Positions 1-35,896 of a stretch of DNA of 35,896 nucleotides are shown here, one piece after another. Each line of letters begins with the position of its first letter. Position 1 is the first letter of the stretch. Origin of the DNA: Chiloscyllium plagiosum (Eukaryota); contig NC_057757.1 in the NCBI RefSeq assembly GCF_004010195.1, positions 6,237,914 to 6,273,809 of the forward strand, given 5' to 3'. Both the position numbers and the translations under genes were made by a program. Below the pieces are notes generated by a model. The model saw only the letters and a list, made by a program, of their open reading frames with translations, ran no database searches and was not told the origin of the DNA.

Positions 1-1244
1 CTCCAATTCCTGCCATTTCTCTCTCACCGCCACCCCCAAACCAGCCTATTCCCCCTACCTCCCGGACCTGCCAGTTCCTCCCATCCAGCACCCAGCCTTG
101 ACAATTTCCGTCATCACATCCTGTGGTTCTCTTTCTGCACATCGCCCATAGCTTCTATATGTCCTGCCAACTCCTCCTCAGGCCCTCCCAACTTCATGAC
201 TTGATCCCACACTCCATGCGGTTGCCTCCGAATGCATTCTCCCTGGTGTTGGGGTCATGGAATGTGAAGCTAGTCCCTGTCATTCCTCCTGTCTGCTTGT
301 GTGTGATGATCTCTGTTTTTGTGAGGGATTTACTTTCCCTCGGTGATCTGTTGCCACACAGATCAAGCTCCCAAGTGAGTTGATCCTGGGCTTCCTTTGC
401 ACAATCCTTCTAGCTGCACTGGGTGATGTGGAAGGGAAAGAATAGGAGATTGTGGCATCTTAGTGTAGCTACTGTAGCCAATAACCAGAGAGAGTTGAGG
501 TCAGAACCTGCAACTCATTCAGGAAAAACTCTGCCGAATTTACTCCCACACTCCCGAAGGAAATGAGCTATACTTTTTTTGAACGGGCATGAGTCACCCG
601 AGGCAAGGTTCAAGTTTCCTCCTGATTTTTTATTTGTTGGTTGATGTCGAGAGTCGCTTCCCCAAAGTCATGGAAAGAAACCATTTGGCTGGTGCAAGCT
701 GTCTGCCGCAAAGCATTTTGCATCTCTCTAGCGCCTCCCAAAACACACTGTACCCAACTGAATGTCACTTGTGGTGTGGAAGGTGTGTCTGCCAGTTTGC
801 AGGATCTTCGCAAATAGCATTGTGACAATGAACAGATGACATTTCATTGCGAATGCAGGCGGGATGGTTTATGTTAGCTCGGGAAGCCAGAAGGTCTTAA
901 AAACGCCTCTGCTTTTCCTCAAAGTATTACCCTGGTTTAACACACCCTCCCTTGCCCCTTCCCCTCAAACAATTTTATTTTCAAAATGTTTCCTTAGTTT
1001 TTAAAACTCAGTCTGGAGTTTCTATCCTGGCAATGTTTGTGGTCAGGCATTCAGAATCCTTCTGTCTTAAAAGATTGCCCTGAATTCTGTTTGTGTTCTC
1101 AATAGTTTTCAGTCAATTACTTACTGTCGCCATCTGGCGAGCTGTGGAATAGTTTTGAGGTGACGAATTAATTGCCTCACGGTTGGTTAGTTGATCTGCC
1201 CTTCCATGTGTTGATTGTTCTGCTTGTCGATCTGTCACAATCCT

Positions 1245-1530
1245 GAGCTGACTCAGCGGTCATCCTCTGACTCAGGAAGCAGAGAACATAATCCAGGCTG
1301 ATACACCCAGTGCCAGCCCTGGGGTGAGGTGCTGCAGTGTCTGAGGTGCTACCTTTTGCCAGTCTGTTCAGTCAGATGGCACAGACGATACTGCAAAGAA
1401 GAGTGAGTCCTCTGCCGCCATCATCACCACCACCACCGTCCATGTCTTGGCACCAATGCTTATGCCTCAGCCAGACATCACGAAAACACATCACTGGTTT
1501 ATATTTTTTTTGTGGAACTTTACTGTGAAT
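1245..1530 (+). mobile_element. Ancient DeuSINE-like (SacSINE1/AmnSINE-related) remnant
   Basis: ataatccaggctgatacacccagtgc...gtgctgcagtgtctgaggtgctaccttt...gaagagtgag...atgcctcagccagacatcac resembles the Deu-domain consensus as recalled; degenerate. Confidence 0.5.
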
Positions 1531-1541
1531 GAATTAGTGGA

Positions 1542-2012
1542 GTCATAGAGATGTACAGCATGGAAATAGACCCTTCATCCAGCCCATCGATGCTGATCAG
1601 ATATCCTAAATTAATCTAGTCCCATTTGCCAGCATTTGGCCCATATCCCTCTCAAACCTTCCTATTCATGTACGCATCCAGATGCCTTCGAAATGTAATT
1701 CTATCAGCCTCCACCACTTCCTGTGGCAGAACCTCATTCCATGCACGCACCACCCTCTGTGTGAAAAAGTTGCCCCTCAAGTTTCTTTTAAATCTTTCCT
1801 TTCTTCCCCTAAACCTACACCCTCTAGTTTTGGACTCGCCTACCCTGGGAAAAAGACCTTGTCTATTCACCCTATCCATGCCTGTTATTATTTTATAAAT
1901 ATCTGAAAGATCACCCCTCAACTTCTGATGCTCCAGGAAAAACAGCCCCAGCCTATTCAGCCTCTCCAGCCAGTCCCTTTCGCTCAAACCCTCCAGCATC
2001 CTTGTAAATCTT
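1542..2012 (-). mobile_element. CR1/HER1-like LINE 3' fragment
   Basis: ORF 1652..2164(-) contains ERLNRLGLF.LE..KLRGDL..IYKI...KTRG...FFTQRVVRAWN, the CR1 ORF2 C-terminus, followed by a 3' tail ending tctatgac. Confidence 0.92.
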
Positions 2013-2728
2013 GGCTGTGCTTCTGACATTCTGAGGGGGTGGGAGTGTGTGGTGAGCAGCCAGTACTGGAGGGGGTCTGCACAGAAAGGGAGAGAGGGTG
2101 CCCCCGATGGCAGTGGACAGTTTGATTTCAGCTGTGATGCTGCTGGTGTAGAACAGCTTGCCACCAGTCACCATTCATGCTTGTGTTTTGAAATGAAATG
2201 GAACTGATTCCAAATTCCCATGGAGTGGGACTGGGGAAAAGGAATTAGCCCACTCCCACTCTCCTAAGCCTCCTTTCTTGAAGTGTCCTCCTTGGCTCCT
2301 TTCCCTTTCCTACTGTCTGGGTCTTTTTGTGCAACCATTGACTGGTGTGGTACCGTGCTTGGTTTTCATTCTTTTTGCTGTAGCAGAGCTCCAACTGTTA
2401 TCTTCTCGTTGAGCTGGTTATAGGCCAGGCAATTGTTTCAGGCGAAACTGGCTCTATCGCTGTAATGCAGACGGAAAGCGTTTTCTAAAAAGAAAATAGA
2501 CCTCCACCAATACGCTTGCTCGTGCAAAAGTCAAGGTGCACTTTTTTTTTGGAGAATTGATAAAATGGCATCATGTTCCCAAGGAAGTTGTTGCAGGGAG
2601 AGGCACTTTCTTTTCCCTGAAGGCCTTATTGTCGTGCAGGGCTGGCCCCTGTGTGCATTGTTTGTGGACCTCCTGTAATTGTGCTGTGCCACAAGACTGT
2701 GTGGTGGCTACTCACGGCTCCTTTTCAG

Positions 2729-2839
2729 CTTCAGAGACCGAGAGAGTGCAAGCTGGGGAGAGCCAGGAGTCGGGAGCTATCATCCTCCTGGAGTGTCTTT
2801 TGGGAACTGCCTCGGGGATTAATATCCCAAACTAAGCAG
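2729..2839 (+). other. Second candidate non-coding 5' exon
   Basis: Branch-point-like ctactcac followed by ggctccttttcag acceptor; CAG|gtgcgt donor. Supported by splice signals only. Confidence 0.3.
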
Positions 2840-3362
2840 GTGCGTTGCAGTGCTTCTGTCTGGTGCTGGATGGCCCATGCTGGGTTTGCTTACCGTCTTT
2901 TATCTGCCCCCGATCCTCCTTTCTTGTCTGTGTGGCCGGTGTTCTGCCTTCCCTTGCCAGTACTGACTTGTGGCGTTGATTCCTGACCTCCCCTATTGCA
3001 GAATGGTACAACGATTACCATGCAGGAGGAGACCATTCGACTTATTGTGTGCATGTGGAGCTGGGCAAGAGCCCCACGGGTGATCCTACTCCCTCTTGCC
3101 TTTTCCCTGCAGCCCTGCAAAAGGTTCCCTTTCAGCATTATCACCTGTTTTGAAAGTCACGACCCCCGGACGTGCTTCCACCTCACACCTTGTCCATCCT
3201 ACTACCCCCATCGTGCACAGACTCGCACGGGCAGGCACGGTTTAGCCCCTTGTAAAAGCGGATAGATTTCATTCCTCTGACACTCATTGCGACTTCTAAA
3301 GGTCTTAAAGCACCTTGCAGCTGCTGGAGTGCTTTTTCTTTTGATTTGGTGGTGAAGTATCT

Positions 3363-3691
3363 TAGAATCTCTACAGATCATTTGGCCCAACAATTCGACA
3401 CAGACTCTCGGAAGAGTAACCCACCCAGACCCATTCCCCTACCCTATTACCCCTGACTAATGCACCTAACCTACACATCCCAGACCACTGTGAGCACTGT
3501 AGCATGGCCAATCCACCCTAACCTGCACATCTTTTGGACTGTGGGAGGAAACCAGAGCACCCGGAGGAAACCCACGCAGACACTAGGGAGAATGTGCAAA
3601 CTCCACACAGACAGTCCCCTGAGGCTGGAATTGAACCCACGTCCCTGGCGCTGTGAGGCAGCAGTGCTGACCACTGAGCCACCGTGCCGCC
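3363..3691 (-). mobile_element. HE1-type V-SINE
   Basis: Minus strand begins ggcggcacggtggctcagtggtcagcactgctgcctcacagcgccaggg (tRNA-like A/B boxes), followed by the V-domain gtggagtttgcacattctccc...gggtttcctccggg and a CR1-like tail. Confidence 0.9.
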
Positions 3692-3789
3692 AGTAGTCGC
3701 TGCTGGGAAGAGTGGCAGCCTAACTGTGATGCACAACAAGTTCTTTAGCAGCTCTGTCACCATGACCGGGCCGTCGGTTTCTGAGAGGT

Positions 3790-3990
3790 TGGTTTAGGGG
3801 ACACCGGAATGAATTCCCCTCACCCCACCACTCTTGTTTGTAAAACCAATCATGGGATCTTTAGTACCCACTGGTGATTTAAAGTTTGACATGAAATTTG
3901 GCACCAGACGCTCTTACTGGATTATGTGCTTGAGTCTCTAGTGCCAGTCTCCTGGCTTAGGATGGGACCCTGGGCTAGGGCACAGTGATG
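3790..3990 (-). mobile_element. Degenerate DeuSINE-like remnant
   Basis: catgggatcttt...ggattatgtgcttgagtctc resembles the reverse complement of the Deu-domain/head. Confidence 0.35.
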
Positions 3991-4769
3991 TAGCTCAGCA
4001 GTATGTCCCTTGATCTCACTGGAGTGACTGGATGTAAATTTGACTTGTTTGGTTTAAATAAAAAGGTTGTCGTCACCTGGAACAAAATTGCAAATGCAAC
4101 CTGTTTGTCGGAAAACTGTGTTCCAGATCCTGGAGCTCTGAGGTGCCAGTTCGCTGCTGCCTCTCTATCGATACGAAGGGTTCAGAGCAGAGTTGTGTAA
4201 AGTTGCGTGTCAGATTGACCTGCTCCTGAGTCCTGAGTATGTAACTCAGGCCGACGCTCCCGCTGGCGTTGCTGATTGCACTGTCACTGACACAATAAGC
4301 CAGGATGTTGCCTGTCCCACTGGGAGGATGTAAGCAAGCCCACAGTCACTATTTTGAAGCAGGGCAGCTTATGGAGGAAAGCAGACTGGTCGTTAGCATG
4401 TTGCCCTTCGTGGGAGCTTGTGTGCAATTCCTGCATCACGTCGGAAGCCACACACCAAAATGTAGTGAGTTGATTGACATTGGGACACCTGTGGTTGAGA
4501 TAAGTGCTAGGAAAATGAAGATTGTATCGTCTGTTGGTCTCATTCTCTCTGTCTTCCTGTTTCCCCTTTTTCCCCATTCTTCTTTATTTCTTCACCTTTA
4601 CTTGTCTGTTCTCCTTACACCCCAACTTGTTTAGAATGCGGAATGTCTGCCAGCAGTCTCCATGTGAGGGTTTAGCTTGCGAAACCCTAAGTGGTTTATA
4701 GGGAGCAGCAGCTAACATTTTCTTACTGGAAATATCACTTCTTTGTCTGTCTATGGGTTGTAGGTGTTG

Positions 4770-5920
4770 TAAATGTCCCATTACGAAAGTGATGAGCTGC
4801 TGCCTCTGAACTGTTGCAATCCCGTGTAGCGTAGAGTCAAAGTGCTGTTAGGGAGTTCCTGGACTTTGCCTCAGTGACACTGAAGGAACAGCAATAGTGA
4901 ATGGGAAACACGCAGATGGTGATGATCTCTAATGCCCTTGTCCTTCTAGATGATGGTGGTCAAGGGATTTGAAGGTGCTGTTAGCAAAGTCTTAATGAAT
5001 TGGTGCAGTGCATGTTGTATGCACTGCAAGCACTTCCTCTGGATGGTAAATGGAGTTTTAAGCTGATGAACGAGATGCTGATTCAGCGGGCTGCTTCACC
5101 CTGGATGGCGTTGAGGTTGTTTTTGAGTTTTGTTGGAGCTGTATCCATCCATGCAAGTGGCTGTTTCGGTTACACTCCTGACTTGTGCCTTGTCGATGGT
5201 GGAGAGGTTTTGCAGGGTCAGGAGATGAACTACTGCTGGAGAATCTCCAGCTTCTGACCTGCCTTTGTAGCACAGTATCTACATGGCAAGTCCAGTCCAG
5301 TTTTGGGTCAATGATAACCCCAGGATGTTGACAGTGAGAGATTTGGTGATGGTAATGCCAATGAACATCAAAAAGAGTTGGCTAGATTCTTTGTTGAAAA
5401 GGGCACTTATCATAGAATCCTTACAGTGTAGAAGCAGGCCATTCTGCCCATCAAGCCCACACTGACCCTTTGAAAGGCATCCCACCCAGACCCACTCCCC
5501 CTACCCTATCTTTTTAATCCTGCATTGCCTATGGCTAACCCACCTAGCCTGCACATCCCTAAACAGTGTGAGGCAATTTCTCATGGCCAATTCACCCTGA
5601 CCTGCCCATCTTTGGACTGTGGGAGGGAACCGGAGCACTCGGGGAAACCCACGCAGACACTGGGAGAATGTGCAAACTCCACACAGACAGTAGCCTGAGG
5701 CTGGAATTGAACTCTAATCCCTAGTGCTGTGAGGCCACATTAGCCACTGTGCCACCCCAGTATAGAATGAATATTACTTATCTGTTGTCACCCCAGACCT
5801 GAATATTGTCCAGGTATTGCTGCATGCAGTTCTGGTCTGCTTCAGCATCTGAGGAGCTGTACATAGCGCTGAACGTTGTCCAATCATCAACAAACTGTGT
5901 TTCTGACCTTGCGATTCAGG
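4770..5920 (-). mobile_element. Old LINE fragment, interrupted by the HE1 SINE at 5408-5757
   Basis: gtgctgttagggagttcctggacttt, gataaccccaggatgttgacagt and gaatattgtccaggtattgctgcatgc belong to the same LINE family seen at 21120-21400(+) and 33760-34370(-). Confidence 0.6.
5408..5757 (-). mobile_element. HE1-type V-SINE
   Basis: Same head, V-domain and tail as 3363-3691. Confidence 0.9.
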
Positions 5921-6725
5921 GTAGGTCATAGAGTACCGTGAGTGTACAGGCAACAGCCTGTATCCTTGGCCTCTGTAGCTGCAGTTGCTGCATCTGTAAC
6001 TGTCTGCGTCTGCACCTGTAACTGCAATTGCTGCAGGCATTTCTTGCTTTCTGGTGACCTGTCCCCACGTTCAGGCCGTAACTGTATTTATAGATACCAT
6101 CAACCCCTGCTGCAGGAGGTGCCTGGGGTCCTGCAATAAAATGAGAATGAAAACTGGGAAAATGAGAGAAAGGGAAGTGGGAAGTTTGCAGAAAACGAGA
6201 GCTTGCCTTCAATTAGAGCGAGCCCGTGAGACGTTGAATCATTAATCACAAGTTATTGGACGGATTCCAGTGCTGTACTCCCTGCCACAGTGACGGCTGT
6301 GTTTACGTAATGAGTGACTCTGCTCCAGACTGCCTCTGGTCTTGGGATCTTGCTCACTGGGAAGAGTGGGGAGCTGAAGCATTCTTCGCTGCTGAGGCTC
6401 TGCGTGAATGCTATTAAAAAGGCAGAGCTCTCCCACCTTGAGGGTGAATTAGGGGCAGGAACCCTGTGAAGAAATTTAGGAGAACACCCAAACCAGAGAG
6501 TGGGAGCAACATGCACTTGCACATCTAAATCTATTCCTGTCTTGAAGTCTGTGCATCGTTCTCCTCACCTACCTTGTGTTACCTCCCCCTCCACAGATTT
6601 GACCTGTCTCCAGCTTTCTCCCTCACCCCCACCACACTCCTTGAGGTCCGTTTTTCCATAGTCCTCAAACATCAGTGTTTATGGCTATATAATACGCTTT
6701 TTAATTCCAAAAATATACTTTCGTC

Positions 6726-6859
6726 GTTAAAAGGCACCTGGATGGGTATGTGAGTAGGAAGGGTTTGGAGGGATATGGGCCGGGTGCTGGCAGGGTGGGA
6801 CTAGATTGGGTTGGGATATCTGGTCGGGTTGGACCATGCTGTACATCTCTATGATTCTA
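6726..6859 (+). mobile_element. CR1/HER1-like 3' tail fragment
   Basis: Reverse complement of the tail at 1542-1690 (ggagggatatgggcc...tgggactagatt...catgctgtacatctctatga). Confidence 0.85.
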
Positions 6860-8363
6860 AATTTGGAAAAGTACATTCCAAAATATTTTAAAGTGCAGAA
6901 CATGCAATAAAATTGAGATTTGCTCCCGAGAGCATCTTGTGCTTTGAGGTCCCTCAATACAGTTGAGATTTACTCTTTGCATTCCATGTCAGACATTAAC
7001 CCTGCCAAGGTGCTCTGTGCTTGCAAGACCGAAGACTGTGAGACCATTTCCCCCTTTGCACTCTGCGGAAGCTGCCCAAAGCTTTAGTGCCTGCCTCCGT
7101 GCCTACCTTTCCGCCTCACACGTCCAACTCCCTCGAACCTCTGGAATCCATGTCAGTTCAGTAATGGTCTACGCAGAAGAGGGTGGCGTCTGCCACGTGA
7201 CCTCTGCCTCTCTCAGATGTTTGGGTGATGTCTGCTCCTGATGGTCAGTGTCTTGGCGTAACGAGGGAAATCTGGTTTCAAACAGGTTTGATGTTCCTGC
7301 ATCCATTTCAATTCCCTGAGTGTGTGTGGCATGTGAAGGGATTCCTCTTCCTGTAACACTCTCCCCCAGGCATCCCCAAAATGGGGGCAAAAGTTTTCTG
7401 AGTGCGGCAGCCGTAACACGCTGTCAAGGGCAGCACCCTGCACTGGGGGACCACACCGAAAGCGATGCTCCTAAGTAAGCTGTTAAAGCCCCCTGCTTCC
7501 CCCTCCCACTGCCATGAAATAAACTGCTCAGGCTCCAACCCACAAAGGCTGAATCCTTCCTCAGCTCAGCTACTTATTTGGCAAAGTCAGTGATGGGTGT
7601 GGGATCAGGGCTTGATGGCCTGGCAGAGGAGGAGTGTGGGGACATGAGCAGGAGCCGTTAGCGACAAAGGAATAGGCTGATGTTTCATTAGTTCCCTTGA
7701 AAGTTCCCTCTACTTAACATCAGACCATGCAGTCTGGACCACTGCGTTCCCTGCCTTGGGCCTGCCGCCGTATCAAGCTTCTCGTCCCTCAAACTTTCAG
7801 TCACCGGCTGTGCTTTCTCCTGGCCCCATGAGGTCTAATGTGGTCGAACAGCTCGTTACCTGGTTGAGTCCATTGGCTGTGACAAGCTGCCCTTAGGGGG
7901 AGGTATTTGTGGCTGGGCATTGGTTTGGAGCTGTGAAGGGAGAAACGTCGCTGTTTGATGTGTAAGTGCCAGGGAGTGAGTAAGGGTGATGGGAATTCAC
8001 AGGCTGGCTCCTACTGACTTGCAGCTACACAAATAACAGCTGAGATCTGACACAACCATGTTCTATTAATAGCCAGTGGGCTGTATCTCTCAGCTGTGTG
8101 CCAATTCTGATGATTAGGCAAGTTAGCTAAGAGAACCTTTTATGGTCAACTTTATGCAGTGGGCGAAATGGCTGCCTTTTGTTCACAAAATGGCTGGCCT
8201 GATGCTGGGACCCACCTGCAGTCTGGCTAAGCCAGTGAAGGGAGATTCCCCTGCACTTGCTGACTGAGCACAGGGGGCTAAGAGGTGGGCAATGTGTTGT
8301 CTTTGGGGACCAGTGGAGCATACTAACATTAATTGCCTCTCTCTCTCTGTCCACTCTTTCCAG

Positions 8364-8448
8364 GCAATCCTTCGTTCGAGCCCTCAAGAAAGGGTCTGGG
8401 ACGTGCAGTGGCAGCATTTCAGCTGACATAGAGACTGGAACAGAGGGG
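8364..8448 (+). other. Candidate non-coding 5' UTR exon of the ATPase gene
   Basis: Strong acceptor (ctctctctgtccactctttccag) and strong donor (GGG|gtgagt), with no ATG. The first coding exon has an acceptor, so at least one upstream exon must exist. Confidence 0.5.
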
Positions 8449-8741
8449 GTGAGTGTTTGATCGAGGAGACGTGGGCGTGAAGGGGGTGGCAGTTGACTGT
8501 GCCCACCAGAGGATGGGTTAGTTTGGGAAAGGGGGATATATTTTTGCCTCCTGTATCCATTCCATGCCTGTTTCCTTGCTGTACACTCTCAGTGCAGGAT
8601 CTCGGTTGGCACAGTAACAGGGATATAATAACTCGGGAAGCCTGACTGAAAATTGTTAAACACCAAAATAGAGCCACTACTCATGGCACACGCAGGCTAG
8701 TCTCAGCCTGTGGCGGACAGGCTCTACTATTGTTTTATATT

Positions 8742-9548
8742 TTCTAATAATTCAGTTTAAAGATGTTGACATACCTCTGGAGCAAATGACACTTGAACCT
8801 GGACTTCCTGGTTCAGAGTTAGGGATGCTGCTCCTGCACCACAATGTCCCTTTTCATAAACTCTCTTTCCATGACCAGGATGGGCAAAATGCTGACCGTT
8901 AGATCTCCAGGGAAACGGCCTGGGTCTGCTTCACAGATTTCTTTCTTCCCCTCCAAACAAGCTGCTTAGATACGTTATGGCAGTCTCTGGAACAGGTGGG
9001 ACTTGATCCCAGTCCTCCCGGGTTTAGTGTAGGGAGACACCCACAACATCGCTCATTCACTCACCCACCAACCTCTCCCTCCTATCCATTCAGAAGTGCT
9101 ATCTCTCACAATTGGTTTTTGCTTTTAACTACTAACCACCACCAGTAAGTCTTCTGGGGATTGACCCTAGGTCTCCTGGAGGCCACTACAACTGCCTTCC
9201 ACACCAAGAGCCTTGGGTCTGCTTTGTTTTTTTCCAACCCCCATGTCTAGAAGTGCTCTGACACACACCTGAATGGTTGTTTCCCTCACTGTGATTTTCC
9301 TTTTGTTTTTACTAGGCCTGGGCTTTACATCACTTCTAATCCACCTGTGCAGCAGTGTCATTGCAAACCTTCAGAGCAGATGCAACCTGAGTCCGGGCCT
9401 TCTGGCTCAGGCTGGGACGCTCCCATTGGAAATCAAGTGGGCTCTACTTTGTCTTTTCTCCAATCCGCAAGTGCGCTCTCCCACAACCACACAGCTTACC
9501 CACCACCAGATCAACGTGACGTATCCAACTAGTAACCACCACCAGTAA
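8742..9548 (-). repeat. Degenerate array of tRNA-like SINE-head units, ~200 bp period
   Basis: Related units at ~8742-8850, ~8955-9050, ~9150-9212 and ~9335-9425, plus a 22-bp direct repeat at 9127-9148 and 9527-9548. Confidence 0.55.
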
Positions 9549-9658
9549 ATCACCCGTGCAGCCACCTAGATATGTATGTCTAAGCCATCAACACTGAGAA
9601 AGGGGTTGGGTCTGTGTTTATAAAGAATTCAGATCCTGCGTCCTTTGTAGGCAGCTAA

Positions 9659-10125
9659 GTGGTACTATTACTAGACCATTGGTCCAGAGACCCTGGTAAT
9701 GTTCTGGCTAAGCCAGGTTCATATCCTGTGGTACCATTACTAGACTATTAATCCCGAGAGGAGAAAGTGAGGACTGCAGATGCTGGAGATCAGAGTCGAG
9801 AATGCGGTGCTGGAAAAGCACAGCAGGTCATGCAGCATCCGAGGAGCAGGAGAATCGACGTTTCGGGCATAAGCTGTTCATCAGGGCTGATGAAGGGAAT
9901 GTGCCCGAAACATCGATTCTCCTGCTCCCTCCGATGCTGCCTGACCTGCTGTGCTTTTCCAGCACCACACTCTCGACTATTAATCCAGAGACCTAGTAAT
10001 GTTCTGGTTGAGCCAAGTTCAAATCCTGCCACAGCAGATAATGGAATTTGAATTCTACAAATATCGGGGAGTCTAATGACAACCACGAATCCTTGGTCAT
10101 TTATCAAGAAAAACCCTTCTGTTTC
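9659..10125 (+). mobile_element. tRNA-derived SINE (second family), 5' part with a tandemly duplicated head, interrupted by a hairpin element
   Basis: gtggtactattactagac...ccagagacc...gtaatgttctgg...ggttc starts at 9659 and again at 9728; homologous to 19226-19551 and 33989-34266. Confidence 0.75.
9760..9978. mobile_element. Palindromic Penelope-like (PLE) terminal-repeat element with hammerhead cores on both strands
   Basis: Inverted arms at ~9794-9884 and 9887-9978; CTGATGA...GCCC GAAAC on each strand; flanking duplication gactattaatcc(c/a)gaga at 9743-9759 and 9975-9991. Confidence 0.82.
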
Positions 10126-10184
10126 TCTCGTTTTTCTCTCTGTCTATTTCAATCCTCTCTCCATGAATGATAGGAAAGCCATTT

Positions 10185-10534
10185 TTAAAAAACATTAATT
10201 CACGGGACATGAACATCACTGCTGGGTCAGATTTTGTTGCCCACCCCTAATTGCCCAGAGGGCACTTAAGAGTCAACTACAGTGCTGTGGGTTTGGAGTC
10301 ACATGTAGACTCAGACCAGGTAAGGCAGGCAGTTTCCTTCCCTTAAGGACATTAGTGAACCAGATGGGTCTTTCCAACAATCGACTTTAGTGAGTCAGAT
10401 GGGTTTTTCTGACAATTGACATCATTAAATTCTTAGTTCCAGATTTTTATTTGATTTGTGTGCCACCATTTGCCATGGCAGGATTTGAACCTGGGTCACT
10501 GGATTAACAGTCCAGCGATAATACCACTAGGCCA
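10185..10534 (-). mobile_element. tRNA-derived SINE (second family)
   Basis: Reverse complement of 19226-19551; head tggcctagtggtattatcgctggactgttaatcc. Confidence 0.85.
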
Positions 10535-11059
10535 CTTTCTGTCTCTGTTGGCTCTGTGAAGGAACTATCCAGTAAAACCCACTCTTTCCCCTGCTCAATT
10601 GCCATATCACTGCAAATGTTTCCCTTCCAAGTACTTTCCCAGATCCCCCTTTGAAAGTTCCTATCAAATTGCTCATTTAGGGCAGCGTGTTTCAGATCTC
10701 AGCAGGCAGCTTTTGTTTTTAATTTCCCTTCTGGTTCTTTTCAGTTCCCAGCAGTCTCTGTGACAAAATATCCCCCTCCCTCAGGTCATTTGGAGGCTCC
10801 ACCTGACTCATTGCCAATTCCCCTTCATAGCAAGGTCAGTGACACACGCTGGGTTATGGTGACATTAAAATGTGGAAACAAACAAGTGCACATGTGTGCG
10901 CCTCTCCCACGGATTTGCACAGACGTGTACTTAATGCCCCTGCCTTCTTCTAAACCACATGCCACCCTTACATGGTTGGAATACAGTTCCTGGTTAGATA
11001 TTCCGTACGAACATCTTCAAGAAACACTTCCACTTCCATTTCTGCCCACATCCCTGTTT

Positions 11060-11385
11060 CCAATCTTTTCGGAATCTTTTCTGTAACCTCTTACATGCCT
11101 TCACATCGAGCAAGTCTTAGTGCAGCGCCCAGAGTTGAAGCCAAACCTGCATTTTGCACCGGTTTATTAACTCCCTGCTCTTGTACTCAATCTCCCTCAT
11201 TAATGCTGTCGATGGCACTTCTTTTATCAACTCCTGCCTCGACCTATCTTGCCACATACTCCGCCAAGTCCCTCTGCTCCTGCACCCTCTTTAGATTTGT
11301 CGGCTTTATTTTATATTGTTTCCGTCCAGTATTCCTACAAAAATGAATCACTCTACACACCTCTACATTGGATTTAACTTAACCA
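11060..11385 (-). mobile_element. Old CR1 LINE fragment
   Basis: ctccctgctcttgtactc...gtccctctgctcctgcacc...aaaatgaatcact resembles the CR1 copies at 26530-26860 and 33010-33190. Confidence 0.5.
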
Positions 11386-11648
11386 TTCAACTTCTTGCTT
11401 TATTCTGGTGTATTGGTGCTGCATCCCCTCCAATAGCACCCAAGGGTGCTGTTTGTTGGTTACACCGCACAGTGGCTGTTCCCTTTGCTGGGATATGGCC
11501 ACTGCATGTGGAGCGGCAGGTTCTTCCTCTCATTGAGATGTCACGAAACTGGCGCCAGTTGCTTCTTTCCTTGCTGCGGGTTGACATGCTGCGTTGTTTC
11601 CACAGGGCTGCAGCGGTGGGGCCGTAGATTGGTGCGACACAGGGACAA

Positions 11649-11699
11649 ATGGAAAGAACGGAGAAGAAATACCTCAACGCGGAGCGTGAGGATGAGATG
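11649..11699 (+). CDS. ATP13A3: P5B-type ATPase (ATP13A3-like) coding exon 1: MERTEKKYLNAEREDEM
   Basis: Resembles the ATP13A3 N-terminus (MDREERKTINQGQEDEM). Acceptor tttccacag ends at 11605, so the exon starts at 11606 with 43 nt of UTR. There is an in-frame upstream TAG at 11625-11627, and the donor is ATG|gtgagt at 11700. Confidence 0.85.
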
Positions 11700-11869
11700 G
11701 TGAGTTAGAGATCCCCCACGTGCTGCGCTTAGAGCAGAAAGAGAGAGAAGGGAAGGTGGCATAACCCGACTAAGGGGTTGTCACCCATTCAAAACATCCA
11801 AATGGGAATTTCATCTCTGCCGGGATGAATCTGTGGCACTCTTGACCGCTATTGGAATAGGGCCAGTCA

Positions 11870-12020
11870 GGATATCCCAAGGCTGTAAGAGATTTTTAAT
11901 CAGTAAGGAATTGTGAGTAAAAGGCAGGAAGGTTGAGTTGAAGATTACCAAATCAGCCATGATCTGGTTGAGAGGCAGAGCAAACCCTGTGGGCTGAATG
12001 GCCTGCTTCCGCACTTGCGG
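11870..12020 (+). mobile_element. CR1 3' tail fragment
   Basis: gatttttaatcagtaaggaat...aaggcaggaag...atcagccatgatct...gggctgaatggcct is a CR1-type tail. Confidence 0.6.
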
Positions 12021-12344
12021 TCTTTGTCCTGGGTGAGGATGGGGCAAAGTTGGCAGCACTGGTCTGTGGACCAGGCAGAGCAGTTGGTAGGTTGCAGTGA
12101 AGGGTCGAGAAGTTGCTGAGGTGAGAGAATGAGGCTGCAGTGGATGGGTAGGGTGTGTGGGCTTGGAGTTGGGTGGGCGATCAATCCCAGATCTCACTTG
12201 GAGAGATTGAGAGAGAATTGGGGGTTGGGGGAATCCGTGAGGTTGGGCCAGAAGCGATTCAAAAAGAAGAGGATGGGAGGAGGTTGGGCAGGTGTTGATG
12301 GGAGGGCGTAGTGAAGGTTTGGGGTGTAAGGAGAGGAGTAATGG

Positions 12345-12638
12345 TGAAGACAGGCTCAACCGTTACCACTGGTATGTCACGGCGCCAGCGATCCAGGTTC
12401 GAGTCCACCCCTCGTGTGATTGTCTGCATGGAGTTTGTACACTCTCCCTGTGTCTGCGTGGGTTTCTGCCTGGTACTCTGGTTTCCTCCCACAATCCAAA
12501 AATGTGCTGGTTAGGTGGGTTAGCTGTGGGAAATGCAGGGTTACAGGGATGGGGTGGGTCTGGCTGGGGTGCGCTTCGGAGGGTCAGTGTGGTCACGATA
12601 AGCTGAATGACCTGGTTCCTCACCGTAGAGATTCTGTG
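12345..12638 (+). mobile_element. HE1-type V-SINE (diverged)
   Basis: V-domain tgtctgcatggagtttgtacactctccctgtgtctgcgtgggtttc...ggtttcctcccacaatccaaa and tail gattctgtga. Confidence 0.85.
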
Positions 12639-13135
12639 AGGGAATGGTTGTGGAAACTGCAGTTTTGTGGGAGGGTGGGTGTGCATGCGTACTTGAGATA
12701 ATTAGTGGAGAGCTGGGCTGAGCTGGGTTGCATGGGGTGATTGTTGGAGGAGGGGTCATCAGGATCACGTAGGGGAGGGCTGGGCTCACAGGGATTGGAA
12801 AGGAGTGTGGCTTGCAAAGGTTGGTGGTTGGGATCAGGGTCGTGTAAGGTTGGGTGTGAGTTGCGGAGTGTCAGATTGTGGGGTCTGGTTGGAATCACAT
12901 CAGGCGTTGGGAAAGGAGGGCGTGTTGGAGAAGGTTGAGGAGGATCAGGTTTCGGATGGGAGTGAAGAGTTGGAGCAGCGTGAGAGATTGGGAATGGTAG
13001 GTGTAAGGATGCAGAGGTTCCGTTTGGGAGGATTAGGGTTGCGTGAGGGATTGGGGAGGGTCAGTGCGCAGTATTGAGCTGAGTCTGCGTTCGGCCAGAC
13101 TAGATTCTGCTGACTCTGTTCTCCTGTTGCCACAG

Positions 13136-13309
13136 GAAGTGGTGGGTTACCAGCCATGCTGGTGGAAGCTGGGCCTGGTCGGTGTAGGAACAGTGTGCAG
13201 TGGCGGGCTGCTGCTCCTCGTTCTCTACTGGATGCCTGAGTGGAGCGTCAAGTGGATGTGCAGGGAAGTCTCGCTCCGAGATGCTACAGTTCTGCTGCTT
13301 TGGACCACG
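13136..13309 (+). CDS. ATP13A3: ATP13A3-like coding exon 2 (EVVGYQPCWWKLGLVGVGTVCSGGLLLLVLYWMPEW...LLWTT; N-terminal membrane hairpin)
   Basis: cacag acceptor and gtaagt donor; 174 nt, phase 0-0. The GGLLLLVLYWMPEW motif is typical of P5B ATPases. Confidence 0.93.
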
Positions 13310-13630
13310 GTAAGTGACACCTACAGCCACTCGGGAGAGGTGAGATATTGTAGAAAGCTGCCCTTTCTGATCCATTGCTTCTGACAAGGTAACATTTTAG
13401 TTCATAATTCTTCACCTCAGTAAACGTTATTAAAAAATTGTAAGGCCATCACCTCACCACTCTTGGTGGGAGCTTGCTGTCTGCAAATTGGCTGCCATCT
13501 GATGCAGACAAAGTCAGAGGGCCACCTGCAGCTGATTGGCAGTACTGCAAGCAGAGTTCACACTACCATCTGCAGCCAGACGTTCTCTGACTGACAGAGT
13601 ATTTCTTAATTAACATTCCTTTAATTGCAG

Positions 13631-13816
13631 GATGAGTTCCGCACATGCTTCAGGGTCAGAGTGCAGTTCATGGAGGCTCCGGGCTACGATCCCCTGGGAG
13701 TGCTGTTTCCCAGCTGTGATAAGGAACCTGTGTGCAGTGCAGCTTCCGTCATGATTGAGCACCCAGAGTGTGAAAAGGGCCTGCTGCCTGACACTCCAGA
13801 TGTGGAAAGAGTTCAG
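13631..13816 (+). CDS. ATP13A3: ATP13A3-like coding exon 3 (DEFRTCFRVRV...VERVQ)
   Basis: ttgcag acceptor and gtcaga donor; 186 nt, phase 0-0. Starts with the conserved TT|DEF; the rest is a variable linker. Confidence 0.85.
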
Positions 13817-14619
13817 GTCAGATTGAGGGTTTCTTGTTTGCTCTCTTTTCTGATCGAGATGGGACAGGACAGTGCATTGGGGCATATCCAATGCTGTAAC
13901 CATAACTTCGTTTGGCATTATTACTGCCTCTTGTAATCCAGATGTTAAACAGAAGCGTAAGCCAGTCTATTAAACAACCTTCTCCCCCTCTTCTTGAAGG
14001 ACAGAGACAAGTTCAAGATTAATGTAGGAGGGATTGGAGTTTGGAGACCTGGCGATTACTACACTGAACATTTTGCTCCTGTTCCTCCTAAACTCCCAAC
14101 CACCAAATTGCCACCATCTGTCACCCCTCCTAGTTAACCCATGTCCATCGTACATACCATTCCTGCGCACTGTTTCATGCTGAGACTCATTGAACTGCCT
14201 CCTACTCAAACTTATGCCCCTTTCCACTGTGGTACATTGGGCCTATGTAGTGCGGACATTCCTGGGAATAGGAGAATGGATTCTCCCCAGAGTGTAACCG
14301 TGCTGCGGAGTGTAATCAAATGAGGAAAACGCACGAGTGCCTTGTGGCACTGAGGTGTATAACTGTCTCGGATTGTTATAAGTGCCAGAGGGGCTAAGTG
14401 AGTTGATCTCAGCTGATTGTCCCTGGGTTTGTTGAAATTTCCCCTCCAGATTTCAATCTGCAATAGGAGTATGAGTGGCACATTGGGCTGCCACGTGAGG
14501 CTGGGGTGCTGCTGGGATTTTGGCAGGGATGACAGTGAATTACAAAATACCACTTCCATTCTGCAGCCCTCGCCACCCCTGACCCTGTTATTTGTCACCC
14601 CTTTCTTTTTGCAAATTAG

Positions 14620-14771
14620 ATCCGTTATTTCGTCCATCAAAACATCAAGTACATGTGGAGCCCACATGGGCAGGCGTTCCATAGACTGGCCGCGCTGGAG
14701 AAGGGAATCCCGTGCTCAGCCCTCCACGCGTGTCAAAGTGCCACTCTGCCCACAACCAGCAAAGACTATCG
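14620..14771 (+). CDS. ATP13A3: ATP13A3-like coding exon 4 (IRYFVHQNIKYMW...SKDYR)
   Basis: Pyrimidine tract plus aattag acceptor, gtacgt donor; 152 nt, phase 0-2. IRYF.H...KY.W matches ATP13A3. Confidence 0.9.
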
Positions 14772-14864
14772 GTACGTGCCCGCACGGTGAGGTTTGGGCC
14801 GGGCTTCAGAGGCAGGAGGGCTGCTCTTTCTGCTACAGCTACGTAAATTGGCATTGACCTAGCC

Positions 14865-15150
14865 CAAGACACCTCACGGCAGCACCAACAAAATATGACG
14901 CTGAGTCCTTTCAGGCAACGTCAGGGCACATGTACCAATGTTTGGTCAGAGAGGTAGGTCTTGAGTGCCACCTTAAGGCAGGCAGGAGAAGTTTAGATTG
15001 AGGCTTCCAGAACTGAGGAGCTTCGCACCAAAGGCACTGGCACTGTGGGTGAGTGATGGAGGTTGGGAATGTCTTTGAGAGGCCAGACAACTGAAATCTC
15101 AGAGTTCTAAAGCTGGATGTGATTTCAGAGGTGAGGGAGGGAGGGCGTGT
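14865..15150 (-). mobile_element. Probable ancient L2-type LINE 3' fragment
   Basis: ttggtcagagaggtaggtcttgagtgccaccttaagg...ttccagaactgagg pattern; a similar remnant lies at ~35340-35450. Confidence 0.35.
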
Positions 15151-15469
15151 CCATTTCGGTGTTGCTTAACAGGCAGCTGGCATAGGTCATTCAGCTGAGT
15201 AGGGGAGACCCTTGGGATTGAGGATGGCTTACTCCTCCGAGGGCGCACCCAATGGCAGATGATGGAATGGTTTTGAACTGAAGGCCACGTAGGCTGAAGT
15301 GTTTCCCATCTTTCAGGTGGGCCTTATCTCCATGTCTGTGGATAATTGCAGAAGGTGAGGTGCACGAGAGAATGGCTGGTATTGTGACACCTAACGTTTT
15401 GACCCTGTCGTCATTGAGCCGGGTGTTGGTGGTGCTTCTGTTGGGGCAGGTCGTGGTTTTGTCTTGTGG

Positions 15470-16070
15470 AAGTGGTGGTAAGGGTTTGGCGATGGAGGAC
15501 GCCCAGGATCTGCATATCCTTAGTGGAGTGGGTGTTAGCGTTGGGCCACAAGGCAGTAGTGTTGCTTGGTATGTGTATCCCGGAGATGTTCTCTGAAGCA
15601 TTCCGCAAGTAGGCGCCTTGTCTCCCTAAAGTAGAGGAGACCTCATTGGCAGCAATGGATACAATAAATGATATGTGTGGAAGAGCAGGTAAATCTCTGA
15701 CAGATGTGGAAAGCTCTTTTGAGAATTTGAATGATGGTGAGAGGAGAGGTGTGCGTGCAGATTTTGCAGTGTTTGCGGTGGCAGGGGAGGGTAGGTTGGT
15801 GGGGGAGGCATGGACCTGACAAGAGACTCACTTGGGAGAACGGTCTTTTCGGAATGCAGATAGGGGTGGGGAGGGAAATATATCCCTGGTGGTGGAGGTC
15901 TGTTTGTAGGAGGTGGATATGGCGGAGGATGATGCGATGTATCCAGATGGGGTGGAAGGTGAAGACTGAGGGGTTCTGTCCTTGTTGCGGTTGGAGGGGT
16001 GGGGTTCGAGGGCGGAGATGCATATGACAGCACATTCAAGGACTTTGGATTGGAAAAGGAGATGGAGATG
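15470..16070 (-). mobile_element. Penelope-like element, GIY-YIG endonuclease region (decayed)
   Basis: Minus strand reads PCHRKHCKIC...FTCSSTHIIYCIHCCQ*GLLYFRETRRLLAECFREH...KDMQILGVLH: PLE Zn-knuckle plus GIY-YIG motifs, with a stop and frameshifts. Confidence 0.85.
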
Positions 16071-16226
16071 GGACAATAATTTGCAAGGATGGCGGGGAGC
16101 AAGCTATCTATCTCTGGTGGGGTACCTCAAGGTGGTGTGCACTGTTCTCACTGATGTGTTTGGTGGGGCTCTTTTCTGTGAGGGCACTGGTTTGTCCACA
16201 GCTTCTCAAATGTTCTGTCTTCACAG

Positions 16227-16296
16227 GAAGCTCTTCTATGGTGAGAATCAGATTGATGTGAAAGTGCCTTCAATCCCTCGACTCCTGATAAAGGAG
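16227..16296 (+). CDS. ATP13A3: ATP13A3-like coding exon 5 (KLFYGENQIDVKVPSIPRLLIKE)
   Basis: tcacag acceptor and gtaagg donor; 70 nt, phase 2-0. Carries the YG.N.I.V.VPS..LLIKE motif. Confidence 0.95.
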
Positions 16297-16463
16297 GTAA
16301 GGCGTTTGGTAGCAGAACTTTGCACCCTTTATCCAGTGGTTCTACTGAGCCCTGTGAACTGGTTAAAATGAAATGAGAGGGTGAGCGGGAGGCCACATTC
16401 CTCACGGCTGCAGCATGCAGGTCTCTGAGATGGCAGGGCAACTTCCATCACCACCTGACCTTT

Positions 16464-16821
16464 GGGTGGCACGGTCGCTCAGTGGTGAACACTGCTGCCT
16501 CACAGCGTCAGGAAGGCGTGTTTGATTCCAGCCTCGTGTGACTGACTGACTGGAGTTTGCACATTCTCCCCGTGTCTGCGTGGGTTTCCTCCGAATCTTT
16601 TAGTTTCCTTACAGTCCAAAGCTGTGCAGGTTAGGGTGGATTGGCCATGAGAAATTGCCCACAGTGTGCAGGCATGTGTATGCTAGGTAGGTTAACCATG
16701 CGAAATGCAGGGTTACAGGGATAAGGTAGGGAAGTGGATTTGGATGGGATGCTCCAGGGAGGGTTGGTATAGACTCGATGGACTGAACGGCCTGCTTCAC
16801 ACTGTAGGGACTCTATGATTC
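16464..16821 (+). mobile_element. HE1-type V-SINE, full length
   Basis: gggtggcacggtcgctcagtggtgaacactgctgcctcacagc head, V-domain, and tail ctgtagggactctatgattc. Confidence 0.92.
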
Positions 16822-17174
16822 CTGCCAGCTGCATTCTGCTGAGCCAAAGGGAGAGGGCAGAGCAGGTTTGGGAAGGGAGCAATGTGATGAGGTTGATAAA
16901 AGTCTGCATTCCATGAAAGCAGGGCCTGGTACTCTGGGCTCAGGGAAATGACATCCCTGTAATTAATGAGTGTGTGAACAATTTTCCTTTCAGTATTTGT
17001 ATCCAATTTTTCTCAATACCGTCTGTGTGTTTGATGAGGGCAGTGTCACGGAAGATTCACTTTCTGCTTAAATGAGTTGCGAGAGCTTTACTTTCAATTT
17101 AAGAGTAGAGGGAGCTTTATTGAAGCTTAAAGAAGCTTAAATTGAAAGTTCTACTTTTAGTTTAAAAGTAGACA

Positions 17175-17545
17175 GAGATTTACAGTGTGTGTGCCCCTGT
17201 GCTGTCCCTGTCTTACCAGTGTTTGATGGGGACAAGAGTAGCAAGAGCTTTCCTCTGTATCTAACCCCGTGCTGTCCCTGTCCTGGGAGTGTTTGATGGG
17301 GGAATAGTGTAGAGGGAGCTTTCCTCTGTATCTAACCCCATGCTGTCCCTGTCCTGGGAGTTTTTGATGGGGGCAGGGTAGAGGATGCTTTACTCTGTAT
17401 CTAACCCCGTGCTGTCCCTGTCCCGGGAGTGTTTGACGGGGGGGTGGGGAAAGAACAGTGTAGAGGGAACTTTATTCTGTATCTAACTCCGTACTGCCCC
17501 TACCTGGGGAATGTTTGTTGGGGGACTGTGTTGAGAAAGCTTTAC
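17175..17545. repeat. ~70-bp minisatellite, about 5 copies
   Basis: Unit ctttcctctgtatctaaccccgtgctgtccctgtcctgggagtgtttgatgggg...gtagagggag repeated with variation. Confidence 0.9.
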
Positions 17546-17616
17546 TTTCAATTTAGAAGGGTAGAGGGAACTGACACTGACTGTAACCCATCTTGTACTT
17601 CTCTCATTTTCTGTAG

Positions 17617-17751
17617 GTGTTGAACCCATTCTACATTTTCCAAGTCTTCAGTGTGATTCTCTGGACTATTGATGATTATTACCTGTACGCGTCTGCCATT
17701 GTCTTCATGTCTGTTGTCTCCATCTGTACCTCCCTATACACTGTGAGAAAG
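17617..17751 (+). CDS. ATP13A3: ATP13A3-like coding exon 6 ([16 protein letters not shown]...SLYTVRK; TM1-TM2)
   Basis: ctgtag acceptor and gtaaag donor; 135 nt. Carries the P5 signature NPFYIFQ. Confidence 0.96.
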
Positions 17752-17840
17752 GTAAAGAGCTCCCTGTGAATAGCTGAGAAAACCAGCTCAGGCACCGTGA
17801 GAAACCTTCTGAACAGTCTCCTTTGTTTCATTCCCCCCAG

Positions 17841-17913
17841 CAATACGTCCTCCTCCACGACATGGTGGCTGCCCACAACGTGGTCCGAGTGAGGGTTTAC
17901 CGCAGCAACAACA
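17841..17913 (+). CDS. ATP13A3: ATP13A3-like coding exon 7 (QYVLLHDMVAAHNVVRVRVYRSNN)
   Basis: ccccag acceptor and gtgagt donor; 73 nt, phase 0-1. Resembles ATP13A3 QYVMLHDMVATH. Confidence 0.95.
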
Positions 17914-17935
17914 GTGAGTCGCCTCTTCTACAAAA

Positions 17936-18027
17936 CGGATATGGGTGGGTTTCGCTTCGACGGGTCGGTGTGGACTTGTTGGGCCGAAGGGCCTGTTTTT
18001 ACACTGTAATGTAATCTAAAAAAAAAA
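17936..18027 (+). mobile_element. 5'-truncated HE1/HER1 tail with A-run
   Basis: gggtcggtgtggacttgttgggccgaagggcctgtttttacactgtaatgtaatctaaaaaaaaaa; CpGs are intact, suggesting a young copy. Confidence 0.8.
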
Positions 18028-18170
18028 CGGTTTCGCGTCACGTTGCCTCGTGTCCGCTCTTGCTGTCTAATTCCTGCTCTTGGAAGGACCGGCAGCAGGT
18101 GAAGCGTTCGTGATTTCTTCCCCCTCTGTTCTTGGTTGTTTATTTCCTCTTTGTGTTTTCATGTTCACAG

Positions 18171-18302
18171 CAACGGAGGAAATCTTCTCCACCGACCTAG
18201 TACCCGGAGATGTCATCCTCATCCCAATCAATGGCATGATAATGCCGTGTGACGCCGTACTGATCAGCGGAACATGTGTGGTCAACGAGAGCTTGTTAAC
18301 GG
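18171..18302 (+). CDS. ATP13A3: ATP13A3-like coding exon 8 ([13 protein letters not shown]...VNESLLTG; A domain)
   Basis: tcacag acceptor and G|gtgagg donor at 18303; 132 nt, phase 1-1. Carries the LVPGD, PCDAVL and NES.LTG motifs. Confidence 0.96.
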
Positions 18303-18935
18303 GTGAGGGGTGATCCGTGTGGGTGCACTGGGCTGAGGGAGCTTGTTAACGGGTGAGGGGTGATCCGTGCGGGTGCACTGGGCTGAGGAAGCTTGTTAAC
18401 GGGTGAGGAGTGATCCGTGCGGGTGCACTGGGCTGAGGGAGGTTGTTAACGGGTGAGGAGTGATCCGTGCGGGTGCACTGGGCTGAGGAAGCTTGTTAAC
18501 GGGTGAGGGGTGATCCGTGCGGGTGCACTGGGCTGAGGGAGGTTGTGAACGGGTGAGGAGTGATCCGTGCGGGTGCACTGGGCTGAGGGAGCTTGTTAAC
18601 GGGTGAGGAGTGAACCATGTGGGTGCACTGGGCTGAGGGAGGTTGTTAATGGGTGAGGAGTGAACCATGTGGGTGCACTGGGCTGAGGGAGGTTGTTAAC
18701 GGATGAGGAGTGAACCATGTGGGTGCACTGGGCTGAGGGAGCTTGTTAACGGGTGAGGGGTGAACCGTGCGGGTGCACTGGGCTGAGGGAGCTTGTTAAT
18801 GGGTGAGGAGTGAACCATGTGGGTGCACTGGGCTGAGGGAGCTTGTGAACGGGTGAGGAGTGATCCGTGCGGGTGCACTGGGCTGAGGGAGGTTGTTAAC
18901 GGGTGAGGGGTAAACCGTGCGGGTGCACTGGGCTG
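18289..18935. repeat. 50-bp minisatellite, ~13 copies, starting inside coding exon 8
   Basis: Unit gagcttgttaacgggtgagg(g/a)gtga(t/a)cc(g/a)tg(c/t)gggtgcactgggctgagg with an exact 50-nt period (18291, 18341 ... 18891). Confidence 0.97.
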
Positions 18936-19225
18936 TCCGCCGCAGGCCCTCTATTGCCATGTCCTTACAACAGCATCCATTGCAATGTTCCCTGTGAAAC
19001 CCCCCTTCCTTGGTAGCTAGTTTAGATTTACTGTCACGTGTACTCAAGTGCGGGAGTACAGTGAAATGTGTCTAATGTCGCCACATACAACACCATCTTG
19101 GGTAGGGACAAAGGACGTACGTACAAAGTAGGAAAAGAAACCGAAACAAAGTTTTAGAAAGTTGGGCACGGGGCAATAAGTAGAAGAACAAAGTAAGAAG
19201 ATAAGCATGTTTCTTAAACAAAGTA

Positions 19226-19551
19226 GGGGAGGCAACGGCCTAATGGTAGTATCACTGGATTGTTAATCCTGCTACGGCAGATGGTGGAATTTGTATCGAT
19301 TAAAAAGGAAAACTGGAAGTAAGAGTCTAATGATGACCATGAAACCCTTGTCGATTGTTGGAAAAACCCATGTAGTTCACTAATGTCCTTCAGGGAAGGA
19401 AGCTGCCATCCTTACCCGGTCTGGCCTACATGTGACTCCAGACCCACAACAATGTGGTTGACTCTTAACTGCCCTCTGGGCAATTAGGGATTGGCAATAA
19501 ATGTTGCCTTGCCAACGATGCCCTCATTCCATGAATGAATTTTTTTAAAAA
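19226..19551 (+). mobile_element. tRNA-derived SINE (second family) with an internal head deletion
   Basis: ggggaggcaacggcctaatggtagtatc head; tail gggcaattagggattggcaataaatg...ccatgaatgaat. Confidence 0.88.
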
Positions 19552-20009
19552 CTAGAAACATGAAGTTAGAAGTTCAGCAGTCTTTGAGTCCTCCTGTTAG
19601 CCCGGTCTCTCCGGAAGACTGCCTGTTCCTGCCCATTGCTGCAGATACCAGGGGACCACCCTCCCCACTCGTTCTTCCTGCGTTGGTCCACGATGCCATC
19701 GCTGCTGCTGAAGCTGCCACCTCCCAGATCTCCTCCCGCTGCCTCCGGAGCATGCCCAGGCAGGACCCACTCTCTCTCACCGGGATGCTGGGCCGAGAAA
19801 CTGCCACGCTCCACAGAGATACCAGTCTGTCGTCCGATCAATAGGAGGCATTGCCCTGCCAAATGGGCACCTTGACTAAACCTGCCAGAACCATAGTGAA
19901 AGTCAGAATGGGCTCATCTCTGAGGTTATTGTTTATTACAAAGGGGCATTGAACACAGAAGTGAGGATGGTGTTCTGTTCTGGAGAGACCCCCTGTGGAG
20001 TAATGCAGG

Positions 20010-21010
20010 CATTTATTGGACTCCATGTTTAAAGACGGATGTAAATGTGTTAAAAGCAAGGGGGGTGGTGGAGGTGAAAGATTGCGGGGGATTGGTTGGG
20101 GATAGGCGAGAATGTGAAATAATCAGATCAACCTCAAGCTTATTAACTGGTGGAGCACGTTTGAGCGACTGAGTGACCTCCAAATCCATACGTTTGTACG
20201 TTCAGAGGAAGGTGAGGTGTTTGTCAAAATAGGGAACAATGGAAATATCTTGCAGAAGGCTGGAGGGGTTCACTGGTTTAATGAATGAGGCCTGTTCTCC
20301 CTGGAGCAATGAAGGGAGATTAGATATACAAAGCACAACAGGCAGCATCTGTGGAGAAAGATTCAGCGTTAACATTTCAGGTCACAGCGGCCCCTCTTTG
20401 GGACAGATTTGCAGACCTCCAACTGCTTTCGAGGGGCAGTTTAATAGCTGTGTACTAAATTGTGAGAGGTTTTTGATGGATTAGGTGGTGAGTGAGTGCC
20501 AAGATCAGAGTGGTGCTGGAAAAGCACAGCAGGTCAGGCAACATCTGAGGAGCAGGAAAATCGACGTTTCGGACAAAAGCCCTTCTTCATTCCTGATGAA
20601 GCACTTTTGACCGAATCACTGATTCTCCTGCTCCTCGGATGCTACCTGACCTGCTGTGCTTTTCCAGCACCACTCTAATCTTGACTCTGATCTCCAGCAT
20701 CTGCAGTCCCTCGCTTCCTCCCTGATGAGTGAGTTGAGTCCAGTGACAAGTGGGAACAGTAATCAAAGGGCACAGATTGAAGATGAAAATAACCCACGGG
20801 GGAGGTGAGGAACGTGAAGAGAAACATTTAAACGTGGCGTGTTGCAGTCTGGATTACGCCACTCGAGAGGATGTTTGAAGTGGATACAATGGGAGCTTTC
20901 AAAAGGTGAGGTTGAATAAATATGTGAAGGAGAGAATAGCTGCAGGTCTGCAGGGCAAGTAGAAGGGAGTGGGCTAATTGTATAGTAAGGTCCAGCACCG
21001 TTCAAGGCAA
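20010..21010 (+). mobile_element. Mosaic of old CR1 3' fragments with nested PLE pieces
   Basis: ctgttctccctggagc, aatcaaagggcacagatt and gctttcaaaaggtgaggttgaataaata are CR1-like. A degenerate PLE terminal piece lies at ~20335-20405. Confidence 0.5.
20500..20721. mobile_element. Second palindromic PLE terminal-repeat element with degenerate hammerhead cores
   Basis: Inverted arms at ~20500-20587 and ~20594-20683, same family as 9760-9978. Duplication tg(g/a)tgagtgagt at 20486-20497 and 20723-20734. Confidence 0.8.
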
Positions 21011-21119
21011 TGCAATCTAGCATTGCATCCTGTGTCCCTCCATGTCAGATGCTCAGCGGCAGCAATGTGGACCATCGATAAGATGCACCACGGCTGCCTT
21101 AACTGCACCTCCAAGACCT

Positions 21120-21400
21120 CGAACGTTTAAAATGGCAAGGGCAGCATTGGGAGCCCAACCTCTTGGAAATTCCCCTCCAAGTCTCACCAGTCTGATTTGG
21201 CGATACGTCACTGTCGCTGGGTCAAAATCCTGGAGTCCTTTCCCTAACAGCATTGTGGATGTCCCCTACACCCCTCAGACTGGAGAACTTGCAAGAGGCA
21301 GCTCCAGCGCTACCAGCATCACCGCCTTGAGGGCAATTAGGGATGGATAATAAATGCTGGCCTGGTCAACGAAACCCATATCCATGAACGAATGAAAAGA
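21120..21400 (+). mobile_element. LINE 3' end sharing its tail with the second SINE family
   Basis: ctgtcgctgggtcaaaatcctggagtcctttccctaacagcattgtgg...gggcaattagggatggataataaatgctggcc...ccatgaacgaat. Confidence 0.7.
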
Positions 21401-21557
21401 ACGCAGCATGAGCTGTCCAGCGTCCTCCCCTGTTTTGTAACTCATTTGACTTTGATCAATTATCACTGATCACCACCTTCGAAAGACTCTCTTGTGGACC
21501 ATGAATTGCCTTTTTAATGGCGTGTCTTGCTTTCTGTCTTCCCCCGCCCCACCACAG

Positions 21558-21749
21558 GGGAAAGTGTGCCCATCCTGAAAACCAACCTCCCGGTCCCTTC
21601 CCAGTGCAATGGGACAGCGCAGGAAGAAGAGGAGGAAGAGGTGTACAGCCCAGAGAACCACAAGCGCCACACACTCTTCTGCGGCACGGCGGTCATCCAG
21701 ACGCGGTTTTACAGGGGTGAGCCGGTGAAAGCTGTCGTTGTCCGTACAG
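21558..21749 (+). CDS. ATP13A3: ATP13A3-like coding exon 9 ([11 protein letters not shown]...[10 protein letters not shown]...VVRTG)
   Basis: ccacag acceptor and gtacgt donor; 192 nt, phase 1-1. Completes the TGES motif. Confidence 0.96.
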
Positions 21750-21861
21750 GTACGTGGGGGTGAATGAAGGTGATGTCGGGTCTGAGCTGCCTGGCTTGGC
21801 CTTGACCATATCTCGAAGTTTTCAATCCTTGTTTTTTTCCCCACTCTCCATCTCTCCTCAG

Positions 21862-22019
21862 GCTTTTACACCTCGAAAGGGCAGCTGGTTTGCTCGATCC
21901 TTTACCCGAAGCCCACCGACTTCAAGCTGTACCGCGATGCGTATCGCTTCCTGCTCTGCCTGGTGTGCGTGGCTGGGCTCGGCATGGTCTACAGCATAGT
22001 CAGCAGTGCCCTGAACGGG
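21862..22019 (+). CDS. ATP13A3: ATP13A3-like coding exon 10 ([26 protein letters not shown]...; TM3)
   Basis: cctcag acceptor and gtgagt donor; 158 nt, phase 1-0. [16 protein letters not shown] is ATP13A3-like. Confidence 0.96.
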
Positions 22020-22093
22020 GTGAGTATGGAGTGCGACCTGGGTAGCGGCGGCCTTGCAATCCACTCTCCTTTCTTTGTTGTTATTGTAGATGT

Positions 22094-22839
22094 CACAGAA
22101 TGCCTACAGTGTGGAAACAGGCCCTTCAGCCCAACAAGTCCACACCAGTCCTCTGAAGAGTAACCCACCCAGATCCATGCCCACTACCCTATATTTACCC
22201 CCTGACTAATGCACCCAACCTGCACATCTTTGGAAGCCTCATTTTCCACCTTGGGACTCTGCAACCACACAGGATCAATGTGGATTTCACCAGTTTCCTC
22301 ATTTCTCCACCCCCCTCAGCCCCGCCCCCCAACCCCGGGTGCTGCCTGATTGGCTGTGCTTTTCCAGCACCACACTCTCAACTCTGATCTCCAGCATCTG
22401 CAGTCCTCACTTTCTCCTAGGTGCTGTCATATCCCAAGGCCAAGTTCCAGAACTCCATGTTTGAACCTCTCGGTCAGATTTCCACCCCTGCTACTGAACT
22501 GAAACAGCTCTGTATCATGTCACCACTGCCATCCTATGATGAAGCCAACCTTTCTCCACCTGTCTGCAGCCTGAGGCCTGGTCTCCTACACAATCCTTTC
22601 ACAAAACCTCTCTGCTGTCACCTAGCTGAGTGTAGCTGGTCTAGCCTGCTGTGCTTTTCCCGCACCACACTCTCGACATTTTTGGACTGTGGGAGGAAAC
22701 CGGAGCACCCAGAGGAAACCCACGCAGACGCAGGGGGGAATGTGCAAGCTCCACACGGACAGTCGGCTGAGGCGGGAATCGAACCCAGGTCCCTGGTGCT
22801 GTGAGGCAGCTGTGCTAATCTCTGAGCCATCATGCAGCC
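22094..22839 (-). mobile_element. HE1-type V-SINE split in two by a nested insertion
   Basis: Tail half at 22094-22234 and head half at 22676-22839, with duplicated acat(c/t)tttgga at the breakpoints. Confidence 0.85.
22235..22677 (+). mobile_element. PLE 3' fragment: ORF end, terminal repeat, unrelated spacer, second terminal repeat
   Basis: 22235 onward reads SLIFHLGTLQPHRINVDFTSF (PLE ORF C-terminus). gctgtgcttttcc(a/c)gcaccacactctc occurs at 22353-22379 and 22648-22674. Confidence 0.75.
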
Positions 22840-23099
22840 TATCGTTGTATTTCTTTGACTTGTCGGCTCAGCTCCTGTGTTGCCGTGGGTTTGAGGCAAG
22901 GTCTTAATGTTGGGGTGAGGGGCACCCAGGCCTGGCTTCTGCTGGGATATTGATTGCGCTGGGATTAGCCTCTATGCCCCTCTTGCCTGTCAGTTTAGTA
23001 GAAATTCAGAGTAGACCAGTTACATTCCAGGCGATAGATTAAACATTTGTGACATTTACCATTTTAGTGCATTTGGGTGAAATTTCAGAGGTCACCGTG

Positions 23100-23705
23100 G
23101 GGGTGATGGTACTGGATGGACTGAGGCTAATGTTCCAGAAATAAGGGTTCAAATCCCACCGTGACAGCTGGTGGAAGTCAAATTCAGTTATTAAATCTGG
23201 AAAGTAATTAAACAGTAAAGCTTGAAAAGTAGCATCAGTTCATTGGTTCACCAATGGCCTTAGGGTTATAGAATCCCTAGAGTACGGAAGAAGGCCATTC
23301 AGCCCATCGAGTCCAACCAACCCTCTGAAGAGCATCCCACCCAGATCCACCCACCCCCCCTCCACCCAGGCTATCCCTGCAACCCTGCATTTCTTCATGG
23401 CCAATCCACCTGACCTGCACATCTGTGGGAGGAAACCAGAGCACTCGGAGGAAGCCCACGCAGACACAGGGAGAATGTGCAAACTCCACACTTAGTCACC
23501 CTGAGGCTGGAATCAAGCCCAGGTCCCTGGCGCTGAGGCAGCAGTGCTAACCACTGAGCTACCTTCAGGGAGGGAAATCTTCCAGACCCAGAGCAATGTG
23601 GTTGGCTCTTTACTACCCTCCGAAATGCCCAGCAAGCCATTCGGTTCAAGGGCGGTTAATGATGGGCAGTATATACGACTTTCAGTGCTGCCGACATCCC
23701 ATAAA
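23100..23705 (+). mobile_element. Old second-family SINE interrupted by HE1
   Basis: gggttcaaatcccacc...ttaaatctggaa...tggttcaccaatg lies before the HE1 copy; ttcagggagggaaatct...ccagacccagagcaatgtggttggctctt...gatgggcag...acatcccat lies after it. Confidence 0.65.
23266..23563 (-). mobile_element. HE1-type V-SINE
   Basis: Same family as 3363-3691. Confidence 0.9.
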
Positions 23706-24372
23706 AGCAGAAAGGAAGTAAAAAGTGCTTTTGGAGTGGTTGCTAAACAGTATGGTGCATATTTCCAGTATCTGATGGCTACAGGAAGGTAAACAAGCTG
23801 CAAATATTATTTAAGGGCCTTGGGTTGATGAAAATGGCTGTTCAGATGTTTTAAGCCAGCTTGTTAAATGGGTGTCCTGATGGCCCACCTTAACCAGTTT
23901 TGTCCTGTCGTTGCCGGTCAGTCTTCCATGACGTGACCCTATGTGTTAACAGTGTACAGTGGCACGTTCCAAACCTTTTTCCGCAATGTTCCTCCATTTC
24001 AAGGCTTGAAAATGATCTCGACCCTGATGTGAGACTGGAGACAGCAGAGGTGTGGGAGAGACGTGTGACAACTGGTGAGGGAATGTCCAGGAAATGGGGC
24101 AGTGGTGAACTATGGGAGCATCTGTTAGTGGCTTGGCTGCTTTAACTTGGTCAGAGCTCCACATCAGCATTCTGAAGGGCCCCATCCCCCACTTTGGAAA
24201 GGCCTACTTTGCATACCTAGGAGAAGCAAATTATTTCTTTAAGCTGTAGCGTATATGTCTCCCTGACCTATCCTGGTGTTAACTGTGTTTGGCCTGGGGT
24301 GCGGTGGAGAAGAGGTTGTGGGAAGGTGTTTGCGACTGACCTTTGCTGACCTCTCCCCTCTCTTGACCCCAG

Positions 24373-24561
24373 GAGGTGGCTCAGCGTATCGTCATCGAGG
24401 CGCTGGACATCATCACAATCACCGTGCCGCCCGCCCTCCCCGCTGCCATGACGGCTGGCATCGTCTACGCTCAGCATCGCCTCAAGAGGAAGGGCATCTA
24501 CTCTATCAGCCCGCAGCGCATCAACGTGTGTGGGCAGCTCAATCTGGTCTGCTTCGACAAG
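24373..24561 (+). CDS. ATP13A3: ATP13A3-like coding exon 11 (TM4 PPALP ... LVCFDK)
   Basis: ccccag acceptor and gtcagt donor; 189 nt. Carries the P5B signature PPALP and the first half of the DKTGT phosphorylation motif. Confidence 0.97.
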
Positions 24562-24926
24562 GTCAGTGCCCTTGGAGAGGGGGGCAGCGGCGCTGAGCAG
24601 GTGGGAGGGAGGTTGGGCTGCTCCTTAATGTGTCCGTCCACTCCCTGCACATTCCTAAAAGCGCCACCTGTCTCCTCCCATCACGTCCCATTTTCTCTGA
24701 GGGTCTGACCCGCTGACTCAGCCCTGACTGTCCCCCTTCAAGCTTTCCTTCTGCTCATTGGTCAGGTACAGCATTGTGGCCAAACTGCGTTGATTGAAGG
24801 TGAGCGCTATCTCAGTGTTGTTGAAAACCAACGACCCAACATTGCCCCATTCCTCTTGAGGATACTGCGTGTCATCCCTCAAACGTAATATCCCGATGTA
24901 TTAGGTTTCTGAAATGAATTCCCAAC

Positions 24927-25099
24927 GAGGTTTGAGAAAATTTGTAGCTCGGGTTGAGGTTCTGGATGTAGGTTCGCTTGCTGAGCTGGAAGGTTCATGA
25001 TCAGAAGCTCTGTCCGGAGGCTCACTGAAGATGTTACCTAGTATGGTGACGAAACGTCTGAAAATGAACCTTCCAGCTCAGCGAGCAATCCTACATCCA
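24927..25099 (+). mobile_element. Small PLE-type hairpin insertion (different family) with a target-site duplication
   Basis: Inverted arms at 24963-25005 and 25057-25099; TSD aattcccaac at 24917-24926 and 25102-25111. Confidence 0.82.
25022..25061 (+). ncRNA. Minimal type I hammerhead ribozyme motif (PLE-type)
   Basis: TCA-CTGAAGA-T-GTTACC-tagtat-GGTGAC-GAAA-CG-TC-TGA: helix I UCA/UGA, CUGANGA box, 6-bp helix II, GAAA, palindromic ACGU in place of helix III, and a GUC cleavage triplet. Confidence 0.8.
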
Positions 25100-25249
25100 T
25101 AAATTCCCAACCTAGTGAGATTCAGCACCTTTGAACGATGAAGTAAAAGTTAAACATTGCGATAGATAGAGGGCGAGCGCTTCATCTTAGTGCTCAGGTG
25201 GTCAAGTCTCCACTTTCACTTTAGCAATTGGGACAAATTCCCAACAGGG

Positions 25250-25640
25250 AACTGGGCCATTCAGTCCATCTAAGTACTGCTGTTGACGTCCCGCATAAGC
25301 TCCTCCCACTTCTATCTCACTCCATTAACTGCTCTTTTTGTTCCTTTCTCCCTTGTGCATTTATGCAGCTTCTTCCCTGAATGTGTCTACATTCATGACT
25401 TTGGCCACCACTGTGTGATTGAGTTTCTCATTCTCACCACTCTCTGTAGAGATGTTTCTCCTGAATTCCAATGGGACTGTCTATCTGATACCGTTGGCTC
25501 TGATCACTGGTCTCTCTGATAATGCAAGCATCTTTTCTACATTCAGCCTATCGATCTTCTCCAAAATTTCAGAAGTTGCTATCAGTTGGTCATGTCTATG
25601 ACAGAAGAGAGCCCCACCCTGTTCAGTCTTTCCCAGCTGG
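25250..25640 (-). mobile_element. Old CR1 3' fragment
   Basis: ggccattcagtccatc...ttctcaccactctctgtagagatgtttctcctgaattc...gaagagagcccca. Confidence 0.5.
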
Positions 25641-25741
25641 TTCATTGTGTCCATGTATACCTACTGACAATGACAGTCCTTTCCCTCTCCCACCACCCCC
25701 CCCAGCTTCTCTAACTATCTTCATTTATTTAACCTCTGCAG

Positions 25742-25803
25742 ACAGGGACACTGACCGAGGACGGTCTGGACATGTGGGGTTTTCTCCGTGCTCAGGATGG
25801 AAG
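25742..25803 (+). CDS. ATP13A3: ATP13A3-like coding exon 12 (TGTLTEDGLDMWGFLRAQDG)
   Basis: ctgcag acceptor and gtgagg donor; 62 nt, phase 0-2. Completes DKTGTLT. Confidence 0.96.
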
Positions 25804-26014
25804 GTGAGGCCAGTAATGTCTAGCCCAAACACCTTAGTGTGTGGGGGTGTGCATGTGTGTCAGGGGAGCCAAGAGTTGGAATTATAATAATCTACTTGCT
25901 TCCTGTTTCTAACTGGGTTCCAAGTAACTCAGGCACGGTGATCACAGCAGCAGATGGTTACGTAACCAGGGTGGGTTACTCAGTTCGCTTGGACTCTCAA
26001 TCTTGGGTATGAGG

Positions 26015-27030
26015 CATAAAGCACGGAAACAGACCCTTTGGTCCAACCAGTCCATGCCAACAGTAATCCAAACTAAACGACTCCCGCATTCCATGTGCTT
26101 GAACTTATCGGAATGTCTTTTAAACGTTGTAACTATATCTGCATCCACCACTTCTCCTGGGAGTTCATTCCACACGCAAACCACTTTGTTTAAAAACAAC
26201 AAAAAAAAGCTGCCTTCCATGTCTTGTTTAAATCTTTCTCCTCTCGCCTTAAAAATATGCTCCTTTAGTCGTGAAATCCCCTACCCGAGGGAAAAGGCAC
26301 CTTATCTCTACTCATGATTTTATAAACCATCCCATAACCTCCAACACTCCGGCCTATCCAGTCTCTCCTCATAACTCAAATCCTCCATTCCCGGCAGCGT
26401 CCTGGTCAATCTCTTCTGAACCCTCTCCAGTTTGATGATATCCTTCCTACACCAGGGTGAGCAGAACTGGACACAGTTACTCCAGAAGGGGCCTCACCAA
26501 CAACCTGTACAACTTCAACATGACGTCCCAACTCCTGTACTCCAAGGTCTGAGCATTAAAGCGTGCGAAATGCCTTCTTAATCATATATGAGGCAAACTT
26601 CAAAGAATTATGAACCTAAACCCCTAGACCCCTCTGTTCTGCAATATTACCCAAAGGTACTCCAAGGTCTGAGCAATGAAGGCAAGCGTGCAAAATGCCT
26701 TCTTAACCATATATGAGGCAAACTTCAAAGAATTATGAACCTAAACCCCTAGACCCCTCTGTTCTGCAATATTACCCAAAGCCCTACATTTAATTGTATA
26801 AATCTTGCACTTGTTTGTTTTACCAAAATGCAAAACCTGGCATTTATCAAATTAAACTCCATCTGCCACTCCTCAGCCCATTGACCCAATTGATCAAGAT
26901 CTCTTTGTAATCTTAGATACCTTCTACACCGTCCACTATATCACCAGTCTGCAAACGTACTTCCCCCTGCCTCCTGTATTCTCATCCATCTCGTTTATAT
27001 AAATGACAACCAGACATGGACCCAGCACCG
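26015..27030 (-). mobile_element. CR1/HER1-like LINE 3' kilobase with an internal tandem duplication
   Basis: ORF 25942..26220(-) reads VVCVWNELPGEVVDA...FKRH.D. A duplicated block spans 26537-26656 and 26657-26781. Confidence 0.88.
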
Positions 27031-27470
27031 ATGTATACATACTTATCTGTATGGTAGCATAGTGGTTATGGAACTAGGCTATCAACCCAGCGGAGGTCAG
27101 CTCCGATTACACCAGGGAAATTGAGAAACCTATTTCTGTGAATTTGTGAACGATTGCACTGGAAAGCGTTGAGTTATCAAATCTTGGAGCACAAGAGCAG
27201 AGTGTTCAGCTCATCACTTCAGTGGTGATTCTTTGAGAAAAGTTAAGATCCAGCTAAGAAAGGTGGAGGGGAGATGGTATTGGGGGAGAGTGGTCAAGGG
27301 CAGAATCTATTTGGCGAGTGCCAAGGAATTAAAAAGGAGGTAATTCTGCACCTGTCTTCCTGTAAAAAGTTATACATTACAGTCTTTGTTATTGAAATAT
27401 TGGTTCAAAACCACAAATCATAAGGGCCTGGCTGTTGCTGGGCCTGCCTTCCTCACAGGGGTCTGGCCTA

Positions 27471-28477
27471 GTCACCGCCCTGGGCTGCCTGCTCCCACTC
27501 AAGGTCACTGCGCCGGGCTGCCTGCTCCCACTCAAGGTCACTGCGTCGGGCTGCCTGCTCCCACTCAAGGTCACCGCCCTGGGCTGCCTGCTCCCACTCA
27601 AGGTCACTGCGCCAGGCTGCCTGCTCCCACTCACGGTCACCGCCCTGGGCTGCCTGCTCCCACTCAAGGTCACCGCCCTGGGCTGCCTGCTCCCACTCAA
27701 GGTCACTGCCCTGGGCTGCCTGCTCCCACTTAAGGTCACTGCACTGGGCTGCCTGCTCCTACTCAAGGTCACTGCCCTGGGCTGCCTGCTCCCACTCAAG
27801 GTCACTGCGTCGGGCTGCCTGCTCCCATTCAAGGTCACTGTGTCGGGCTGCCTGCTCCCACTCAAGGTCACTGCACTGGGCTGCCTGCTCCCACTCACGG
27901 TCACCGCCCTGGGCTGCCTGCTCCCATTCAAGGTCACTGTGTTGGGCTGCCTGCTCCCACTCAAGGTCACCGCCCTGGGCTGCCTGCTCCCACTCAAGGT
28001 CACCGCCCTGGGCTGCCTGCTCCCACTCAAGGTCACCGCCCTGGGCTGCCTGCTCCCACTCAAGGTCACCGCCCTGGGCTGCCTGCTCCCACTCAAGGTC
28101 ACCGCCCTGGGCTGCCTGCTCCCACTCAAGGTCACCGCCCTGGGCTGCCTGCTCCCACTCAAGGTCACCGCCCTGGGCTGCCTGCTCCCACTCAAGGTCA
28201 CTGCCCTGGGCTGCCTGCTCCCACTCAAGGTCACTGCGCGGGCTGCCTGCTCCCATTCAAGGTCACTGCGCTGGGCTGCCTGCTCCCACTCAAGGTCACC
28301 GCCCTGGGCTGCCTGCTCCCATTCAAGGTCACTGTGTCGGGCTGCCTGCTCCCATTCAAGGTCACTGCACTGGGCTGCCTGCTCCCACTCAAGGTCACCG
28401 CCCTGGGCTGCCTGCTCCCATTCAAGGTCACTGTGTTGGGCTGCCTGCCCCCACTCAAGGTCACCGCCCTGGGCTGC
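27471..28477. repeat. 33-bp GC-rich minisatellite, ~30.5 copies
   Basis: Unit gtcac(c/t)gccctgggctgcctgctcccactcaag; it accounts for the 11-aa-periodic ORFs on both strands. Confidence 0.98.
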
Positions 28478-28783
28478 TGGCCACTTCTGCCATCACCACC
28501 TCCACAACTGAGCTCCTTCCTGAAGGTAACACCCAACGTGCAGAGTCTCCCAGTGAGGGCAGGGTTATATCTGTGTCCTGAAAATTTACGCTTCCAGCTT
28601 TAAAGTTTTCTATCTCCTCATTTTGAAAGTTGCATTGCACAGGCCAGGTACCCAACTCGTCTCCGTTCTGAGCTGGGCTTGCGTCACTAGCCGTTTTCCC
28701 TCCCAGAGCTAGTCTCCTCCTCTGTGCAGACTGTCTGACTTGGCCCATGGTGAGTAACCGTCCTGTTCTATGCCCCTCTGCAG

Positions 28784-28934
28784 GTTTCTCTCCCTGGAAC
28801 GCGACGTCTCCGGCCAGAGTCTCTCTCGGTCACACTTCATTGCTGCCATGGCAACCTGCCACTCACTGACTAACATCGAGGGGAAGATTTCAGGGGACCC
28901 ACTGGACTGCAAGATGTTTGAGGCGACGGGCTGG
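28784..28934 (+). CDS. ATP13A3: ATP13A3-like coding exon 13 (...MATCHSL...GDPLDCKMFEATGW; N domain)
   Basis: ctgcag acceptor and gtaagt donor; 151 nt, phase 2-0. Carries the MATCHSL and GDPLD motifs. Confidence 0.96.
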
Positions 28935-29229
28935 GTAAGTGACTCGTTCCTCCACCAGCAACCTGAGATTGTCCAAGACTGCCATCCGTATCTGAGCTGT
29001 CCAACTGCCCTCTGTGCCTGTGCTCCCAAGGCCCGCACTGGCTCCTGGTTCAGCCAAGCCTTTGCTGTGCTTTGTTTCCAAATCCCTTCATAATTTCTCC
29101 GACTCTACTGCTTGTGTCCTGAGCTCGGAAATTGCCTTCCGAAAACCCTCTGCGTCTCTCTGCTGCTGTCACCGCTTCCAGGGCAGAGCTCCCTCCAGAA
29201 AGTAACACTCGACGGAAAGTGCAGTTGAG

Positions 29230-32200
29230 TGGCCTGCGGGGCCCTTCTCGGTCATGACTGACCATGGGTTGCATCAGCGTTGTTCCGGCTTTCTGCTTCC
29301 TTGAAGCAACATCGCTTGTGACTGAAGAGACCAATGCTGGAGTGACAATCCCGGCCGCAGAGATCACATCAGTATGTGGTCGCTGATCTGCTCGAGCAGC
29401 TTATCTGCTTCCTTCTCCCTGTGTTGAGGTGTTGGTTCAGGGTGCTTCTCCACTTCATGCAGTCAGCTGCAAGTCTTTCCCAGCGCTCCGTAACAATATC
29501 AAGCGCCTTCATGTCCCTCATGTAGACGTCCTTGTGGCTCAGGTGGGGGCACCCTGTGGGTCTCTTCCTGGATTTGAGCTCTCCATAGAGGATATCCTTT
29601 GGCATGCGTCCATCTTCCATGCGGTGGACATGGGCCAGCCAGCGTAGTCTCCGCTGCTCAAGCAGTGTACATGCTGGGAAGGCCAGTGCGCGATAGGACC
29701 ACTGTTTTGGACACTGTTTTGCCAGGATATGGTGGATACTCCTCAAGTGGAAGGTGTTCAGTCTTCTCTCCCGTCTGGCATATATAGTCCATGTTTCACT
29801 GCCATACAACAGTGTGCTTATGAAGCAGCCATTGTAGATTGGCATCTTTGTCTTCACTGTCAGCTTGGAATTTGTCCATACTCTAGTCATGAGGCAAGCA
29901 AGAGTTGAGGTTGCTTTCCCAATCCTCTTGTCAATCTAGGTGTCAAGGAGAGTTTGGCAGTGATGGTAGAACCAAAGTACATTAACTGATGGATGACAAT
30001 GAGTCAGTAGTTGTCAATGGTGATGACCGGCGGTGCCTGTGTATCCTGTCCCAGGACGCTCGTTGTCTTCAGACAGATAGTCAGCCCGAAATCCTTGCAA
30101 GCGTGGAAGAGGCGATCTATCAGTAACTGGAGTTCCTGCTAGGTGTGTGTTGCAACTGCAGCATCGTCGGCAAACAGCCGATGTCCCTGGTGAGTGCTGC
30201 ACGTACTTCTGTCTTGGCTCTGAGGCGGGCCAGGTTGAAGAGCCTGCTGTATGATCGAGTGCGTAGGTAAGTCCCCTCCGTTGCTGCGCCAAAGGCACGT
30301 TTCAGGAGCACAGCAAAAAAAAAAACCCCAAAGAGTGTGGGAGTGAGGGCGCAGCCTTGTTTGCCACTGCTGCGAATGCCACTGTCAAAGGACTCAGAAG
30401 GAGCCACCGTTGAACTGCACTGTCCCATTCTGCGGAACGTTTCTGCGGAAGGATTCTATCATGTTCAGCAGTCTCAGTGAGCAGCCAATCTTCAAGGGAA
30501 CCTTCGACAGGCCGTTTCTGCTGACCAGGCCCAACGCCTTGGTGAGGTCAATGAAAGTGACATACACGGGCACTTTCTGTTCTCTGCACTTCTCCTGGCA
30601 TTGGCGAAGGGTGTGGATCATGCCTATGGTTGACCTTTTAACTCTGAAGCCACACTGTGACTCTGGGTATACCCATTCTGCCAGTTTCTGCAGGCGAGTC
30701 AAGATGACCTGAGCAAAGGCTTTGCCGACAATGTTGAGGAGAGAGAGAGAGACGCCTCTGTAGTTGTTGCAGTCGTTTCTCTTATCCTTGTTCTTGTGAA
30801 GGGCAATGAACTTGGCATCCCTCATGGCCTGCGGTACAGCTCCTCCTTGCCAGCACTGACAGAGGACTTCATACAATTGGAGCAGGAAGCGAGCTTTGCA
30901 GGACTTGATCAGATCGGGAGGAATCCCATCACTACCCAGGCCCTTACCTGTGGCCAGGCTGTCAGTGGTCTTGCTGATCTCTTCCCCTGATGGCTTTGTG
31001 TCTAGCTTGTGCTGGCATCAAGCGCTGAAGCAGACACCGTGTACTCTCTGGGGTCAAGATCAGTGTAGTGTTCAACCCAGCTCTCCATCCGCAGGCCTTT
31101 GTATGTGTTTACTTCCCCAGTAGAGGATGTGAGGGGGACTGCCTCGCTCTGAGCTGGTCCTAATGCCGCCTTGATGCCTTCGCACATTCCCCTAATGTTC
31201 CCGTTATAGCGGCCGTCTGAATTTCCTCGCTTAGCTGTGTCTAGTACTCATTAGTGAAACGCCTGCTGAACCTTGTTCCTGGCAGCGCTGACAATCTGCA
31301 GGTTCCTCCTGTTAGCTGACCGCTTGTCCTCAGCTAGGGCGACACGCTTGGCTTCAACAATAGAGGCCATCTCGGTTGCCTTAACCTCTAACGAGTCGTT
31401 TGTCTTACAGGTTGTCTTTCTAAAGATAGCCAGGGATGTGCGGTGCATGGTATCCCGCAAGGTTTCCCACTTATCTGTCGCAGAGTCTCCGTGTCGCGAG
31501 GTGCTGAGTTCTCTCTCGAAAGCCACTGTTGTATAAGGTCTGGCTGGGACATCTTGCTGACATTGATTGTGAGGTTTCCCCTGTTGCTTATTGCAATGGA
31601 ATCTTTTAGGCTGCAGTCTGATCTTGCAACCCACTAAGGTGTGTTACGGTCTGCACTGTGGTAAGTGCGTGAATGAAGAACACGTTTGATGGCAGCACGC
31701 CTAATTAGGATCAGATGGTGATGCCAGTGCTGTGAGCGTGGCTGTCTCCAGGAAACCTTGTGCTGAGGCTTTGTCTGGAAGGAGGAGTTAGTGATGCACA
31801 AGTCGTGGTAAGTGCACAGCTCGAGGAGTCGCTGTCCATTCTCACTCATTTTGCCAACACCAAAAGCCGCAAGGCAGGAGGGCCACGGTTCGTGTTCTGC
31901 ACCCCAGAAGAGCAAATTGCTCCTTCCTAAGGACGCAGCTAACGAGGGCTGCAAGATTGTCGTTGAACTCGTCCTTTTTGTGGAGGACCTTGTCGGGGCA
32001 TACTTGCTGACAAGGGTGACTAGGCCTGCGATGGTGTTGAGGTGAAGAGTTGTGAGTCGCTCTGGGCCCTTGCTGCCTGGTTCTACTGCTTTCATCAGGC
32101 TGTTTGTCACTGCTCAGCTGACCCCGTGCTCTCTGGGCTTGTCAGAGCTCTTCTGCAGCCAGTAAATCGTGTAGTCCTTCTCTGTCAGTGAGCCTGCCTG

Positions 32201-32660
32201 TCAGCCTTGTTCCCTGGAGGGCGACTATCTCCACGTTGACTCTCTTGAGCTCGTTATTTATGGCAGCTGGTTTCCTAGAGTCGCTGATGTCCTGGAGGTT
32301 TTCCGAAAGGCCGGTCGTCATTGTCCGGATGTTCCAACTTGCCGGTTTTAGAGCTGACCTCTTTTGTTGTTGGTGCAGTGGTTACAGTTTGCTGTTCGGT
32401 TAATTCCCAATCCCCGTACACCGAATGAGGATAGCAGATTGTGGTGGGACAGCACCTTACTGGCTGTGGGGGCTGCCCAGCTTGAGGTGGGCGATAGCTG
32501 TCCAGTGGGATCGAAAAATCCCTCCCCCCGTCAGGAGCAGCCCCTGGCGTTGTGTGTTGTGTTGATGCTGCAGGCGAAGCTGGAGGGTCATCTCCAGGTG
32601 CGGTGGTGTTAGGATACAAGCCTCGGCGATGTGGTATGGAGAGCAAGCTGTTGCCCATGA
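29230..32660 (-). mobile_element. Near full-length RTE-clade LINE, decayed (APE endonuclease, RT, C-terminal Zn finger)
   Basis: ASWNIRTM; GVGKMSENGQRLLELC...ITNSSF; DCNNYRGVSL...PESQCGFR; KQGCALTPTLF; TLLYGSETWT; QRRLRWLAHVHRMEDGRMPKDILYGEL; CDLCGRDCHSSIGLFSH. Multiple stops and frameshifts. Confidence 0.93.
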
Positions 32661-32681
32661 AACACCCCCCCCCCCCCCCCC

Positions 32682-33402
32682 AATCTATCCTATCTCTATC
32701 ACCCCTCAATTTAAAGCTATGTCCCCTCGTACTAGCCATCACTGTCCGAGGAAAAAGGCTGTCACTGTCCACTCTATCTAACCATCTGATTATCTTACAT
32801 GTCTCAATTAATTCACCTCTCAACCTTCTCTCTGACAAAAACAGCCTCAAGTCCCTCAAACATTTCTCGTAAGACCTTCCCTCCATACCTGGCAACCTCC
32901 TATTAAATCTCCTCTGAACCTTTCCAAAGCTTCCACATCCTTCCTATAATGGTGTAACCAGAACTGTACGCAATAGTCCAAGTGCGGCTGCACCAGAAGT
33001 TTGTACAGCTGCAGCATGACCTCGTGGCTCCAAAACTCGATCCCTCTGGATGGCAACTTTCAGGGATCTGTGTACATGGACCCAGAGATCTCTGCTCATC
33101 TACACCACCAAGAATCTTACCATTAGCCCAGTACTCTTTATTCCTGTTGTTCCTCGCAAAGTGAATTACCTCAAACTTTTCCACATTAAACTCCATTGCC
33201 TCTTCTCAGCCCAGCTCTGCAGCTGATCTGTGTCCCTCTGTAACCTGCAACATCCTTCAGCACTACCCTCAGCTCCACTGACCTTAGCGTCATCCGCAAA
33301 TTTACTGACCCATCTTTCTACGCCCTCATCCAGGTCATTTATAAAAATGATTATCAGCAGTGGGCGCAAAAAAGATCCTTGCGGTACACCGCTAGTAATA
33401 GC
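32682..33402 (-). mobile_element. CR1 LINE reverse-transcriptase fragment
   Basis: TSGVPQGSFLRPLL...FINDLDEG...SKFADDAK; LYKLLVQPHLDYCVQFW; RLRGELIETCKI...TRGHSFKL. Confidence 0.93.
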
Positions 33403-33535
33403 CTTACCTGACTTGGGGTCAAAGTTCATTTCTGACCGTGATGCTAAGAACACCTCGGGTGCTTTAAGCTGAGAGACCCAGTGGTGAACCCCTTTTCTGT
33501 TAAACTGTGGTCACCCTTCCTGTCTTGGCTTGTAG

Positions 33536-33652
33536 GTCCTGGAGGAGCCCACCGCTGAGGAGACAGCCCTGCACGACCAGATCATGCCCACTGTTGTACA
33601 TCCCCCACGGCAGACTACCTCTGCGACACCCAGCTGTGGGGATGCCGACATG
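33536..33652 (+). CDS. ATP13A3: ATP13A3-like coding exon 14 (VLEEPTAEETALHDQIMPTVVHPP...DADM)
   Basis: ttgtag acceptor and gtaggt donor; 117 nt. Resembles ATP13A3 [24 protein letters not shown]. Confidence 0.93.
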
Positions 33653-33759
33653 GTAGGTGGAGACCGGCTGGCCGGGAGTGTGGTGAGAGCACCCGCGGAA
33701 CGTGGAGCAGTGCCATGCTTGGGAATGGGAATGTGTTGCAAGAACTGCTAACCTTTGCT

Positions 33760-34370
33760 TCATTGATGGGAATTGGGCATCGCTGACCAGATCTGCATGT
33801 CTTGCTCATACCTCATCGACGTGGAGAGGTTGGCGGTGAACCACTGTAGTCTGTGTGGTGTAGGGATACCTGCAGGTGGGGTCTGGGGATTTTGGCCCAG
33901 AGACAGGGAAGCAACAAAGGAACTGCTCAAAGTCACAGAGTGGAGTTGCGGGATTTCTTTTAATTCTTCACAAGATGACAGTGTCACTGGCAGTTAAGAG
34001 TCAACCACATTGCTGTGGGTCTGGATTCACATGTAGGCCAGACCGGGTAAGGACGGCAGATTCTTTCCCTGAAGCACATCAGTGACCCAGATGGGTTTTT
34101 CCAACAATCACCAATGGATTCACGGTCATCATTAGACTCTTAATTCCAGATTTTACCGAGTTCAAATTCCACCATCTGCCATGGGATTTGAACCTGGGTC
34201 CCCAGAACATTACCTGGGTCTCTGGATTAACACTCCCGTGGTAATACCACTAGGCCATCGCGTCCCATTGTTCCCACGCGTCTGCTGCCCTTGTCCTTCG
34301 AGATGGCAGAGGTCATGTGTTTGGAAGGTGCTGGCGAGGAAGCCTGGATGAGTTGTCGCAGTGCATTGTT
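33760..34370 (-). mobile_element. LINE 3' fragment (same family as 4770-5920) interrupted by a SINE
   Basis: ctgctgcccttgtccttcgagatggcagaggtcatgtgtttggaaggtgctg matches 4935-4980. Confidence 0.55.
33989..34266 (-). mobile_element. tRNA-derived SINE (second family) with an intact head
   Basis: Minus strand reads gggacgcgatggcctagtggtattacc...ttaatccagagacccaggtaatgttctggggacccaggttcaaatccc. Confidence 0.88.
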
Positions 34371-35065
34371 TAGACTCCCCCCCACCCACCCCACCCCACC
34401 CCAGGGAGCGACATGTCTGCCAGGTCATTCAGCTGTTCTTCCAAGCGCTTACTGACCTTGGCTAAGTTGACGTGGTAGGTTAATTAAAACGGGAGAAGTC
34501 CTGACAGCTGAGGCAAGAAAATTTATTGGTCTCATTAAATCAACGGGCAGTGCTAGCAACTTATACATCAGTGGGTTAACCTCGAGGATAATGCTTTACA
34601 ACACTGACCGATCCGGCCTGCATGGGAGACATGTACTGGAGCAGGTACAAAGAAAAATGTTCACGAGGGTAATGCAAAACCTAAAAGGTCATAGCAATCA
34701 AGAAAAAAAACTGAATAGTCTCTCTTAACCCACCCTCCCCCACTTTCTCCAGAACAGGAGAACCAACTAATACAAGTCCAATTCCAGTAAAGGGTTAACC
34801 CCACTTGGTGATTACTAAAACTCCTTCATCAGTGGGTCTGAGATCTACCTTTTTGTTTTACTTGGTTGGGGGGTGATATGTAGAAAGAAGAGAGTTATTG
34901 GTAAACGCAGTAGTGGTGTACTTAATTGAGGAGCGCCAAATAATTTCTGCATTATCAATTTCCTTCTGTTCGCTGCAGTCAGTGAGCAAGCCCACAGGGG
35001 CTTGGTTAATGTTCCCTTTCCCTGCTTCTATACTGAGATTTTGATTTCTCTCCCTTACTCTGCAG

Positions 35066-35083
35066 GAGCTACAGGAGCTGATG
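35066..35083 (+). CDS. ATP13A3: ATP13A3-like coding exon 15, an 18-nt microexon (ELQELM); the gene continues beyond the window
   Basis: Long pyrimidine tract plus tgcag acceptor and a perfect gtgagt donor; phase 0-0. Aligns to ELFELP, which follows ...NQEM in human ATP13A3 (from memory). Confidence 0.82.
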
Positions 35084-35745
35084 GTGAGTACAGCACTCTC
35101 CCGTTCCCTTCCTTCCACTCCGTCCGTTTCGACTGCGTTCTTTCTTTGACAACGGAAGGTTAAAGAGGTAAAAGTTGCGGCCGCACCAGAGTTCTGTAAT
35201 TTGGGCACGGCGACTGGTGGGGAGTATAGCCCGAGAGTCGCCGCGCCTTAGGCAGGGCCTCAGCCACTACAGGAATTAACCTGCACCGCCGGTGTAACTC
35301 CGCAGTATTATCCAGCCAACCGAGCATAGTGGAGCAGCTGGCGAAAGATTTGACGGGAGGTCGTGACTCGAAAACCGGTCTTAAGGAGCCGTCTTAAAGA
35401 AGAGGGAGGCAGAGCGTTGGAGGGAGGGATTGCCGAGGTGTGAGCCCTGTTTTGGTATCCCTTCCCTCGTTACCATTGGTAACGCCAGCCTTTGCTACCC
35501 ATCCCCAATTGCCCTCGAGTTAAAAACGGAGGACGCTGGAGAGATCTCAGAGAGCTGTTGGTCACTGACACTGGGAGGGTGAGGGCCTTGATAAGGTTTC
35601 TATGAACCTACCCGCAGTTTGCCATCACCCACGCTGCCGATGTGCCCTCGCCCCCTCCTCCTAAAAACAAACCAGTCTGGGTGAGGTGGGAGGTATCCCA
35701 GGAGTGAGTTCTGGGACCCAGATGACCAGCAATGGGGATGGTACA

Positions 35746-35896
35746 GGAACATAGAAGAATACAGCGCAGTACAGGCCCTTTGGCCCTCGATGTTGCGCCG
35801 ATCCAAGCCCACCTAACCTACACTAGCCCACTATCCTCCATATGCCTATCCAATGCCCGCTTAAATGCCCATAAAGAGGGAGTGTCCACCACTGCT
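35746..35896 (-). mobile_element. CR1 LINE 3' end (young), running off the window
   Basis: gaacatagaagaatacagcgcagtacaggccctttggccctcgatgttgcgccg...cctatccaatgcccgcttaaatg; CpGs are intact. Confidence 0.8.

Follow-up and report, generated by a model that had tools for sequence, protein, structure and literature searches.

A minisatellite in an ATP13A3-like gene of the shark Chiloscyllium plagiosum carries the last 14 nt of a coding exon, together with the splice donor of that exon, in units of 50 bp repeated about 13 times, and the most upstream of these donors is the main one used, as seen in one assembled contig, which would display the dominant form only, and in the end of a second contig. 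The array is an ordinary further case of a repeat type known from several human genes. It is best explained, with a probability of about 0.8, as a near-neutral intronic minisatellite that was seeded by chance on a splice junction and works like the minisatellite in intron 7 of human F7. The window, that is the whole stretch of DNA analysed, comprises 35,896 nt of Chiloscyllium plagiosum NC_057757.1, forward strand, and all coordinates are positions in it.

Structure of the array

The features on which the argument depends are as follows.

11649 to 35146, + strand: ATP13A3-like (P5B ATPase) gene, placed by tblastn of the stored proteins P0001, P0004, P0121 and P0123 against the window
18171 to 18302, + strand: coding exon 8, 132 nt, whose last base is the first of the Gly codon in TGES (tblastn; the joint 17913-18171 is GT..AG in the contigs of run X15)
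18289 to 18935, + strand: minisatellite, 50 bp x 12.9 (TRF), whose unit 1 straddles the boundary of exon 8 and intron 8
18303 to 18308, + strand: authentic donor (donor 1), GTGAGG preceded by CGG, with 6 of 9 consensus matches; the run X15 contig departs from the genome at 18303
18311 to 18313, + strand: in-frame TGA for any transcript reading past donor 1, in the reading GGT GAG GGG TGA
18336 to 18338, + strand: AGG, 3 nt at the head-to-tail junction, identical at 12 of 12 junctions and missing from the unrepeated flanks
18353 to 18904, + strand: 12 downstream donor copies, 50 nt apart (18353, 18403 and so on to 18903), 11 of which retain GT
18703 to 18704, + strand: dead donor of unit 9, with AT for GT (ggatgagg from 18701)
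21558 to 21749, + strand: coding exon 9 (tblastn); donor 1 is expected to join its acceptor

TRF describes the array at 18289-18935 with a period of 50, 12.9 copies in the assembly, 93% matches, 0% indels and a score of 1063. Counted from 18289, each unit consists of 14 exon-derived nt, the donor GTGAGG and 30 more nt. A 16-nt motif of the unit, allowing up to 3 mismatches, matches the window 15 times, 13 of them inside the array; shuffled sequences give a mean of 0.53 matches, and 0 of 100 shuffles reach 15. Among the splice sites of the gene that were tested (14 donors and 10 acceptors), the donor of exon 8 has 13 near copies in the window and every other site has one. The array is thus a real genomic feature, and the preliminary description, made from the letters alone, was right to report a 50-bp tandem repeat of about 13 copies that holds the exon 8 end and its donor. 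It shows the structural marks of a donor-spanning minisatellite of the F7 IVS7 type: units of 10-100 bp, a first unit that spans the exon-intron boundary, and a repeated donor.

Host gene and exon 8

The interval 11649-35146 opens with the first coding exon and closes with the last one that could be matched, and the gene extends beyond the window. By tblastn, seven coding exons precede the one at 18171-18302. The translation of exon 8 matches solved structures of ATP13A2 as well as shark ATP13A3-like proteins, and the motifs NES(M/L)LTGES and DKTGT, together with homology across the exons, point to a P5B ATPase of the ATP13A3-like kind. Judged from its sequence, the host gene encodes an ATP13A3-like P5B ATPase, a putative polyamine transporter. 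TGES is the actuator-domain motif for dephosphorylation in such pumps. Joining exon 8 to exon 9 yields LLTGESVP, as in related proteins, and NES(M/L)LTGESVP runs across the exon 8/9 junction in 99 of 125 stored proteins; of the others, 20 diverge after LTG, one diverges earlier and five are without the motif.

The closest stored protein, P0123, whose source label is Chiloscyllium plagiosum, carries the donor-1 junction. Six of its 15 tblastn segments show full identity with the window, and most of the non-identical segments extend into introns. P0122 (78 aa, P0001 cluster), considered as a homologue, gave no match to the window and was dropped. Exon 9 also encodes a glutamate run, QEEEEEEVY at 21620-21641, in whose length related sharks differ: it has 6 residues in the window as well as in P0123 and P0001, 7 in P0121 and 5 in P0004 and P0124.

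Donor 1, its downstream copies and the premature stop

Donor 1 matches the donor consensus at 6 of 9 positions. GT is kept in 12 of the 13 units, and the one exception is the unit read as ggatgagg from 18701, with AT at 18703-18704; both points agree with the preliminary description. Compared with donor 1 at positions -3 to +6, nine of the 12 downstream units are identical, two differ at -3 and one has lost the GT; no downstream copy is stronger than donor 1 over these positions.

The stop codon just past the first donor, also noted in the preliminary description, is present at 18311-18313, where the frame reads GGT GAG GGG TGA. All 12 downstream donor positions therefore lie behind a premature stop, in any frame. 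Use of donor 2 would give an exon of 182 nt and use of donor 3 one of 232 nt, with lengths of 332-732 nt from unit 5 onwards. If translation ended at 18311, about a quarter of the pump would be made, and many junctions would follow the stop, so nonsense-mediated decay (NMD) of the message is expected.

Local folding was considered as a cause of the choice of donor 1 and was rejected, the prediction pointing the opposite way: donor 1 has a predicted accessibility of 0.0004, less than the 0.004-0.095 of all 12 copies. Accessibility at the remaining 13 donors of the gene runs from 0.0000 to 0.20, and the measure thus fails to separate used from unused sites. A recursive-splice reading was likewise set aside, as GG, not AG, precedes the GT of each unit.

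RNA and read evidence

Of the 24 runs listed by a search, in which no RNA holder was named, four (X15, X3, X21 and X22) were mapped to 17590-18388, a stretch that takes in exons 6-8 together with units 1-2 and stops short of units 3-13 and of exon 9. Run X15 consists of contigs, of RNA by the guess of the tool, and run X3 of contigs of unrecorded kind. X21 and X22 are raw single-cell RNA reads from one sample.

X15 contains one contig of 4111 nt (depth 10.2) that is spliced from exon 6 to exon 7 to exon 8 at GT..AG joints, matches exon 8 without any other letter and departs from the genome at 18303. Since exon 9 starts with G and the second letter of intron 8 is T, 18303 is the departure point expected for donor 1, and we infer that this contig joins donor 1 to 21558. 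Its length is that expected of a message continuing to about the stop codon, which, for a protein of 1239 aa with the ATG at letter 382, would fall at 4101. In the bin 18292-18318, the X15 depth of 4.53 is what the 4111-nt contig gives by occupying 12 of the 27 positions; the three bins that follow, from 18319 to 18388, have a depth of 0, so that the intronic part of units 1-2 is uncovered among the contigs listed. Contigs lose rare forms, and at an X15 depth of about 10 minor forms from downstream donors, or forms removed by NMD, would escape; a further 23,412 contig pieces and 151 loose ends fall outside the listing.

In X3, a contig of 303 nt stops exactly at 18303, an end that may mark the fork between spliced and unspliced paths at donor 1. 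Two further X3 contigs, 60-61 nt long and at depths of 14.7 and 60.3, differ from the window by 1-2 letters, hold the head-to-tail junction and cross donor 2 unbroken; neither has the 31 letters that the tool requires on both sides, be it of that junction or of donor 2. Contigs this short show the units in X3 without giving their number. Summed X3 depth is far higher on the repeat unit than on its flank. Exon 8 shows no other letter in X3 or X15. The two runs share a synonymous T>C difference from the window at 17715, in exon 6, and thus represent haplotypes other than that of the window, with the array seen in X3 alone.

Some features of X3 lie upstream of the array. Relative to the window, 23 nt are inserted after 18035 in this run and two letters are substituted (18035-18045 and 17715), which is ordinary polymorphism. 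Its intron 6 occurs in spliced form at a depth of 21.7 (exon 6-7 joint, side 28) and in unspliced form at 28.8. The exon 7-8 joint is absent among the X3 contigs listed, and intron 7, which X15 splices normally, is continuous in the contigs with the exons at its two ends; this pattern could stem from retention of intron 7 or from priming at the A-run near 18018-18027.

The single-cell reads fell elsewhere or nowhere. In X21, 1744 of 12,955,460 reads mapped, all on a dispersed repeat in intron 7, with 0 reads on exons; in X22, 0 of 8,328,510 reads mapped. The intron 7 repeat, at 17914-18028, is a piece of a very abundant dispersed element that ends in TAATC units and an A-run, and besides receiving every mapped X21 read it has a very high summed contig depth. 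It resembles the 3' tail of a shark SINE or LINE.

Variation among units and origin of the array

Ten columns of the unit vary, and 33 of 611 letters (5.4%) depart from the consensus. The deviation is 6.0% both in the 14 exon-derived nt and in the intronic part of the units, and three of the variable columns are CpG transitions. All four combinations occur in 10 of 28 pairs of variable columns, seven of which include an exon-derived column, indicating either shuffling among units or recurrent mutation. Neighbouring units did not resemble each other significantly more than distant units did (permutation p of 0.26 and 0.22), and no direction of growth is therefore claimed for the array.

One change was seen in the donor GT and 1.4 were expected at the background of 5.4%; the GT of the units shows no sign of purging or of protection. 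Over the columns -3 to +6, three changes were seen and 6.3 expected, counts that are few and non-independent and hence not readable as selection. Placed at the end of the exon, seven of the 12 downstream units would alter the protein, by replacing Ser with Arg or Thr with Met or by turning a Leu codon into a stop, which argues that the downstream copies are free of coding constraint.

The identical AGG at 12 of 12 junctions points to one founding event followed by amplification. First, about 47 nt spanning the exon 8 donor would have been duplicated locally, with 3 extra nt left at the joint; slippage, unequal exchange or conversion would then have produced about 13 shuffled copies in a G-rich array with decaying CpGs. 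The probability that a 50-nt seed includes a donor by chance is 0.027, rising to 0.10-0.13 for at least one of 4-5 window arrays, and one of the five arrays in the window sits on a donor.

G-quadruplexes have been linked with minisatellite instability. A G4Hunter-style score, in our own implementation, averages 0.87 over the array, and the largest value in 647-nt windows outside it is 0.79; only 11% of the 25-nt windows in the array reach 1.2. The G-richness of the array as a cause of instability is a weak lead.

Elsewhere in the window, a second large minisatellite (27471-28477, 33 bp x 30.5) lies in intron 12 and ends about 300 nt before exon 13, in contact with none of the splice sites tested. 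Smaller tandem repeats, either intronic or lying before the coding start, occur at 17195-17524, 26537-26781 and 10348-10422 (units of 71-82, 125 and 35 bp). Strong G skew marks 12001-13000 (0.48, intron 1) and 15001-16000 (0.39, intron 4), where no tandem period was found.

Comparison with known donor-spanning minisatellites

In F7 intron 7, a 37-bp minisatellite has a first unit that spans the boundary, and splicing takes place solely at the donor lying furthest upstream (Borensztajn et al., 2006, PMC1557585). According to the accessible part of that paper, F7 pseudo-donors are active only when the preceding donors are mutated, they compete only when they match the consensus perfectly, and the splice pattern is unchanged by 1-12 monomers. 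The same portion of the text reports that two extra donors are used in IFI6 and in CBS, and that only the authentic donor is used in LMNB2 and PDGF.

The shark array resembles that of F7 in its boundary-spanning unit, in the repetition of the donor down the intron, in its G-rich unit of similar size and in the moderate strength of its donor; in both, RNA shows the first donor in use. It differs in that its unit has 50 bp with 14 exonic nt, compared with 37 bp and 4 in F7, and in that it comprises about 13 copies, which carry variants, compared with 5-9 in F7. Moreover, every downstream donor of the shark is preceded by a stop, which is not the case for two of the F7 pseudo-sites.

As far as the accessible parts of the sources describe them, the 31-bp VNTR of CBS intron 13 and the arrays of IFI6 (6-16) intron 2, LMNB2 and PDGF also repeat an exon end with its donor, 10-25 times. 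The CBS unit shares with the shark unit a long exonic part, c.1444_1467+7 in the portion of PMC2630376 available. Unlike in CBS and IFI6, no use of extra donors was seen in the shark, in contigs that could miss rare forms. The amphioxus 'mirages' (Adh3 and the globins BflGb6 and BflGb9) are likewise tandem duplications of an exon-intron boundary with cryptic splice signals and turnover among units, for which regular splicing is reported as undisturbed in the accessible text of PMC3087553; that text also describes how they differ, with arrays on the acceptor side too, units of 150-160 bp in the globins, and instability of length. For the array at the ATP13A3-like locus, no description was found among the papers listed in a literature search made mostly without subscription papers.

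Interpretation and alternatives

On the reading proposed here, the spliceosome would define exon 8 as the 132 nt that lie between its acceptor and the first donor met, a step made partly visible by the contigs. The downstream copies would act as silent pseudo-donors and be removed with intron 8, so that splicing yields the usual TGES junction. If donor 2 or 3 were used on rare occasions, the message would contain the TGA at 18311, NMD would clear it, and the effect on the protein level would be small. The array would thus be without a regulatory role of its own.

An unlikely alternative, of the IFI6/CBS type, is that donors 2 and 3 are used at a low constitutive rate, giving an exon 8 longer by 50 or 100 nt that stops at 18311, with the products removed by NMD and the rate nearly independent of copy number. 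IFI6 and CBS do use their two nearest pseudo-donors in the available portion of PMC1557585, donors 2 and 3 of the shark are the same as donor 1 at -3 to +6, and the folding prediction puts more pairing on donor 1 than on its copies. Set against this are the absence of listed X15 contigs from the intronic part of units 1-2, the X3 contigs that cross donor 2 unbroken, and the three genes (F7, LMNB2 and PDGF) in which, in that same portion, only the authentic donor is used.

A wider proposal is improbable: G-rich intron starts in the shark would repeatedly seed donor minisatellites above chance, leakage in proportion to allele length would here set the level of the polyamine transporter through NMD, and the copies would form a reservoir of damaging variants for conversion into the codons before TGES.

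The preliminary description had suggested that competing, near-identical donors could make the balance between productive splicing and NMD depend on copy number, which would turn the array into a heritable tuner of expression in which the share of productive ATP13A3-like mRNA follows the number of units. This idea found no support and is very improbable. It draws on the eleven intact extra donors and the immediate in-frame stop, on a human catalogue of length-linked splicing repeats whose mechanisms, in the accessible part of PMC10078293, are other than repeated donors, and on a CBS VNTR tied to reduced CBS activity by a title in the reference list of PMC2630376. However, F7 minigenes with 1-12 monomers were spliced alike, and distant F7 pseudo-sites were less efficiently used, as far as PMC1557585 was accessible; in the shark, adding units would place donors at growing distances from the acceptor of exon 8, with exons of 332-732 nt once unit 5 is reached; the X15 contig departs at donor 1; and use of downstream donors was not seen in the listed contigs over units 1-2.

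That the array is an artefact of assembly is highly improbable. The best DNA-type runs contain 0.60 of the sampled words, less than the 0.65 that are located outside the array, and this share alone is thus no proof that the array is present. The units, however, vary at 10 columns in shared, recurring patterns without indels, and X3, which stems from a different haplotype, has 60-61-nt contigs that hold the head-to-tail junction and an excess of depth on the unit.

Finally, a 15-nt micro-exon that would add five residues before TGES is hardly credible and was rejected: an AG 15 nt before each downstream GT does bracket 15 nt in phase in units 2-13, and the accessible text of PMC3087553 proposes that mirage units may become exons in amphioxus, but the unit AGs are without a pyrimidine tract (pyrimidine fraction 0.45-0.50 at 12 of 12, compared with 0.64-0.91 at 10 of 10 real acceptors) and the insert would fall within the motif unchanged in 99 of 125 stored proteins.

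The preliminary description had also proposed that unequal exchange could rewrite the coding end of the exon. As a mechanism this is plausible, given the 10 of 28 column pairs with all four combinations and the seven of 12 units that would alter the protein, but no such event was seen, and the residues encoded by unit 1 are those found in related proteins. Rewriting of exon 8 from damaged downstream copies is a possible hazard.

Significance

The preference for the first donor in a cartilaginous fish suggests that the rule described for human F7 holds far from mammals. With its copies placed behind an immediate stop, over half of them coding-damaging, the locus would offer a clean natural test of donor competition and likewise a natural test of gene conversion into the coding end of an exon. 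If several such arrays in one genome were found to be enriched over chance, they would be informative on the birth of minisatellites.
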